Part shown: one piece after another, positions 1 to 64,000 of the stretch
Position numbering within the stretch: position 1 is the stretch's first letter
How the letters are laid out: the number at the start of each line of letters is the position of its first letter
From: an uncultured Oscillospiraceae bacterium
GTDB lineage: Bacteria > Bacillota > Clostridia > Christensenellales > CAG-138
DNA: 64,000 bases
Direction of reading: 5' to 3'
Assembly (NCBI GenBank): GCA_964474405.1
Contig: CAYYUV010000001.1
Coordinates: forward strand, 90,310 to 154,309
Translations under genes and position numbers: made by a program
The notes under the pieces: generated by a model
What the model saw: the letters and a program-made list of their open reading frames with translations, nothing else
Told to the model about the DNA's origin: nothing
Databases searched by the model: none

Positions 1-243
1 AGCGCGTTCCTTGCGCCCTGGATGGACTTTATTATGGCAAAGATTATGCTCAATTCCGGCGACGCCAGCGTCTGGACGGTTGCCATCGGCCTGTACGGCA
101 TGCTCAGCAAGACGCGCCGCACGATCTACTTTGGTCAGTTTTGCGCCGGCGGCGTGCTGGTTTCCATCCCGATCTCGATTCTGTTTGTCATTATGCAAAA
201 GTTCTACGTCGAGGGCGTGACAGGCGGCTCGGTCAAGGGCTGA
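1..243 (+). CDS. Carbohydrate ABC transporter permease, C-terminal fragment (5' end outside window)
   Basis: Frame 1 is open from base 1. The tail ...FVIMQKFYVEGVTGGSVKG* is typical of the C-terminus of MalG-type sugar permeases. A hairpin terminator follows. Confidence 0.75.
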   Translation, partial: SAFLAPWMDFIMAKIMLNSGDASVWTVAIGLYGMLSKTRRTIYFGQFCAGGVLVSIPISILFVIMQKFYVEGVTGGSVKG

Positions 244-282
244 CGCGGGCGCTCGAGCGGCTGCCAAACAGCGATAAACAAG

Positions 283-319
283 GGTGCATCCTCCTGCGAA
301 GATGCACCTTTATTTTTTT
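283..319 (+). terminator. Rho-independent terminator after permease gene
   Basis: Stem GGTGCATC (283-290) / GATGCACC (301-308) with a 10-nt loop, followed by TTTATTTTTTT. Confidence 0.7.
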
Positions 320-477
320 GATTCAGCGAAGGACAGGGATCAAATCCAGTCCGTCTCGGCGGCGTGCAGGGGCAAGTATGATCTGTCTTGCGGCGCGTAT
401 AAGCTAAAGTATGATCCGTCTCGGCGGCGCTCTGCCTTATGCGCGCATGACGTTATTCCTGCATGGTGGGCTTGCCG

Positions 478-2427
478 CTATCCAGCCGTGTGTGGGGCGC
501 AGACGTCCGTCTCGCGCGCTATGCCGTTGGACGCGCGGAACGCGTCGGAAAATTCGTCGGTCGGCATCGGCCGGAAAAAGTAGAATCCTTGCACATAGCG
601 AATGCCGCTGCTTCGTAGCATGTCGGCCTGCTCCGCATTTTCCACACCCTCGACAATCACGTCAAGATCCAAGGACTTGACCATCTCAATCGTGCGCAGA
701 AGGATGGTTTCGCTGCGCTTGCTTTTCATGCTCATGTTGAGCATCATCCGATCCATCTTGACCGTGCCAAAAGGCAGCCGCATGATCGAATCGTAGTTGG
801 AATACCCCGATCCGAAATCATCCAGCGAGAAGCGGAACCCCGCCTGCCTGAGCCGGTCCATCTTGGCAGGCAGTGTGTCCGACACCGCCGCCGCAGATTC
901 GGTGATCTCAAAGCACAGCACGCGCGCGGGGATATGATAGGCGTTCGTGATGCTGAGGATCTTTGTTACCAGCGACGCGTCTACGCATTCGACGACGGAA
1001 AGATTGACGCACATGTTCTCAAACTGGTCGGACAAGAGCAGGCCGCTGTCGGCCAGGTATTGACACGCCTTTTCAAGCACCTGCTCCCCAAGACGCACAA
1101 TCATGCCCGTGCGCTCCGCAATGGGGACAAATTCACCCGGCATGACGATCGTTCCGTCGTCATCACGCAGCCGCGCCAGCGCCTCGGCGCCAACGATACG
1201 CCCCTTTTGGATGTTATAGATCGGCTGCAACGCAATCTCGACGCGGCGCTCGTTCAGCGAGCGCATCAGCAGATGCTCGACCTCCATGGCCCGCGCAAAC
1301 CTTTGGTACAGCTCGCCGTCGATCTCCACAAACGCGCCGCCGTCCGCGGCGAGCGGAAGCGCCTGATCCATCATGGACAGCATCTCATCCGTGTCGCGAA
1401 AGACTGCGTGGCCGCTTATCCTGCATCCGCGCACCTGCACGGCCAGATTGATCCGGTCAATGGTCCATGACAGAACAAAGCGATTCAGGATTCGGTATTC
1501 GGCCTGCTGCGCGTGCTCCTCGCGGTAGGTCACAATGCAGAAGGTGCTGTCGTTGATGCGGAAACAATCCGCCGTGCTCTGAAGCAGCAGAAACGCGCCG
1601 ATCTGCTTGAACAGCTTGCTGCCCGCCGCGGCGCCGAGACAATTTTCGATGTTGTCGGCATCGATAATGCGAAGCATGGAAACCTGAAACGGCTTATGCT
1701 CCTTTAATAGACCGTCCATGTGCCAAAAAAAGCTTGCCCGGTCGAATACGCCCGTCAGTGGGTCAAGCATATCGCCGGGGTTTTGCATGGTCAGATATGT
1801 CATGCAGAGCGAAAGAGACAGCGCGACGCCCGTCACCAGCGTCCGGGGGAAGAAGGCCTGCATGACGATAGAAATGGTGATAAGCGAGGTAAACACCAGC
1901 ATCGTGAAGTACTCGATCCGGCGGATACGCCGGCGATAGACCGCGATGATCACGAAGGATGCAAGCAAATATCCGATTGTGGACAGATACAGATACGGAA
2001 AAAGAGGGCCGTGCAGATATTGCCCGGTGGCGTCAAAATAGAAAAACAGGTGCAGCGTCGGGTTCAGCAGCAGCAGGACAATCGTTACGACGGTGGGCAC
2101 GAGGGAAAGGGCGATCCGCCATCTGTACTTTTTGACCAGCACGCTGATCACGCACAGCGTATACAGAAACAGCAGCGGGGCAAGGGATATCTGGCATAAA
2201 TACAGCAGCATGTTGATCAGCCAGTTCAGCCATGGCGCAATCCTGTCGCTGTATGTGATTGCGTAAGCGGATGCAATGTCCGCCGCCAGATCCAGCATGC
2301 CGATGATGATGGAGATGGAAAAGAAGGTGTTGCGGTGGCTGGGACAGCGTTTGCGCGTAAAAAAATGCCATGCAATGACAACTAAAAACAACAACGCGCT
2401 GATTTCGAGCATCGTGTTATATTGCAC
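478..2427 (-). CDS. Polytopic membrane protein with degenerate GGDEF domain and intact EAL domain (c-di-GMP phosphodiesterase)
   Basis: The ORF runs 478..2445 from a TTG. It has about 8 N-terminal hydrophobic helices. The GGDEF position reads RINDSTF. EAL signatures GAEALARL, DDFGSGYSNY and EGVENAEQ are present. I set the start at GTG 2427, 6 nt after GGAGGG; ATG 2412 is also possible. Confidence 0.85.
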   Translation of the reverse strand: MQYNTMLEISALLFLVVIAWHFFTRKRCPSHRNTFFSISIIIGMLDLAADIASAYAITYSDRIAPWLNWLINMLLYLCQISLAPLLFLYTLCVISVLVKKYRWRIALSLVPTVVTIVLLLLNPTLHLFFYFDATGQYLHGPLFPYLYLSTIGYLLASFVIIAVYRRRIRRIEYFTMLVFTSLITISIVMQAFFPRTLVTGVALSLSLCMTYLTMQNPGDMLDPLTGVFDRASFFWHMDGLLKEHKPFQVSMLRIIDADNIENCLGAAAGSKLFKQIGAFLLLQSTADCFRINDSTFCIVTYREEHAQQAEYRILNRFVLSWTIDRINLAVQVRGCRISGHAVFRDTDEMLSMMDQALPLAADGGAFVEIDGELYQRFARAMEVEHLLMRSLNERRVEIALQPIYNIQKGRIVGAEALARLRDDDGTIVMPGEFVPIAERTGMIVRLGEQVLEKACQYLADSGLLLSDQFENMCVNLSVVECVDASLVTKILSITNAYHIPARVLCFEITESAAAVSDTLPAKMDRLRQAGFRFSLDDFGSGYSNYDSIMRLPFGTVKMDRMMLNMSMKSKRSETILLRTIEMVKSLDLDVIVEGVENAEQADMLRSSGIRYVQGFYFFRPMPTDEFSDAFRASNGIARETDVCAPHTAG

Positions 2428-2540
2428 CGCCAACCCTCCCCCCAATTATTCAACTTTTCTAGGTAACTATATCATATCATGTATGTGCGTGCAAGAATCT
2501 TGTGGAAGAAAATTGGATAAATATGGAATATATTGCATAA

Positions 2541-3065
2541 TCATACAGGATTTGGCTCACGAAGCAGTTTGCGACGGGCGGCATGATCCGGCAGCACGGT
2601 GGCAATCTGGGCATAAAAAGCGCGGCTGTGATCCTTGTGCGTGATGTGGCAAAGCTCATGCACCACGACATAATCGACAGCCTCCGGCGGATACTGCATC
2701 AAAAAGCAGGAAAAGCTGAGCCGGTTTTTGGGGCTGCAGCTTCCAAACCGCGTTTTTGCGCGGGTGTACGTGATCCCGGCGGGCGTCAGGCCGAGCAGCC
2801 CGGCATAGTAACTCACGCGCTGCGGCAGGATCGCCCGCGCCCGCGCCTTAAGCCGCCGGATCTCCGCTTCATCGACGTCCACCGCCGCGGCTCTGCGTTG
2901 CATAAGCTGCAGCTTTTCCCGCGCCCAGTCGGAGCGTGCCTCCACAAAGGCGTCAATCTCACGCCGGGGCAGCCACCGCGGCGCGTGAACCTCGATCACA
3001 AGGTCTGGCCGGACGGTCATGGAGACCGATCGCCGGTCGGATCGGATCAGCGTATAGGGTATCAT
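2541..3065 (-). CDS. YgjP/DUF45 (M48/SprT-like) metal-dependent hydrolase
   Basis: Contains the HELCH (HExxH) motif within ...VVVHELCHITHKDHSRAFY.... The ATG at 3065 is preceded by AGGGGG. The longer ORF start at 3125 lies inside the rpoD terminator. Confidence 0.85.
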   Translation of the reverse strand: MIPYTLIRSDRRSVSMTVRPDLVIEVHAPRWLPRREIDAFVEARSDWAREKLQLMQRRAAAVDVDEAEIRRLKARARAILPQRVSYYAGLLGLTPAGITYTRAKTRFGSCSPKNRLSFSCFLMQYPPEAVDYVVVHELCHITHKDHSRAFYAQIATVLPDHAARRKLLREPNPV

Positions 3066-3081
3066 GGGCACACCCCCTAAG

Positions 3082-3127
3082 AAAAACAGCGCGTGTCGCA
3101 CGGGGCGTCGCCCCATACGGCACACGC
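3082..3127 (-). terminator. Terminator downstream of rpoD
   Basis: On the minus strand, hairpin GCGTGT..GGGGC-GAC-GCCCC..ACACGC (3091-3127) is followed by CTGTTTTTCTT. Confidence 0.55.
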
Positions 3128-3141
3128 TGCCGATCGTTCCG

Positions 3142-4536
3142 TTACAGCTCCAGAAAATCCTTCAGCCGCTTGCTGCGGGACGGATGGCGGAGCTTTCTTA
3201 GCGCCTTGGCCTCGATCTGCCGGATGCGCTCTCTGGTGACGTTAAACTCCTTACCAACCTCCTCCAGCGTGCGCGCCTTGCCGTCGTCCAGACCGTAGCG
3301 TAGCCGCAGAACCTTGGCCTCGCGCGGGGTGAGGGAGTTCAGCACATCCATCAGCTGCTCCTTGAGCAACGTCACGGCCACTGCGTCGGCGGGCGCGGGC
3401 GCATCGTCGTCGGGGATAAAGTCGCCGAGATGGCTGTCGTCCTCCTCACCGATCGGCGTTTCCAGAGAGACCGGTTCCTGCGCGATCTTGATGATCTCGC
3501 GAACCTTATCCTCCGAGATGCCCATCTCGCGCGCAATCTCGTCCGGCCGCGGGTCACGCCCGTATTCCTGCACAAGCTGGCGGTTCACGCGGATCAGCTT
3601 GTTGATGGTTTCCACCATGTGAACAGGGATGCGGATGGTGCGGGCCTGATCCGCGATGGCGCGGGTGATGGCCTGACGGATCCACCAGGTTGCATAGGTC
3701 GAGAACTTATAGCCCTTGCGGTAGTCGAATTTTTCGACGGCCTTGATCAGCCCGAGGTTCCCCTCCTGAATCAAATCCAGAAACAGCATGCCGCGTCCGA
3801 CGTACCGCTTGGCAATGGACACGACCAGCCGCAGGTTTGCTTCGGCGAGCTGATGCTTGGCGTCCTCGTCGCCCTCCGCCATGCGCTTGGCGATGTCGAT
3901 TTCCTCCTGCGCTGTCAGAAGGGGCACCTTGCCGATCTCCTTGAGGTACATGCGAACCGGATCGTCAATATTGATGCCCTCGGTCGTAGCAAGCACGTTT
4001 TCGATCTCGGCAATCTCCTCGTTGATGTCGTCGGGTACTTCAACCTCCTCCACGACGTCAATGCCAAGCTCCTCAAGATTCTCATAGACCTTCTCAATCT
4101 GCTCCTGATCGAGATCGACCTCCGACAGCGTGTCCATGATCTCCTTGTAGGTCAGCATGCCGCGCAGCTTGCCAAGCTCCAAAAGCTCAGCGATCTTTCC
4201 GCGCGCATCCTTGGGCGACGGTTCCTTCTCACCCTCCGCCGTTTCACCTTCGGCCGCTGCGCTGCGGCTCAAATCGCCGTCGGCGTCCTTGGACGCGGCG
4301 AGGCGTACCGTTTGCTTCGGCGGCAACTTTGTCTTTTTTTGTTTTGCAACGGGTTCCGCGTTCAACACGGAGTTCTCGGCGGCAGCATTTCCGCCGCGGA
4401 AATCGGCGGCTGTCTGCGTGTCCTCGGCAGGCGCCCCCGTCGGCTGCTTTGCTGCGCGCTTGCCGGCCTGCGTTTTTTCGGCCACTGCTTCCTCCGCGGG
4501 AGCGGATTCCTTGATGATTGCCTTCTTTTCGGTCAT
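3142..4536 (-). CDS. rpoD: RNA polymerase primary sigma factor (sigma-70/SigA) with long acidic/low-complexity N-terminus
   Basis: Regions 1.2-4 are recognisable ([41 protein letters not shown]; ...[30 protein letters not shown]). AAGGAG RBS. Confidence 0.97.
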
Positions 4537-4548
4537 GTCCCCATCTCC

Positions 4549-6300
4549 TTACTTTGATGCCCGTATCATTTGTTGTATCTGCCGCATGGCTTCCGCACGT
4601 TCGGCGGAACTTAAACCCGGCTTTCCTAATTTTGTCTGTAATTCAACCAAAGTATCCGCGTTTTGCAGCTCTTTGAGGCGTTTTAGACAGTCTGCCGCCA
4701 CTTTTTCCGGATTCAGACAGACATCCCGCGCCGCCAGGGCCGCAAGCGCCTCGGTTTCGCTCTGCTCCGCAGAGCCGATATAGGCTGTCAGATCCAGCGC
4801 GGGCGTGGCCACGGCCTGGGCAAACAGCCGCCGATAAGCGGGAACCGTCAGCAGAGCCTCTGCGCCGTCCCGTGCGGCAAGGCCAAGCGCGTCGCGGCTT
4901 TGCAGCACCGCGTTGCACAGCTCCCGCTCCAGCATGGCGTGTGCGCCCTCCTCACGTTCACTGCGGCGGCGCAACCCTCCGCGCGTGAAGGAGACCGGCG
5001 GCGTGGCGGCGTCATGCGCGCCGCGCTGCCCCTGCTGCTGAAGCGAGGCAAGGTCATACCCGGTTTTTCGGGCGACCTGCTTGTAGTACCGATCCTGCTC
5101 GACCGGCTGCAGCGACGAAATATAGGCGCAGGCGCGGACGGCATACTGCTCACGCTCGTTCTCCTTGGAAAAATCGGTTCCGCGCGCCATCGCCTCCAGC
5201 TGGAAGGCCGACAGCGTCAGCGCGTTCTCCTTGAGCAACGCAAAACCGTCGCTCCCGTGAATCTGAACATATTCATCCGGGTCCAGCCCGTCCGGCAACA
5301 CAATGACGCGGACGTTCAGCCCCTCCTGATGCAGAATTTCCATGCCGCGTATGTTGGCGTTCTGCCCGGCGGCGTCGCCGTCGTAGGCGATATAGACGGT
5401 CTCAACATAGCGCTTGAGAAGCCGCGCCTGCTGCTGGGTCAGCGCCGTGCCGAGCGAGGCCACGGCGTTTTCAATGCCCACGCGGTACAGGCCAATGACG
5501 TCCACATAGCCCTCGACCATGATCAAGTCCGCAAGACGCTGGTTCTTAATCAGGTGCAGACCGTAGAGGTTGGCGCGCTTGGAATAGATCGGCGTGTCGC
5601 CGGTGTTGAGATACTTGGGCTTGTCCGCATCGTTCATCGCCCGCGCGCCGAAGCCCAGCACGCGCCCGCCCGTCCCCACGATCGGGAAAATCAGCCGGTT
5701 GCGATAGGCGTCGTACACGGTGCCCTTGTCCGGGTTTTTGACCAAAAGCCCCGCGTCCAACAGCTCCTTTTCGCTAAACCCCTGCTTGCCCAGCTCTTTC
5801 TTGACGTTGTCCCAGCCCTCTGGCGCATAGCCGATGCCGTAGCGCAGGATGATCTCCCTCGAAAAGCCGCGCCGCGCCGCATAGGCACGCGCTGCTGCGC
5901 CGCCATCGGACAAAAACTGTTCGCAAAAGTACCGCGCAGCCGCCTTCATCGCGGCATAAAGCCGTTCACGATAGGCACGCTGTTCCCGCAGCCGCCCGTC
6001 GTCCACGTCGTGCGGCATATCCATGCCCACACGGTTGGCCAAAAACTGTACGGCCTCGGAATAGCTCAGACGCTCAATGTCCATGATGAATTGGATCACC
6101 GTGCCGCCGGCATGACAGCCAAAGCAATAGAACAGCTGCTTGTCCGGCGAGACGGAAAAGGACGCCGTTTTTTCGCCGTGCAGCGGACAAAGCCCCCAGA
6201 GCTTGCGCCCCTTGGGCTTGAGTTCCATGTATTCGGACAGAACGGCTGCGATCTCGTTTTTTTGCAGCAGCTCCGCCATCCACGCTTCCGGAAACGCCAT
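4549..6300 (-). CDS. dnaG: DNA primase
   Basis: Zinc ribbon CPLHGEKTASFSVSPDKQLFYCFGCHAGG plus a TOPRIM domain (MVEGYVDVI ... YDGDAAGQ). GGAGG RBS. Lies immediately upstream of rpoD. Confidence 0.97.
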   Translation of the reverse strand: MAFPEAWMAELLQKNEIAAVLSEYMELKPKGRKLWGLCPLHGEKTASFSVSPDKQLFYCFGCHAGGTVIQFIMDIERLSYSEAVQFLANRVGMDMPHDVDDGRLREQRAYRERLYAAMKAAARYFCEQFLSDGGAAARAYAARRGFSREIILRYGIGYAPEGWDNVKKELGKQGFSEKELLDAGLLVKNPDKGTVYDAYRNRLIFPIVGTGGRVLGFGARAMNDADKPKYLNTGDTPIYSKRANLYGLHLIKNQRLADLIMVEGYVDVIGLYRVGIENAVASLGTALTQQQARLLKRYVETVYIAYDGDAAGQNANIRGMEILHQEGLNVRVIVLPDGLDPDEYVQIHGSDGFALLKENALTLSAFQLEAMARGTDFSKENEREQYAVRACAYISSLQPVEQDRYYKQVARKTGYDLASLQQQGQRGAHDAATPPVSFTRGGLRRRSEREEGAHAMLERELCNAVLQSRDALGLAARDGAEALLTVPAYRRLFAQAVATPALDLTAYIGSAEQSETEALAALAARDVCLNPEKVAADCLKRLKELQNADTLVELQTKLGKPGLSSAERAEAMRQIQQMIRASK

Positions 6301-6306
6301 GAATCG

Positions 6307-7311
6307 CTACCTCCAGCTCTTGGGGACAAACAGATCCTCATACGCGGCAATGGCATAGGTATCCGTCATGCACGCGATATAGTCCGCCACCACGCGCTCC
6401 GCGCCGTCTTCCTCGCGAAACATCAGAAAATCGGCGGGCAAAACGTCCTGATGCTGCATGTAATGGCGGAAAAGCTCCTCCACGATATGCTGCGCCTTGG
6501 GCTCCTCCAGCTTGGCGACCGGGTTGAGGTATACATGTGCAAACATAAAGCTGCGCAACGCGTCAAACTCCGGCAGCATCGCGTCGGAGAAGGCGACCGT
6601 GGGCTTGTTCATGCTGGTGCGCACAATGTCGAGGATCATGGTGTTGATGCGCTTGCCGTGCGTCGAACCGAAAACCTCCTGAAAATGTGCGGGGATATCG
6701 GCCTCACAGAGCACGCCCGCGCGGATAGCGTCGTCGATGTCGTGGTTGACATAGGCAATGCGATCGGCATAGGATACCACCTTGCCCTCAAGCGTCGCGG
6801 GATTGCCGCTTTTTTTATGGTTCAGAATGCCGTCGCGCACCTCAAAGGTCAGATTCAGGCCGTGGCCGTCGTTCTCCAGCTTATCCACCACGCGTAAGCT
6901 CTGCTTGTTGTGCTCAAACCCGCCGCTCACCAGCGTGTCCAGCACATCCTCGCCGCAGTGTCCGAACGGCGTATGCCCAAGATCATGCCCCATGGCGATG
7001 GCCTCGGTCAGATCCTCATTCAGCGCGAGCGCCCGCGCGATCGTTCGCGCGATTTGCGTCACCTCGAGGGTATGCGTCAGCCGCGTGCGGTAATGGTCGC
7101 CCTGCGGCGCCAAAAACACCTGCGTCTTATGCTTGAGACGGCGAAACGATTTGCAGTGGAGAATGCGGTCCCGGTCGCGCACAAACTCGGTGCGGATCGA
7201 GCACGGCTCGATAGGCGTCATGCGCCCGCGCGTGTTGACCGCCAGCGTCGCATAGGGGGAAAGCAGTGTTCTCTCCTGCTCCTCCCGGATCCTGCGGATC
7301 TCATCGTTCAT
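6307..7311 (-). CDS. dGTP triphosphohydrolase-like HD-domain protein
   Basis: HD motifs RLTHTLEVTQIAR and GHDLGHTPFGH. ATG 7311 has a GGAGGG RBS. The stop is 7 nt before the dnaG start. Confidence 0.9.
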   Translation of the reverse strand: MNDEIRRIREEQERTLLSPYATLAVNTRGRMTPIEPCSIRTEFVRDRDRILHCKSFRRLKHKTQVFLAPQGDHYRTRLTHTLEVTQIARTIARALALNEDLTEAIAMGHDLGHTPFGHCGEDVLDTLVSGGFEHNKQSLRVVDKLENDGHGLNLTFEVRDGILNHKKSGNPATLEGKVVSYADRIAYVNHDIDDAIRAGVLCEADIPAHFQEVFGSTHGKRINTMILDIVRTSMNKPTVAFSDAMLPEFDALRSFMFAHVYLNPVAKLEEPKAQHIVEELFRHYMQHQDVLPADFLMFREEDGAERVVADYIACMTDTYAIAAYEDLFVPKSWR

Positions 7312-7413
7312 GCCGGACCCTCCTTCCCGTTTCGTGCCTTTATAACATGGTTTTATACTCCCAATTTGCGCCAAAATCCTTTATTCGGGGGAAAACTATT
7401 TTCCACCGCGTCC

Positions 7414-7439
7414 AAAAAGCTCCCCCGGGACGGGGGAGC
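7414..7439 (-). terminator. Terminator downstream of pgeF
   Basis: Perfect 9-bp stem GCTCCCCCG/CGGGGGAGC (7419-7439), followed on the minus strand by TTTTT. Confidence 0.75.
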
Positions 7440-7476
7440 CGCGACAGCTGGGGAAATGACAGGGGGGCAAAGCGCG

Positions 7477-8331
7477 CTATTTGGTGAGCCGGAGATACGC
7501 CGTCATGCCGCCGGTGCGACCCTTCTCACGCCGGTGCGAGTACAGCCGCAAATCCTCAAACGTGCATGCGCCCATCAGCGACATGTTGGCATACGGGATG
7601 CCCGCTTCGGCAAACTGGCACACAGCGACCTGCCAAAGATCGACCGTCGGGTTTCCCCGTTCGTTCTGGCCGATCAGCGCGCAGAGGGGGTAGGCGCGGG
7701 AAAAATCCTCCGCCACATCCGTCCCAACCTCGAAGCATTTGGGGCAGATGCCCGGCCCCACGCCGCAGAGGATGTTTTTGGGGTCAGCGCCGGTCAGCTC
7801 ACGCATGGTGCGGACGACATTGACGCCGATGCGGTTCAGCGCGCCGCGCCAGCCCGCATGGCACAGCCCGATGCAGCGCGTCACAGGGTCGTAAAAATAG
7901 AAGGCCATGCAGTCCGCATGCCCGGTCATCAGCGTAACGCCAAGGTCGGCCGTCACCAGTCCGTCGCACAAGGGCAGTGGCTCCCGCGTGTAGCCGCGTC
8001 CGCAGTCCGCCTGCGTCACCGGCAGCACGACGGTGCCGTGTTCGTAGTGATCCATCACCATGCTGGGGACGGGGATGCCTGCTGCACGGCAGAATATGCG
8101 ATAGTTCTCCATGACATTGTCATGATCCTCGCTCCGTGTGAAGCTAAGGTTTAGCGAAGCGAACTCGCCGCCGCTGACGCCGCCGGTGCGCGCAGAAAAC
8201 CCGTGATCAATGCCGGCCTGCGCCGAAAACACGGGCAGCGTATAGATGCCCACGCCGTCCGCCGTTTCCCGATAGGAAAAGCCGCGCTCGACGCTCCGGT
8301 ACCCTGCAAAAAAGGCAGCTCTGTCCATCAT
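7477..8331 (-). CDS. pgeF: Peptidoglycan editing factor PgeF (YfiH/DUF152 laccase-domain family)
   Basis: Conserved TGHADCMAFYFYD and LCHAGWRG motifs. The start overlaps the nrdR stop (ATGA). Confidence 0.9.
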   Translation of the reverse strand: MMDRAAFFAGYRSVERGFSYRETADGVGIYTLPVFSAQAGIDHGFSARTGGVSGGEFASLNLSFTRSEDHDNVMENYRIFCRAAGIPVPSMVMDHYEHGTVVLPVTQADCGRGYTREPLPLCDGLVTADLGVTLMTGHADCMAFYFYDPVTRCIGLCHAGWRGALNRIGVNVVRTMRELTGADPKNILCGVGPGICPKCFEVGTDVAEDFSRAYPLCALIGQNERGNPTVDLWQVAVCQFAEAGIPYANMSLMGACTFEDLRLYSHRREKGRTGGMTAYLRLTK

Positions 8332-8783
8332 TTTTCGTCCAGCAGCCGCTGAAGCTCCTGCATAAACGTCTGCGTATCCTTAAATTCACGGTATACCGAG
8401 GCAAAGCGCACATATGCGACCTCGTCCACCGCCCGAAGCTGTTTCATGACCAGCTCGCCGATCTGCGCGGTCGAGATCTCGCTCTCCAGCATGTTGTTGA
8501 CCTCGCGCACGATCTGATCCACCATGCGGTTTTGCACGTCCGCCGGGATGGGCCGCTTCTCGCAGGCCTTCCGGATGCCGCCAATGATCTTGTCGCGCTC
8601 AAACATCTCACGCCGGCCGTCGCGCTTGACAACCATGACGGGGTTCTCCTCAATCCGCTCAAACGTGGTAAAGCGGCGGCCGCACCCGGTGCATTCCCGG
8701 CGTCGGCGGATGGACAGTCCGTCCTCGCTCGGGCGGCTGTCGATGACCCTGGATTCGGCGTTCCCGCAGTAGCGGCATTTCAT
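8328..8783 (-). CDS. nrdR: Transcriptional repressor NrdR
   Basis: Begins MKCRYCGNAESRVIDSRP...RRRRECTGCGRRFTTFE (zinc ribbon) and continues into an ATP-cone domain. GGAGG RBS. Confidence 0.97.
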   Translation of the reverse strand: MKCRYCGNAESRVIDSRPSEDGLSIRRRRECTGCGRRFTTFERIEENPVMVVKRDGRREMFERDKIIGGIRKACEKRPIPADVQNRMVDQIVREVNNMLESEISTAQIGELVMKQLRAVDEVAYVRFASVYREFKDTQTFMQELQRLLDEK

Positions 8784-8841
8784 GGGGCTTGTCCTCCTTG
8801 ACTGCGCGCATATTTCTAAACATATTATAGCATGCTTTCTT

Positions 8842-9081
8842 TCATAACTCTACCAAAATGACATCCTCACCGAATTTTTTTACCCGGCAATAGGGGATGA
8901 CGATGTCGTCGCCGCTTTTGATCAGCCCCAGGCATTTGGTCTCCCCGGGTACGATGATCGCGAGGATCATGCCCGTGCAAAGATCGATTTCAAGGTTGTA
9001 GATCTTGCCAAGCTGCCGTCCATCGCAGATATTGATGACGTCGCGGCAGGTCAGATCCTGATAGGTTGTCTTGTTTTCCAT
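8842..9081 (-). CDS. YlmC/YmxH family sporulation protein (PRC-barrel)
   Basis: 79 aa; the ...CRDVINICDGRQLGKIYNLEIDLCTGMILAIIVPG... pattern is typical of YlmC/YmxH. GGAGG RBS. Confidence 0.9.
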   Translation of the reverse strand: MENKTTYQDLTCRDVINICDGRQLGKIYNLEIDLCTGMILAIIVPGETKCLGLIKSGDDIVIPYCRVKKFGEDVILVEL

Positions 9082-9143
9082 GTGCGGCCTCCTTTTTTTG
9101 TCATCTTATGTACGCCATAGCCAACGCATACGGTTCCGCATAC

Positions 9144-9178
9144 AAAAAAAAGGCGGAACGCCGCGTCGGCGCTCCGCC
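9144..9178 (-). terminator. Terminator downstream of pckA
   Basis: Hairpin GGCGGAACGCC/GGCGCTCCGCC (9152-9178, 1 mismatch), followed on the minus strand by T8. Confidence 0.7.
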
Positions 9179-9211
9179 CAAGCTATGCCCCGTTCAGGGC
9201 TGCATCCGGAT

Positions 9212-10792
9212 TTAGGCCTTGGGGCCTGCATCCACGATGTGCTGCGGCATATGATCGTACTTCTTGAAGTTCTTGACGAAGCGGGACGCCAGATCCTTGG
9301 CGGTCTTTTCGTATTCCGCCTCGCCGGCTTCCTTTGCCCACATTTTCCGCGGGGAAAGCACCTCGTCGGGAACGTTCTCGCAGCTGGTCGGAACCAGCAC
9401 GTTGAAGATCGGATCGCGCGTAAACGAGCCCTCTTCGAGCTTGCCGGTCAGCGCCGCCGTCAGCATCGCGCGGGTGTATTTCAGACTCATGCGCTTGCCG
9501 TCGCCCGCCTTATGGCCGCACCAGCCGGTGTTGACCAGGTAGACATTGGCTTCATGCTCGTCAATCAGCTTGCCCAGCATCTCTGCATACAGCGACGGAC
9601 GAAGCGGCATAAACGGCGCGCCGAACAATGTGGAGAACGTGGTCTGCGGCTCGACAATGCCGCGCTCGGTACCGGCCAGCTTGGAGGTGTAGCCGGATAC
9701 AAAGTGATACATGGCCGCGTTCTTGTCAAGCTTGGAGATCGGCGGAATCACGCCGAAAGCGTCCGCCGTCAAAAAGACGATGGTCTTCGGCTGGCCGCCG
9801 ACACCTTCCAGGACACAGTTCGGGATAAATTCCACCGGATAACCCACGCGCGTGTTCTCAGTGATGGAATTGTCGTTGTAATCAAGACGGCGGGTTTCCT
9901 CGTCCATGACGACGTTCTCAACCAGCGCGCCAAACTTGATCGCGTTCCAGATCTGCGGCTCGTTCTCTTCGGAGAGGTTGATGCACTTTGCGTAGCAGCC
10001 GCCCTCAAAATTGAAGATGCCGTGCTCGCTCCAGCCATGCTCGTCATCGCCGATAAGCTTGCGGTTTGGGTCGGCGGACAGGGTGGTTTTGCCGGTGCCG
10101 GACAGGCCGAAGAACAGCGCGGAATCGCCGTCGTGACCGACGTTCGCCGAGCAGTGCATCGGAAGCACGCCCTGATGCGGCATCAAATAGTTCATGACGG
10201 AGAATACGCTCTTTTTGATCTCGCCGGCATACTGGCTGCCCGCGATGATGACCAGCTTCTTCTCAAAATCGACGATGATCGCTGCCTCGGAGTGGACGCC
10301 GTCCACAGCGGGGATGCACTTGCAGCCGGGCGCCGCAATGATCGTGAAGCCGGGAACGAAGCTGTCAAGCTGTTCCTTGGAGGGACGACGCAGCAGCTGA
10401 TGAATGAACAGGTTCTGGCTGGCCAGCTCGTTGACAACGCGCACGGACAGCGCGTGATCGGCGTCGGCGCCGGCATAACCGTCAAAGATAAATACATCGC
10501 GACCCTGCAGATAGCTCACAATGCGGTTGTAGATGTTGTCCGCCTTCTCGCGGGTGATCGGCACGTTGACCTTGCCCCAATCGATCTCGTCATGGATCGC
10601 GGGGACATCCACTACATATCGGTCGTCGGGCGAACGGCCGGTGTATTTGCCCGTTGTCACGACAAGCGCACCGCTCTCGGACAGGGTGCCTTCGCCGCGC
10701 TGCAATGCTTTCTCTACCAGAATGGCAGGCGTCAGGTTACGATAAACCGCTTTCGGCGCAATAATGCCGAGGGATTCCACATACGCTTTCAT
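9212..10792 (-). CDS. pckA: Phosphoenolpyruvate carboxykinase (ATP)
   Basis: Kinase-1a loop FFGLSGTGKTTLS and the PCK-specific GDDEHGW motif. ATG 10792 has a GGAGG RBS. Confidence 0.97.
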   Translation of the reverse strand: MKAYVESLGIIAPKAVYRNLTPAILVEKALQRGEGTLSESGALVVTTGKYTGRSPDDRYVVDVPAIHDEIDWGKVNVPITREKADNIYNRIVSYLQGRDVFIFDGYAGADADHALSVRVVNELASQNLFIHQLLRRPSKEQLDSFVPGFTIIAAPGCKCIPAVDGVHSEAAIIVDFEKKLVIIAGSQYAGEIKKSVFSVMNYLMPHQGVLPMHCSANVGHDGDSALFFGLSGTGKTTLSADPNRKLIGDDEHGWSEHGIFNFEGGCYAKCINLSEENEPQIWNAIKFGALVENVVMDEETRRLDYNDNSITENTRVGYPVEFIPNCVLEGVGGQPKTIVFLTADAFGVIPPISKLDKNAAMYHFVSGYTSKLAGTERGIVEPQTTFSTLFGAPFMPLRPSLYAEMLGKLIDEHEANVYLVNTGWCGHKAGDGKRMSLKYTRAMLTAALTGKLEEGSFTRDPIFNVLVPTSCENVPDEVLSPRKMWAKEAGEAEYEKTAKDLASRFVKNFKKYDHMPQHIVDAGPKA

Positions 10793-11233
10793 TGAAGAAA
10801 CCTCCAAATGTAATTCTGTGGGAAAACAGGCACAAACCTATCCTCCCCCATGATAAAAGAAGTATATCGCGTTTTGCCCAAAAGGACAAGTCGAATTTGT
10901 AATAGTTTTGTGATATTGGGATGTTAATTTTGCGAAACCCGCATACGGGTGCGCGTCAAACACAAAGAATCGGGGATTGGACATCCACCGGCCGATGGCA
11001 GGGGAAGAAAACAACCGTGTTTCATATGCCGTTGTTACGGAAAGGGGCGCCGTCCGACCGTGGCATAAAAACCGTCGGCATAAACCGGCATAAAATAATA
11101 TAAGCTGTGACGCGCGCTCCATGCGCTTGACAAAACGGGTGAAATACCACAGAATAAGATTGCGGAGTTGGGGTTTCGCTGTTCTCCTTTTTCTGCCGTT
11201 TTTATGTATTATTTTCGGATCGGGAGGGATCAG

Positions 11234-12556
11234 ATGCCGTCTTATCTGGATAAACGGATCACCGTGGCGGACGCGCTTGCGATGGTTCAGTCCAACTGTC
11301 AGATCGTGACCGGGTTTGGCCCGTGCGCGGCGCATGCGTTTTTGTCCGAGCTGCATACCATCGCCGATCGGGTCACCGATGTGGTGCTGACTGAGGGGCT
11401 GCTGTTTCGGGAGTACCCGTTTTTTACCGATCCCGCATACCGCAAGAGCTTTCTCCACGACAGCTGGTTCTATATGGCCTGTACGCGAAAGGCTGCCTGG
11501 ACGGGCTGCCAGTCCTATCTGCCGGGGCATCTGCATGCCACCGTGCAAAAATGGCTTCAGACGCATACGCCCGATCTGTACATCGGCGCAGCCAGCCTGC
11601 CGGACGAGCATGGATTTGTCTCGCTCAGCACGTCCTGTGTCTATGAGCGCAGCATCATTGACAAGGCAAAGACCGTGATATTGGAGATCAATCCGAACTA
11701 TCCCGTCACAATGGGCGACTGCCAGATCCCCGTTTCCCAGGTGGATTATTTTATCGAGGCGGATTATCCCGTGCCCGAGCTGATTCCCGTGCCGGTGACG
11801 GAGAAGGACCGCGTGATCGGCCGCTATATTGCGGAGTTTATTCATGACGGAGACTGCTTGCAGCTTGGCATCGGCGCCATTCCGGACGCCGTGACCCAGG
11901 AGCTGTATGGCAAGCATGATCTCGGCGTGCATACGGAGCTGATGACCACCGGCATGATGCGTCTGTATCAGGCGGGCGTCGTTACGGGCAACTGCAAACA
12001 GCGCGAACGCGGCCGCATGGTCGCGGGCTTTGCCATGGGCACGCGTGAGCTGTATGATTTTATCGACCACAATCCCGCTGTCGTGCTGATGGACATTTCG
12101 GTTGCCAACGATCCTTACGTTATCGCGCAGAATGACAATCAGGTCTCCATCAACTCCACGCTGGAGATTGATCTGACCGGCCAGTGCGCCAGTGAATCGA
12201 TCGGGTCGCGGCAGTATTCCGGAACCGGGGGGCAGACCGATACCGCCTCCGGCGCCCAGATGTCGAAGAACGGCCGCTCCTTTATCGCGCTGTACGCCAC
12301 CGCGCTCATTCAAAACCCCGCCACCGGCGAGCGCGTTGAGGTATCCAAAATTGTGCCGCAGCTCAAGCCCGGCGCGGCGGTTTCCCTTTCCCGCAACGAT
12401 GTGGATTATGTGGTGACCGAGTATGGCGTGGCTGCCCTGCGCGGCATTCCCATCCGGGAGCGGGTTGAGCGGCTGATCGCCATCGCGCATCCGAAATTCC
12501 GTGATGAGCTGCGCCGGCAGGCCTATGAATGCGGCATCCTGTATCCCCGCGCGTGA
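11234..12556 (+). CDS. Acetyl-CoA hydrolase/transferase family protein (4-hydroxybutyrate/butyryl-CoA:acetate CoA-transferase-like)
   Basis: The SGTGGQTD motif and overall family pattern. ATG 11234 is preceded by GGGAGGG. Confidence 0.9.
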   Translation: MPSYLDKRITVADALAMVQSNCQIVTGFGPCAAHAFLSELHTIADRVTDVVLTEGLLFREYPFFTDPAYRKSFLHDSWFYMACTRKAAWTGCQSYLPGHLHATVQKWLQTHTPDLYIGAASLPDEHGFVSLSTSCVYERSIIDKAKTVILEINPNYPVTMGDCQIPVSQVDYFIEADYPVPELIPVPVTEKDRVIGRYIAEFIHDGDCLQLGIGAIPDAVTQELYGKHDLGVHTELMTTGMMRLYQAGVVTGNCKQRERGRMVAGFAMGTRELYDFIDHNPAVVLMDISVANDPYVIAQNDNQVSINSTLEIDLTGQCASESIGSRQYSGTGGQTDTASGAQMSKNGRSFIALYATALIQNPATGERVEVSKIVPQLKPGAAVSLSRNDVDYVVTEYGVAALRGIPIRERVERLIAIAHPKFRDELRRQAYECGILYPRA

Positions 12557-12601
12557 ACTGGCCTTTTGCCCGCACGGGGCATTTGCATATTGGTAAATAA
12601 C

Positions 12602-12628
12602 AAAAGACGCCCGGCGGGGCGTCTTTTT
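12602..12628. terminator. Bidirectional terminator between convergent genes
   Basis: AAAAGACGCCC-GGCG-GGGCGTCTTTTT: an 8-bp GC stem flanked by A and T runs. Confidence 0.8.
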
Positions 12629-12642
12629 GACACGGTCAGGCG

Positions 12643-13422
12643 TTACGGCACCGGCGTGCCGGAAGGCACAGAGCTGCTTGCCTTGATGTATTGGGCATAG
12701 GCATAGCACTTGGCGCCGCTGGAGGCGACCTCAATATAGTAGAAATCGCCCGTCTTGAAGTAGATGTATACGACAGCGCCCTCAGACAGCTCACCTACGG
12801 CCTTGCTGTCCTTGGTCGGGCCCTCGCGCAGCGCGACAGAGCTCGCGCTGACCTTGCCGGTCACGGCGCCGGTCGGGGCGTCGCCCGCCTCCACCGCTTT
12901 GACATAGTCTTTGGAAATATAGCCGAGCTTGCCGTCCTTGACGATCTTGACAAAGCAGAAGCCGTCCTTCGTCTCGTAGACAATCACCTCGGTGTCCTTG
13001 TTGTACTTGCCGAGAGATACATATTTGGTTGACGGTCCGCCGCGCAGGTTCACATCGTTGGCGGTTACGGTGCCGCTGGTTGCGTTATCCTTTTGCTTGC
13101 TGGTGGGCTCCGTGCCGAGCGCGGGCAGCGGCGTCTCCGCGGGCGCCGACGTCGCGGGGGTCGTGGTCTGTGTTTGCGGCGACTGCGTGGCCGTGGCTGG
13201 ATCGGGCGTCGTGATGACAGGCGCATCCGTTGCAGGCGGAGCCGTTACGACGTTCTCCGGTGAAAAAGTGGGCGCGACCGTGGGGGTCAATTCGCTGCTC
13301 TGATTGCCCTTGGCGCAGGAATTGGCAAAAATGATGATGATGCATGCCACGATGACCAGCACGATACCCAGTATAAAAAGATATCCGCGCGGGGTAATGC
13401 GCAGTTTCTTTTGTGTTGCCAT
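12643..13422 (-). CDS. Membrane-anchored protein with Thr/Pro-rich linker and two bacterial SH3 domains
   Basis: N-terminal TM (YLFILGIVLVIVACIIIIF), a TP-rich spacer, and two SH3b-like repeats (VNLRGGPSTKY..., VALREGPTKDSKAVG...). GGAGGG RBS. Confidence 0.85.
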   Translation of the reverse strand: MATQKKLRITPRGYLFILGIVLVIVACIIIIFANSCAKGNQSSELTPTVAPTFSPENVVTAPPATDAPVITTPDPATATQSPQTQTTTPATSAPAETPLPALGTEPTSKQKDNATSGTVTANDVNLRGGPSTKYVSLGKYNKDTEVIVYETKDGFCFVKIVKDGKLGYISKDYVKAVEAGDAPTGAVTGKVSASSVALREGPTKDSKAVGELSEGAVVYIYFKTGDFYYIEVASSGAKCYAYAQYIKASSSVPSGTPVP

Positions 13423-13491
13423 ATTGATCCCTCCAATCTATGCATGCAGTGTATCATACTTTTCCGGGTTTTCCAATAGGGAAACAATGGC

Positions 13492-13520
13492 TTGACGGGC
13501 GTCAGCGCATCTGGGATAAT
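13492..13520 (+). promoter_or_regulatory. Sigma-70-like promoter for the 166-aa ORF (and possibly the RT operon)
   Basis: TTGACG (13492-13497), 17-nt spacer, GATAAT (13515-13520). Confidence 0.5.
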
Positions 13521-13551
13521 ATGCCTATGATCATGACAGGAGGGGCGGCAC

Positions 13552-14052
13552 ATGGGAATTCTGGACAAACTGGCCAAAAAGGGGCTTAGTGGGCTGAAGG
13601 ACACGTTGGAAGATGTCATCGGTGTGGATTTCGATCGCGCGGCGTCCGGGCGGCCAGGTGGTTCCTTTACGCAATCGGCTGACCGTGCGCGTCCCGCCGA
13701 ACGAAGCTATGCCGCGCCGCGCGCGCAGGAAGCGCCAAAGCGCAATCTGTTCGCCTTCTTTGGTGAGCTTTTGGACAGTGAGTTTTCGGAGTATGAGGTG
13801 CAAACGCGCGTCGCGGCGCCGGCGCTTGGGCTCAATGTGGATCCGTGCAAGCCGTATGATTTTATCTTGTGCCGGGATGGATATGTTTGCGCCGCGATCA
13901 TGCTGACGCCGCACAACCGGGACAGAAACGCCGCGTTTTTGAACGCGCGCGCCGCCGCGCAGCAGCTTGGGATACCGTTTGTCAACTTTTATCTCCATTA
14001 TCCGAACGAGCGAAGCTACGTCATCCGGCGCATTCGCAGCTTCCTAGCCTGA
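13552..14052 (+). CDS. Hypothetical protein; disordered N-terminal half, C-terminal domain vaguely DUF2726/PD-(D/E)xK-like but lacking obvious catalytic residues
   Basis: Strong RBS AGGAGGGG 7 nt before the ATG. The coding-like C-terminal half reads ...PYDFILCRDGYVCAAIMLTPHNRDRNAAFLNARAAAQQLGIPFVNFY.... The functional assignment is weak. Confidence 0.65.
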   Translation: MGILDKLAKKGLSGLKDTLEDVIGVDFDRAASGRPGGSFTQSADRARPAERSYAAPRAQEAPKRNLFAFFGELLDSEFSEYEVQTRVAAPALGLNVDPCKPYDFILCRDGYVCAAIMLTPHNRDRNAAFLNARAAAQQLGIPFVNFYLHYPNERSYVIRRIRSFLA

Positions 14053-14062
14053 ATCCGGGAAG

Positions 14063-14198
14063 AAGAGAGGGAAATGCGGGTCTTCCCCCGCACCTGCGGA
14101 GGGGCGAAGCAGCGGCTTTCAATCGGTCGTGCAGGTGGCCGGCCGCCGTTCAGTCCTGTGTCAGCAATTGCTGCCTTCAAAGCGTCTTTCCCTCTCTT
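14063..14198 (+). repeat. Perfect 12-bp inverted repeat closing a 112-nt GC-rich structured spacer directly upstream of the RT gene (candidate ncRNA)
   Basis: AAGAGAGGGAAA (14063-14074) pairs with TTTCCCTCTCTT (14187-14198). Internal elements: hairpin 14084-14104, GGCCGGCC 14137-14144, and palindrome CAGCAATTGCTG 14162-14173. Confidence 0.85.
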
Positions 14199-14224
14199 GA
14201 TTTATTTCCTGATGTGAGAATGAT

Positions 14225-15448
14225 ATGAGCATATTGGAGGAATTGCGCGTGCCCGCGGTTTGGCGCGCGTATCTTGATGATAAGCTGCGAAAGCATGCCT
14301 TGTCCAAAAGCGAGGAGGCCGCCTGGCGCGCCATGATCGACGGCGGCTGCTGTCGCGCGGTGACGGAGCGGCTGACGGAGCCGGGGTATTGCTTTGCGCC
14401 GCCCGAGAAGCGGCTGATCAGCAAGCATGGAAACGCAAAAAAACGTGTCATATACCTGTTTTCGACGGAGGAAAATGCGGTTTTGAAGGTCATGGCTTCG
14501 CTGCTTTACCGCTATGACGGCTGTCTTTCCCCCCACTGCTATTCCTTCCGAAAGAATATTTCCGCCGCAACCGCCATTCGCCGCGTCGCATCGCTGCCTG
14601 ACCGGGCGGCGCTGTGGGGATACAAGGTGGATATTGCAAACTATTTCAATTCCGTCGATGTGTCGCTGCTGCTGCCGATCCTCCGGGACGTGCTTATGGA
14701 CGATCCCATGCTCTATGCCTTTCTGTCCCGGCTGCTGACGCAGGATCTGGCCGTGTGGGAGGGGGAGACGGTGCATGAGAAGCGCGGCATTATGGCGGGC
14801 ATGCCGCTGTCGCCCTTTCTGGCCAACCTGTATCTTGGCGAGCTGGACCGTCATTTTGACGCGCGCGGCGTTCCCTGCGCCAGGTATTCGGATGATATCC
14901 TGCTGTTTTGCGGCACGGAGGCGGCGCGTGATCTGTGCCGCGATGAGCTGCTTGCGCTGCTGAATAAGCATCATCTTGACGTGAACCCCGAAAAGGAACA
15001 GCACATTCGGCCGGGTGCGCCGTTTGCGTTTCTGGGCGTTCGGATCGACGGCGCAAGCGTGGACGTCGCGCCGTCGGCGGTGAGAAAGATGCAGGGGAAG
15101 ATCCGCCGCAAGTCGCGCGCGCTGCGGCGCTGGATGCTGCGTACCGGCGCGGAGCCTGAACGCGCGCTCAGCGCGTTTTGCCGCTCGGTCAACCGCAAAC
15201 TCTATGAGCAGGACGCCGCGCCGGAGCTGTTCTCCTGGTCACGGTGGTATTTTCCGCTGGTCAATCGTACGGACGGGCTGCATCAGATCGACCGATATCT
15301 GCAACAGTATATGCGCTATCTTCTCACCGGACGTACTGCAAAGAGCAACTATCGCATTGGATATCAAGTGTTGAAGGACTGCGGGTATCGCCCGCTTGTT
15401 TCGGCATATTATCGTTTTCGCAATGATGCGGAGAAAGGAAATCCATAA
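14225..15448 (+). CDS. Standalone reverse transcriptase (RNA-directed DNA polymerase), group-II-intron-like/unclassified; no endonuclease domain
   Basis: RT motifs are present: A = KVDIANYFNSVD (14624-14659), B = GIMAGMPLSPFLANLYL, C = YSDD (14885-14896), D/E = LDVNPEK / FLGVRIDG, plus a basic thumb-like C-terminus. An in-frame TGA at 14210-14212 fixes ATG 14225 as the start. Confidence 0.9.
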   Translation: MSILEELRVPAVWRAYLDDKLRKHALSKSEEAAWRAMIDGGCCRAVTERLTEPGYCFAPPEKRLISKHGNAKKRVIYLFSTEENAVLKVMASLLYRYDGCLSPHCYSFRKNISAATAIRRVASLPDRAALWGYKVDIANYFNSVDVSLLLPILRDVLMDDPMLYAFLSRLLTQDLAVWEGETVHEKRGIMAGMPLSPFLANLYLGELDRHFDARGVPCARYSDDILLFCGTEAARDLCRDELLALLNKHHLDVNPEKEQHIRPGAPFAFLGVRIDGASVDVAPSAVRKMQGKIRRKSRALRRWMLRTGAEPERALSAFCRSVNRKLYEQDAAPELFSWSRWYFPLVNRTDGLHQIDRYLQQYMRYLLTGRTAKSNYRIGYQVLKDCGYRPLVSAYYRFRNDAEKGNP

Positions 15449-16101
15449 TGAAGTGCATAAACACCAAGCGTCTGGTTCTGAGGCCGCTGACGGACGACCA
15501 GCTTCTGGCGTGGGCGGAGAACACGGAGGATGCGCATCTTCGGGAGGCCTACCTTCAGATGCTGGCGCGCTGTAAGGCCGATCCCCAGAACCGTCTGTTT
15601 GCGACCGCCTGGGGCATTGAGACGTGGAACGGCGTCGTCGTCGGCGATGCCGGGTTTAAGGGTGCGCCAAAGAACGGCGAGGTGGAGGTGGGCTACGGCA
15701 TTGAAGAGCCGTTTCGCGGCAAAGGATTTGCTGAGGAGGCCGTCCGGGCGCTCATCGGATGGGCATTCAGCCAAAATGGGGTGGATCTCGTGTCGGCGGA
15801 AACAGCGCCGGAGAATGCCGCCTCTCAGCACATTCTGCACAAGCTGGGCTTCGTCCCCGCTGGCGAGGGCGCGGAGGGGCCGCGCTTTTCCTGCACGCGC
15901 CGCACGGCCGTGTATACCGTGTGGTTTCTTCTTACATGCGCAGGCCTGGGTTTCTGCCTGGGCACGGCGTTTGGCAGCATGATAACCGGCCTGATCATCG
16001 GCGCAGCCGTGGGTCTTGCATCGGGGGTCACGCTGGATGTGTACGGCTTGATTCGCCGCAGGCGCAATCAGGCTGCGCGCCGCGGGACGGATGCATCCTG
16101 A
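15448..16101 (+). CDS. GNAT family N-acetyltransferase (RimJ/RimL-like) fused to a C-terminal two-helix membrane anchor
   Basis: Acetyl-CoA loop EEPFRGKGFAEEAV. The C-terminus has two hydrophobic helices (VYTVWFLLTCAGLGFCLGTAF and MITGLIIGAAVGLASGVTL) followed by RRRRNQAARR. The ATG overlaps the RT stop (TAATG, 15446-15450). Confidence 0.9.
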   Translation: MKCINTKRLVLRPLTDDQLLAWAENTEDAHLREAYLQMLARCKADPQNRLFATAWGIETWNGVVVGDAGFKGAPKNGEVEVGYGIEEPFRGKGFAEEAVRALIGWAFSQNGVDLVSAETAPENAASQHILHKLGFVPAGEGAEGPRFSCTRRTAVYTVWFLLTCAGLGFCLGTAFGSMITGLIIGAAVGLASGVTLDVYGLIRRRRNQAARRGTDAS

Positions 16102-16130
16102 CAGATTGCATGCTCGCCGCGTCTGCACCC

Positions 16131-16205
16131 GCCACACCCGCTTTACCGCGCCTGCTTCATAGAAGCCCGCGCGTACGTCTGCCACACCCGCTTTACCGCG
16201 CCTGC
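16131..16205. repeat. Two identical 25-bp direct repeats, 50 bp apart, with a hairpin between them
   Basis: GCCACACCCGCTTTACCGCGCCTGC occurs at 16131-16155 and 16181-16205. Hairpin CGCGCCTGCTTC/GAAGCCCGCGCG lies at 16147-16173. Confidence 0.95.
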
Positions 16206-16260
16206 GCCCGCCCGCTCATGCACCGTCCTGAAAAATCCGTGTAAAGTATATTGTATATGA

Positions 16261-16289
16261 TTGACAAAATATATGATCGGTGTTAAGAT
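16261..16289 (+). promoter_or_regulatory. Sigma-70-like promoter of the liv operon leader
   Basis: TTGACA (16261-16266), 17-nt spacer ending in TGT (extended -10), TAAGAT (16284-16289). Confidence 0.6.
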
Positions 16290-16447
16290 GGCCGCAATCT
16301 CAATGACGATTCGACATGCGAATCATTCGGAAAGCGGGTAACCCTGTGCAGCAGACTTGGAACGGCAACGCAGCATTCACGACGGCGGGCAGCCATTTTG
16401 GCCCGGCGTGTGCGTGTGCCGCCGCTTTCATCGCTCTCTTCCTTTCT

Positions 16448-16555
16448 ATGATGCTCAACGTCCGTGCGTTGGGCATTTTTGTTGTCGTATCCATTCTGGT
16501 ACTGGTACTGATTAGCGTCCTGCTGCTTAGAACGGAACCGCCGAAAAAAGACTGA
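16448..16555 (+). promoter_or_regulatory. Candidate Val/Leu/Ile-rich leader ORF in the liv leader (35 codons from ATG-ATG; the ORF is open from 16316)
   Basis: MMLNVRALGIFVVVSILVLVLISVLLLRTEPPKKD*. Fifteen of the 18 codons at 16475-16528 are Val/Leu/Ile, with no Ala or Gly. No clear SD, hence the low confidence. Confidence 0.35.
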
Positions 16556-16591
16556 CGGCTTGTGCTGAAAGATCGCGGCGGTTCCGAAAAC

Positions 16592-16612
16592 AAACGGGGT
16601 CGCCGTTTTTTT
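16592..16612 (+). terminator. Weak terminator/attenuator hairpin just upstream of livJ
   Basis: AAACGG-GGTCG-CCGTTT followed by a run of seven T (16606-16612). It is preceded by the 10-bp long-range stem GGAACCGCCG (16534-16543) / CGGCGGTTCC (16576-16585). Confidence 0.45.
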
Positions 16613-16644
16613 ATACAATAAAACAAATCGGGAGGGTATTTTCC

Positions 16645-17844
16645 ATGAAAAAAGTAGTATGTCTTTTGCTCGCAGTAGGTGTGATGATGTTCGCGTTTGC
16701 ATGCGCGCCGGCCGACAAGACCGATGCCTCCGGCGCCGATGCAGCAAGCGCCATCAACGTGGGCGTGCTCGCGCCCCTGACCGGCGCGGTCGCCGAGTAC
16801 GGCAACGCGGTCGCCAACGGCGCGATCATGTATCTGGATGAAGTCAATGCCGCTGGCGGCATCAACGGCAAGCAGATCAACATCGTTAAATATGACGAGG
16901 AGGGCGACCCGGTCAAGGCCGTTACGGGATACAATGCGCTGGTCGATTCCGGCGTGACCGCCATCATCGGCGACGTTACCACCGCGCCCACCGTTGCGGT
17001 CGTGGCCGAATCACAGGCCGACAACATGCCCATGATCACCGCGTCTGCCACGGCGGCGTCCGTCACCTGCCAGATGAACGATGACGGCAGCGTGGCCTCG
17101 GTCTATGGCAACATGTTCCGCTCCTGCTTCATCGATCCGTTCCAGGGCAGCAAGATGGCAACCTTTGCCGCCAATGAGCTGGGCGCCAAGAAGGCCGCCA
17201 TTCTCTACAACATCGGCTCCGACTATTCCACCGGCCTGTCCGATGCGTTCCAAAAGACGGCCGCGGAGCTTGGCATGGAGGTTGTTTCGGTCGAGAGCTA
17301 TGCCGACGGTGCGGTTGATTTTCAGAGTCAGCTGACCAATATCGCCGCCGCATCGCCCGACGTGCTGTTTGTCCCCGATTATTACAGCACCATCGCGCTG
17401 GTCGCACAGCAGGCGTCCTCCGCAGGCGTTTCGGCCACCATGCTCGGCGCGGACGGCTGGGATACGGTTCTGGACGTTGTGACCGATTCGGCGCTGCTTG
17501 AGAACGCATATTACTGCTCCGGTTACTCCACGCAGGACGACAGCGAAGCGGTGCAGACCTTTGTCAAAAACTATGAGGAGAAATTCGGTTCCTCGCCCAG
17601 CATGTTCGCTGCACAGGGCTACGATGCGGCCATGATCCTCTGTGCTGCCATTGCGGAAGCTGAGAAGACCGGCGAAGCCGCCGGCAGCGACGCCTACAAG
17701 CAGGCCGTCATCGACGCCATGCGCGCGACCGATATGGACTGCGTGACGGGGCACGTCACCTATGACGAGTTCAACAACCCGGAGAAGACCGCGGCGATCA
17801 TCCACATCACCTCCGGCAAGGCACAGTTCTGGGGCAAATACTAA
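16645..17844 (+). CDS. livJ: Branched-chain amino acid ABC transporter substrate-binding lipoprotein
   Basis: Lipobox LLAVGVMMFAFAC. LivJ/LivK-type periplasmic binding fold pattern (INVGVLAPLTGAVAEYG...). GGGAGGG RBS. Confidence 0.93.
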   Translation: MKKVVCLLLAVGVMMFAFACAPADKTDASGADAASAINVGVLAPLTGAVAEYGNAVANGAIMYLDEVNAAGGINGKQINIVKYDEEGDPVKAVTGYNALVDSGVTAIIGDVTTAPTVAVVAESQADNMPMITASATAASVTCQMNDDGSVASVYGNMFRSCFIDPFQGSKMATFAANELGAKKAAILYNIGSDYSTGLSDAFQKTAAELGMEVVSVESYADGAVDFQSQLTNIAAASPDVLFVPDYYSTIALVAQQASSAGVSATMLGADGWDTVLDVVTDSALLENAYYCSGYSTQDDSEAVQTFVKNYEEKFGSSPSMFAAQGYDAAMILCAAIAEAEKTGEAAGSDAYKQAVIDAMRATDMDCVTGHVTYDEFNNPEKTAAIIHITSGKAQFWGKY

Positions 17845-17862
17845 GAAATGAAGTAAGGAAAT

Positions 17863-18741
17863 ATGCTGTTTCTATCGCAATTGATCAACGGCCTGCAGCT
17901 TGGCAGCATCTATGCGCTGGTGGCGCTGGGGTACAGTATGGTGTACGGCATCATCCTGCTGCTGAACTTTGCGCACGGCGACGTGATCATGATCGGCGGA
18001 TACATCGCATTGCTCACCATAGGCGCGGGGGTTCACCCCGCGCTTGCGGTGGTCATTACCGTCGTGGGCTGCATGGTGTTGGCCGTGGTGATCGAAAAGG
18101 TCGCCTATCGGCCGCTTAGGAGCGCGCCGCGCATCTCCCTGCTCATTACCGCCATCGGCGTGTCGCTGCTGCTGCAAAACCTGGCACAGCTTGTTTTCAC
18201 AGCGGACGCCCGCGCGTTTCCGAGCACCAAGATCATCCCGGCCATCACATACGGCATCGGCGGGCTGTCCATCAGCCTGAGCACCATCGTAACCATCCTG
18301 ATCTCGGTTGTGGCCATGGTGGCCCTGACGCTGCTTGTCCAAAAGACACGCGTCGGCACCGCCATGCGCGCCGTGTCGGAGGATACCGGTGCGGCACAGC
18401 TGATGGGCATCAACATCAACCGCATCATAACCTTCACGTTCGCCATCGGTTCGGCGCTTGCGGGCATCGGCTCGATCCTGTATTGCTGCCGCTATCCGAT
18501 TGTCAATCCTACGATGGGCTCGCTGCTCGGGCTGAAGGCGTTTGTCGCGGCGGTGCTGGGCGGCATCGGCTCGATCCCCGGCGCGGTGATCGGCGGATTT
18601 GCCATCGGGCTTGCCGAGGTTCTGGTTACGGCGCTCGGCCTGTCCGCGTGGACGGATGCCGTCGTGTTCGGCATTCTGATTGTCGTGCTTTTGATCAAGC
18701 CCACGGGCTTCCTTGGCCGCAGCATGGCCGAAAAAGTATGA
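17863..18741 (+). CDS. livH: Branched-chain amino acid ABC transporter permease
   Basis: Typical LivH start, MLFLSQLINGLQLGSIYALVALGYSMVYG. Confidence 0.95.
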   Translation: MLFLSQLINGLQLGSIYALVALGYSMVYGIILLLNFAHGDVIMIGGYIALLTIGAGVHPALAVVITVVGCMVLAVVIEKVAYRPLRSAPRISLLITAIGVSLLLQNLAQLVFTADARAFPSTKIIPAITYGIGGLSISLSTIVTILISVVAMVALTLLVQKTRVGTAMRAVSEDTGAAQLMGININRIITFTFAIGSALAGIGSILYCCRYPIVNPTMGSLLGLKAFVAAVLGGIGSIPGAVIGGFAIGLAEVLVTALGLSAWTDAVVFGILIVVLLIKPTGFLGRSMAEKV

Positions 18742-18763
18742 TGGAGAGGGGAGAGAAGAAAGC

Positions 18764-19774
18764 ATGAAACAGGAAAAGAAGATCCCTCTCTGGCTTCGGT
18801 ATCTCATCAATGCGGCGGTTCTTGCCGCGCTTGTCGTCGGCGGCAACGCGCTGATCGAGTCCGGCGCTACGACGCGCGCGCAGAGCTCCGTCATATTGCA
18901 GGTCGGCATCTATATCCTGCTTGCGGTCTCGCTGAACATCGTCACCGGCTATCTTGGTCAGCTTCCGCTCGGGCATGCGGGCTTCATGGCCGTCGGCGCC
19001 TATACCGCCGCGATCGTATGGAAGGCGCTGCCGTTATCGGGTGTAGGCGCGATTGTGATCGGGCTGCTGGCAGGCGGTGTCATGGCGGCCGTGTTCGGCG
19101 TCGTGATCGGCATTCCGGCGCTGCGGCTCCGGGGCGATTATCTGGCCATCATTACGCTGGGCTTTGGCGAGATCATCCGTGTGTGCATCATCAATTTGTC
19201 CGGGATCACCGGCGGCACGCCGGGGCTGATGAGCATTCCGAAGTATTCGTCGTTTATCGCGGTCTATGTCACGGTCATCATCTCATGCATCCTGATCCAT
19301 ACCATGATGAAATCGCGCCATGGCCGTGCGATCCTCGCAATCCGCGAGAATGAGATCGCGGCAGAGGCCAGCGGCGTCAACACGACCTACTATAAGGTCA
19401 TGGCGTTCGCAGTCAGCGCATTTTTTGCGGGGGTCGCCGGCGCTTTGTACGCGGGCTTTACCGGCATTCTGACGCCGAACAATTTCAATTTTATGGCGTC
19501 GATCAACATTCTTGTCATGGTCGTTCTGGGCGGCCTCGGGTCGATGATGGGCTCCGTCATCGCGGCGAGCATCCTCACGGCGCTGCCGCTCGCCCTCCAA
19601 TCGTTTAATAAGTATCGCATGGTGGTCTATGCGGTGCTGCTGATTGTGGTGATGATCTTCAAACCCTCCGGGCTGTTCGGACGGTATGATTTTTCCTTAA
19701 GCCGCATCCTTGAAAAGCTTATCAACGGACAGCTCTTCGTCCGCAAACGGAAGGCAGGTGAGAAGAATGGATAA
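18764..19774 (+). CDS. livM: Branched-chain amino acid ABC transporter permease
   Basis: LivM pattern (LNIVTGYLGQLPLGHAGFMAVGAYT). ATG 18764 follows GAGAGGGGAGAG. Confidence 0.95.
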   Translation: MKQEKKIPLWLRYLINAAVLAALVVGGNALIESGATTRAQSSVILQVGIYILLAVSLNIVTGYLGQLPLGHAGFMAVGAYTAAIVWKALPLSGVGAIVIGLLAGGVMAAVFGVVIGIPALRLRGDYLAIITLGFGEIIRVCIINLSGITGGTPGLMSIPKYSSFIAVYVTVIISCILIHTMMKSRHGRAILAIRENEIAAEASGVNTTYYKVMAFAVSAFFAGVAGALYAGFTGILTPNNFNFMASINILVMVVLGGLGSMMGSVIAASILTALPLALQSFNKYRMVVYAVLLIVVMIFKPSGLFGRYDFSLSRILEKLINGQLFVRKRKAGEKNG

Positions 19775-20600
19775 GATGGTACCGCTGGACGGTCTCGGCA
19801 TCATTCCCGAGCGCGACGCCGGCCGGCCGCCGATTCTGGACATTCGGCATCTGTGCGTGGACTTTGGGGGACTGCGCGCCGTCGATGATTTTACGCTTTT
19901 GATCGGCCGCACCGAGATCGCCGGGCTCATCGGGCCGAACGGCGCGGGCAAAACCACCGTCTTTAATCTGCTGACCAATGTGTACAAGCCCACAAAGGGT
20001 CGCATTCTGCTGGACGGCGTGGATACGCGCGGCAAAAAGATGCACGCGCTTAACCGGCTCGGCATCGCCCGCACCTTTCAGAATATCCGGCTGTTTGCCG
20101 GGCTTTCGGTAGAGGACAACGTCAAGATCGGCATGCATAATCACGATCGGTGCTCCCTTGCCGAGGCCATGCTGCGCCTGCCCCGCTGGTGGAGCGACGA
20201 AAGAAGCGCGCATGACCGCGCGCTGGAGCTGCTGTCCCTGTTCGACATGCAGGACATGGCGCCGCTGATGGCTGGCAATCTGCCCTACGGCGCGCAGCGG
20301 CGGCTCGAGATTGTGCGTGCGCTCGCGTCCGGGCCCAAGCTGCTGCTTCTGGATGAGCCGGCCGCGGGCATGAACCCGTCCGAGACGCATGAGCTGATGG
20401 AGAACATCCTCAAGATCCGCGACACGTTCGGGATCTCGGTTATGCTGATCGAGCATGACATGAATCTGGTCATGGGGATTTGTGAGGGCATTGCGGTGCT
20501 GAATTACGGGAAGATCATCGCCAAGGGCACGCCCGCCGAGATCAAGCACAACCCCATCGTCATTGAGGCTTATCTCGGAGAGGAGGACGCCGATGCTTGA
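19767..20600 (+). CDS. livG: Branched-chain amino acid ABC transporter ATP-binding protein
   Basis: Walker A GPNGAGKTT, signature YGAQRRLEI, Walker B LLLLDEP. The start overlaps the livM stop. Confidence 0.95.
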   Translation: MDKMVPLDGLGIIPERDAGRPPILDIRHLCVDFGGLRAVDDFTLLIGRTEIAGLIGPNGAGKTTVFNLLTNVYKPTKGRILLDGVDTRGKKMHALNRLGIARTFQNIRLFAGLSVEDNVKIGMHNHDRCSLAEAMLRLPRWWSDERSAHDRALELLSLFDMQDMAPLMAGNLPYGAQRRLEIVRALASGPKLLLLDEPAAGMNPSETHELMENILKIRDTFGISVMLIEHDMNLVMGICEGIAVLNYGKIIAKGTPAEIKHNPIVIEAYLGEEDADA

Positions 20601-21291
20601 GGTCAAGGGACTGAACGTATATTACGATAACATCCGCGCGATCAAGGACGTGTCGTTCTCCGTCCATGAGGGGGAGATCATGACGCTGATCGGCGCAAAC
20701 GGCGCGGGAAAGACCACGACGCTTCTGACGCTGTCCGGGCTGAAAAAAGCGCAGAGCGGCGAGATCCGCTTCTTGGGGCGCGACATCACACACATGTCGC
20801 CGCAGGCGCGCGTGGCGCTGGGCATCTCCCAATCGCCGGAGGGACGCCGTGTTTTTCCGCGATTGACCGTCATGGAGAATCTTGAAATGGGCGCATATCT
20901 GCGCCGGGACGATATCCGTGCGGATCTTGAGAAGGTCTTTTCCTATTTTCCGGTGTTGCAGGAGCGGAAAAGGCAGCCCGCGGGTACGCTGTCCGGCGGT
21001 GAGCAGCAGATGCTGGCGATTGGCCGCGCCTTGATGAGCCGGCCGAAGCTGATGCTGCTGGATGAACCGTCGATGGGGCTTTCGCCATTGCTGGTGTCAA
21101 GCATCTTCTCGATCATCCGCATGCTCAATGAAAACGGAACCACCATCCTGCTGGTGGAGCAGAACGCCGCGCAGGCGCTCAAGATCGCCGACAGCGCGTG
21201 TGTCATGGAAACGGGACGCATCGTCCTGTCCGGCACCGGCGCCGAGTTGTCCAGCAGCGACGCCGTACGAGAGGCGTATTTGGGCGGATAA
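20593..21291 (+). CDS. livF: Branched-chain amino acid ABC transporter ATP-binding protein
   Basis: Walker A GANGAGKTT, signature LSGGEQQML, Walker B LMLLDEPS. AGGAGG RBS. The start overlaps the livG stop. Confidence 0.95.
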   Translation: MLEVKGLNVYYDNIRAIKDVSFSVHEGEIMTLIGANGAGKTTTLLTLSGLKKAQSGEIRFLGRDITHMSPQARVALGISQSPEGRRVFPRLTVMENLEMGAYLRRDDIRADLEKVFSYFPVLQERKRQPAGTLSGGEQQMLAIGRALMSRPKLMLLDEPSMGLSPLLVSSIFSIIRMLNENGTTILLVEQNAAQALKIADSACVMETGRIVLSGTGAELSSSDAVREAYLGG

Positions 21292-21381
21292 ACCCGGCTT
21301 CGGCATATCTCGGAAAAAATCACCAGGCGCATCTGGCGAGTTTGCCCGGCGGGGGAGACGGTTCGGACATTATGGTATAGA

Positions 21382-21420
21382 AAACGGGCGGGAGCACAGC
21401 GCTTCCGCCCGTTTGTCATT
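21382..21420. terminator. Terminator after livF (bidirectional with the convergent lipoprotein gene)
   Basis: 14-bp stem AAACGGGCGGGAGC/GCTTCCGCCCGTTT (one G-U pair) with A and T runs on the flanks. Confidence 0.7.
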
Positions 21421-21510
21421 TGTTGCCGTATCTGCATGTGCCGCGTGCGGCTCATCCGATGTTCGCGGTTTATTCTCGCGGCAACGGCCTTTTGTATGCA
21501 GACGCCGCCC

Positions 21511-22941
21511 TCAGCCTGCCGGCTTGGCGGGCACTGCGCTTTCCGCGTCGGAGAACCCCAGGATCAGCGCGACCGAAGCGCCGTTGATGCCGCGTCCCTC
21601 GCTGCCGTCCTCACATCCGGTATACAGAAGCCGGACTGTCTCGCCGGTTTCGAGCAGAAAATCACAGTAGGACAGGTTATCCGATGCTGTCGGCGTCAGC
21701 ACGGTGCCGGAGGTCAGCGTATACGCCGTGATGTCGCGCTCCGTCACCAGCAGCGCGGGTACATCAGCAAGCACGGTCAGGCTGCCATTCCCGTTTTTTG
21801 CGTCCTTGGGCGCGATCGGCCGGTAAAGATCATCGGTTTGCACGAGCCGCCCGGAGGCAATGCGGTAATTAGCCTCTGCCAGCCAAACATCCTCGATTGT
21901 GATAACTGTCTCAAGCGTCAGCGTCCATTTGCCGACGGCTTGCACCTTGCCGGGCACGGACGCAATCAGCTGTGGCATCCCTCCCGCGTAGGAAAGCAGC
22001 GTTACGCAGGCTCCGTCCGCGATCTGCCCGGTCAGCAGCAGAACGGGCGCGCCCGTAATGCGGTCTGTCAGCGTCAGCGTCGCGTCCATCGCGTCAATGG
22101 TGCAGCCCGTGAGGCACAGCACGCCCTGTGTCCCGTCGGCGCGCTGCACGGCGATGCCGCAATACGACAGCGTATCCGCCGCCGCGTAGGTGCGCACGGT
22201 TTCCCGTGTGCCGCACCGGTCCAGATCGCACACGCTCTGCTGCGTCGCCGGGGGCTGCTGCCCCGGTGTAAAGATTCCCGTTTCCACGGCTTCCGCATCG
22301 ACAAATACGATCGCGCCGTCGCGCAGTGCGGCAATCGCAGCGCCGCTGCGCTGCGGCAGCCCGTCGGACAGATCCCAAAGGAGCAATCCGTTTTCGAGCC
22401 GCAACATGGAGAACGTTCCGTTTGTTTCCTCCATGATCAGCTCCTGCCTTCCGACGCCGTCCTTTGCGTCCGATACGAGCAGCAGCACACGCGAAATTTC
22501 GCCCAGCGGGAACGTGCTGTCACACAGGCCGGTGCCGCCCGCTTCATAGGCAATGCGCACGCCAGAGGCGTTGACACGGCTGAAGGTGAGCACCTCGTTC
22601 TCGCCGTCGCCATCCAAATCAAACGGGATGGCGGCGCCCGCATCCTCATCCCAACCGGTTTCGCCCTCACAGAGGACGATCAAACCCGTTTCCGTTACCG
22701 GATACCCCTGTATGGGCGTTGGCGTGGGCACGGGCGATGGCGTGGGCTCCTGCGTGGGTTCCTGCGTGGGCGTCGCGGTCGGCGCCTTGGTTTTGGGCGC
22801 GGCGGTAGCCTGATTGACGGGCTTGGCTGTTGCCGTCGGGATCGGCGTCGGCGCGGCCAGCGCGTTCAATATCTCCTCTTCGCTGCAGCCGAGAAAGAGC
22901 AGCAGCACGGCAAGCAGGATGACAATAGCAATCCGTTTCAT
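21511..22941 (-). CDS. Orphan secreted lipoprotein with Thr/Pro-rich linker
   Basis: Lipobox LLLFLGC, a TP-rich linker, and a possible Ca-binding FDLDGDGENE loop. No recognisable enzymatic motif. Confidence 0.8.
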   Translation of the reverse strand: MKRIAIVILLAVLLLFLGCSEEEILNALAAPTPIPTATAKPVNQATAAPKTKAPTATPTQEPTQEPTPSPVPTPTPIQGYPVTETGLIVLCEGETGWDEDAGAAIPFDLDGDGENEVLTFSRVNASGVRIAYEAGGTGLCDSTFPLGEISRVLLLVSDAKDGVGRQELIMEETNGTFSMLRLENGLLLWDLSDGLPQRSGAAIAALRDGAIVFVDAEAVETGIFTPGQQPPATQQSVCDLDRCGTRETVRTYAAADTLSYCGIAVQRADGTQGVLCLTGCTIDAMDATLTLTDRITGAPVLLLTGQIADGACVTLLSYAGGMPQLIASVPGKVQAVGKWTLTLETVITIEDVWLAEANYRIASGRLVQTDDLYRPIAPKDAKNGNGSLTVLADVPALLVTERDITAYTLTSGTVLTPTASDNLSYCDFLLETGETVRLLYTGCEDGSEGRGINGASVALILGFSDAESAVPAKPAG

Positions 22942-23103
22942 CGGGGGTATCCATCCTTTCCGGGATCGTTTTTCTTCATCCTATCACATCCCCCCCTCGG
23001 TGACAAGCGTGCAACAATGGGGCTTTCCGTTTCTTGTTGCGCGTGATAGAATCAGAAGTGTCTGATTCTGCTGCAAAAATGTGGCGGAAGGGAGGCGGGG
23101 AAT

Positions 23104-23640
23104 ATGCGCATTGCGGTCATCGGCTTTTGCGGCGCGGGCAAGTCTACGCTCTCCGCCGCGCTTTCCGCGCTGTACGGCTGCCCGCTGCTGCATCTGGATC
23201 GGGTGCAGTTTTCGACAGGGTGGACGGAAAGGGACACGGACGCCAAGCGGGCTGACGTGCGCGCGTTTTTGGATCGGCACGCCGACTGGGTTATAGACGG
23301 CAACTACAGCCTGCTGTATCGCGAGGAACGGTTTGATCTGGCGGATCAGATTATCTTTCTTGATTATCCCCGTTTCCGGTGTCTGTTCCGTGTTATTAGG
23401 CGCTATTTTCGTTATCGTGGCACGACCCGCGCTGATGTGGCGGACGGCTGTCCGGAGCGCATAGACGCTGCGTTTGTCCGCTGGATTCTGTGGGAAGGCC
23501 GCACAAAGGAAAAATTGGATGGGTATCGGCGGGCAGAGGCGGCGCATCCGGCGAAGTTTGTCCGGCTTAGTTGCGACCGTACGGTACGAAACTACATAAA
23601 AAAACAGGAGGATGCAATCCATGGAACCGCTGGTGTATGA
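23104..23640 (+). CDS. P-loop NTPase, topology-modulation (FlaR)/adenylate-kinase-like
   Basis: MRIAVIGFCGAGKSTLS Walker A. The size and pattern match the topology modulation protein family. Confidence 0.8.
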   Translation: MRIAVIGFCGAGKSTLSAALSALYGCPLLHLDRVQFSTGWTERDTDAKRADVRAFLDRHADWVIDGNYSLLYREERFDLADQIIFLDYPRFRCLFRVIRRYFRYRGTTRADVADGCPERIDAAFVRWILWEGRTKEKLDGYRRAEAAHPAKFVRLSCDRTVRNYIKKQEDAIHGTAGV

Positions 23641-24610
23641 GGTTCGCGGCCAGGTGCTGGATTTGATCCATGCCGGGCATCTGTGTGTGGTGGATGAGCG
23701 CGGCAACACGGTGTTCTCGGCAGGCGAGCCGGACACGATGGCGTATTTTCGATCTTCATCCAAACCGATTCAGGTGCTGCCCGTGATCGCTGCCGGGCTG
23801 GATCTATCATACGGCATCACGGAGGAGGAGAGCGCGATCTTTGCCGCCTCACATCTGGGCGAGCCGTTTCATATCCGTGCGCTTGAGAGCATTTTTCAAA
23901 AAGCGGGACTGTGTGAGGATCAGCTTGTCATGGATCCGGCAGCGCCGGCGGCCGTGTCCGCCAACGAGGAGCGGCTGCGTGCCGGGCTGCCAAAGAGAAA
24001 GCTTTATCATAACTGTTCCGGCAAGCATGCAGCGCTCATGCTTCGTCAGCGGGCGCTTGGCGGCGAGGTGTCGGATTATTGGCGCATGGATGCGCCCGTT
24101 CAGCGCGAGGTGATGCGCGTTATGTCCGTGGTTAGCGAGACCCGCGAGATCGAGCGCGGCGTCGATGGCTGCGGCGTGCCGGTGTTTGCCACTCCGCTGA
24201 AAAACATCGCTGTCGCGTTTAAAAACTTAGCTTGCCCGGAGCAAATTCGGGAGGATTCCCTGGCGGAGGCGGCAGCAAATTATATACCGCGCATGCATGA
24301 TTATCCGCTTATGATCAGCGGAACCGGACGGCTTTGCTCCCTGCTCAACGCAGATCCCGATATCGTCGCAAAGGGTGGTGCCAACGGCATGTACGCCTTC
24401 GGACTCAAGAAGGAACGCCTGGGCGTTGCGTGTAAGGTGACGGACGGAACCAGCTCCTGCTTCCCGTTGATCGTATGGACGGTGCTGGAAGGGCTTGGCT
24501 GCCTGTCCGAGCAGACGCGCGCGGCTCTCCTGACGCTGGAACCCACGCAGGTATATAACGACAACCGTTTGATCGTTGGGGAGAAGAAGCCCGCGTTTCA
24601 TATCGGCTAG
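23621..24610 (+). CDS. Asparaginase family protein (PF06089-type L-asparaginase II)
   Basis: FRSSSKPIQ and NCSGKHAAML motifs. AGGAGG lies 9 nt before ATG 23621. Confidence 0.9.
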   Translation: MEPLVYEVRGQVLDLIHAGHLCVVDERGNTVFSAGEPDTMAYFRSSSKPIQVLPVIAAGLDLSYGITEEESAIFAASHLGEPFHIRALESIFQKAGLCEDQLVMDPAAPAAVSANEERLRAGLPKRKLYHNCSGKHAALMLRQRALGGEVSDYWRMDAPVQREVMRVMSVVSETREIERGVDGCGVPVFATPLKNIAVAFKNLACPEQIREDSLAEAAANYIPRMHDYPLMISGTGRLCSLLNADPDIVAKGGANGMYAFGLKKERLGVACKVTDGTSSCFPLIVWTVLEGLGCLSEQTRAALLTLEPTQVYNDNRLIVGEKKPAFHIG

Positions 24611-24754
24611 GCGAAACCCGTCCGGAATAGTCCTAGGATGGGGCAGCGGCGAAAACCGTGACGCAACGAAAAAAAGAACCGATCCGACCGTTCAAAACCC
24701 CGTTCTGCCGCTTGATTTGATTATGAATAATTATTTGATAAAATAACGAAAAGA

Positions 24755-25402
24755 TTAGGAATTGTAAGAAAATAATTGCTGCATAACGATGTATAAATCC
24801 GTTCCCGCTGTCTGCGCCTCCGCACGCACACGGGCAAGCAACCCGGGAGCTGCCGCCACATAGCAGACCTGTGCCGCCGCAACATCCAGCCCGGCGGGAC
24901 AGGCATCGCTGTCCTTTCCAAAGCGGATTGTTACTTCATCGCATACCGCACGAAACAACTCACCAAGCAGTTGCGACATGGCAGAGGCTTCGGCAAAGAG
25001 CAACCGGGCGATGGTTCTTGTGCGGGGGCAGGATTGCCGGTGACGCACAGCAAGCCCGTAAAGCGGCGCGCAGGCGACCCCTTCCCCGATCAGCAGGATA
25101 TCCTCATAAAACCGCGGCAGCGGCGTTCCACACGGTCCCTCGACGGCAATGGCTTCACCCGGTGAAAGGCTTGCAAGCGCGTGGCATATCTCATGCTCCG
25201 TTGTGAATAAAAAGGAGGATATACCGTGCTGTTCATCCGTATAGAACAGCGGTATATCTGCATATTCTTTTTTGCTATTCATCACATTTGGATACAGGCG
25301 GCAGCTTTGCCCCGGCTCTCCCACCGGAAGCCCGCAAACAGACAGCAGGCAGGCGCTGTGCCCGATTGGATCGACAGAGGTGATGACAGGTCGACATTCC
25401 AT
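24755..25402 (-). CDS. PyrK/FNR-like oxidoreductase-fold protein, apparently lacking the C-terminal Fe-S region
   Basis: GPCGTPL and LLIGEGVACAPL resemble the NAD(P)-binding part of PyrK-like proteins. The gene starts 10 nt after the IMPDH-family stop. Its 3' end runs into an AT-rich patch. Confidence 0.5.
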   Translation of the reverse strand: MECRPVITSVDPIGHSACLLSVCGLPVGEPGQSCRLYPNVMNSKKEYADIPLFYTDEQHGISSFLFTTEHEICHALASLSPGEAIAVEGPCGTPLPRFYEDILLIGEGVACAPLYGLAVRHRQSCPRTRTIARLLFAEASAMSQLLGELFRAVCDEVTIRFGKDSDACPAGLDVAAAQVCYVAAAPGLLARVRAEAQTAGTDLYIVMQQLFSYNS

Positions 25403-25412
25403 AGGGGCCTCG

Positions 25413-26924
25413 TCAGCCCTGAGCCGGATAGCCCGCGACTTCCTTTTGCAGCACGTCGTGCGCGCCGCCCTCCTGAATGCTCGCGGCGGATACAAGGGTC
25501 AGCCTGGCCTTCTGCCGCAGATCCGCAAGCGTCAGCGCGCCGCAGTTGCACATCGTGGAGCGCACCTTGGACAGCGTAATTTGTACGTTGTCATGCAAGG
25601 AGCCTGCATACGGAACGTAGGAATCCACGCCCTCTTCAAAGGACAGGTGCGAATCGCCGCCCATGTCATACCGCTGCCAGTTGCGCGCCCGGGCTGAGCC
25701 CTCGCCCCAGTATTCCTTCATATAGTTGCCGTTAATAATGACCTTGTTTGTGGGGCTTTCGTCGCAGCGGGCAAAATACCGCCCCAGCATCACAAAATCC
25801 GCGCCCATTGCCAGTGCGAGCGTGATGTGATAATCCATCACGATGCCGCCGTCCGCGCAGATGGGGACATAGACGCCGGTTTCGGCAAAATATTCGTCTC
25901 GCGCCGCCGCGACCTCCTGAATCGCGGTGGCCTGACCACGGCCGATGCCCTTGGCTTCGCGCGTGATGCAGATACTCCCGCCGCCGATGCCGACCTTCAC
26001 AAAATCCGCGCCCGCATCCGCCAGAAAACGGAAGCCGTCGCGGTCGATCACGTTGCCCGCGCCGACTTTGACCGTATCGCCGTAGGCACTGCGGATGTAG
26101 GCAAGCGTGCGCTCCTGCCAGACTGTGTAGCCCTCTGAGGAATCGATGCAGAGGATATCTGCGCCCGCATCCACCAGGGCGGGAACACGCTCCTCATAAT
26201 CACGGGTGTTGATGCCGGCGCCAACGACATACCGTTTGCCGTTGTCCAGCAGCTCGAGCGGATATTGCTTATGCCGGTCGTAGTCCTTGCGGAAAACGAA
26301 CGCGACCATATGCCCGTCGCGGGTGATGATCGGAAGCTGGTTGAGCTTGTGATCCCATATAATGTCGTTGGCATCCTTGAGGGAGATGCCGTCCTCGCCG
26401 CAGATCAGATGCTCGATCGGGGTCATAAAGGTGGAGACCTTCGTTTCCGGTGCCATCCGGCTCGGCCGGTAATCTCGGCTGGTGATGATGCCCAGCAACA
26501 GTCCCGTTGCCGTGCCGTCGTTGGTGACCGCGATGGTGGAATGCCCGGTGCGCGCTTTCATCGCCAGAACGTCCGCCATGGTCGAATCCGGCGTCACGTT
26601 GGAATCGGAGACGGAGAACCCGGCCTTGTATTTTTTGACCTTGCGCACCATATCCGCCTGTGAAGCGACCGACTGTGACCCAAACAGAAACGACACGCCG
26701 CCCTCCTGCGCCAGCGCCACGCCGAGCCTGTCGCCCGATACGGACTGCATGACCGCCGAGACCAGCGGAATGTTCATCGACAGCGCTGGCGTTTCCCCGC
26801 GGCGAAACCGGCACAGCGGTGTGGCGAGGGAGGTATTCTCCACGACGCAGTCCGGCCCCGTGTACCCGGGCACCAAAAGATACTCGGAAAAAGTGTGCGA
26901 GGGTTCATTATAATATGTAGCCAT
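25413..26924 (-). CDS. IMP dehydrogenase family protein (with CBS pair)
   Basis: Catalytic loop [12 protein letters not shown], and the family pattern runs throughout. ATG 26924 follows GGGGAGG. The upstream 98 codons of the track ORF are non-coding. Confidence 0.92.
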
Positions 26925-26949
26925 GCCGCGCCTCCCCATGTTTTTCCCT

Positions 26950-26978
26950 ATTATAAGGCATGCCATCGGCGGATGCAA
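26950..26978 (-). promoter_or_regulatory. Sigma-70-like promoter of the IMPDH-family gene
   Basis: Minus strand: TTGCAT (26978-26973), 17-nt spacer, TATAAT (26955-26950). Confidence 0.6.
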
Positions 26979-27039
26979 CGGATTATTTCCCGTTTTTCCC
27001 ACTGGTGGATTTTTCCGGCAGGTATGATATAATATATGC

Positions 27040-27729
27040 GTGAAAAAGCATGACAAAGCCGTGTTCTTTGACCGGGACGGTACGTTGACCCATTTGGATC
27101 CTGCATGCGACGCATTTTTGCGCGACAGGATTGCAGCGTGGTCGCAGCGGCCGTATGTCCAACCAACGTATGAGCAGACCATGACGTTTCTCGAACAGTC
27201 CGCGCGCCCGGCGGCCAAGGCCTGGACTCGGGAGGCGGAAAAAGCTTCGCTTGTGCGGTATTATGCGCTGATGCTGCGCGCTGCGGGCGTAACGGACGAC
27301 GTGGATGCGCGCGCCGGCATTCTGGTGGATCGGATGTGGCTGAGAGATCGCGTTCTGTACCCGGAAGTAAAGGACACGCTGGCGTACTTTTATCGGAATG
27401 GGTATCGGTTGGGCGTGATTTCGGACACCTCGCCTTCGCTTCGCTTGACGCTGCAAGCGCTTGGGATCGACACTTATTTTGACTGCTTCATCTGTTCGGA
27501 TGAGGTTGGCGTGATGAAGCCGGATCCCCGGATGTATCAAGCCGCACTGGATGCGCTCGGCGTCTTGGCGGAACAGAGCATCTATGTGGACGATTACGAC
27601 GTTGAGGCGGACGGCGCACGCGCCATGGGCTTTTTGAGCTTTCATCTGACGCGCAGACATCCCCCGGTGGGCGCATGGGATATCGCATCGCTTTCGGACA
27701 TGATCCGATACAGGGAGGAACACCGATGA
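27040..27729 (+). CDS. HAD-superfamily hydrolase
   Basis: Motif I FFDRDGTL and motif IV-like [15 protein letters not shown] start. Confidence 0.88.
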
Positions 27730-28295
27730 CCAATACGGAGATCCGGCGGCTTTTGACCTTTGCGATTCTGCCGAAGACACTGTGCCGGCTTCGCACCTAC
27801 TATATGGATGACTGGCGGTATTACCTGCCGCTCACCACCTCACAGACGCTGCTGTGCGCCTCGGAGGAGGAGAATTTCAGGTTCAACGGCTATACCGTGC
27901 TTCCTTTTGCCGACATTGACGAGGCAGAGGAAAGCGGCGGGCTGTACAGCCGGATCCTGACGGCGGAGCATATGCTGGACGGGCTGGCGCTTCCGCCCAT
28001 TGACATCACAAGCTGGCGCACGCTGTTTGATTCGCTCGATGCGCTGGGCGAGAACGTGATAGTCGAAGGGGAGGACCCGGATCCCGACATGAGCCTGTTT
28101 GCCATCGGCCGGGTTGAAAAGGTCTGCGCTTCCTGCGTGTATCTGCGTCATTTCGATGCGGAAGGCGTATGGGAAAAGGAGCCGTGGCGCATCATGTACG
28201 ATGAGATTACCGGCGTCACGTTGCGCTCGCGCTATGTGGAGCTGATGTCCAAATACCTGCCGCCGTTGCCGCAGGATTTTAGGAAAGGGGTTTGA
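27726..28295 (+). CDS. Hypothetical protein
   Basis: The ATG overlaps the HAD stop (ATGA) and is preceded by GGAGG. No recognisable motif. Confidence 0.7.
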   Translation: MTNTEIRRLLTFAILPKTLCRLRTYYMDDWRYYLPLTTSQTLLCASEEENFRFNGYTVLPFADIDEAEESGGLYSRILTAEHMLDGLALPPIDITSWRTLFDSLDALGENVIVEGEDPDPDMSLFAIGRVEKVCASCVYLRHFDAEGVWEKEPWRIMYDEITGVTLRSRYVELMSKYLPPLPQDFRKGV

Positions 28296-28301
28296 CTCAT
28301 A

Positions 28302-28973
28302 ATGCCGTTTTCCAAGCAGACGCTGGATTTTCTTGCGGAAAATCGCATACGTGATGACAAGGACTGGTTCCATGCGCATGACGGGGTGTATCGCGTGGCG
28401 GTTCTGGAGCCGCTTAGGGAGCTGTGCGCGCGGCTTACGCCCGCCATGCTGCGGATCGATCCTGCCTTTATGACCGAGCCGAAGATCGGCAAGTGTCTGT
28501 CCCGCATCTACCGTGATACGCGCTATACCCATGACAAATCCATCTTTCGGGATGTGATGTGGATTCTCTTTGCCCGCGACAGGCGGCTTTATAACGGCCT
28601 GCCCGGGTGCTTTTTTGAGCTTTCGCCATCCGGATTCCGGTATGGATGCGGCTATTATCAGGCGGATCGCGCCGCGATCGAACGTATGCGGCAGATGATT
28701 GTTGCGGATCACCCGGCCTATCTTCAGGCAGCCGCGGCCTATGCTCGTCAGGACGTTTTTTTGCTGGAGGGGGATAAGTACAAACGCAGCCGGCATCCCG
28801 ACCAGCCGGAGCATAAGCGCGACTGGCTCGATCGCAAAAACCTGTGCTTTATTCACGAGAGCCGGGATTTTTCGTTGCTGTATGCCGAGGATCTGTGGAA
28901 GCGTGTATCGGAGGAGCTGGCGCTTACAAAGCCGATATATGATTTTTTCTGGGCGGCGGAGGAAAGCAAGTAA
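28302..28973 (+). CDS. DUF2461 (TIGR02453) family protein
   Basis: MPFSKQTLDFLAENRIRDDKDWFHAH...RIYRDTRYTHDKS is typical of DUF2461. Confidence 0.85.
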   Translation: MPFSKQTLDFLAENRIRDDKDWFHAHDGVYRVAVLEPLRELCARLTPAMLRIDPAFMTEPKIGKCLSRIYRDTRYTHDKSIFRDVMWILFARDRRLYNGLPGCFFELSPSGFRYGCGYYQADRAAIERMRQMIVADHPAYLQAAAAYARQDVFLLEGDKYKRSRHPDQPEHKRDWLDRKNLCFIHESRDFSLLYAEDLWKRVSEELALTKPIYDFFWAAEESK

Positions 28974-29044
28974 GCGGGTGGGGGATGTGCGAGTTTATTC
29001 TGACAAGAAAGCTCGAACAGGAAAGCGCATAGGAAAGGGGCTAC

Positions 29045-29767
29045 ATGGAACAAAGACCGCGCACGGCGGGCTTCGGCGCCGTCGCTATCAAGGCGTTGCT
29101 GCTGTTGATTGGCATCGTTGGACAGTTGGCCGGGACGGTGTTTGATCACACGGATTTCATGTCCGGCGGACATTTTCTCTATTATACCCATCAGAGCAAC
29201 CTTGCCGTCATGGCGGTCATCGCCGTCTTTCTCGTCTATGATATTCTGCGCCTTGTGCGCGGAGCGCGCGCGCCCATGCCGCCCAACTGGCTCATGATTG
29301 TGCGGTTTTCCGTAACGGTAGCCATCGCGCTCACCTTTCTGGTGTTCTCCATGCTCCTGACGCCGCAGATGATTGCGGAAAGCCATGCCGACTATCTGTT
29401 TTCGATCAACAATCTGTGCGTGCACAATTTGGTGCCGCTGCTGGCTGTGCTGGATTGGTGCCTGTTTGGCTATCCCATCCGTGCCCGCCGATGGACGTTT
29501 CTGTGGGGCGCCATTATGCCGTTGTATTATTGCGTGTTTGCGCTTGTTCTGAGCACCACCGGCGCGGATGCCTTCGGCTCGGGGCGGAAGGTGCCTTATT
29601 TCTTTTTCGATTATGATAAGATCGGCTGGCTCCGCATTCAGAACGGGCAGCCGGGCTTTGTATGGTGGTTTCTGATTCTTTGCGTCGTGGTGCTTGCCAT
29701 GGGATTTGGGCTGATGGCCGTCGCGCAAGCGGCAGGCAGGGCGCGCGCCGCGCGGGATTTGGCCTGA
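29045..29767 (+). CDS. Integral membrane protein, Pr6Pr/FAR-17a-AIG1-like
   Basis: About 6 TM helices and a YYTHQSNL motif. Confidence 0.7.
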   Translation: MEQRPRTAGFGAVAIKALLLLIGIVGQLAGTVFDHTDFMSGGHFLYYTHQSNLAVMAVIAVFLVYDILRLVRGARAPMPPNWLMIVRFSVTVAIALTFLVFSMLLTPQMIAESHADYLFSINNLCVHNLVPLLAVLDWCLFGYPIRARRWTFLWGAIMPLYYCVFALVLSTTGADAFGSGRKVPYFFFDYDKIGWLRIQNGQPGFVWWFLILCVVVLAMGFGLMAVAQAAGRARAARDLA

Positions 29768-29850
29768 CCTGCGTGGGACATGCCTTCCCTTGCAAGCTTT
29801 TGCATACGGACACGCCGGATAATATCATTACAGCATAAGGAGACGATCGG

Positions 29851-30413
29851 ATGAAGCCGGAAGTTTTGCTGGAGGCGCTGCACACGGCGGAGCGACTCAA
29901 GGACACGGTTGGCATTGCGATACCTCGGGCGGCAGGCGTGAAAGCGTCGCCGAGCATTGCTGGCGCGCGTCGCTGATGGCGTACTGGATGAAGGACGCGT
30001 TTCCGGATGCGGACATCAACCGTGTCGTTTTGATGTGTATTCTGCATGATCTTGGCGAAGCGTTCACCGGGGATATCCCCGTTTTTGCCAAAACAGAGGC
30101 GGATGAACAGCGGGAAACGGCACTGCTCGATGCGTTTGTCCGCTCCCTGCCCGAGCCGTTTGCGGCCGAGATGTCCGAGTTGTACCGGGAGATAGCGGAG
30201 CAAGCCACAACGGAAGCGCGCCTGTTTCGCGCGATTGACGGACTGGAGGCGCTGATTCAGCACAACGAGTCTGCTTTATCCACCTGGCTTCCCGGGGAGT
30301 ATGCCCTGAACACGACTTATGCGGAGGATCGCATGGCATTTTCGGATTATTTGACGGCTTTTCGCCAGATTGTGCGCGAGGAAACGGTCAAAAAAATCGA
30401 CGCCGGAATCTGA
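29851..30413 (+). pseudogene. HD-domain phosphohydrolase (YfbR-like) interrupted by a frameshift near 29908-29913
   Basis: ATG 29851 has an AAGGAGA RBS and encodes MKPEVLLEALHTAERLKDTV in frame 1, ending at TGA 29974. Frame 3 continues with HCDTSGGRRESVAEHCWRASLMAYWM...ILHDLGEAFTGD but has no start codon before 29976. Confidence 0.7.
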
Positions 30414-30535
30414 TTCAAACCACATCGGACGATGGCGGCGGTCGTAGCACGCAAAAAAAAGCAGGCCGCGGCTCAAGTCCGTGCGAAGATATCCATACAA
30501 CCGGATCCCATCCCAAAATACGGTGGGATCCTTTG

Positions 30536-32845
30536 TTATTCGGAGGATTCGTCCCAGAACACGCTGCACCGTGCGGCAATGTCCGTCGTGTTTTTGACCC
30601 GCGTGACCTGCCAAAGCGGCGGAATCAGCGCCCGGTATCCCGGCTCGTCATAGCGGTCGTCAATCAGCAGCAGTGCGCCGAGATCGGTCTCTGTGCGGAT
30701 GATGCGTCCCGCTGCCTGTAAAACCCGGCACATACCGGGAAAGCGGTAGGCATAGTCGTATCCGCAGCCGTATTTGTCCTCATACGCCAGCTGCAGCGTG
30801 CTGCGCTCCAGCCCAAGCTGCGGTAGCCCTACGCCGACGATGGCCGCGCCGCACAGGCGCTCCGCAGGAAGGTCAACGCCCTCCGAAAAGACGCCGCCCA
30901 GAACCGCAAGCCCGACCGTAATCCCTGTGGGGTCGGGTGAAAACTGCTCCAAAAACGCCGTGCGTTCTTCATCCGGCATCCGCGCGCTCTGGCATAGCAC
31001 GCGCGCATGTGTAAGCAGCGGGATCAGCTGCTCTGACAGCGCGTGCAGATAGGCGTGAGATGGCAGATAGATCAGATAATTGCCGCGCGCCCTGCGCGTT
31101 ACAAACGCGGCGATATGCGCAGCGACGGCGGGGAGGGTTCGCTCCCGATCCTGATAACGCGTGCTGATGCGCGCATGCAGCACCAAAAGCTGTTCGGCGT
31201 AAAACGGGGACGGAAGATCCAGCATCGGCGCATCGTCCTGCAGCCCGCACAGGGCGCGATAAAACGAGAATGGCGACAGCGTAGCCGAGAACAGCACCGC
31301 GCCCATGCAGGTGCGATAGGTCGCCGCCAGCTGCTTTGCGCTGTCTGTACAGAACAGGGCGACCCGCCGCGTGGTTTTGCCGCCGTCAAGCAGCGTGACA
31401 TAATCTTCCGTATAGCTTTCACCGGCAAAGACAAAGGCCGACAACGCAAACAGCAGTTCCCGCGCGAGCGCGGAGTCGGCCGGCACATCCTCGCCGCGCA
31501 GCAGCGGCAGCGTTTTTTCCGCCTCCTTCAGCAGCGCCGTGGGCGCTTCCCGACAGGCGCGCGGGGCGTCGTCGTCGATAAAACAATCCCGGATCGCATG
31601 CATCAGCGCGGTCAGCCGCCGGTAAAACGCGCCCTTTCGGAGCGGCTTTGGCACGGATTTGCGCGTGTCCGCAATCAGCTTCAGCGAGAGCGACGCAGAA
31701 TACATGTCTCTGCCGCGGTCTGGCAGGTTGTGCGCCTCGTCTATGAGCAGCGTCTGTCGGCGCTGTCCCTGTAAAAAGAATCGCTGCAGCCGCACGCGCG
31801 GGTCGAACGCGTAGTTGTAGTCACAGATGATCACATCCGCCATCAACGCAAGATCAAGCGCCAGCTCAAACGGACAGAGCAGGTGCGCATCCGCAATCTT
31901 GCGGATCCGTTCCCGGTCATATATGCCGTTGCCGCTGTTAAAATCCGCAATCGCGTCGGACAGCCGGTCGTAGTAGCCCTCGGCGCGCAGGCATGGAGCG
32001 TGCTTGCAGACGGGCGTGTCAAACACGCAAGCCTTTTCCCGGGCGGTGATGACCACGGCGCGAAGCTGCGGGATCGCCAATAGCCGGACGGCGTCGATCG
32101 CGGCCTGCTGCTGAGTGGTACGCGCGGTCAGATAAAACAGCCGGTCGGTCAGGCCCTCGCCCACCGCCTTCAGCGCGGGAAACAGCACGGCCATCGTCTT
32201 TCCCGTTCCCGTCGGCGCGGAGACCAGCAGTGTTTGCTTCTCCTTGACTGTCCAGTATACCTGTTGCGCCAGTTCGCGCTGTCCCTTGCGATAAGCGGGA
32301 TAGGGAAAGACAGCGCGCTGAAGCGCGTCGCGCAGCGTTTGGGCATGACGGATCTGGCCGAGCAGCCTAACAAGATACGCGGTCACGACGCTGTCGAACG
32401 CGGTCTTCAGCTCCTCAGAGGGATAAAACTTGGGAAAGGACGTTACTTCGCCGGTTCCGAGGTTAAGATAGGTCACCGCGACCTCGATCCCCGGTAACCC
32501 CTGCGACACGCAGAGCATATGCGCATAGCATATCGCCTGCATCCGATGCTGCGGGTCGATCTGCTTCTCCGTTGCGACAGCACGATAGACGGTCTTGATT
32601 TCCTCAACCCGCGTGCATCCATACAGACGGTCAATGCGGCCGTGCACCGTCAAAGAGACCTCGTCCGTCTCTACGGTCAGCTGCACCGGCACCTCGTTGA
32701 GCGCGTCGGGATGCGGCACATGCTGCAGTGCCTGATGACCCCGAATGCCATCCAGCATACGCTGCGCCGAGGCGTCGAACACGAGATCGCCCGATACCAT
32801 CACCTGTTCTATCATCGTCCGCACGGCAACGCGTCTTTTCTCCAT
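30536..32845 (-). CDS. DinG/XPD-family Fe-S ATP-dependent DNA helicase with N-terminal PD-(D/E)xK (Cas4/RecB-like) nuclease domain
   Basis: Walker A VSAPTGTGKT, DEAH box LIDEAHNL, Cys cluster CVFDTPVCKHAPC, and N-terminal GRIDRL...VEEIKT. ATG 32845 is chosen as the start. Confidence 0.88.
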   Translation of the reverse strand: MEKRRVAVRTMIEQVMVSGDLVFDASAQRMLDGIRGHQALQHVPHPDALNEVPVQLTVETDEVSLTVHGRIDRLYGCTRVEEIKTVYRAVATEKQIDPQHRMQAICYAHMLCVSQGLPGIEVAVTYLNLGTGEVTSFPKFYPSEELKTAFDSVVTAYLVRLLGQIRHAQTLRDALQRAVFPYPAYRKGQRELAQQVYWTVKEKQTLLVSAPTGTGKTMAVLFPALKAVGEGLTDRLFYLTARTTQQQAAIDAVRLLAIPQLRAVVITAREKACVFDTPVCKHAPCLRAEGYYDRLSDAIADFNSGNGIYDRERIRKIADAHLLCPFELALDLALMADVIICDYNYAFDPRVRLQRFFLQGQRRQTLLIDEAHNLPDRGRDMYSASLSLKLIADTRKSVPKPLRKGAFYRRLTALMHAIRDCFIDDDAPRACREAPTALLKEAEKTLPLLRGEDVPADSALARELLFALSAFVFAGESYTEDYVTLLDGGKTTRRVALFCTDSAKQLAATYRTCMGAVLFSATLSPFSFYRALCGLQDDAPMLDLPSPFYAEQLLVLHARISTRYQDRERTLPAVAAHIAAFVTRRARGNYLIYLPSHAYLHALSEQLIPLLTHARVLCQSARMPDEERTAFLEQFSPDPTGITVGLAVLGGVFSEGVDLPAERLCGAAIVGVGLPQLGLERSTLQLAYEDKYGCGYDYAYRFPGMCRVLQAAGRIIRTETDLGALLLIDDRYDEPGYRALIPPLWQVTRVKNTTDIAARCSVFWDESSE

Positions 32846-32872
32846 ACAGCCAGTATAGCATAGAATTACGGT

Positions 32873-32900
32873 GAAAAAAAGGCCAGGACGTATGGCCTGC
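32873..32900 (-). terminator. Hairpin + U-tract (minus strand), 28 nt upstream of the helicase start
   Basis: Minus strand: AGGCCA-TACGTCC-TGGCCT followed by TTTTTTT. Confidence 0.55.
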
Positions 32901-32969
32901 CGGCACGCGGATGATTGGATCATACGGTTCGTTTGTCCCGCAAGAAAAGCGGATGTTGCGTGCAACCAC

Positions 32970-33004
32970 AAAAAAAGGCCGGGGCGCATCGTGTGCGCTC
33001 CGGC
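32970..33004 (-). terminator. Terminator downstream of the surface-protein gene
   Basis: Minus strand: GCCGGAGCGCA-CACGA-TGCGCCCCGGC followed by CTTTTTTT. Confidence 0.65.
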
Positions 33005-33035
33005 TCATGTGAGCAAACGGTTATTGTGATCAGAA

Positions 33036-34601
33036 TTAGGCAATGTTTCCGCCGCGTATCCGTCGCCTAAGCACAAGCAGCGCGCCCATCGACCCTGCCG
33101 CAACAATGGCAATTCCCACGAACAGCCAGGGTGTGGATATATCGTCCGTGGCCGGCACGGGAGGCTCCTCGGCGAGTACGCCCACCTCACGCTCAAAGGT
33201 TTGGCCGGTGGCGACCCATCCGCCGTCCGTCCATTCGTATACAAGATAGGTCACATGCAGCGTATAGCCGCCCGGCCGTGTCAGGGTAAAATGTGCCTGA
33301 CCGTTGACGTCAAACTCGCCTTCGGGGTTGATCTTATAGGTGACAGGCTTCGCAATGGCATTGACGGTATGCCCGCCGTAGCTGGATGCCACGGACGCGC
33401 CATCCTCGTCAAACACCAGATCCTTGGCGTAGGTCTGCCGCAGGTATTGCCCGTCATCGGTGATATAGAGCGGCTGCGCGGTAACGACCGTGCGCGCATC
33501 GGTGTATACCGTGTTGGAGGGCAGTCCCTCGCCGCTGCGCTGCGTTACCGTGATTCCTCCCTCACTGCCGATCGAGACTGCTGCGACGTCCACGCCCTGC
33601 TGCGGATTCAGCGTAACCGTTACATAGCGTTCCGCGGACGGGTCACCCCGCAAAGCATAATAGAAGCGCAGCATGACCGATCCGGTCAGCTCACCGTCAT
33701 AATGGAACGTAAGATCGGCCGGAAACGCATATTGCCAACCGACAAAGCCGGTCCAAACAACACCGGTGCCTTCCGCGGTGGATACATCGATTCGATACAT
33801 CGCGTCATCCAGAGAGCCGGCCGTGAGCCCCAGACGGAAGGAGCCGTCATCGCAGATCTCCTCCAGTGTGAACACGGGCAGCGTGCCGCCCACAGCGGCG
33901 TCAGACTGGTAGACGGGCGATAATGTTTCTGCGCTGTCGGCAAGTGAGGCATGCCCGCTGATGGACGACACCCCGGCGGTCAGCGGTCCGCGCGCCGCAT
34001 ACTTTTGAATCTGCTCAGAAAGGTCACAGCAAGAGCCTGTGACGACACAGCCATAGAGCGCCGTGCCATCCGCGGCATATAGGGTGACGCGGTAGCCCGT
34101 CGCATGTGCGGCGGAAGGAATAAGCAGCATGCCGTCCTGCCCGCGCACGCCCCAACTCACGGAGGCGGGCGCTTCGGGCGCTTCGGCCTCGGTAATGGCG
34201 TGCAGCGCGCCCAGCGTGATCCGACCGTTCTCCAGAACATTCTTGCGATTCATGACGTCCTGTTCAACGGGGAAGGCATAGACGACATAGGTGCCGTTCC
34301 AGCTTTCGTCGAAGCAAGGGACAATCAGCGTGTCCGAATCGGAGGCGGCAAGCTGCGTCTCCTCCCCGGCGGCGTCGACCAGATACCACATATAATAGGT
34401 GGCCTGAGAAACGTTTGTTACCTGAAGCCTCAGCTTTGCGCCAATCGGCACACCGCCGTCGGAGGCGGGGGCGAGGTCCAGATCACGGTACTGGACTAGT
34501 CGGGAAATGCACACCGTGCTGCTCTCGGCTCTTGCGGCAGAGAACGGCATCAGCACAAGCACAAACAATATGAGCATGAGCCACGGCGTGAATTTTTTCA
34601 T
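33036..34601 (-). CDS. Orphan secreted/cell-surface protein with N-terminal signal peptide and C-terminal TM anchor
   Basis: MKKFTPWLMLILFVLVLMPFSAARA signal peptide. C-terminal WLFVGIAIVAAGSMGALLVLRRRIR. GGAGGAAGG RBS at ATG 34601. No LPXTG motif. Confidence 0.8.
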   Translation of the reverse strand: MKKFTPWLMLILFVLVLMPFSAARAESSTVCISRLVQYRDLDLAPASDGGVPIGAKLRLQVTNVSQATYYMWYLVDAAGEETQLAASDSDTLIVPCFDESWNGTYVVYAFPVEQDVMNRKNVLENGRITLGALHAITEAEAPEAPASVSWGVRGQDGMLLIPSAAHATGYRVTLYAADGTALYGCVVTGSCCDLSEQIQKYAARGPLTAGVSSISGHASLADSAETLSPVYQSDAAVGGTLPVFTLEEICDDGSFRLGLTAGSLDDAMYRIDVSTAEGTGVVWTGFVGWQYAFPADLTFHYDGELTGSVMLRFYYALRGDPSAERYVTVTLNPQQGVDVAAVSIGSEGGITVTQRSGEGLPSNTVYTDARTVVTAQPLYITDDGQYLRQTYAKDLVFDEDGASVASSYGGHTVNAIAKPVTYKINPEGEFDVNGQAHFTLTRPGGYTLHVTYLVYEWTDGGWVATGQTFEREVGVLAEEPPVPATDDISTPWLFVGIAIVAAGSMGALLVLRRRIRGGNIA

Positions 34602-34887
34602 CCTTCCTCCAGACATAAAAGACATGCTGATATCAGAAAACGATATGTCCCCAATTTAGGAATATTTTAACATGAATTTTTGCGGATGGGAAGCCTTTTT
34701 TTTACAATTTATTCACGTTTTGATGTATTATTTCGTCAAAACTCGGTAACAAACTGTCTAAACTTGTCCAACAGTCGCCCAATATGAATGCATGGACTAG
34801 TTATAGCATAGTCCACATATTATACAACGTATGTTATACTAGTCCAACTGTGTTGGATGGCTATGAATGTTGACCGCATATCAATAC

Positions 34888-34911
34888 GGCGCCGCAGAAA
34901 ACTGCGACGCC
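34888..34911 (-). terminator. Probable terminator after the BceB-like gene
   Basis: GGCGCCGCAG-AAAA-CTGCGACGCC (1 mismatch). The U-tract on the minus strand is weak. Confidence 0.45.
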
Positions 34912-34938
34912 GTAAGCGGGGGGTGAGGGAGCGGTACG

Positions 34939-36732
34939 TCAGCGGCGGACGATGCGATAATAGGTGTGCGCCGTCAACCGGTAAACGATAAGATACAGCA
35001 GGGCAAAGACAGCGCTTGTTCCGCCTATGCAGGCAAGCACCAGCCCGAGATTGTTGAGCGAGAACGCGCGCAGCATCTGATTCATGATACGCGAGGCGAA
35101 CAGCATGTGCAGCAGCGTTGTAAACAGCGGGAGGAAAAACACCCAGAGCACCTGCCGGTTGATGGTATCCTTGACCTGACGCTGATCCATGCCGATCTGC
35201 TGAAGGATGAGGAAGCGCGCCTTGTCCTCATACCCCTCTGTGACCTGCTTGAAGTAGATGATGAGCACCGTGACAGAGAGGAACAGCACGCCGAAGAACA
35301 CGCCCAGGAACAGCAGCCCGCCGTACGCACCGTAGCCTTCCTGCTTGCACTGATAGATGTTGCTTGTGCTGTGATAGATGCCGGTATCTTCGTTCAGCGT
35401 GTTGGACAACTCATACAGGCGGTTGGTGACCGTATCGCAGAATGCGATCCCCGTCTCTACCTCGGCGTCCGTGTCAAAGCGATACTCGTCGGGGTAGCAA
35501 TAGCCCGTTCCGTCCTCCTGCGTGTTGTATTCGCCCCGCGTGATGACGAATGTGCCGTCTGCGATATAGTCGGTTCCCTCCGGGATGAAGTTGTTGTACC
35601 GGATAAGGTTATCCTCGCTGAGGCTTGAGACAATCTTTGAAGGGTCCGCCGTGACTGTTAGGCCGTATTCCTTGGCGGTATCCAGAATGATGCCGCGCAC
35701 CTGCTGATCCGCCGCATCGGCGTCCGGCACCTGACGAATGCTCGCATATACACACACGTCATAGGGATACAATGTACGGGCGGACTGCTCCCTGCCGATA
35801 TACAGCGTCAGCGTGCCCGACACCGTCACAACAAACATGGTGGACAGAATACAGATGGTGGCAAGTGAGCGCGCGTTCTGCTTCATACGGTGAAACATAT
35901 CCGCTATGGCGACGAAGTTTCTGCTCTTGTAGTAGATGCGTTTGTTGGCACGCAAAAGCCGCAGAAACACGACGCTGCCCGAGGTGAACAGCGTGAAGGT
36001 TGCAAAGATCACCAGGATCACCAGCAGGAAGAACACGCCGATTGCCGTGCCGGCACTTGAGATCGTCCATGCATAATAGTAGGCGATGCCAAGTGCGATA
36101 AACCCCAGAATCGCCAGCGGCCACACGAGGACGGAATCCTTTTGACCCTTCTTTTCGGCCTGCATCAGCTGAATGGGGGAGGCCAGGTGCATCCGAACGA
36201 GGTTCAGAAGCGATGTAAAGACAAATACCGCCGCAAAGATGGCCAACATGACGATAAATGCCGGAAGCGTGATCTCAAATATGCTGTTCGGCGTGAAATG
36301 CAGCATCTTCATCAGAATCAGGAACAACAGCTGTCCGAAGATAAGCGCCAGCAGGATCCCCGCCAGCACGCCGATGCTGATGACGATGAGGTTCTCCCAG
36401 ACAAGTATGCGTCCGACATGCCGTTTTTCAAGCCCCAATATGCCGTACAGACCAAACTCGCGCTTTCTGCGGCCGATCAGAAAGTTGTTGATGTACACCA
36501 TAAAGAAAAAGGAAAAGATCGAAAAGACCGCCATGCCGAAGGAGAACATCATCTGCGCGCTGTCGCCCGCCGGCACGTTGGAGAGCTTGTCGGTTGTCAT
36601 CAAAGCCGCGATCAACAGGTTCACCCCGCTGATGACGGCGGTCGCCAGCATGTAGGGCAAATAAGTAATTTTGTTGCGGCGGATGTTTGCCCATGCCATC
36701 CGCAGATAGAAAAATTTACGCAATGTCCGCAC
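34939..36732 (-). CDS. BceB-like ABC transporter permease (FtsX family, 10 TM, large extracellular loop)
   Basis: N-terminal MAWANIRRNKITY, and the size and topology of Bce-type permeases. The GTG start overlaps the end of the ATPase gene; the exact start is uncertain. Confidence 0.9.
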   Translation of the reverse strand: MRTLRKFFYLRMAWANIRRNKITYLPYMLATAVISGVNLLIAALMTTDKLSNVPAGDSAQMMFSFGMAVFSIFSFFFMVYINNFLIGRRKREFGLYGILGLEKRHVGRILVWENLIVISIGVLAGILLALIFGQLLFLILMKMLHFTPNSIFEITLPAFIVMLAIFAAVFVFTSLLNLVRMHLASPIQLMQAEKKGQKDSVLVWPLAILGFIALGIAYYYAWTISSAGTAIGVFFLLVILVIFATFTLFTSGSVVFLRLLRANKRIYYKSRNFVAIADMFHRMKQNARSLATICILSTMFVVTVSGTLTLYIGREQSARTLYPYDVCVYASIRQVPDADAADQQVRGIILDTAKEYGLTVTADPSKIVSSLSEDNLIRYNNFIPEGTDYIADGTFVITRGEYNTQEDGTGYCYPDEYRFDTDAEVETGIAFCDTVTNRLYELSNTLNEDTGIYHSTSNIYQCKQEGYGAYGGLLFLGVFFGVLFLSVTVLIIYFKQVTEGYEDKARFLILQQIGMDQRQVKDTINRQVLWVFFLPLFTTLLHMLFASRIMNQMLRAFSLNNLGLVLACIGGTSAVFALLYLIVYRLTAHTYYRIVRR

Positions 36733-37477
36733 CTCCGACCAGCGTCAGCGTGGATACGATACGGTCGAAGAACTGCCGGTTGTTCTCCTCACCACGATAA
36801 AGCTGAGAAAACAGCGATCCGTCGGAAATGAACAGCACGCGGCTGGCATAGCTGGCGGCCATCGCGCTGTGGGTGACCATCAGGATGGTCTTGCCGTCCT
36901 TGTTCAAACGGTTGAAGTTCTCAAGAAGCTGTACGCTTGATTTGGAATCCAGCGCGCCGGTGGGCTCATCCGCCAACAGCAGCCGCGGGTCGGTAATCAC
37001 TGCGCGCGCCACGGCCGCACGCTGCTTCTCGCCGCCGGACACCTCGTAGGGGAATTTGGACAGAAGCTGATCGATACCGAGCATGTGCGCGACCGGCTCC
37101 AGCCGCCGCTCCATGTCGCGAATCGGCGTCTGAGACAGCACGAGCGGCAAAAGGATGTTGTCCTTGAGCGAAAAGGTGTCCAGCAGGTTAAAATCCTGAA
37201 ACACAAAGCCTAGATGCTCGCGCCGAAACGCCGACAGATCGCGGTCGGGAATGTCGCGAAAGCTGCGGCCGTCCAGAAGTACATCCCCCTCGGTCGGTTT
37301 GTCAAGCGAAGCCAGGATGTTGAGCAGCGTCGTTTTGCCGCTGCCGGACGGGCCCATGATGGCGACAAATTCACCCTCGCCGATCTCGAAGCTGATATTT
37401 TGAAGCGCAACGCACTGGCGCATGCCGCGTTTCATGTTATAGATTTTTTTCAGATTGCTTACAGTCAACAAAGCCAT
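36716..37477 (-). CDS. BceA-like ABC transporter ATP-binding protein
   Basis: Walker A GPSGSGKTT, signature VSGGEKQRAAVARA, Walker B LLLADEPTGALD. GGAGG RBS. Confidence 0.95.
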   Translation of the reverse strand: MALLTVSNLKKIYNMKRGMRQCVALQNISFEIGEGEFVAIMGPSGSGKTTLLNILASLDKPTEGDVLLDGRSFRDIPDRDLSAFRREHLGFVFQDFNLLDTFSLKDNILLPLVLSQTPIRDMERRLEPVAHMLGIDQLLSKFPYEVSGGEKQRAAVARAVITDPRLLLADEPTGALDSKSSVQLLENFNRLNKDGKTILMVTHSAMAASYASRVLFISDGSLFSQLYRGEENNRQFFDRIVSTLTLVGGADIA

Positions 37478-37575
37478 TCTTGCATCCTCCGGTGTTTTTC
37501 TTGCAGTATAGCAAAACAAGGCCGGACAAAGCCATAGGAACGTCTTACATTTGCTGTCGCAACCTTACCGAATTG

Positions 37576-38568
37576 TCAGGAACTAAAAATTTGTGTGTCC
37601 GTTTCAGGAAACGCCAGCTCGACCAAAGTGCCGCGGCCAAGCGTGCTCTCCACCCGAATGCGGATCGAAAGCGCCTGCGCCGTCTGGCGGCAGAGGTACA
37701 GACCAAGCCCCGTGGCGCGGTTGTCGATGCGGCCGTTGTAGCCCGTAAACCCACGGTCAAAGATGCGCGGCAAATCCTCGGAGCGGATGCCGATGCCGGT
37801 GTCGCGGATCTGAAGCGTGTTGCCCGCGCGGGTGATGGTTACGCCGCCCGCGTTGGTGTATTTGATGGCGTTCGACAGTATTTGCTCGATCAGAAACAGC
37901 AGCCACTTTTTGTCGCTGATGACTGGCTTGCCCAGATCGCCGATGGTGACGGAAAGCTTTCTATATATAAATAGGATGGAAAACTTCTTGACCGCGGCGC
38001 TTGCCGTTTCCTTCAGGTCACAGGGCTCGATGACAAGATCGGCGGCGATATCACTGAGCCGGGCAAAGCGCATGGCCATGTCGGTATATTGCTCGATCTT
38101 GACCAGCTCCTGCCGCAGCAGGATGGCGCGCGGGTCCTCCATGTCCTGCGTGACCAGTGACATTGCCGAGATGGGGGTCTTGATCTGATGCGCCCACAGC
38201 GTGTAATAGGCCTGACTGTCCGCTTGCAGCTGACGCAGCGCACATTCGGCGTGCCGCAGCTCGTCCGCGAGCGTTTGTATGCGGCAGAGCAGCTCCCGCT
38301 CACCGTCGTTCTCTGCGCGTGGCAGCAGCTCCTCCGTAATCACAAGCTGTTTGTTGAGCTCCTGAAGATCCAACAGCCGGTTGTGATAGCGGCGTTCGTC
38401 AAACAGACAGAGAGAAAACACAAGAAAGGTCAGCACGAGCACCGTATAAAGATAATAGGTCATGGTTGGTCCGGACAGCCAACCAATGAGCAAAATCAAC
38501 CCCGCGGCCGTCAAATAGATCAGCAACGCAAAGCAGCGGTATCTGAAATAGGCCCACAACCTACGCAT
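37576..38568 (-). CDS. BceS-like sensor histidine kinase (2 TM, no extracellular sensor domain)
   Basis: H-box WAHQIKTPISA and ATPase N/G boxes (NAIKYT, DTGIGI, TGLGLYL). The start overlaps the regulator stop. Confidence 0.92.
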   Translation of the reverse strand: MRRLWAYFRYRCFALLIYLTAAGLILLIGWLSGPTMTYYLYTVLVLTFLVFSLCLFDERRYHNRLLDLQELNKQLVITEELLPRAENDGERELLCRIQTLADELRHAECALRQLQADSQAYYTLWAHQIKTPISAMSLVTQDMEDPRAILLRQELVKIEQYTDMAMRFARLSDIAADLVIEPCDLKETASAAVKKFSILFIYRKLSVTIGDLGKPVISDKKWLLFLIEQILSNAIKYTNAGGVTITRAGNTLQIRDTGIGIRSEDLPRIFDRGFTGYNGRIDNRATGLGLYLCRQTAQALSIRIRVESTLGRGTLVELAFPETDTQIFSS

Positions 38569-39229
38569 GGAGAGAATACCCCTGTCCCTTATGCGTCTTG
38601 ATTGCATCGGGGATGCCCGCGTCCGCAAGCGTCCGGCGAAGCCTTGTGATGTTGACCGTCAGCGTGTTGTCGTCCACAAACGCACAGCTGTCCCACAGCC
38701 CCATCATCAGCTCCTCCCTTGTGACGATCTTGCCGCGCTTATCGACAAGCAACTGCAAAATGCGCGCTTCGTTGCGCGTCAGATCTACATGGACGCCGTT
38801 CCGTGTGAGCGAACAGCCCGTGGGATCAAAAGCCAACGGGCCGACAGCCGCCGCCGCCGGCTCATAGTGATACACCCGCCGCAGCCAAGCCTGCACCTTT
38901 GCAATCAACACCTCCATGGAAACGGGCTTCTGTATATAGTCGTCGCCGCCCATGTTGATGGCCATGACGATATCCATATTGGCGTTCATGGAGGAAAGAA
39001 ATACGACAGGTGTGCTGCCGCGGCGGCGGATTTTTTCGCACCAGTAATAACCGTTGAAAAACGGCAGGGAGACATCCATCAGGACAAGATGCGGCGTGTA
39101 GGAGACATAGCTTGCCTCCACATCGGCAAGATCCGGCGCGATCAGCACATCCAGTCCCCATTTGACAAGCCCGTCTCGGATCTTTTCTGCTATGATCCGA
39201 TCGTCCTCCACAATGAGGATGCGGTACAT
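38561..39229 (-). CDS. OmpR-family response regulator (BceR-like)
   Basis: MYRILIVEDD...LVLMDVSLP receiver domain plus a winged-helix C-terminus. Confidence 0.95.
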   Translation of the reverse strand: MYRILIVEDDRIIAEKIRDGLVKWGLDVLIAPDLADVEASYVSYTPHLVLMDVSLPFFNGYYWCEKIRRRGSTPVVFLSSMNANMDIVMAINMGGDDYIQKPVSMEVLIAKVQAWLRRVYHYEPAAAAVGPLAFDPTGCSLTRNGVHVDLTRNEARILQLLVDKRGKIVTREELMMGLWDSCAFVDDNTLTVNITRLRRTLADAGIPDAIKTHKGQGYSLHA

Positions 39230-39333
39230 GGCGATCTCCTCTCAGATGGTTTGATACCTGTATTATAACAAAATTCCGCCGTCCGTGCAAAAAAACCTTG
39301 CCGTGCGGATGGGTTTGTACTATACTTCCGAGC

Positions 39334-40779
39334 GTGAGTCATCAAAATTCGTTCAAGTCCAGATGGTTTGGCGACCGTGCGTTTTATCGTTCGGTGATTG
39401 CGCTTGTGATTCCGCTGCTGATTCAGCAGGGGATCACCAGCTTTGTCAACCTGTTGGACAACGTGATGGTGGGCGGGCTCGGAACCACCGCCATCTCCGG
39501 CGTCGCCATTGTCAATCAGCTCATTTTTGTGTTTAACCTTACCATCTTTGGCGGGATGAGCGGCGCGTCCATCTACGGCGCCCAGTTTGCCGGCAATCAT
39601 GACAACGACGGCGTGCGTAATACGTTCCGCTTCAAGCTGCTGCTGGGGACGGGCGTGCTGGCGGTCGGGTTGATCGTGTTTTTGTGCTTTGGGCGGGAAC
39701 TGATCCTGCTGTACCTGAACGGTCAGGGCGGCGAGGAAGCGGCGCTGAATCAGACGCTGGCCGAGGCGCAGCGATATCTGTCGATCGCGGTTTGGGGGCT
39801 GCTGCCGTTCATGGTGTCACAGGCGCTCTCCAGCACGCTGAGGGAGACCGGCGAGACCCTTGCACCCATGCTGACCAGCGTGCTGTCCTTCTTGGTCAAT
39901 CTGGTGCTCAATTATGCGCTGATTTACGGAAAGCTCGGCTGTCCAAAGCTGGGCGTTGCGGGTGCGGCGTATGCGACCGTCATCGCGCGCTATGCCGAGA
40001 CGCTGGTCATCATCCTGTACACGGTCATCCGCCGGAAGAAATTTCCGTTCATCTGCGGCGCGCTGCGCCGGCTGCGGATCCCTGCCGCGCTTGCCAAGAA
40101 GATCTGCATCACGGGCGCGCCGCTTCTGTTCAATGAGCTGCTCTGGTCGATTGCGACCGCGAGCATCAATCAGTGCTATTCGGTTCGCGGTCTCGGGGCG
40201 GTCGCCGCGGTCAACATCGTATCCACCGCGTGGAACGTCTTTGCCATCGTCATGTTCTCGATGGGCAGCGTGATATCCATTCTGGTCGGGCAAAGGCTCG
40301 GCGCGGGCGATATCGAAGGCGCGCGCGCGGATGACCGCCGGCTTGTCATGCTGGATTTTCTGCTGCATATCGGGATCGGCATTCTGGTCATCGCCCTGTC
40401 GCGCGTAATCCCGCAGATCTATAACACCGAACAAGCCGTGCGTGACACCGCCTCCCGCATGCTGGTGGTCGCGGGGCTCGCGCTGCCGCTGCACGCGGTG
40501 GCGCACGCGGCGTATTTTTCCATCCGCTCCGGCGGCCGCACGATGATCACTTTTTTGCTTGACAGCGTATACACCTGGCTGGTTCCGCTGCCGCTTGCGT
40601 TTGTTTTGAGCCGGTTCACCTCGATCGACGTCGTTGCCATCTATGCCGTGATTCAGTTTTCGGATGCGGTTAAGATTGCCGTTGGCCTGCCGATGCTGCT
40701 GTCCGGGCGTTGGGCGCGCAACATCATCTCTGTCGATCCCGCTCCGCCTCAGATCATTGACGCGCAGCAGGAGATCTGA
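39334..40779 (+). CDS. MATE family efflux transporter
   Basis: ALVIPLLIQQGITSFVNLLDNVMVGGLG is the typical MATE N-terminus; 12 TM. The start is ambiguous (GTG 39334 or TTG 39298). Confidence 0.88.
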   Translation: MSHQNSFKSRWFGDRAFYRSVIALVIPLLIQQGITSFVNLLDNVMVGGLGTTAISGVAIVNQLIFVFNLTIFGGMSGASIYGAQFAGNHDNDGVRNTFRFKLLLGTGVLAVGLIVFLCFGRELILLYLNGQGGEEAALNQTLAEAQRYLSIAVWGLLPFMVSQALSSTLRETGETLAPMLTSVLSFLVNLVLNYALIYGKLGCPKLGVAGAAYATVIARYAETLVIILYTVIRRKKFPFICGALRRLRIPAALAKKICITGAPLLFNELLWSIATASINQCYSVRGLGAVAAVNIVSTAWNVFAIVMFSMGSVISILVGQRLGAGDIEGARADDRRLVMLDFLLHIGIGILVIALSRVIPQIYNTEQAVRDTASRMLVVAGLALPLHAVAHAAYFSIRSGGRTMITFLLDSVYTWLVPLPLAFVLSRFTSIDVVAIYAVIQFSDAVKIAVGLPMLLSGRWARNIISVDPAPPQIIDAQQEI

Positions 40780-40795
40780 TCCCCCCTGACAAAGG

Positions 40796-40829
40796 AAAAA
40801 AACGTCCCGGCCAAACGGCCGGGATTTTT
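40796..40829. terminator. Bidirectional terminator between the MATE and DUF1667 genes
   Basis: A7-CG-TCCCGGCC-AAAC-GGCCGGGA-T5. Confidence 0.8.
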
Positions 40830-40865
40830 GTATGGGTGATGCTTATCGCTTTTTCGGCATGCGGC

Positions 40866-41222
40866 CTATACCATGTCCACGGTGGCGATCAGGTCGCACC
40901 CGGCGCCGGCCGCATTTGCAAGGATGACGTCGCCCATACGCTTTCGCTCGGTGACAGTCACGCCGCGCGCGGCGCGCATTACGGCGGGGATGTCGGCCTT
41001 TCTGATCTCGCCGCAGGTGCGAACCGGCAGCCATGGCAGCTCGGGGAACACGGTTTTCACCGTGGTGGTCAGCGAACGCATCGGACAGGTCATTTCCTGC
41101 TCGGCAAAGGCCGCGCCCCGGTTGCAGCCGTTTCCGCTCACGGCGATGCTGCCGTCGTCCCGCACGCGCGCCGTCAGGCGGCATCCGTTCGGGCATTGAA
41201 TGCAAACAAATGCCTTCTCCAT
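40866..41222 (-). CDS. DUF1667 domain protein (third subunit of the anaerobic GlpA-like oxidoreductase cluster)
   Basis: MEKAFVCIQCPNGCRL...SGNGCNRG Cys motifs. GGAGG RBS. Confidence 0.9.
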   Translation of the reverse strand: MEKAFVCIQCPNGCRLTARVRDDGSIAVSGNGCNRGAAFAEQEMTCPMRSLTTTVKTVFPELPWLPVRTCGEIRKADIPAVMRAARGVTVTERKRMGDVILANAAGAGCDLIATVDMV

Positions 41223-41224
41223 AC

Positions 41225-42481
41225 TCAGTCCTCCGTCAGTGTCAGCGTGAGCCGGCTGTCCGGGCAAAGCGCATCGCGGCAGAGCCGCACCGTCATCCGT
41301 TCCATCTCGGGCGGCCGCAGCGCGCGGTACGGACGTTTCTGGATCTCCCGCCCGTCAAGCATCAGATGCACCGTCGAAGGCCCGTGCTCGTCCGTCACGC
41401 GGAAATACAGCGCAAAGCTGTCCTCCACATTATCGATGTCGATACGCTGCGGCACGGCATACAGAAACGGCGTATCCGCAGAAAGCGCAATCAGCCTGCG
41501 CGGCGCGTGTCCCTTTACATATGCGGCGGCGGCGCGCCCGGCGTCCTCGCCGTTCTCTGAAACCCGGTCAACCAGATCGCTCACCTGCAGCGCGTTGCCG
41601 CAGCAGAACACGCCGTCTGTCAGCGTTTGATCGTTCTGGTCGCAGATCGGGCCGTGCGTTCTTGCATCCAGCGGGACGCCGAGCGATTCCGCCAGCTCGT
41701 TCTCCGGGATCAGCCCGACGGATACAATCAGCGTGTCGCAGGCAATCCGTTCCTCCGTCCCGGGGATACGGTTCATCTGCGCGTCCACCTTGGCCGTCTC
41801 CACACCCGTTACCCGTGCGTCGCCAAACACGCGCGTCACCGTTGTGGACAGATGAAGCGGGATGGCGTAATCGGCAAGACATTGGGAAATATTGCGCGCA
41901 AGGCCACCCGGCGTGGGCTTTGCTTCGTATACGCCGAGAACCGTCGCCCCCTCCAACGTCAGGCGTCTTGCCATGATAAGTCCGATGTCGCCCGAACCCA
42001 GGATCACAATGCGTTTCCCGGGCAGCTGACCCAAAATATTGACCGCGTACTGCGCGCTGCCCGCTGTCAGAACCCCGGCCGGACGCGTGCCGTGCACCTG
42101 CACCTGCTTGGCTGTGCGCTCGCGGCAGCCCGTTGCCAGCACCAGCGCGCGCGCCATGACCTCGCGCATGCCCGAAGGCGATGACAGCGTCAAATGAAAG
42201 CCGGCCTCACGTTTTTCGATCGAGGTGCAAAAGGCGGAAAGCGCGGTTCTCACGCCGCTGTCCTTGAGCTTCCGCAAAAACACGGTCATGTATTCACAGC
42301 CGGACAGCTTCTTGCCAAAACGTTCCACGCCAAAGCCATCGTGGATGCATTGCTTGAGCACGCCGCCGCAGCGTTCTTCGCGCTCGATCAGCAGCACGGA
42401 TGCGCCCGCGCCGTCCGCGGCAAGCGCCGCCGCCAGCCCGGCAGGGCCAGCGCCCAGGATTGCGACGTCAACACGTTCCAT
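41225..42481 (-). CDS. NAD(P)/FAD-dependent pyridine nucleotide-disulfide oxidoreductase
   Basis: Dinucleotide folds VAILGAGPAGLAAA and IVILGSGDIGLIMA. AAGGAG RBS. Confidence 0.9.
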   Translation of the reverse strand: MERVDVAILGAGPAGLAAALAADGAGASVLLIEREERCGGVLKQCIHDGFGVERFGKKLSGCEYMTVFLRKLKDSGVRTALSAFCTSIEKREAGFHLTLSSPSGMREVMARALVLATGCRERTAKQVQVHGTRPAGVLTAGSAQYAVNILGQLPGKRIVILGSGDIGLIMARRLTLEGATVLGVYEAKPTPGGLARNISQCLADYAIPLHLSTTVTRVFGDARVTGVETAKVDAQMNRIPGTEERIACDTLIVSVGLIPENELAESLGVPLDARTHGPICDQNDQTLTDGVFCCGNALQVSDLVDRVSENGEDAGRAAAAYVKGHAPRRLIALSADTPFLYAVPQRIDIDNVEDSFALYFRVTDEHGPSTVHLMLDGREIQKRPYRALRPPEMERMTVRLCRDALCPDSRLTLTLTED

Positions 42482-44180
42482 CGTCGTCCGCTCCTTTCGT
42501 TCCCGCAAGGATTTCGCTCCCCGGCGGTCCCTTGCGCACCTGCTCCAGCGGAATTCCAAGCTCCGCGGACAGGATGCGCGCCACAGGCATGCCGCAGAAA
42601 CCGCCCTGACAGCGCCCCATGCCGGGTCGCACCCGGCGCTTGACGCCGTCAACCGTGTCGCATGGCACCGGGCGGTGCAGCGCGTCCAGGATTTCGCCGC
42701 GACTGACCTGCTCACAGCGGCAGATCACCTGCCCGTACGCGGGCTCCTCCCTAACAAGCGCCGCGCGCGCGTCGGGCGAAAGCCTGCTGACATTTACGAT
42801 CGGCGGCCGGTACGGATCAAAATCTTTATTTGGCATAAGCCCCGGCAACTGTTTTTTGACAAGCCTTGCCACGCGCCGCGCGATCGCGGGGGCTGCCGTA
42901 AGGCCGGGCGACTGGATGCCGGCCGCATGGATCATGTTTTTGACCTGCCTGCCGCGCTCTACAATAAAATCCTCCTCATAGGTGGCGGCGCGCACCCCGG
43001 TAAAATAGGTTATGCTGTCGGCCGTCCGCAGCCAGGGCGCGACCTGCCCGTGCCGGGCAAACGAGGTCGCAAGGCTGTCCCAAGCGGTAGAAAAATCCTC
43101 CTTGTTGGGAGTTTCATGCGCATCGGGGCCGATCAGCACATTGCCCTCCACCGTGCCCACCACGCCGCCGCCCTTGGTATGCTCTGCGCGCGATTGCGTG
43201 CCCATGAGCGAATAATTCGTGCGCACATGAACGCGCGTTTTCTTGTCCAGAATCGCGTTGGTGCCGCGCCGCGGATGAATGGAGAAAAACCGATCGCCCG
43301 CCATCGCGGCGACCTCCTCCGAGAATACGCCCGCCGCATTGACCACAAACCGCGGATATACCGTGCCGCGATTGGTTGTGACGCTGATAATCCTGCCGTT
43401 CTCAACCTGCATGCCGGTTACCTGCGTGTTCAGCGACAGCTTCGCGCCGTTGCTGACCGCGTTCTCGGCCAGAGCGATCGTCAGCGTGTATGGACAGACC
43501 ACCCCCGTGCGGGCAAAGCGCAGCGCACAGGTTATGTCATCTGCCACGGAGGGCTCTGCGCGTCTGAGCTGTTTTCTTGTATACGGCGTGGCACGGCCAA
43601 CGCCCGTCAGATACCAGTAGGGGATGGACAGATACATCGCCGCAAGATACCAGCGGCTGTGAAAGCACAGAAACTGTCCCGGTCGGGAAAACGGCACGCC
43701 AAGCTCCGCGCACAACCGGGGATACAGCCGGTTGCCGCGGGCGTTGAGTCTCTTTTTGAGCATGAACGGCGGGATGTCAATCCCCGGATGCACCATGCCG
43801 TCGTTGTGGGAGGAGGCGTGCAGCCCCACGTCATATTCCTTGTCCGTCAAAAGGACGTTGAGCCGCAGACGCGTCAGTTCGCGCGCAATCGCGCACCCGA
43901 CCACGCCTGCGCCGATGATCAGTACATCACACCGGGTGCCTTCGAGCGCCTGATCCAGCGCGGGCAGGGGCGGCCTCTCCGTGGCGGCAAGCGCGCGCAC
44001 ACGGATGTCATTTACCACATGCGTGCGGCTGCCGCGGCGTGCAACGCTTTGTCCAGCCTCAACCAGCTCGTCCCAGCTTTCGACCTCTCCGGTAAGGTAC
44101 CGGCAGCCGTTTTTTCGGATCAGCCGGATCCGTCCGCCGTATCGCTTACTTAGCATTCTTTGCCCGCGTCCGATTTGCAT
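42468..44180 (-). CDS. FAD-dependent oxidoreductase, GlpA/GlpD-like (glycerol-3-phosphate dehydrogenase family) with C-terminal BFD-like [2Fe-2S] domain
   Basis: DVLIIGAGVVGCAIAREL FAD fold. C-terminal ICRCEQVSRGEI...GMGRCQGGFC. ATG 44180 follows GGGGAGG. Confidence 0.9.
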   Translation of the reverse strand: MQIGRGQRMLSKRYGGRIRLIRKNGCRYLTGEVESWDELVEAGQSVARRGSRTHVVNDIRVRALAATERPPLPALDQALEGTRCDVLIIGAGVVGCAIARELTRLRLNVLLTDKEYDVGLHASSHNDGMVHPGIDIPPFMLKKRLNARGNRLYPRLCAELGVPFSRPGQFLCFHSRWYLAAMYLSIPYWYLTGVGRATPYTRKQLRRAEPSVADDITCALRFARTGVVCPYTLTIALAENAVSNGAKLSLNTQVTGMQVENGRIISVTTNRGTVYPRFVVNAAGVFSEEVAAMAGDRFFSIHPRRGTNAILDKKTRVHVRTNYSLMGTQSRAEHTKGGGVVGTVEGNVLIGPDAHETPNKEDFSTAWDSLATSFARHGQVAPWLRTADSITYFTGVRAATYEEDFIVERGRQVKNMIHAAGIQSPGLTAAPAIARRVARLVKKQLPGLMPNKDFDPYRPPIVNVSRLSPDARAALVREEPAYGQVICRCEQVSRGEILDALHRPVPCDTVDGVKRRVRPGMGRCQGGFCGMPVARILSAELGIPLEQVRKGPPGSEILAGTKGADDDGTC

Positions 44181-44347
44181 GGCGCCCGCCTCCCCAAGAA
44201 CCGTTGCCGGACCCGAGCCGGCTTTGTTTTCAGTATAATGCGGATTCTGCCGCTTGACAAGCAAAAGCACGGCCGGCAGGCCGCGCTTTTGCGGGGGATG
44301 GGGGATTGGTGGGCACATCAAAACGGATGAACCGTTTCGCGCCCCGG

Positions 44348-44371
44348 ACAAAATCATTATTAGGATTTTGT
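44348..44371. promoter_or_regulatory. Palindromic operator candidate: ACAAAATC-N8-GATTTTGT
   Basis: Perfect 8-bp arms at 44348-44355 and 44364-44371, with an AT-rich centre. It lies immediately downstream of the minus-strand -10 box. Confidence 0.5.
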
Positions 44372-44378
44372 CTTAATA

Positions 44379-44407
44379 ATTATAGCACAGTTCGACAAAA
44401 AACGCAA
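44379..44407 (-). promoter_or_regulatory. Minus-strand sigma-70-like promoter (distal promoter of the glpA-like operon)
   Basis: Minus strand: TTGCGT (44407-44402), 17-nt spacer, TGC-TATAAT (44387-44379). Confidence 0.5.
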
Positions 44408-44486
44408 GCGTACAATCCCGAACACGAGGCGGCATATTCACAGGCTGCGGGGTAAATAAAGGGACATACGATTTTCGTCGAACGCA

Positions 44487-44515
44487 TTGACAAGCGGCCG
44501 CACATATGATATCTT
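44487..44515 (+). promoter_or_regulatory. Sigma-70-like promoter of the P-type ATPase leader
   Basis: TTGACA (44487-44492), 17-nt spacer ending in TGA (extended -10), TATCTT (44510-44515). Confidence 0.6.
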
Positions 44516-44658
44516 AACGCCATTCTCTTTGCGCTGCATTCCGCCCGCTGGCGCGGACGTGAGATCAACAGTACAAACTGAGCAGGCGATGGCTTTCGTT
44601 TTTCGGGGGCCGTGGGGCCGGGCCGCAGGGCATGCGGCAGCAGAAGGTTAGCGTATAA

Positions 44659-44703
44659 CCTCTGTGGGACAGTTGCGACTATCCCGCGGAGGTATTTTTA
44701 TTT
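44659..44703 (+). terminator. Intrinsic terminator inside the 5' leader of the P-type ATPase gene (attenuator)
   Basis: 11-bp stem CCUCUGUGGGA (44659-44669) / UCCCGCGGAGG (44682-44692) with 2 G-U pairs and a 12-nt loop, followed by UAUUUUUAUUU. It ends 84 nt before the ATG. Confidence 0.7.
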
Positions 44704-44786
44704 CCGTATCGGGACGGTTGCCGCCGATCCTCATCGATGTGGTGCCATAGAGCTATCTGATGCCAAAAAGGCAGGAGGTAACTTGT

Positions 44787-47327
<2,541 letters not shown>

Positions 47328-47361
47328 ATTGCGCGGTCTATGGGAACAAAACAATGCATGC

Positions 47362-47400
47362 AGAAAAAGTGCCGGCCGTATCATACGGTCGGCACTTCTT
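47362..47400. terminator. Bidirectional terminator between the ATPase and the convergent membrane-protein gene
   Basis: 13-bp stem AGTGCCGGCCGTA/TACGGTCGGCACT (47367-47395), with A5 before it and TCTTAT after it. Confidence 0.75.
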
Positions 47401-47414
47401 ATATCCGGATCGTG

Positions 47415-48008
47415 TTAGAACAGCCGGAATAGATTCTCGTTGAACCAGGTATAGCCAAGATCCAGCTGCGGCAGGATGTTCAGCCCCTTGAGAAAGCCCA
47501 GGATGACCCAAATCATGATAAGAATGCCGAGGATCAGCACGATCGTGGCAAAAACGCCGCCCACCGATGCGCCGCGAGCACGCTTTCTGCCGTCGGCACG
47601 GCGTTCGCTGTTGTCAAACAGTGGCTCCGTAGACGACGGCTCCTCGGAGATCGGCGCGGGCTGCGGCGGCTCTGCGGCGGGCGTCTCGGGCGTTGCTGCC
47701 ACGGATGCCGATGTGCCAAACAGCTCGCAGGACAGCTGCTTCACATCCGCATCCACCAGTCCGTACAGCTCAATGCGGCGGCCGGTGACGGCGTCAACCC
47801 ACAGATCCCATCCGTCTGCCTCGTTCTTCTCACGCAGAGTACGGATCAGCTCCAGAATCGTTTCGCGCGTGATGGTGCGTGCGGCTTCCTTGCTCTTGGT
47901 TGTGGCGAGCGCGCGCCGATAGATGCCATCCCCATATTCACCGAACAGCAGCCGCGCCGCCTCTGTCTCACCGTCCCGGATCTGTCGGATGCATGTCAGC
48001 TTGTCCAT
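47415..48008 (-). CDS. Single-pass membrane protein with sigma-70 region-2-like N-terminal segment (anti-sigma-like?)
   Basis: ATG 48008 is chosen because the longer track ORF would overlap the fur-family gene. N-terminal IRDGETEAARLLFGEYGDGIYRRA, a Pro-rich linker, and TM VFATIVLILGILIMIWVILGF. Confidence 0.72.
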   Translation of the reverse strand: MDKLTCIRQIRDGETEAARLLFGEYGDGIYRRALATTKSKEAARTITRETILELIRTLREKNEADGWDLWVDAVTGRRIELYGLVDADVKQLSCELFGTSASVAATPETPAAEPPQPAPISEEPSSTEPLFDNSERRADGRKRARGASVGGVFATIVLILGILIMIWVILGFLKGLNILPQLDLGYTWFNENLFRLF

Positions 48009-48114
48009 GCCGGTTTCCCCCCTGCAATTTTTCTTGATTATATCATGCTTTGCCGTGTGTTGCACAGAAATTTGCGTCTGGGTGGCGCGCAGCGAAAATT
48101 TCGTGGGCACACCC

Positions 48115-48143
48115 TTGCCGGACGGAGTGATATCATGTAAAAT
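48115..48143 (+). promoter_or_regulatory. Promoter placing the transcription start at or next to the fur-family ATG (leaderless?)
   Basis: TTGCCG (48115-48120), 17-nt spacer, TAAAAT (48138-48143). The ATG at 48150 has no SD. Confidence 0.45.
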
Positions 48144-48149
48144 ATACAT

Positions 48150-48572
48150 ATGCAACCAATACGAAAAATCAAAACAGGCTCTCTGCCGCCAGCTCGCCGC
48201 AATACGGCCCAAAGACGGCTCGTGTATGAAGCCGTGCTGGCGCGTAACGATCATCCCAGCGCAGATGAGATCTATCTCGATGTCAACGCGCTGGATCCGC
48301 GCCTCAGCCGCGCCACGGTCTATCGTAATTTGAACCTGCTGGCCGAGCGCGGAGAGCTGCGTCATGTCAAGCTTCCAACCGGGCCGGACAGGTTTGATTG
48401 GCGGCTGGAGGATCATAACCACGCCATGTGCGTCCAGTGCCAGCGAGTGATCGATCTGGCGCTGCCGTACGATCGCGGATTCGACGCCTGCATCGCGGAT
48501 GAGACCGGCTTTATTATCACGCGTCACCGCACAGTGTTTGAGGGGCTGTGCCCCGATTGTCAGAATCTCTGA
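48150..48572 (+). CDS. Fur family transcriptional regulator (Fur/PerR/Zur type not resolved)
   Basis: RNTAQRRLVYEAV winged helix, HNHAMCVQC and CPDC metal sites. Confidence 0.92.
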   Translation: MQPIRKIKTGSLPPARRNTAQRRLVYEAVLARNDHPSADEIYLDVNALDPRLSRATVYRNLNLLAERGELRHVKLPTGPDRFDWRLEDHNHAMCVQCQRVIDLALPYDRGFDACIADETGFIITRHRTVFEGLCPDCQNL

Positions 48573-49868
48573 TCAGAGCATCTGCCGGCGTTCCGCCGCG
48601 GGTACCAGCGCGCCACCGGTCGCCCAAACGATCAGTGTCGCGTTTTTCATGTGCTTATCCAGGTTTTCGCGCACAAGATAGGCGCGCATCGCCGGCTCCG
48701 ACAGCAGGCGCCGCACCCCGGAAAAGCCGGCCGCGGCGGACGGCTCGACATACAGACCCTCCGTCCGGTGCAGCAGACGCATGTCCGATATGAACTGCGC
48801 GTCCGTATCCGTATACGCCCCGTCGAGCAGCGGATGCATCATATCGCATACCAGCTGCGAAGCACGGCCAACCGCAAGGCCGTCCGCTTGCGTTTTTCCC
48901 GTAAGACCGATGTCCGAGACCGACACAGCGGCGTCCCTGCCACTCGACAGCCCCAGAAGCATACACGGCGCCTGCACAGGCTCGGCAATGAATGCATGCG
49001 CATAATCGCCGAACACGAGCTTGAGCCCGAACGTGATGCCGCCCGGTGCGCCGCCCACGCCGCAGGGCAAAAAAACGAAAAGCGGATGCGTCGCATCAAC
49101 CGGGATCTTAGTAGCGTCCAGCTGCGCCGCCAACCGTTCCGCCGCCACAGCATAGCCGAGAAACAGATCCCGCGAGGTTTCATCGTCGATAAAGTAGCTC
49201 ATCGGATCGGCATCCGACAGCGCGCGTCCTTCGCGTACCGCCAGGGAATAATCCGCCGCATATTCGATCACCGTCACGCCGCGGCTTCTTAGAAGCTCCT
49301 TTTTCCATGCGCGCGCATCGGCGGACATGTGTACAACAACGCGAAAGCCGAGCGCCGAACCCATCAGTCCGATTGAAAGCCCCAGATTTCCCGTCGAACC
49401 CACCTGGATCGTATGCCGGCCAAAGCACGCCTGTGCATCCGCCGAGAGGAGCGCGGCATGATCCGCCTCCGGGTTTTTTAGAATACCTGCCGCCAGCGCA
49501 AGCGTCTCCGCATGCTTGAGCACCTCATAGATGCCGCCGCGCGCCTTGACAGAGCCGGACACCGGCAGATCGCCGTCCCTCTTGAGCAGCAACCGCCCGG
49601 GGATGTCCCGTTCTTCACACAGCGCCCGCTGCATGGCGGGGATCGGCGTCAGCGGGGATTCGATCCGGCCGCCCGCGGGGACGAGCTCCGGGAACAGCCG
49701 CATGAGAACGGGCGCAAAAAGCTCCAGACGCTTTGATGCGTCCGCAACGTCGCCCGCGGTCAGGGGCAGAGCCTTGGCGGCTTGGCTGATCGGGCTTAGC
49801 CGATCGTTGATCCAGCATGCCGGTTCTGCCGCGGCAAGCCGGTCTGCAAGGGCGGTTTCCTGTTTCAT
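48573..49868 (-). CDS. dsdA: D-serine ammonia-lyase (PLP-dependent)
   Basis: PVSGSVKARGGIYEVL lysine motif, and the length and pattern of DsdA. ATG 49868. Confidence 0.92.
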   Translation of the reverse strand: MKQETALADRLAAAEPACWINDRLSPISQAAKALPLTAGDVADASKRLELFAPVLMRLFPELVPAGGRIESPLTPIPAMQRALCEERDIPGRLLLKRDGDLPVSGSVKARGGIYEVLKHAETLALAAGILKNPEADHAALLSADAQACFGRHTIQVGSTGNLGLSIGLMGSALGFRVVVHMSADARAWKKELLRSRGVTVIEYAADYSLAVREGRALSDADPMSYFIDDETSRDLFLGYAVAAERLAAQLDATKIPVDATHPLFVFLPCGVGGAPGGITFGLKLVFGDYAHAFIAEPVQAPCMLLGLSSGRDAAVSVSDIGLTGKTQADGLAVGRASQLVCDMMHPLLDGAYTDTDAQFISDMRLLHRTEGLYVEPSAAAGFSGVRRLLSEPAMRAYLVRENLDKHMKNATLIVWATGGALVPAAERRQML

Positions 49869-50008
49869 GCCCCTATCGTAGCGGATTTGCTGCGGTGGGT
49901 CAAGCCGTTCTTTTTGTGCCGAACCGTGCAAAGAAGCGGTAAAGATTCCCCCTGTGGGCTTCACATACCTATTTTTGTATGATAAACTGTCTCAAACAGG
50001 AGGGTAGC

Positions 50009-51361
50009 ATGGCCGAAACCGAACGTCCCATTCACAGAAAACCTGCGCCGCTGCGGGCGCTTGCCTTTGGCTTTGCCATCATTATCCTGGTTGGCACGGT
50101 ATTGCTGATGCTGCCCGTCGCCAGCGTGGAGCGCGTTTGGACGCCGCCATTGACCGCGCTGTTTACCGCCACCAGCGCGACCTGCGTCACGGGGCTTGTC
50201 GTGGTGGATACGGCGACGTATTTTTCTTTGTTTGGGCAGATCGTGATTCTGCTCCTGATTCAGATCGGCGGTCTCGGCATCATGACCATCATCGGCTGGG
50301 TTTTGATGCTGTTCCGGCGGCGGATAAACCTCCGTGAACGCACGTTTTTGATGGAGCAGGTCAGCTCCATGCAGCTGGGCGGCGTGGTGCGGCTGGTCAA
50401 GCATATCCTGATCTGCACCGGCATTTTTGAGAGCATCGGCGCGGTGCTTTTGTCCCTTCGCTTTGTGCCGCTGCTGGGCTTTTGGCGCGGCGTGTGGTAC
50501 GGCGTGTTTCATGCGGTTTCGGCCTTTTGCAACGCGGGGTTTGACCTGATGGGAACCGTTACGGCCCCGTATGCGTCTTTGGTGGCGTTTGTGGACGATC
50601 CGCTTGTCAGCATTGTCATCATGGCGCTTATCGTCATCGGCGGTCTCGGGTTTATCGTTTGGGATGATCTGATTGAGAATAAGCTTCGGTTTTCCCGTTA
50701 CCGGCTGCACACCAAGCTGGTGCTGGTGGCAACGGCCGTTTTGGTTTTCGGCGGCGCCGTTGTCTTTGCTCTGGTGGAGTGGGGCAACACCCTGGCTCCG
50801 CTGTCGTGGAAAGGCAAGATTTTATCCGCCCTGTTCCAGGTGGTTACGCCGAGGACGGCTGGCTTCAACACGCTGGATATCGCGGCGCTTACGCCTGCCG
50901 GAAAGGGACTGACCATCTTTTTGATGTTCATCGGCGCCGGCGCGGGCAGCACCGCAGGCGGTATCAAGATGACAACGTTTGTAACGCTGGTGCTGACGGC
51001 GATATATTATACGCGAGGGCGCTCGGACGTCAGCGTCTTTGGCCGCCGGCTGGAGGATACCGCGGTTCGACGCTCGTTTTCCGCAACGATGATCTATCTG
51101 TCCGTCACCATTCTGGGGACGTTTGTTCTGCTTTTGCAGGGGCTGGACATGACCGACGTCCTGCTGGAAACCTTTTCGGCAACCAGCACGGTGGGTCTTT
51201 CCACCGGCATCACCCGCGCGCTGAACCCGCTGTCGCGTGTGGCGATCATCCTGCTGATGTACAGCGGGAGGCTTGGCAGCTTGTCCGTCATGATGGCCAT
51301 GACGGAGCGGCGCATGGCGGCTGTCGCTTTGAAGCCGTCGGAAAAAATCATGATAGGATAA
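50009..51361 (+). CDS. trkH: TrkH/KtrB family potassium uptake membrane subunit
   Basis: Repeated selectivity-filter-like GLG/GFN motifs (QIGGLGIMT, NAGFDL, RTAGFNT, STVGLSTG). AGGAGGG RBS. Confidence 0.95.
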   Translation: MAETERPIHRKPAPLRALAFGFAIIILVGTVLLMLPVASVERVWTPPLTALFTATSATCVTGLVVVDTATYFSLFGQIVILLLIQIGGLGIMTIIGWVLMLFRRRINLRERTFLMEQVSSMQLGGVVRLVKHILICTGIFESIGAVLLSLRFVPLLGFWRGVWYGVFHAVSAFCNAGFDLMGTVTAPYASLVAFVDDPLVSIVIMALIVIGGLGFIVWDDLIENKLRFSRYRLHTKLVLVATAVLVFGGAVVFALVEWGNTLAPLSWKGKILSALFQVVTPRTAGFNTLDIAALTPAGKGLTIFLMFIGAGAGSTAGGIKMTTFVTLVLTAIYYTRGRSDVSVFGRRLEDTAVRRSFSATMIYLSVTILGTFVLLLQGLDMTDVLLETFSATSTVGLSTGITRALNPLSRVAIILLMYSGRLGSLSVMMAMTERRMAAVALKPSEKIMIG

Positions 51362-51377
51362 TTGGAAGAGGTTTTTT

Positions 51378-52028
51378 ATGAGAAGTATGCTGGTCATCGG
51401 CATCGGCCGGTTTGGGAAACATCTTGCCATGAAGCTTGCGGAGCTCGGCAACGAGGTGCTCATCATTGACAAGGATGAGGAGACGATCAACAAGATCGCA
51501 CCCTTTGTTACAAGCGCACAGATCGGCGACTGTATGGAGGAGGAGGTCATGCGCTCGCTGGGCGTGCGCAATTTTGACGTCTGCTTTGTCTGCATCAGTG
51601 AGAATTTTCAGTCCAGTCTGGAGATCACATCCATGCTCAAAGAGATGGGCGCCAAGTTTGTCGTGTCGAAGGCGGATCGTGATATCCATGCCAAGTTCCT
51701 GCTGAAGGTCGGGGCGGACGAAATCATCTACCCTGAACGCGACATGGCGCGGCGCGCAGCCATGCGGTACAGCGCGAAAAACGCCTATGATTATATCGAG
51801 CTTGCGCCGGATTATGCGTTGATGGAGATGCAAATTCCGCAATCCTGGGAGGGAAAAACGATCATCGATCTTGATGTGCGCAACAAGTTTGGCGTCAACA
51901 TCATCGGCATCAAGCGAACCAGCAAGGTCGAGCCCATTACCGACGCGCGTCATGTGTTTGAGGAGGCGGAGCATATCCTGGTCGCCGGCAGCAAACGCGA
52001 TATCATCCGGCTGATGGACAAGAAATAA
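51378..52028 (+). CDS. trkA: TrkA/KtrA potassium uptake NAD-binding subunit (RCK N + C)
   Basis: MLVIGIGRFGKHLA Rossmann motif; 216 aa. Confidence 0.95.
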   Translation: MRSMLVIGIGRFGKHLAMKLAELGNEVLIIDKDEETINKIAPFVTSAQIGDCMEEEVMRSLGVRNFDVCFVCISENFQSSLEITSMLKEMGAKFVVSKADRDIHAKFLLKVGADEIIYPERDMARRAAMRYSAKNAYDYIELAPDYALMEMQIPQSWEGKTIIDLDVRNKFGVNIIGIKRTSKVEPITDARHVFEEAEHILVAGSKRDIIRLMDKK

Positions 52029-52052
52029 CAGGGGAATCAAGGACAAATAATT

Positions 52053-52079
52053 AAGCGCGGCTTTGTTGCCGCGCTTTTT
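52053..52079. terminator. Bidirectional terminator between trkA and malQ
   Basis: AAGCGCGGC-TTTGTT-GCCGCGCTT followed by TTT; an AT-rich run follows on the other strand. Confidence 0.8.
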
Positions 52080-52091
52080 GTATCGCATAGG

Positions 52092-53558
52092 TTACGCCCG
52101 GCCGCTCATCCTGGCATAATAGCAGACGCGATCCGCCAGCGCTTCGGAAAAATCCTCCGGCCGCGCACGGTAGGTCCACCATCCGAGCGAGCCCGGCTGA
52201 TTGGTGCGGAAACGGTCGTCCAATGAAAGCAGATCCTGCATCGGCGTCATGGCAAGTTCGGCGGCCGACAGATACAGGCCGCGGAGAAACGCAAACGCGA
52301 TCCCCTCTCGTTCGCTGATACCGAGATAATCCACCGCGAACGCCGCATCCCGAACCGGCGCACCATTGAACCAGCCCGCGGCGGTGCTGCTGTCGTGGGT
52401 GGAGGTATAGGCCACGCAGTGCGCCGGATAATTGTGCGGCAGCTCGCGCGAGTTTTTGAGCGGGTCAAAGCCAAAGACCATCACGCGCATGCCGGGATAG
52501 CCGGACTGTGACAGCAGCTTTTTGACCTCCGGCGTCAGATATCCCAGATCCTCCGCGATGATGCGAACCTCCGGATGCGCCTGCCTGAGCGCGTCGATGA
52601 GCGCCATTCCGGGGCCCGGATACCATTGCCCCGGCCGCGCGTCGGGTGAGCCGAACGGCACCGCCCAATAGCTTTCCAGACCGCGGAAATGATCGATGCG
52701 GATGAAGTCATAACGCGCTTTGGCCGCGCTGATCCGGCCACACCACCAACAAAAGCCGTCCTCTGCGTGCTTGGGCCAGTCGTACACCGGGTTGCCCCAA
52801 AGCTGGCCGAGCGCCGTGAAATAATCCGGCGGGACACCCGCCACCAGCGTCGGCCGCCCGTCCGCGTCGAGCTGAAAAAGCTGTCGGTGCTGCCATGTCT
52901 CACAGCTGTCCATCGGCACATAAATGGGGACATCCCCAATAAACGCGATTCCTTTTTTTGTGGCATAATCCTTCAGCCGCGCCCACTGGTTCTCAAAGAT
53001 GTATTGCAGAAAATGCTGAAAGGCAATCTCCTCCGCCTGTTCGCCCCGGTACCATTGGAGCACGGACGGATCGCGGTTTTTTGCGCCCTCATCCGGCCAT
53101 TCGGTCCATGCCGCGCCGTCAAAATGCTGTTTCAGCGCAGCGAACAGCGCATAGTCCGACTGCGCGTCCTGCTGCGCGCAGCTTGATTGCATGCATGCAC
53201 GGTCAAACCGCGCAAACGCCTTTCGCAGCAGAGGAAGCCGGTTCTGATAGAGCTTGCCGTAATCCACGCGTTCAGGGTCGCCGCCAAAATCCGCCGCGTC
53301 GATCTCCGCCTGCGTCAACAACCCCTCCTCGCAGAGCAGGTCAAGATCGATCAGATACGGATTGCCCGCATAAGCGGAGGACGATTGGTAAGGCGAATCC
53401 CCGTAGCTGGTCGGTCCGAGTGGCAGAATCTGCCAGAAGGATTGTCCCGCCCGGCTTAGAAAATCAATAAAATCATAAGCGGCGCGTCCAAGCGTTCCGA
53501 TGCCGTGCGGCGACGGAAGGGAAAAGATCGGCATCAGGACGCCGCAAGATCGCTTCAT
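52092..53558 (-). CDS. malQ: 4-alpha-glucanotransferase (amylomaltase)
   Basis: N-terminal GVLMPIFSLPSPHGIGTLG, plus DHFRG and GDVPIYV motifs. GGAGG RBS. Confidence 0.96.
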   Translation of the reverse strand: MKRSCGVLMPIFSLPSPHGIGTLGRAAYDFIDFLSRAGQSFWQILPLGPTSYGDSPYQSSSAYAGNPYLIDLDLLCEEGLLTQAEIDAADFGGDPERVDYGKLYQNRLPLLRKAFARFDRACMQSSCAQQDAQSDYALFAALKQHFDGAAWTEWPDEGAKNRDPSVLQWYRGEQAEEIAFQHFLQYIFENQWARLKDYATKKGIAFIGDVPIYVPMDSCETWQHRQLFQLDADGRPTLVAGVPPDYFTALGQLWGNPVYDWPKHAEDGFCWWCGRISAAKARYDFIRIDHFRGLESYWAVPFGSPDARPGQWYPGPGMALIDALRQAHPEVRIIAEDLGYLTPEVKKLLSQSGYPGMRVMVFGFDPLKNSRELPHNYPAHCVAYTSTHDSSTAAGWFNGAPVRDAAFAVDYLGISEREGIAFAFLRGLYLSAAELAMTPMQDLLSLDDRFRTNQPGSLGWWTYRARPEDFSEALADRVCYYARMSGRA

Positions 53559-53662
53559 GGTTTGTCCTCCAGATCGGATTGTGTATTCATTTTAGCACAA
53601 TTGTGGTACAATACAAAGCGGAAAATGTTTTGCTCGCCGTGTGCGGGGTAAGGAGAATCATC

Positions 53663-54574
53663 ATGAAGTATAACGAACATCTGCTGCTGTCGGCCGAGGT
53701 TGCGGACGCCCTTGCAAAAGGGCTTCCGGTCGTCGCGCTGGAAAGCACCATCATATCCCACGGTATGCCGTATCCGCAGAATGTGGAGACCGCCCGCATG
53801 TGCGAACAGCTGGTGCGGGAGAACGGCGCCGTCCCTGCAACCGTTGCCATCCTGCAAGGACGTCTTTGCGCAGGCTTGACCTCCGAGCAGCTTGAATACC
53901 TCGGCAAAGCCGGCTCCGCCGTTGTAAAGGCGTCCCGGCGCGACATCCCGATGCTGGTAGCGCGCGGGATGGACGGCGCCACCACCGTCGCTGCCACGAT
54001 GATCATCGCGGCGCTTGCGGGCATCCGCGTCTTTGCTACCGGCGGCATCGGCGGCGTCCACCGGGGGGCGGAAACCACGATGGATATCTCCGCCGATCTC
54101 GATGAGCTTGGCAAAACGCCGGTCTGCGTGGTGTGCGCCGGGGCAAAGAGCATTCTGGATCTTGGGCTGACGCTTGAATATCTGGAGACGCGCGGCGTGC
54201 CCGTTATCGGCTACGGAACGGATGAGCTGCCTGCGTTCTATACCCGAAAGAGCGGCTTTTATCTTCCGTGGCGCGCCGATTCCCCGGAGGAGGTTGCCGC
54301 AGTCATTCGTGCCGAGCGGGATCTCGGGTACGCGGGCGGCATGCTTGTGACAAACCCGATCCCTGCGGAGTATTCGATGGATGAAGCCGTCATCCATGCC
54401 GCCATCGACCGCGCGATCGCTTCCTGCGGGGAGCAGGGCATCAAGGGCAAGGACACCACGCCGTATCTGCTGGCCACCATCAAGGATCTGACCGGCGGTG
54501 ATTCCCTCGCCTCCAACATCCAGCTTGTTTACAACAATGTCCGCCTTGCGGCAAAGATTGCCGCCGCTATATAG
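53663..54574 (+). CDS. psuG: Pseudouridine-5'-phosphate glycosidase
   Basis: VVALESTIISHGMPYPQN and GGIGGVHRG motifs. AAGGAG RBS. Confidence 0.95.
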   Translation: MKYNEHLLLSAEVADALAKGLPVVALESTIISHGMPYPQNVETARMCEQLVRENGAVPATVAILQGRLCAGLTSEQLEYLGKAGSAVVKASRRDIPMLVARGMDGATTVAATMIIAALAGIRVFATGGIGGVHRGAETTMDISADLDELGKTPVCVVCAGAKSILDLGLTLEYLETRGVPVIGYGTDELPAFYTRKSGFYLPWRADSPEEVAAVIRAERDLGYAGGMLVTNPIPAEYSMDEAVIHAAIDRAIASCGEQGIKGKDTTPYLLATIKDLTGGDSLASNIQLVYNNVRLAAKIAAAI

Positions 54575-54594
54575 CTCTTGCCTGAATGGCACAT

Positions 54595-54630
54595 AAAAGG
54601 AACGCTCCGCATCAGCGGAGCGTTCCTTTT
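54595..54630. terminator. Bidirectional terminator between psuG and rnfB
   Basis: Perfect 12-bp stem GGAACGCTCCGC/GCGGAGCGTTCC flanked by A4 and T4. Confidence 0.85.
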
Positions 54631-54647
54631 GTGTTGCTGTCAGATGA

Positions 54648-55478
54648 TCAGGTTTCCCAGTCATAGCTCTCTTTGAGCCCCTCAAAGTAATTGAAGATGC
54701 ATTTGTCGGGGCAAACCTCCACGCATGCGCCGCAGCGGGTGCAGCTATCGGGATTGATGATGGCTACGCCGTTCTCAACACGGATGGAGTCGGAAGGGCA
54801 GGCCTTTTCGCAGCGTTTGCAGCCCACGCAGGCGGCCTTGCATTGAAGCCGCGCCACACGCCCGATCTCCGTGTTGCGGCACAGCACAACGACGGTGCGG
54901 TTTTTCGGGACCAGGGCGATGATGTCGCGCGGGCATTCCTTGATGCATGCGCCGCAGCCGGTGCAATAATCGTCATTGGCGTAGGCCACGCCGTCTCTGA
55001 GTGACAGCGCGCCGAAGTTACACGCGGACAGGCAGTCGCCATAGCCCAGACAGGCAAAGCTGCAAGCCTTCGGCCCGCCGGCAAGCCCCGCCGCCGCGCG
55101 GCAGGATCTAGGCCCGTCATAGTCATAACGCATGCTGACGTTGCCGGGCGTACCCTGACAGCGGACGCGCGCGACCATGCGCTCGCCGACCACCGCATCC
55201 ACGCCCATGATCCGGCCGATTGCCTCCGCCGTTTGTTTGCCGCCCGCGGAGCAGCCGGTGACGGGCGCTTTGCCGTCCACGACCGCCTGCGCAAACCCGT
55301 CGCAGCCGGGAAAGCCGCATGCGCCGCAGTTGGCGCCGGCCAGCGCCGCGCGAACCTCAGATACGCGCGGATCGACCGACACCTCGAACTTTTTGCTCAC
55401 CAGTCCGAGCAGCAGCCCAAAGAGCGCGCCCAGGCCGCCCAGGATGGCGACGGAGCACAGAATGATTGTCCAGTTCAT
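54648..55478 (-). CDS. rnfB: Rnf electron transport complex subunit B (polyferredoxin)
   Basis: N-terminal TM plus multiple CxxCxxCxxxCP clusters. Last gene of the rnf operon. Confidence 0.95.
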   Translation of the reverse strand: MNWTIILCSVAILGGLGALFGLLLGLVSKKFEVSVDPRVSEVRAALAGANCGACGFPGCDGFAQAVVDGKAPVTGCSAGGKQTAEAIGRIMGVDAVVGERMVARVRCQGTPGNVSMRYDYDGPRSCRAAAGLAGGPKACSFACLGYGDCLSACNFGALSLRDGVAYANDDYCTGCGACIKECPRDIIALVPKNRTVVVLCRNTEIGRVARLQCKAACVGCKRCEKACPSDSIRVENGVAIINPDSCTRCGACVEVCPDKCIFNYFEGLKESYDWET

Positions 55479-55494
55479 GGATCCTCGCCCCCCT

Positions 55495-56118
55495 TTACTG
55501 CAAATTGTTGAACAGCCCCGAGAATCCCATAAACGCAACGCTCATCAGTCCCGCAATAATCAGGGAGATGGGGAAGCCCTTGAGGGATTTGGGGATGTTT
55601 GTGTCCTCGAGCCGCTCCCGGATGCCCGCCATCAGCACGATGGCCAGCAAAAACCCGAGCGCGCCGAACGTGCCGTTGAGAACCGACCACACAAGGCCAA
55701 GCCCTCCGTACACCACATACTGTACGTTTAGGATGCAGACGCCGAGCACCGCGCAATTGGTGGTGATGAGCGGCAGATAGATGCCCAGCGCGCTGTACAG
55801 GGCGGGCGACGCCTTTTTGAGGAACATCTCCACGCACTGCACCAGCGCCGCAATCACCAGAATGAACGCGATCGTGTTGAGGAAGGTCAGCGAAAGCGGC
55901 ACAAGCACCCATGTGTAGATCGCATAGGTGAACAGCGAGGCCAGCGCCATTACGAATGTGACGGCCATGCCCATCCCGACGGCGGTTTCCACCTTGGAGG
56001 ATACGCCGAGAAACGGGCAGCAGCCCAAGAATCTGGAGAAAATGAAGTTATTTGTCAGGACGCAGCTGAAGAAAAACAGAATGACGTTCAGCAGCGTTAA
56101 GCTGGAGGTAAAGCTCAT
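55495..56118 (-). CDS. rnfA: Rnf complex subunit A
   Basis: RnfA pattern NNFIFSRFLGCCPFLGVS. Confidence 0.97.
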   Translation of the reverse strand: MSFTSSLTLLNVILFFFSCVLTNNFIFSRFLGCCPFLGVSSKVETAVGMGMAVTFVMALASLFTYAIYTWVLVPLSLTFLNTIAFILVIAALVQCVEMFLKKASPALYSALGIYLPLITTNCAVLGVCILNVQYVVYGGLGLVWSVLNGTFGALGFLLAIVLMAGIRERLEDTNIPKSLKGFPISLIIAGLMSVAFMGFSGLFNNLQ

Positions 56119-56744
56119 GCTTGATTCGCCTCCTTATCCTTATTGGCTTCGATTTTGCCGGTGATGAGGTTGATGACAAACAGCATCAGCCCAAACACGA
56201 TAAATCCGCCCGCCGGCAGGATCGTCAGCAGCATCGGTTCATACCCGCTTCCGAGCACGGACAGGCCGAATATCGAGCCAGCGCCGATCAGCTCACGGAT
56301 GATGCCCATCAGCGTAATGGCTATGGTAAAGCCCAGTCCCATGCCCGCGCCGTCAACCGCGGAGAGCAGCACGCCATTTTTGGAGGCAAACGCCTCCGCG
56401 CGCGCCAGAATGATGCAGTTGACCACAATCAGCGGGATAAACAGCCCGAGCGATTCATACAACGAGGGAATGAACGCCTGCAAAAGCATCTGCACCATCG
56501 TCACGAACGTGCAGATAACTACGATGAACGCCGGGATGCGGATCTTGTCCGGGATGAAATTACGCAAAAGCGAAATGACGGCGTTGCTGCCGATCAGCAC
56601 AAACGTTGCGGCCAATCCCATGCCGACACCGTTGATGGCGCTTGTGGTAACCGCCATCGTTGGGCAGGTGCCGAGCACGAGCCGGAACGTCGGGTTTTCA
56701 GAAATAAGGCCGTTCAAAAAGACCGATTTTACTGTCTTTTTCAT
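56115..56744 (-). CDS. rnfE: Rnf complex subunit E
   Basis: NGLISENPTFRLVLGTCPTMAVT is the typical RnfE N-terminus. Confidence 0.97.
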   Translation of the reverse strand: MKKTVKSVFLNGLISENPTFRLVLGTCPTMAVTTSAINGVGMGLAATFVLIGSNAVISLLRNFIPDKIRIPAFIVVICTFVTMVQMLLQAFIPSLYESLGLFIPLIVVNCIILARAEAFASKNGVLLSAVDGAGMGLGFTIAITLMGIIRELIGAGSIFGLSVLGSGYEPMLLTILPAGGFIVFGLMLFVINLITGKIEANKDKEANQA

Positions 56745-56749
56745 ATCTT

Positions 56750-57280
56750 CTAACCTCCGATCTCGGCGGAAAGCATGGCAAGGAGCGCGTTGACCTCGCC
56801 AGTGACCGCACGCGAACTGATCGTTGCGGATGTGACCGCATCGACCGTGCCGCCGTCCTTTTTGAGCGCGATCTGTCCGCTCATGCCGATGAACTGGTCA
56901 CGGAACGCGGCTTCCTTGGTGCGCGCGCCGAGGCCGGCGGTCTCCGAAAAGTTGGTTCCGCCCACAGTCACGCCGGTGATCTCGCCGTCCAGGTTCATGC
57001 CGACGGTCACCTCGATCTCTCCGCCGTAGCCCTTGCATACGCCGGTCGTGGCATAGCCGCACAGCACGCCTGTCTTGTCATAGCCCATAAACACGCCGGT
57101 CTGCGCCTTTTCGACAAAGGTGGCTGCGTCGGGCAGCACGGCCGCGCGCGCGGCGTTGGCGGCCTCAACCTGCTGCTGTTCAATCGGCGCTTTGGTCACG
57201 GCGTACACCGCGCCCAGCGCAAGCCCGGCAATCAATGCAATGACAAGCAGCTTCCAACACAGGGTCCATGTTTCACGCAT
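56750..57280 (-). CDS. rnfG: Rnf complex subunit G (FMN-binding)
   Basis: VDAVTSATISSRAV FMN attachment motif. Confidence 0.93.
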   Translation of the reverse strand: MRETWTLCWKLLVIALIAGLALGAVYAVTKAPIEQQQVEAANAARAAVLPDAATFVEKAQTGVFMGYDKTGVLCGYATTGVCKGYGGEIEVTVGMNLDGEITGVTVGGTNFSETAGLGARTKEAAFRDQFIGMSGQIALKKDGGTVDAVTSATISSRAVTGEVNALLAMLSAEIGG

Positions 57281-58184
57281 GCGTTTTCACCTCCCCATAA
57301 ACGCGCGGTTTGAGCGCGCGGTCGATCAGCGGCGTCACAACGTTCATCAGCAGAATCGCATAGGTTACGCCCTCAGGATAGCTGCCGAACCGGCGGATGA
57401 CCGCGACCAGCAAGCCGCAGCCGCAGCCGAAGATCAGCTGACCTGCCCGGGTCATGGGGTTGGTGACGTAATCCGTCGCCATGAACACCGCACCGAACAG
57501 CAGCCCGCCGGACAGCATGGCACGGATGGGATCCAGACCGAATATAAGGGCAAAGAGCAAAAATGAGCCGATGAACGCCACCGGCACATGCCAGCTGACA
57601 ACGCCCGTGATCAGCAGATACACAAGTCCCAGCAGGATAGCGACCTTGCACACCTCGCCGAGGGAGCCGGGAATCCGGCCGATAATGAGGTCGATCGTGG
57701 GATACGCGCCCGCATCGACAAGGGGCGTCGCCGCGCTGATTGCATCAACGCCGGCGGGCGAAGAATACGCGGTCATCCGCGCCGGCCACGATGCAAGCAG
57801 CACCGCACGGGCGGCCAGCGCCGGGTTGAGAAAGTTGCAGCCGATGCCGCCGAATAGCTGCTTGACCAGCACGATGGCGATCGCGCTGCCAACCAGGATC
57901 ATCCACCATGGCGCGGTGGCGGGAAGGTTCAGACCGAGGATCAACCCGGTCACGACGGCGGACAGATCATTGATGCTGATCTTGCGCTTGGCAATGAGCT
58001 GGGAAAGCAGCTCAAACGCCACGCAGGACACCGTGGATATGGCCAGCACGCGTACCGCCTGCCAGCCAAACAGCCAAATGGCGGCGACCGTCACGGGCAT
58101 CAGCGCCGCGATAACCGTGGCCATGATGCCGGTGGTGGACAGCTTGTTCCGAATATGCGGAGCGGGGGTAACAGTATATGTCAT
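57273..58184 (-). CDS. rnfD: Rnf complex subunit D
   Basis: PAPHIR...DAISAATPL...FMATDYVT RnfD motifs. GGAGG RBS at ATG 58184. Confidence 0.96.
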   Translation of the reverse strand: MTYTVTPAPHIRNKLSTTGIMATVIAALMPVTVAAIWLFGWQAVRVLAISTVSCVAFELLSQLIAKRKISINDLSAVVTGLILGLNLPATAPWWMILVGSAIAIVLVKQLFGGIGCNFLNPALAARAVLLASWPARMTAYSSPAGVDAISAATPLVDAGAYPTIDLIIGRIPGSLGEVCKVAILLGLVYLLITGVVSWHVPVAFIGSFLLFALIFGLDPIRAMLSGGLLFGAVFMATDYVTNPMTRAGQLIFGCGCGLLVAVIRRFGSYPEGVTYAILLMNVVTPLIDRALKPRVYGEVKTHA

Positions 58185-58189
58185 GTGGC

Positions 58190-59512
58190 TCACCTCCTGC
58201 TTCTGGCGGCCAGGGTATCCTTGGCCAGCTTGCATGCCGCGGTCAGTCGTCGGGACGCGGGGCAGGAATAGCTGCACGCGCCGCAGGCGATGCAGTCCAT
58301 CACATGCTCGCCCTCCGCCTTGTCCCAATCGCTGTGCTCGACGGCAAATTTGACCGCATACGGCCTAAGCCCGATCGGGCAGGCCTGAACGCAGCGTGCG
58401 CAGCGGATGCAGGCTCCCTCCTCGTTCTCTCTGGCCATGTCCTCGTCGAACAGCAGAATGCCGCCCGAGGCCTTGGCAACCGCCGTATCGGCGTCGGAAG
58501 CGCAGGCAAAGCCGGTCATCGGCCCGCCCGCGATCAGCTTCTTCAGTGTGCCATTCGGCCCGCCGCAGAAGGTAATCGCATCGTGGAACGAGGTGCCGAT
58601 CCTCAGCCGCAGGTTTTTCGGCTGCATAACGGCGCCCGTTACGGTCGTAATGCGCTCCACCGACGGCTTGCCAAGAAGCACGGCATCGGCGACGGCGGCT
58701 GCCGTCTGTACGTTAAAGACCAGCGCACCCACGTCGATGGGCAGTTTTTTCTGAGGCACCTGCCGGTGCGTTACGGTTTCGATGAGCTGTTTCTCACCGC
58801 CCTGCGGGTATCTGGTTGGCAGCGCGCGCACCTTGATGCCGGGCAGTCCCTCCACGGCTTTTGTCATGGCCGCCACGGCCGCCTGCTTGTTATCCTCAAT
58901 GGCGATCACACCGGTATCGACGCCGGCCGCCTTCATCAGAAGCCGCAGACCGTTGACAATGCGCAGAGGCTCCTCCTGCATCAGCCGGTCGTCACAGGTC
59001 AAAAACGGTTCGCATTCCGACCCGTTGATGATCACAATTTCGGCCTTCTTGCCCTCGGGGATTGCCAGCTTCACGGCGGCGGGGAAGGCCGCGCCGCCCA
59101 TGCCGACGACGCCCGCTTCGCGCACCGCGCGGATGATGTCCGCCGGCTCTGCTGTCTCAAGCGTGCCTGCTGGCGTCATAGGCGCCCATTCGTCGAGCCC
59201 GTCGGACTCAATGACAACGCAGGGCTCCGGATGTCCCTTGAGAAGCTGGCGCGGCTCCACGGCCGTGACGGTTCCCGAGACGGATGCATGCACCGGCACG
59301 CCCAAAAACCCGTTTGGCGTGCCGATCAACTGTCCGGCGAGGACATGATCCCCCTTTTGGACACAAGCCGTCGACGGTGCGCCGAGGTGCATGCCCATGG
59401 GTATGACTACCGTCCCGGCAAGGTACGGCTCGATGGCGCTGTGCATGGCCAACGGCTTGCCTTCCTGGGAACGGTGCAGCGGCTTGACGCCGCCACGAAA
59501 CGTTTTTGCCAA
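58190..59512 (-). CDS. rnfC: Rnf complex subunit C
   Basis: FRGGVKPLH N-terminus, GMGGAAFP, and two 4Fe-4S motifs (CIRCARCVQACP, CIACGACSYSCP). TTG start 7 nt after GGAGGGG. Confidence 0.96.
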   Translation of the reverse strand: MAKTFRGGVKPLHRSQEGKPLAMHSAIEPYLAGTVVIPMGMHLGAPSTACVQKGDHVLAGQLIGTPNGFLGVPVHASVSGTVTAVEPRQLLKGHPEPCVVIESDGLDEWAPMTPAGTLETAEPADIIRAVREAGVVGMGGAAFPAAVKLAIPEGKKAEIVIINGSECEPFLTCDDRLMQEEPLRIVNGLRLLMKAAGVDTGVIAIEDNKQAAVAAMTKAVEGLPGIKVRALPTRYPQGGEKQLIETVTHRQVPQKKLPIDVGALVFNVQTAAAVADAVLLGKPSVERITTVTGAVMQPKNLRLRIGTSFHDAITFCGGPNGTLKKLIAGGPMTGFACASDADTAVAKASGGILLFDEDMARENEEGACIRCARCVQACPIGLRPYAVKFAVEHSDWDKAEGEHVMDCIACGACSYSCPASRRLTAACKLAKDTLAARSRR

Positions 59513-59602
59513 GTGTTTACCCCTCCTTGTGCGTTTGTTTGCTTGCTTACTATATCAGGCGAAGTCCTGTCGCCCGGTTTTTTTCAAACGATTTTTGACC
59601 TG

Positions 59603-60304
59603 TTATGTGGTGGGAACCATGCCGAGAAACGGATTGATGCGATAGAAGAAGCCGCCCAGCAGCGATTCATCGATAAATTTCGACAGCTGCGGCACAATGG
59701 TCAGAAACACAGGCACCAGCATGCACAGCAACCAGACCAGAAGGATGCCGTGCAGAAACCCGATGCCACAGGAGAACAGCGGGTCAAACCGTTGCAGCAC
59801 CGGCAGTCCGTCGGAGCCATAGTCGATCGTGCGCAGCACAAAGCCCATAAACAGCCGCAGAATGATAAACAGCAGCAGCAGCGACAGGATGTTGATCACA
59901 ACATCCACGATGGTTTGGTTGAAATAATCGCCAAGCGTCAGGATGCCGTCCCGTTCATAGACCGCGGAGGCGACGTTCTTTTTGACGGCGCGATCCATCG
60001 GCGAGGGCATATCTGCGTTGTCTACGATCAGCGTCATCGTTTCGTCGTTGACGTCGGAGACGGCCACATGTACCAGTTCCACGCTGGTATCGCAGACATA
60101 TTCATAGCCCTCGAAGTAATAGAGCATCATCTTATATACGTTCTCATGGCTTTTGAATGCCTTGGCCGGAATGGGGATGCAGGCCAGCGCCAGAAAGAAA
60201 GCCAACACGGTCAACCCGAGATTGATGGTGGAATAGATGACGCCGCGATAGTAGCCTGCAAGGACTGCCAGTGACAGCACCAATAGAATGACAAAATCGA
60301 CCAT
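59603..60304 (-). CDS. cvpA: CvpA family membrane protein
   Basis: MVDFVILLVLSLAVLAGYYRG N-terminus and 4 TM. GGAGGG RBS. Confidence 0.85.
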   Translation of the reverse strand: MVDFVILLVLSLAVLAGYYRGVIYSTINLGLTVLAFFLALACIPIPAKAFKSHENVYKMMLYYFEGYEYVCDTSVELVHVAVSDVNDETMTLIVDNADMPSPMDRAVKKNVASAVYERDGILTLGDYFNQTIVDVVINILSLLLLFIILRLFMGFVLRTIDYGSDGLPVLQRFDPLFSCGIGFLHGILLVWLLCMLVPVFLTIVPQLSKFIDESLLGGFFYRINPFLGMVPTT

Positions 60305-60365
60305 GGACTTCCCTCCTTCCGGTAGACATGGCAGCGCGCGCCCCCGCACGCTGAGAAAAACAGGC

Positions 60366-61475
60366 TTATTGCTTGACCGAGCAAAGGAAGCAGCCTTCCT
60401 CCGTTTCGATCATGAACTGTGTCTCGTTGACCCGCATCGCCGTAAGCGGCGTATAGGCCGTTTCAATCGCCAGCTGGTTAATTCCGCTGTTGGAATAGGA
60501 GTACAGGTGTCCCGTTGTGACACAGCGAATGCCGCCGTTTTGAAAAAACGCGCTGACAAGCGTTTCCGGCACATGGATGGATACGATCGAGTCCGTTGCA
60601 TAATCGGTCTCGCTGACCGTCAGCATGTGGATGGTCTGACGTTCGTTCTCGTCGCGCGGCATGAGCAGGAAATAGACCGTTCCGTCCGTGGCATACATGT
60701 CCGTTACCTTTAGGCCGTAGATGCGCACGCGGTATTTTTCCTTGCTGCCGGCAAAGGAGTAGCGGATGATGCTCTGCGTCCCCACGATGAAGATGCTGTT
60801 CTCCGTAAAGTACAGCTTTTCGATAATCTGATCGTAAAACAGCGGGAAGTAGCTCAGGCTGCCGCCCGTGGTATAGTCATACATCTTGATGGTCGTCACC
60901 GGGATCGATTGCTGGATCGACACGCCGATTACCCACAAAAGCTCCTTGCCGTTGTCGGAATAGAAGCCGAAGCTGACCACGCGGTAATCCGAAAAATCAA
61001 GCGCGTTGCCGACTGGCGCGCCGTCCTTATCGAGCACGGCAATGCTCTCATTGCCGCTTGCCGTGTTGGCACGGAGCACCGCAACGTGCGATTCGCCGCA
61101 GCATACGGAGCGGATGTTGCCGGACAAAGCTACGCTCTGCTTGCCGCGCACCTGTACCACGTTGTCCTTATAGACAGCCAGCAGCGTGGGCGAAAAATCA
61201 TACCCGTCAATGCCGTTGTACAGCGGGCTTTCGAGCGCTTCGTTCCGATCCACCCGATATTCCACCAGCGAGGAGCCGGTGTCGTAAGCGATGACGTTGT
61301 TCTCCGCACGATAGGTCGCGTTTTGATCGATGGGCAGCTCGGTATAGAGAAGAGAGGCATCGCTGTTGCCGAAAAGAAGATACAGCGCGGCGCCGCCCGC
61401 CGCCAGCACGACCACCACCGCAACCACAATCAGGATGACGCGGGACAGACGAAGCTTGCGCGCTCCCTGACTCAT
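60366..61475 (-). CDS. Membrane-anchored hypothetical protein (DUF5711-like)
   Basis: N-terminal TM VILIVVAVVVVLAAGGAALYLLF, then a beta-rich ectodomain. The start overlaps the upstream stop (ATGA). Confidence 0.72.
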   Translation of the reverse strand: MSQGARKLRLSRVILIVVAVVVVLAAGGAALYLLFGNSDASLLYTELPIDQNATYRAENNVIAYDTGSSLVEYRVDRNEALESPLYNGIDGYDFSPTLLAVYKDNVVQVRGKQSVALSGNIRSVCCGESHVAVLRANTASGNESIAVLDKDGAPVGNALDFSDYRVVSFGFYSDNGKELLWVIGVSIQQSIPVTTIKMYDYTTGGSLSYFPLFYDQIIEKLYFTENSIFIVGTQSIIRYSFAGSKEKYRVRIYGLKVTDMYATDGTVYFLLMPRDENERQTIHMLTVSETDYATDSIVSIHVPETLVSAFFQNGGIRCVTTGHLYSYSNSGINQLAIETAYTPLTAMRVNETQFMIETEEGCFLCSVKQ

Positions 61476-62365
61476 GCCTGCGCCGCCTTCACGCGCACCG
61501 TCAGCGCCTTGTCAAGAATGGATATGGTGACCGGCGTCCCCGCAATCCGCTCCCCGTCCACATCAAGACGGGAGACCGGCTCACAGACGGCCGTCATTTT
61601 TTTCGCTTTGAGATATGTCACGTATTTGGTACCCAAATGCTTTCCTTTCAAAAACTTCGGCAGCACCGCGAGCATCTTTGGAAACTCAGTATCGTGGATG
61701 ATACAGATGTCCAACAGCCCGTCGGAGGGATCGGCCAGAGGTGTGACCATCATGCCGCCGCCAAAATGAGAGCCGTTGCCCGCGGCAACAAGCAGCGCGT
61801 TCTTGGTAAAAGGCTCGCCGTCATCGATGGTGATGACGGTTTTTCGCAGCGTTGGTTTGACAATGGCGCGCAAAAGCCCGGCCAAATAGGCCAGCTGTCC
61901 GTTTGGTATTTTTTTCTTGTAATGCTCCACATGATCCAATACGTCAACGTCAAATCCAAACCCGGCCACGTTGACAAAGCGCTGCTCGTTGGCCGCGCCC
62001 GCATCCACCGCCCGGTTGCACCCGTTCAACAGGATGTCCACGGCGGCTTCAATATCGGTGGGAATGCCGAGCGGCCTCACAAAATCGTTGCCCGTGCCGC
62101 AGGGAACGATGCCCATGGGGATGCCGGTTCCCAAAAGCCCCAGTGCCACCTCGCGCACCGTGCCGTCACCGCCGATCGCGCAAATCAGCCCGTACCCGCC
62201 CTGCGCGCCTTCGCGCGCCAGCTCGGTCGCATGCAGCGGATACTGCGTCAGCCGGGCGTCGTAATCCACGCCGAGCGAATCAAGGATCGAACGAACCTCG
62301 ACAAGCGCGGCGGAGGATGCGCCGTTTCCGGCAACGGGATTGCAGATCAGCAGCAGCTTTTTCAT
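61472..62365 (-). CDS. Diacylglycerol kinase family lipid kinase (YegS/BmrU type)
   Basis: LLLICNPVAGNG and AIGGDGTVREV motifs. Confidence 0.93.
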   Translation of the reverse strand: MKKLLLICNPVAGNGASSAALVEVRSILDSLGVDYDARLTQYPLHATELAREGAQGGYGLICAIGGDGTVREVALGLLGTGIPMGIVPCGTGNDFVRPLGIPTDIEAAVDILLNGCNRAVDAGAANEQRFVNVAGFGFDVDVLDHVEHYKKKIPNGQLAYLAGLLRAIVKPTLRKTVITIDDGEPFTKNALLVAAGNGSHFGGGMMVTPLADPSDGLLDICIIHDTEFPKMLAVLPKFLKGKHLGTKYVTYLKAKKMTAVCEPVSRLDVDGERIAGTPVTISILDKALTVRVKAAQA

Positions 62366-62497
62366 ATCGTCTCCCACAAGCTGTTTTTATACACGCAACT
62401 ATTATAGCACAGCTTTTTTTGCGTCACAAGTGGCGGGCGCGGAAATTGACGTCGGCTTGACATCCGGCTCCTTATTCTGATTTTTTCTTTGCAGCGC

Positions 62498-62526
62498 TTG
62501 ACTTTTCTTTTTGCATTCAGTAAAAT
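62498..62526 (+). promoter_or_regulatory. Sigma-70-like promoter of rny
   Basis: TTGACT (62498-62503), 17-nt spacer, TAAAAT (62521-62526). Confidence 0.55.
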
Positions 62527-62689
62527 ATTTGTGAGTAATCCTGCACTGCTATGTGCGTTCATAGATATTATTCGCTGAGTAGTTACGGGGGCATCCCCTT
62601 TTCATACAGCTTATCAGCATCAGCAACATTTATGAGTGGCCGAGCAGCTTTGCTCGGTTACATTTTTATAGATAGATGGGAGAAGACGG

Positions 62690-64000
62690 ATGAGCATACC
62701 GTGGTATGTTGCGGTCATCGTCGGGGTTGTGGCAGTGGCTGTGGGAATTCTTGTCGGGTATTTGTACCGCAAGAATGTGGCGGAGGCCAAGGTCGCCAAG
62801 GCGGAGGACGCCGTAAAGAAGCTTTATGAGGATGCGCAGAAGCGCGCCGAGGAGATTCGCAAGGAAAAGATCCTCGAAGCAAAGGAAGAAGTTTTCAGGC
62901 TTCGCACCGACGCGGAAAAGGAAAACCGCGAACGCAGAAGCGAACTGCAACGCACAGAACGTCGGCTTTTTCAGCGGGAAGAAACGCTGGATAAAAAGAT
63001 CGAAGCCGTTGAGCAGCGTGAGACCACGCTGCATGAGCGGGCGGAAGCGCTCGACAAACAGGAACAGGAGGTTTCCCTGCTGCACCAAAAGCAGCTTGAG
63101 GAGCTGGAGCGCATTTCCGGCCTCTCGATGGACGCCGCCAAGGAAATGCTGCTTGCCAACGTCGAGCACGATGCGCGTCACGACGCGGCAATTTTGATTC
63201 GCGATATCGAACAGCGCACACGGGAAGAGGCGGACAAGCGCGCAAGAAACATTGTGTCGCTGGCCATTCAGCGCTGTGCCGCCGACCATGTTGCGGAGAC
63301 GACGGTATCCGTGGTGCCGCTGCCGAACGATGAGATGAAGGGCCGCATCATCGGCCGTGAAGGACGCAACATCCGTGCGCTGGAGACGGCGACCGGCGTG
63401 GATCTCATCATCGACGATACGCCGGAAGCGGTTATTCTGTCGGCCTTCGATCCGGTGCGCCGCGAGGTTGCACGGATTTCGCTCGAAAAGCTCATCATGG
63501 ACGGACGGATTCATCCCGCCCGCATCGAGGAGATGGTCGAGAAGGCCAAGAAAGAGGTTGACACCCAGATCCGCGAGGCCGGCGAAGCCGCCGTGCTCGA
63601 GGTTGGCGTCAACGGGCTGCATCACGAGCTGGTTCGTTATCTCGGCCGGATGCGTTATCGCACCAGCTACGGCCAGAACGTGCTGCGTCATTCGATCGAG
63701 GTTGCGCATCTTGCCGGCATCATGGCGGCGGAGATCGGCGCGAACGTGACCCTTGCAAAGCGTGCCGGCCTGCTGCATGATATCGGAAAATCCATCGATC
63801 ACGAGGTTGAGGGATCGCACGCGCAGATTGGCGCGGATCTTGCCAAAAAATACCGGGAAAACAATCAGATCATTCACGCCATCATCGCCCATCACGGCGA
63901 TGTGGACGCCACCACCGTCGAGGCGGTTCTGGTGCAGGCGGCGGACGCCATATCGGCGGCGCGGCCCGGTGCGCGGCGTGAAACGCTGGAGACCTATATC
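62690..64000 (+). CDS. rny: Ribonuclease Y (3' end outside window)
   Basis: My own translation from ATG 62690: [40 protein letters not shown]... (TM plus coiled coil), KH motif [34 protein letters not shown], and HD motif LLHDIGKS. The frame is open to base 64000. It is absent from the ORF track, presumably because no stop falls inside the window. Confidence 0.95.

Follow-up and report, generated by a model that had tools for sequence, protein, structure and literature searches.

The spacer in front of a UG26-type reverse transcriptase (RT) gene almost certainly encodes the cognate non-coding RNA (ncRNA) of that RT. This RNA is the Rfam RT-5 RNA, delimited here as a 136-nt unit. The locus lies in a 64-kb stretch of DNA, referred to as the window. 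An initial annotation of the window had singled out the spacer as the likeliest site of a structured RNA belonging to the RT. That proposal is upheld because the spacer contains a full-length RT-5 match, the RNA is found upstream of every homologous RT that retains enough flanking sequence, and the helices of the RNA covary. The analysis links RT-5 with UG26 and with a partner protein, and it defines the ends of the RNA, its outer helix and its pseudoknot. By analogy with related systems, it is moderately probable that the UG26 RT binds RT-5 RNA and copies a short internal segment of it. The features of the locus are as follows.

13492–13520, + strand: sigma-70-like promoter (TTGACG, 17 nt, TG-GATAAT; 10/12 positions, extended -10)
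13552–14052, + strand: partner protein, 166 aa, small, with a predicted nuclease-like fold; ends 10 nt short of the RNA
14063–14198, + strand: complete ncRNA (extended RT-5 RNA), 136 nt; P0 enclosing Pa, pseudoknotted P1, P2 and a single-stranded linker
14063–14074, + strand: P0 5' arm AAGAGAGGGAAA, all purine; left arm of the initial annotation, outside the Rfam model (start 14088)
14076–14091, + strand: hairpin Pa, GCGG (14076–14079) with CCGC (14088–14091); helix 2, 4/4 pairs covary, 95.5% paired
14088–14189, + strand: core matched by Rfam RF03026 (RT-5 RNA), 66.1 bits, whole model
14092–14097, + strand: pseudoknot 5' strand ACCUGC; helix 3, 6/6 pairs covary, 99.6% paired
14101–14157, + strand: long hairpin P1 in three segments, 14101–14105/14153–14157, 14109–14116/14142–14149 and 14125–14128/14137–14140
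14160–14175, + strand: hairpin P2; helix 7, 6/6 pairs covary, 93.8% paired
14176–14186, + strand: single-stranded linker UUCAAAGCGUC after P2; UUCAAA nearly invariant
14187–14198, + strand: P0 3' arm UUUCCCUCUCUU, all pyrimidine; right arm of the initial annotation
14199–14209, + strand: U-rich tail GAUUUAUUUCC after P0, terminator-like together with P0
14225–15448, + strand: RT, 407 aa, UG26 group (Class 2 UG/Abi), catalytic motif YSDD

The match to RF03026 covers the whole model (1–104 of 104; E 8.6e-12), and its score exceeds the gathering cut-off of 45.7 bits. It adjoins the RT gene, ending 35 nt upstream of ATG 14225. The RT-5 motif was described in 2017 and was assigned neither a function nor an RT clade (Weinberg et al., NAR 45:10811, PMC5737381). 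A literature search found no paper text that mentions 'RT-5 motif', 'RT-5 RNA' or 'RF03026'. The window RNA shares with the Rfam family the P1 and P2 helices, the conserved loops and the RT-adjacent location. Because the Rfam model covers only the stretch from 25 nt downstream of the P0 5' arm to 3 nt into the 3' arm, it lacks P0 and the 5' half of Pa. The pseudoknot is also absent from it, judged by the model's printed consensus structure line alone.

An extended covariance model, R1, was built to include the inverted repeat of the initial annotation, with the pseudoknot left out. R1 matches the window once only, at full model length (14057–14202, 137.4 bits, E 8e-37). Among related genome loci, it gave a full-length, same-strand match upstream of the RT in 77/77, a count that covers only the loci retaining upstream sequence; the alignment comprises 79 RNA copies. 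The original Rfam model matched upstream of the RT in 15 of the 16 loci scanned. The loci carrying the RNA span Bacillota, Bacteroidota, Actinomycetota and Acidobacteriota, and the P0-to-P0 length has a median of 136 nt in the 79 copies. Two loci depart from the simple arrangement. One (L055) has two RNA copies in tandem, and in the other (L071) trkA and trkH intervene between the RNA with its partner gene and the RT. The cassette occurs widely among Bacteroidota and Bacillota of the rumen and gut.

The RT itself is a full-length UG26 member (PADLOC RT_UG26, E 5.3e-142, 471 bits, profile 1–397 of 398). The next-best UG-group profile, UG27, scored 113 bits, and a generic RT profile (PDLC01136) scored 122 bits. 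Below UG26, the nearest PADLOC profiles were UG27, UG17 (DRT10), UG4 and Drt9, and the best ones were all of UG/DRT or CRISPR-associated RT groups; a retron RT profile was absent from the best 25 matches. RVT_1 is the sole Pfam domain in the 407 aa, making this a stand-alone RT with no fused known domain. The coordinates originally given for the flanking genes, a TGA at 14050–14052 ending the 166-aa ORF and an ATG at 14225 starting the RT, were correct on rechecking. A conserved N-terminal 'SIL' and 407-aa gene calls in metagenomes support ATG 14225 as the likely RT start. The NCBI annotation places the start at GTG 14249.

The outer limits of the RNA come from the inverted repeat. The initial annotation had described AAGAGAGGGAAA (14063–14074) and TTTCCCTCTCTT (14187–14198) as a perfect 12-bp inverted repeat, and these positions are right. 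The repeat is beyond chance: when the 172-nt spacer was shuffled 1000 times with dinucleotides preserved, a perfect inverted repeat of at least 12 bp occurred only twice. Covariation of this repeat in homologous loci had been suggested as a check. In the 79 copies, all 12 pairs of P0 (helix 1) had changed on both sides, and 96.2% of the alignment cells were paired. Further evidence comes from an alignment-free control, in which cognate flanks paired at -21.2 kcal/mol compared with -14.3 for non-cognate and -11.6 for shuffled flanks. P0 is also present at loci without an upstream gene. On this comparative evidence, the inverted repeat is the true outer helix of the RNA.

P0 is predicted from the alignment to close a three-way arrangement made up of three hairpins, Pa, the long P1 and P2. 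Taken together, the helices had 94.2% of cells paired, compared with 72.9% in shuffles and 44–50% in slid controls, and 43 of the 45 pairs showed changes on both sides. The folding z-score of the 136-nt RNA was -2.77. The consensus helices of RT-5 (P1 and P2) form here with compensatory changes (helices 4–7, 83–98% paired), and the three P1 segments (helices 4–6) covary within that range of pairing. A 6-bp pseudoknot joins the strand after Pa (14092–14097) to GCAGGU (14131–14136) in the apical loop of P1. The alignment in which it covaries was built with a covariance model that omitted the pseudoknot.

Folding and a covariation test of the internal stems had likewise been proposed, and the outcome was divided. 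P0, Pa, the pseudoknot, P1 and P2 covary, but the GC-rich hairpin originally drawn at 14084–14104 does not: 66% of its cells were paired compared with 67% in shuffles, and covariation was zero. This hairpin is rejected, as its bases belong instead to Pa, a pseudoknot strand and the base of P1. Two other elements were correctly placed. GGCCGGCC at 14137–14144 belongs to the 3' strands of P1, and the palindrome CAGCAATTGCTG at 14162–14173 lies inside P2 (stem CAGC/GCTG, loop AAUU). The linker that follows P2 is 11 nt long in 59 copies, 10 nt in 17 and 9 nt in 3, and its positions 4 and 5 are A in 79/79 copies. The pair 14109–14149 is GU in 72/79 copies, and this invariant G-U pair indicates that the + strand is the transcribed strand. 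The + strand had also been reported to lack stop trinucleotides; there are indeed none in 14063–14198, the first TGA being at 14198–14200. The lack of stop codons results from the homopurine and homopyrimidine arms, and it is not conserved, with all three + frames open in only 4/79 homologues. RNA lengths are evenly distributed over the three residues modulo 3.

How is the RNA expressed? In the window, the sole + strand promoter-like site upstream of the RNA is the one at 13492–13520, which probably drives an operon of the partner ORF, the ncRNA and the RT. With no separate promoter for the RNA in the window, a discrete species would have to arise by 5' processing; otherwise the RNA may function within the mRNA. 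Nine loci that lack the partner gene have a TTGACA/TATAAT promoter whose -10 box ends 5–8 nt before P0, and in loci of this kind transcription is predicted to start at P0. At the other end, the initial annotation had seen no stem followed by a U-tract. However, GAUUUAUU (5 U in 8 nt) trails the 3' arm, and clear U-runs occur in 60/79 homologues: at least 5 T are present in the 8 nt after P0 in these copies, compared with 2/79 in the 8 nt before P0. The U-rich tail is probably the 3' end of a discrete RNA. The U-run is missing from high-GC loci. P0 with its U-run resembles a terminator, but the 'loop' is a 112-nt folded domain. A pattern scan flagged an antisense terminator-like hairpin. The RT start lies a median of 12 nt beyond P0 in the 79 copies.

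The gene upstream of the RNA appears to encode an almost constant companion. A same-strand ORF of at least 70 aa, ending no more than 80 nt from P0, is present at 70 of the 79 RNA copies, and about 67 of these 70 ORFs carry the C-terminal motif of the partner, which puts the partner in front of the RNA in about 85% of loci (~67/79). This association is far more common than the one reported by Mestre et al. (2022), in which a COG2852-type protein (cluster 1531) was found alongside UG26 in 9/35. Metagenome contigs that share this gene order also contain the partner. The window ORF matches PADLOC RTasCOG2852 (E 9e-5). The window protein has no Pfam family, while weak DUF2726 matches were present in 3 of 50 homologues, and a sequence search against solved structures gave no match. 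An AlphaFold2 model of the partner has a pLDDT above 94 for residues 62–166. Its best Foldseek matches are the catalytic domain of I-Bth0305I and TnsA, each weak at E 0.037. The fold is therefore predicted from the model to be PD-(D/E)xK-like, i.e. nuclease-like.

Other neighbours do not recur in this way. The GNAT gene (15448–16101) was rejected as a component because downstream genes are unrelated between loci (55/60 singletons). No defence-island context was found around UG26 loci, the flanking genes being housekeeping rather than defence genes; recurrent neighbours were ferredoxin, ABC ATPase, RpiB, MFS and HAD genes. The defence association of UG26 has been rated 'inconclusive' (PMC9226505). 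A phage origin found no support: phage records and IMG/VR yielded no close homologue, with 31% identity for the best match. The literature search brought up no RNA-seq, RT pull-down, cDNA or phenotype for UG26 or RT-5.

What might the RNA do? In DRT2, DRT9 and DRT10, all Class 2 UG RTs, an adjacent structured ncRNA is the template, and by analogy RT-5 RNA is probably an RT-bound template or scaffold. A likeness to the upstream ncRNAs of DRT2- and DRT9-type RTs had been pointed out from the start, and it is apt because UG26 belongs to Class 2 of the UG/Abi RTs like those systems (PMC9226505). The UG26 locus shares one feature of Class 2 DRT-type systems, a structured, same-strand ncRNA that adjoins the RT and is conserved with it. 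The proposed sequence of events begins with transcription of the RNA with the operon or, in relatives without the upstream gene, from its own promoter with a start at P0. Most transcripts would end at the U-run 3' of P0, and termination there is proposed to yield far more RNA than RT mRNA. The ncRNAs of UG2 and UG28 are >1000-fold more abundant than their RT mRNA (PMC9226505), and the promoter at P0 together with the U-run is compatible with an RT-bound RNA that far exceeds the RT mRNA here as well. Read-through would yield the RT, whose start codon is only ~10–25 nt downstream. The RT would then bind the folded RNA, and a short internal segment would template DNA synthesis as in DRT2, DRT9 and DRT10; synthesis would probably be repetitive and possibly protein-primed, with the conserved C-terminal tyrosines Y380 and Y388 as candidate priming residues. 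As template, the linker immediately after the stable hairpin P2 is the best candidate. A third component, serving as an effector or a sensor, would be the small upstream protein with its predicted nuclease-like fold.

DRT10 (UG17; 10.1101/2025.10.16.682844) resembles the UG26 system in several ways. Its ncRNA is likewise Class 2, upstream and on the same strand, and measures 137 nt compared with 136 nt here. It also has a large closing stem with smaller stem-loops and a single-stranded stretch 3' of the last stable hairpin, and the system is tripartite (small protein, ncRNA, RT). These points of likeness are architectural; no sequence similarity was noticed between the two RNAs. As partner, DRT10 has a SLATT membrane protein and UG26 a small protein predicted to have a PD-(D/E)xK-like fold. 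Moreover, the template loop of DRT10 shows poor conservation and an A-B-A' pattern, whereas the RT-5 linker is a nearly invariant UUCAAA in which such a pattern is not demonstrable. UUC does recur 6–14 nt (mostly 10–11 nt) downstream in 59/79 copies, but without covariation in the three copies that have a different linker start. The recurrence is explained by independent conservation of the start of the linker and the start of the P0 arm.

A more specific version of the template reading is possible but doubtful. Here the partner protein, RT-5 RNA and UG26 RT would form a DRT10- or telomerase-like, defence-associated system that copies the UUCAAA linker repeatedly. P2 would act as a boundary element for the template, the cDNA would realign on the UUC with which the P0 3' arm begins, and tandem DNA repeats of ~10–12 nt would be made. 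The repeat unit predicted for the window is AGACGCTTTGAA, the reverse complement of UUCAAAGCGUCU. The polypurine/polypyrimidine P0 would have an extra role, for example as an alignment site, primer or triplex.

The ncRNA of DRT9 (UG28; PMC12483538; PMC9226505) is also upstream of its RT and strongly conserved in sequence and structure across the family. It has a conserved short single-stranded motif, and some systems consist of RT and ncRNA alone, as with RT-5. However, the DRT9 template is a universally conserved poly-U copied into poly-dA, whereas RT-5 RNA has no internal poly-U tract; its U-run sits outside the closing helix and is missing in high-GC members. In DRT2 (UG2), the ncRNA is again upstream, and a stem joins both ends of the looped template. 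DRT2 products encode a stop-free repeat ORF (Neo), and a Neo-like ORF was rejected for RT-5 on the grounds of the 4/79 fully open copies and the even lengths modulo 3. A DGR-type template/variable repeat was rejected too, as the 64-kb window holds no second copy of the spacer beyond chance matches of 10–13 nt.

One rival model is that the RNA acts only in cis, as a 5' UTR attenuator or operator that controls RT expression and is left uncopied by the RT. P0 and the U-run would be a terminator, and the P0 3' arm would occlude the ribosome-binding region. The location immediately 5' of the RT ORF (median 12 nt), the terminator-like order of P0 and U-run, and the position of the pyrimidine arm inside the ribosome footprint of the RT start codon all agree with this model. 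However, a 136-nt pseudoknotted fold with invariant single-stranded motifs, kept in four phyla, is beyond what an attenuator needs. The tandem copies at L055 and the separation of RNA and partner gene from the RT by trkA and trkH at L071 also argue against it, as does the role of the upstream RNA as a template in every characterised sister system. An exclusively regulatory leader is hence unlikely, and a template role and a regulatory role can be compatible with each other.

It is improbable, too, that the RNA is a scaffold and nothing else, bound by the RT for assembly or activation while DNA is made untemplated or on another template. Class 1 UG/Abi RTs do synthesize untemplated DNA (10.1101/2025.10.16.682844), and neither a poly-U tract nor a covarying A-B-A' can be demonstrated in RT-5 RNA. 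On the other hand, UG26 is Class 2, and the characterised members among its nearest profiles (UG27, UG17/DRT10, UG4, Drt9) are RNA-templated.

A retron msr-msd is very improbable. In that arrangement a1 and a2 would be the two arms of the inverted repeat, and msDNA synthesis by the RT would be primed from the 2'-OH of a branching G. The initial annotation had drawn this likeness, and the topology does fit, with inverted repeats (the 12-bp P0) enclosing a structured RNA shortly before the RT gene; in addition, many RT motifs were speculated to be retron RNAs (Weinberg et al. 2017, PMC5737381). The rest of the likeness fails. The RT belongs to another clade, with UG26 as its best profile at 471 bits and no retron RT among the best 25 PADLOC matches, and its catalytic motif is YSDD. 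No long msd-type hairpin is present next to the 3' arm, and an invariant unpaired branching G is lacking: G14076, which follows the 5' arm, forms a pair in Pa (GC in 60 copies, GU in 8), and six copies have A at this position. Judged from these sequence features, the UG26/RT-5 system is not a retron. Finally, a chance repeat or a mere terminator of the upstream gene, to which the U-rich tail and the antisense terminator-like hairpin might point, has a negligible probability and is refuted by the comparative data, namely the 2/1000 shuffles, the 12/12 covarying P0 pairs across 79 homologous copies, the conserved Rfam motif that P0 encloses, and the persistence of P0 without an upstream gene.

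RT-5, which entered Rfam in 2017 and has no assigned function, is linked with UG26 by the analysis. To our knowledge, UG26 is one of the UG/Abi RT groups that had no known RNA, product or phenotype. The small protein with a predicted nuclease-like fold emerges as an almost constant third component of the system. UG26 is now clonable and can be tested directly with the assays that solved DRT2, DRT9 and DRT10. Because the RNA and RT part takes up just ~1.4 kb, the system could also attract developers of programmable DNA-synthesis tools.

The 172-nt spacer in front of the reverse transcriptase (RT) gene (14053-14224) holds another example of the Rfam RT-5 motif beside an RT of the UG26 group, and no new kind of element. 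The only Rfam 15 match between 12000 and 17000 was RF03026, 'RT-5 RNA', at 14088-14189 on the + strand, with a score of 66.1 bits (gathering score 45.7) over model positions 1-104 of 104. Weinberg et al. (2017, PMC5737381) described 19 'RT' motifs adjoining reverse-transcriptase genes, RT-5 among them, without assigning a function and with speculation about retrons. No mention of 'RT-5 motif', 'RT-5 RNA' or 'RF03026' was found in the literature text searched.

The features that the initial annotation had listed in the spacer are all present in the sequence. The spacer extends from the TGA stop codon of a 166-aa ORF (14050-14052) to the RT start codon (ATG, 14225). The proposed inverted repeat is real, as AAGAGAGGGAAA (14063-14074) is perfectly complementary to TTTCCCTCTCTT (14187-14198). 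GGCCGGCC is found at 14137-14144 and CAGCAATTGCTG at 14162-14173, and the first stop trinucleotide on the + strand of the spacer is TGA at 14198-14200. A perfect inverted repeat of at least 12 bp appeared in 2 of 1000 dinucleotide-preserving shuffles of the 172-nt spacer. The folding z-score was -2.77 for the 136-nt arm-to-arm stretch and -2.08 for the entire spacer. The elements of the RNA and the RT gene are as follows.

Elements of the spacer RNA (79-row alignment of RNA copies, window included) and the RT gene, all on the + strand
14063-14074 with 14187-14198: outer helix P0; 96.2% of cells paired, 12 of 12 pairs covary
14076-14079 with 14088-14091: small hairpin Pa; 95.5% of cells paired, 4 of 4 pairs covary
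14092-14097 (ACCUGC) with 14131-14136 (GCAGGU, apical loop of P1): pseudoknot; 99.6% of cells paired, 6 of 6 pairs covary
14101-14105 with 14153-14157, 14109-14116 with 14142-14149, and 14125-14128 with 14137-14140: hairpin P1 in three segments; 83-98% of cells paired, covarying
14160-14165 with 14170-14175: hairpin P2; 93.8% of cells paired, 6 of 6 pairs covary
14225-15448: RT; matches PADLOC RT_UG26 end to end (E 5.3e-142)

The RT family is large, with 1185 members at E <= 1e-20. Scanning species-representative genomes gave 80 loci from Bacillota, Bacteroidota, Actinomycetota, and one Acidobacteriota MAG, whose RTs are 39-50% identical to that of the window. Of 16 loci scanned with Rfam, 15 had RT-5 directly before the RT, and the flanks of every match carried an inverted repeat of their own, for example GGAAAAAGGGGA/TCCCCTTTTTCC, CCGGAGGGGGAA/TTCCCCCTCCGG, and ATCAGGGGGAT/ATCCCCCTGAT. 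Because the Rfam model spans only 14088-14189, P0 and the 5' half of Pa extend the curated motif. A covariance model of the extended RNA that takes in P0 and Pa (R1; 144 positions, 40 pairs) matched at full length ahead of the RT, in the same orientation, in 77 loci as well as in the window (137.4 bits, 14057-14202). In the 3 loci with no full match, the contig ends at or before the RNA. The association of the RNA with UG26 RTs is specific, obligatory, and co-oriented, and the RNA is complex and pseudoknotted with defined ends.

Two arrangements differ in the number or position of the RNA. A Muribaculaceae MAG (L055) carries two tandem full-length copies (3493-3643 and 3675-3822) before a single UG26 RT starting at 3837. 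In a Prevotellaceae MAG (L071, 231-5194), the potassium-transport genes trkA and trkH lie between the upstream ORF with its RNA (809-942) and the UG26 RT (3986-5194), and a second RNA copy ahead of the RT is absent. The L071 arrangement reflects either a mis-assembly or an RNA that acts in trans.

Further evidence for the structure comes from covariation in the homologous loci. Standard pairs filled 94.2% of pair cells, compared to 72.9% with shuffled partners and 44-50% with partners slid by 1-3 columns, and changes on both sides occurred at 43 of 45 pairs. The covariation score was 0.652 versus 0.239 in shuffles, a value reached by 0 of 500 shuffles. The support for the pseudoknot is not circular because the pseudoknot was left out of the model behind the alignment. 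P0 was included in R1, and therefore an alignment-free control was added: the RNAduplex mean was -21.2 kcal/mol for 5' and 3' flanks of the same copy, -14.3 for non-cognate combinations, and -11.6 for shuffled 3' flanks. Thus, the proposal that the spacer encodes a cognate RNA of the RT is borne out by the Rfam match, the R1 matches, and covariation. The GC-rich hairpin drawn at 14084-14104 did not hold up in the homologue alignment (66.1% paired versus 67.1% in shuffles), and the palindrome turned out to be the P2 hairpin, with GGCCGGCC forming part of the P1 3' strands.

An invariant G-U pair (14109-14149; GU in 72 of 79 copies) together with many other G-U pairs identifies the + strand as the transcribed one. 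In P0, purines predominate in every 5' arm (91%, 43 distinct arm sequences) and pyrimidines in every 3' arm (93%), a bias that persists across the 79 copies though the P0 sequence covaries freely. Neither a closing helix nor a terminator stem requires this asymmetry. The Bacteroidota arm GGAAAAAGGGGA resembles a retroviral polypurine tract.

Where does the RNA begin and end? In the nine loci whose RNA has no gene immediately before it (L075, L063, L012, L027, L048, L039, L025, L060, and L001), the -10 box of a TTGACA/TATAAT-type promoter ends 5-8 nt before the first base of P0, and by prediction transcription of these nine should start at P0. In 60 of 79 copies, the 8 nt that follow the P0 3' arm include at least 5 T; the same holds for the 8 nt before P0 in 2 of 79. 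A run of at least 4 T follows P0 in 62 copies, and copies lacking the T-rich stretch are mostly from high-GC Actinomycetota. Measured from P0 to P0, the RNA is 136 nt long at the median (range 124-161; window 136), and the RT start codon lies a median of 12 nt beyond P0 (window 26). Taken together, these features mark the RNA as a delimited unit. Judged by sequence, it looks like a gene of its own that finishes in a terminator, and the RT is probably expressed by read-through. In the window, the sole promoter-like + strand site upstream of the RNA is at 13492-13520, before the 166-aa ORF, and the RNA would be made within an operon transcript from this predicted promoter.

After RT_UG26, the PADLOC profiles that matched the RT were, in order, generic RT PDLC01136, UG27, UG17 (= DRT10), UG4, CRISPR-associated Cas1_IIIb, and Drt9; Pfam matched RVT_1 and nothing else. 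UG26 belongs to Class 2 of the UG/Abi RTs (Mestre et al. 2022, PMC9226505). That study reported an ncRNA for UG2, UG3+UG8, UG27, and UG28 and none for UG26, noted a COG2852-type neighbor at 9 of 35 UG26 loci, and graded the defence prediction for UG26 'inconclusive'. A literature search found no later paper characterising UG26. The NCBI-derived protein P0001 (399 aa) begins at GTG 14249, 8 nt downstream of a good GGAGG Shine-Dalgarno; the Shine-Dalgarno of ATG 14225 is weak, as had been noted from the sequence. The conserved N-terminus of the RT family (M-S-I-L..., consensus xxSILxxL) and 407-aa metagenome gene calls support ATG 14225 as the probable start.

A same-strand ORF of at least 70 aa ends within 80 nt before P0, usually 1-20 nt, in 70 of the 79 RNA copies. 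About 67 of the 70 share a C-terminal motif, G-[IL]-P-[FY]-I-N-F-Y-T-[HQ]-M-P-N-E-R-x-Y-V-x-x-R-I-x-x-F-[LM], and are homologues of the window ORF (13552-14052, +). At its N-terminus, this partner protein has a conserved helix (M-G-L-[FL]-D-x-L), followed by a disordered linker of low complexity and, at the C-terminus, a compact domain. It matched no Pfam family; DUF2726 matched weakly in 3 of 50 homologues, and PADLOC gave RTasCOG2852 (E 9e-5). In an AlphaFold2 model from a 50-sequence alignment, residues 62-166 had pLDDT above 94 in the order alpha-beta-beta-beta-alpha-beta-alpha, and residues 23-42 had pLDDT below 50. The top PDB fold matches were PD-(D/E)xK nucleases, namely the I-Bth0305I catalytic domain (probability 0.97) and TnsA (0.89), both weak at E 0.037, followed by still weaker matches to SfsA and FAN1; a classical D...ExK motif was not evident in the partner alignment. 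A few homologues carry N-terminal zinc ribbons in place of the window-type N-terminus. In locus L026 (17-2110), a single 697-aa ORF encodes an EF-G-like protein (domains II-V) that runs straight into partner sequence, which may be a fusion or a stop codon missing in the MAG.

Genes downstream of the RT are unrelated from locus to locus, and recurrent neighbors are housekeeping genes. A GNAT acetyltransferase ORF (15448-16101, +) overlaps the RT stop codon in the window (ATGA), an overlap that suggests translational coupling. Since no gene is conserved after the RT in other loci, the GNAT gene is local and looks lineage-specific. The cassette is preceded by a 623-aa ORF without a Pfam match (10838-12709, -) and an SH3-domain protein (12643-13422, -); downstream of it, from 16645, comes a periplasmic binding protein of the branched-chain amino-acid type. 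In metagenome contigs whose partner protein is identical, the gene upstream of the SH3 gene encodes an acetyl-CoA hydrolase. No close homologue was found in phage genomes or IMG/VR contigs.

What might the RNA do? Every Class 2 UG RT characterised so far binds an adjacent ncRNA, of which it repeatedly copies a short stretch. DRT2 performs rolling-circle copying of a looped template, and DRT9 makes poly-dA from a poly-U tract with a tyrosine primer (PMC12483538). In DRT10, an A-B-A' template that directly follows a stable stem-loop on its 3' side yields tandem repeats in the manner of telomerase, with a C-terminal Ser or Tyr as primer; the 137-nt DRT10 RNA, a large central stem bearing smaller stem-loops (10.1101/2025.10.16.682844), is like the extended RT-5 RNA in size and topology. 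By analogy with these relatives, the UG26 RT would copy a segment of the RT-5 RNA. The linker between P2 and the P0 3' arm (9-11 nt, UUCAAA, positions 4 and 5 being A in all 79 copies) is the sole long conserved single strand and therefore the best template candidate, with P2 as the putative boundary element. In 59 of 79 copies, a second UUC lies where the P0 arm begins, 6-14 nt (mostly 10-11 nt) further downstream. Each of the two sites has other reasons to be conserved, and in the three copies whose linker starts differently there is no corresponding change at the second site. The recurrence fits a template role of the linker but does not count as evidence for it. P0 and the U-run may set a high RNA:RT ratio; ratios above 1000-fold were measured for UG2 and UG28 (PMC9226505).

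A scaffold-only role of the RNA is a possible alternative. It is improbable that the RNA is purely a cis-regulatory leader of the RT, as such a leader does not need a fold of this kind and is ill-suited to the tandem duplication in L055 and to the trkA-trkH insertion in L071. Two features that were tested rule out a retron: the RT falls in another clade, and there is no invariant unpaired G for branching. Covariation rules out a chance repeat or plain terminator. The reading of the spacer as an RT-5 RNA cognate to the UG26 RT adds the outer helix P0, the hairpin Pa, and the pseudoknot to the RT-5 motif, along with the limits of the RNA, the pairing of RT-5 with UG26, and a near-constant partner protein.
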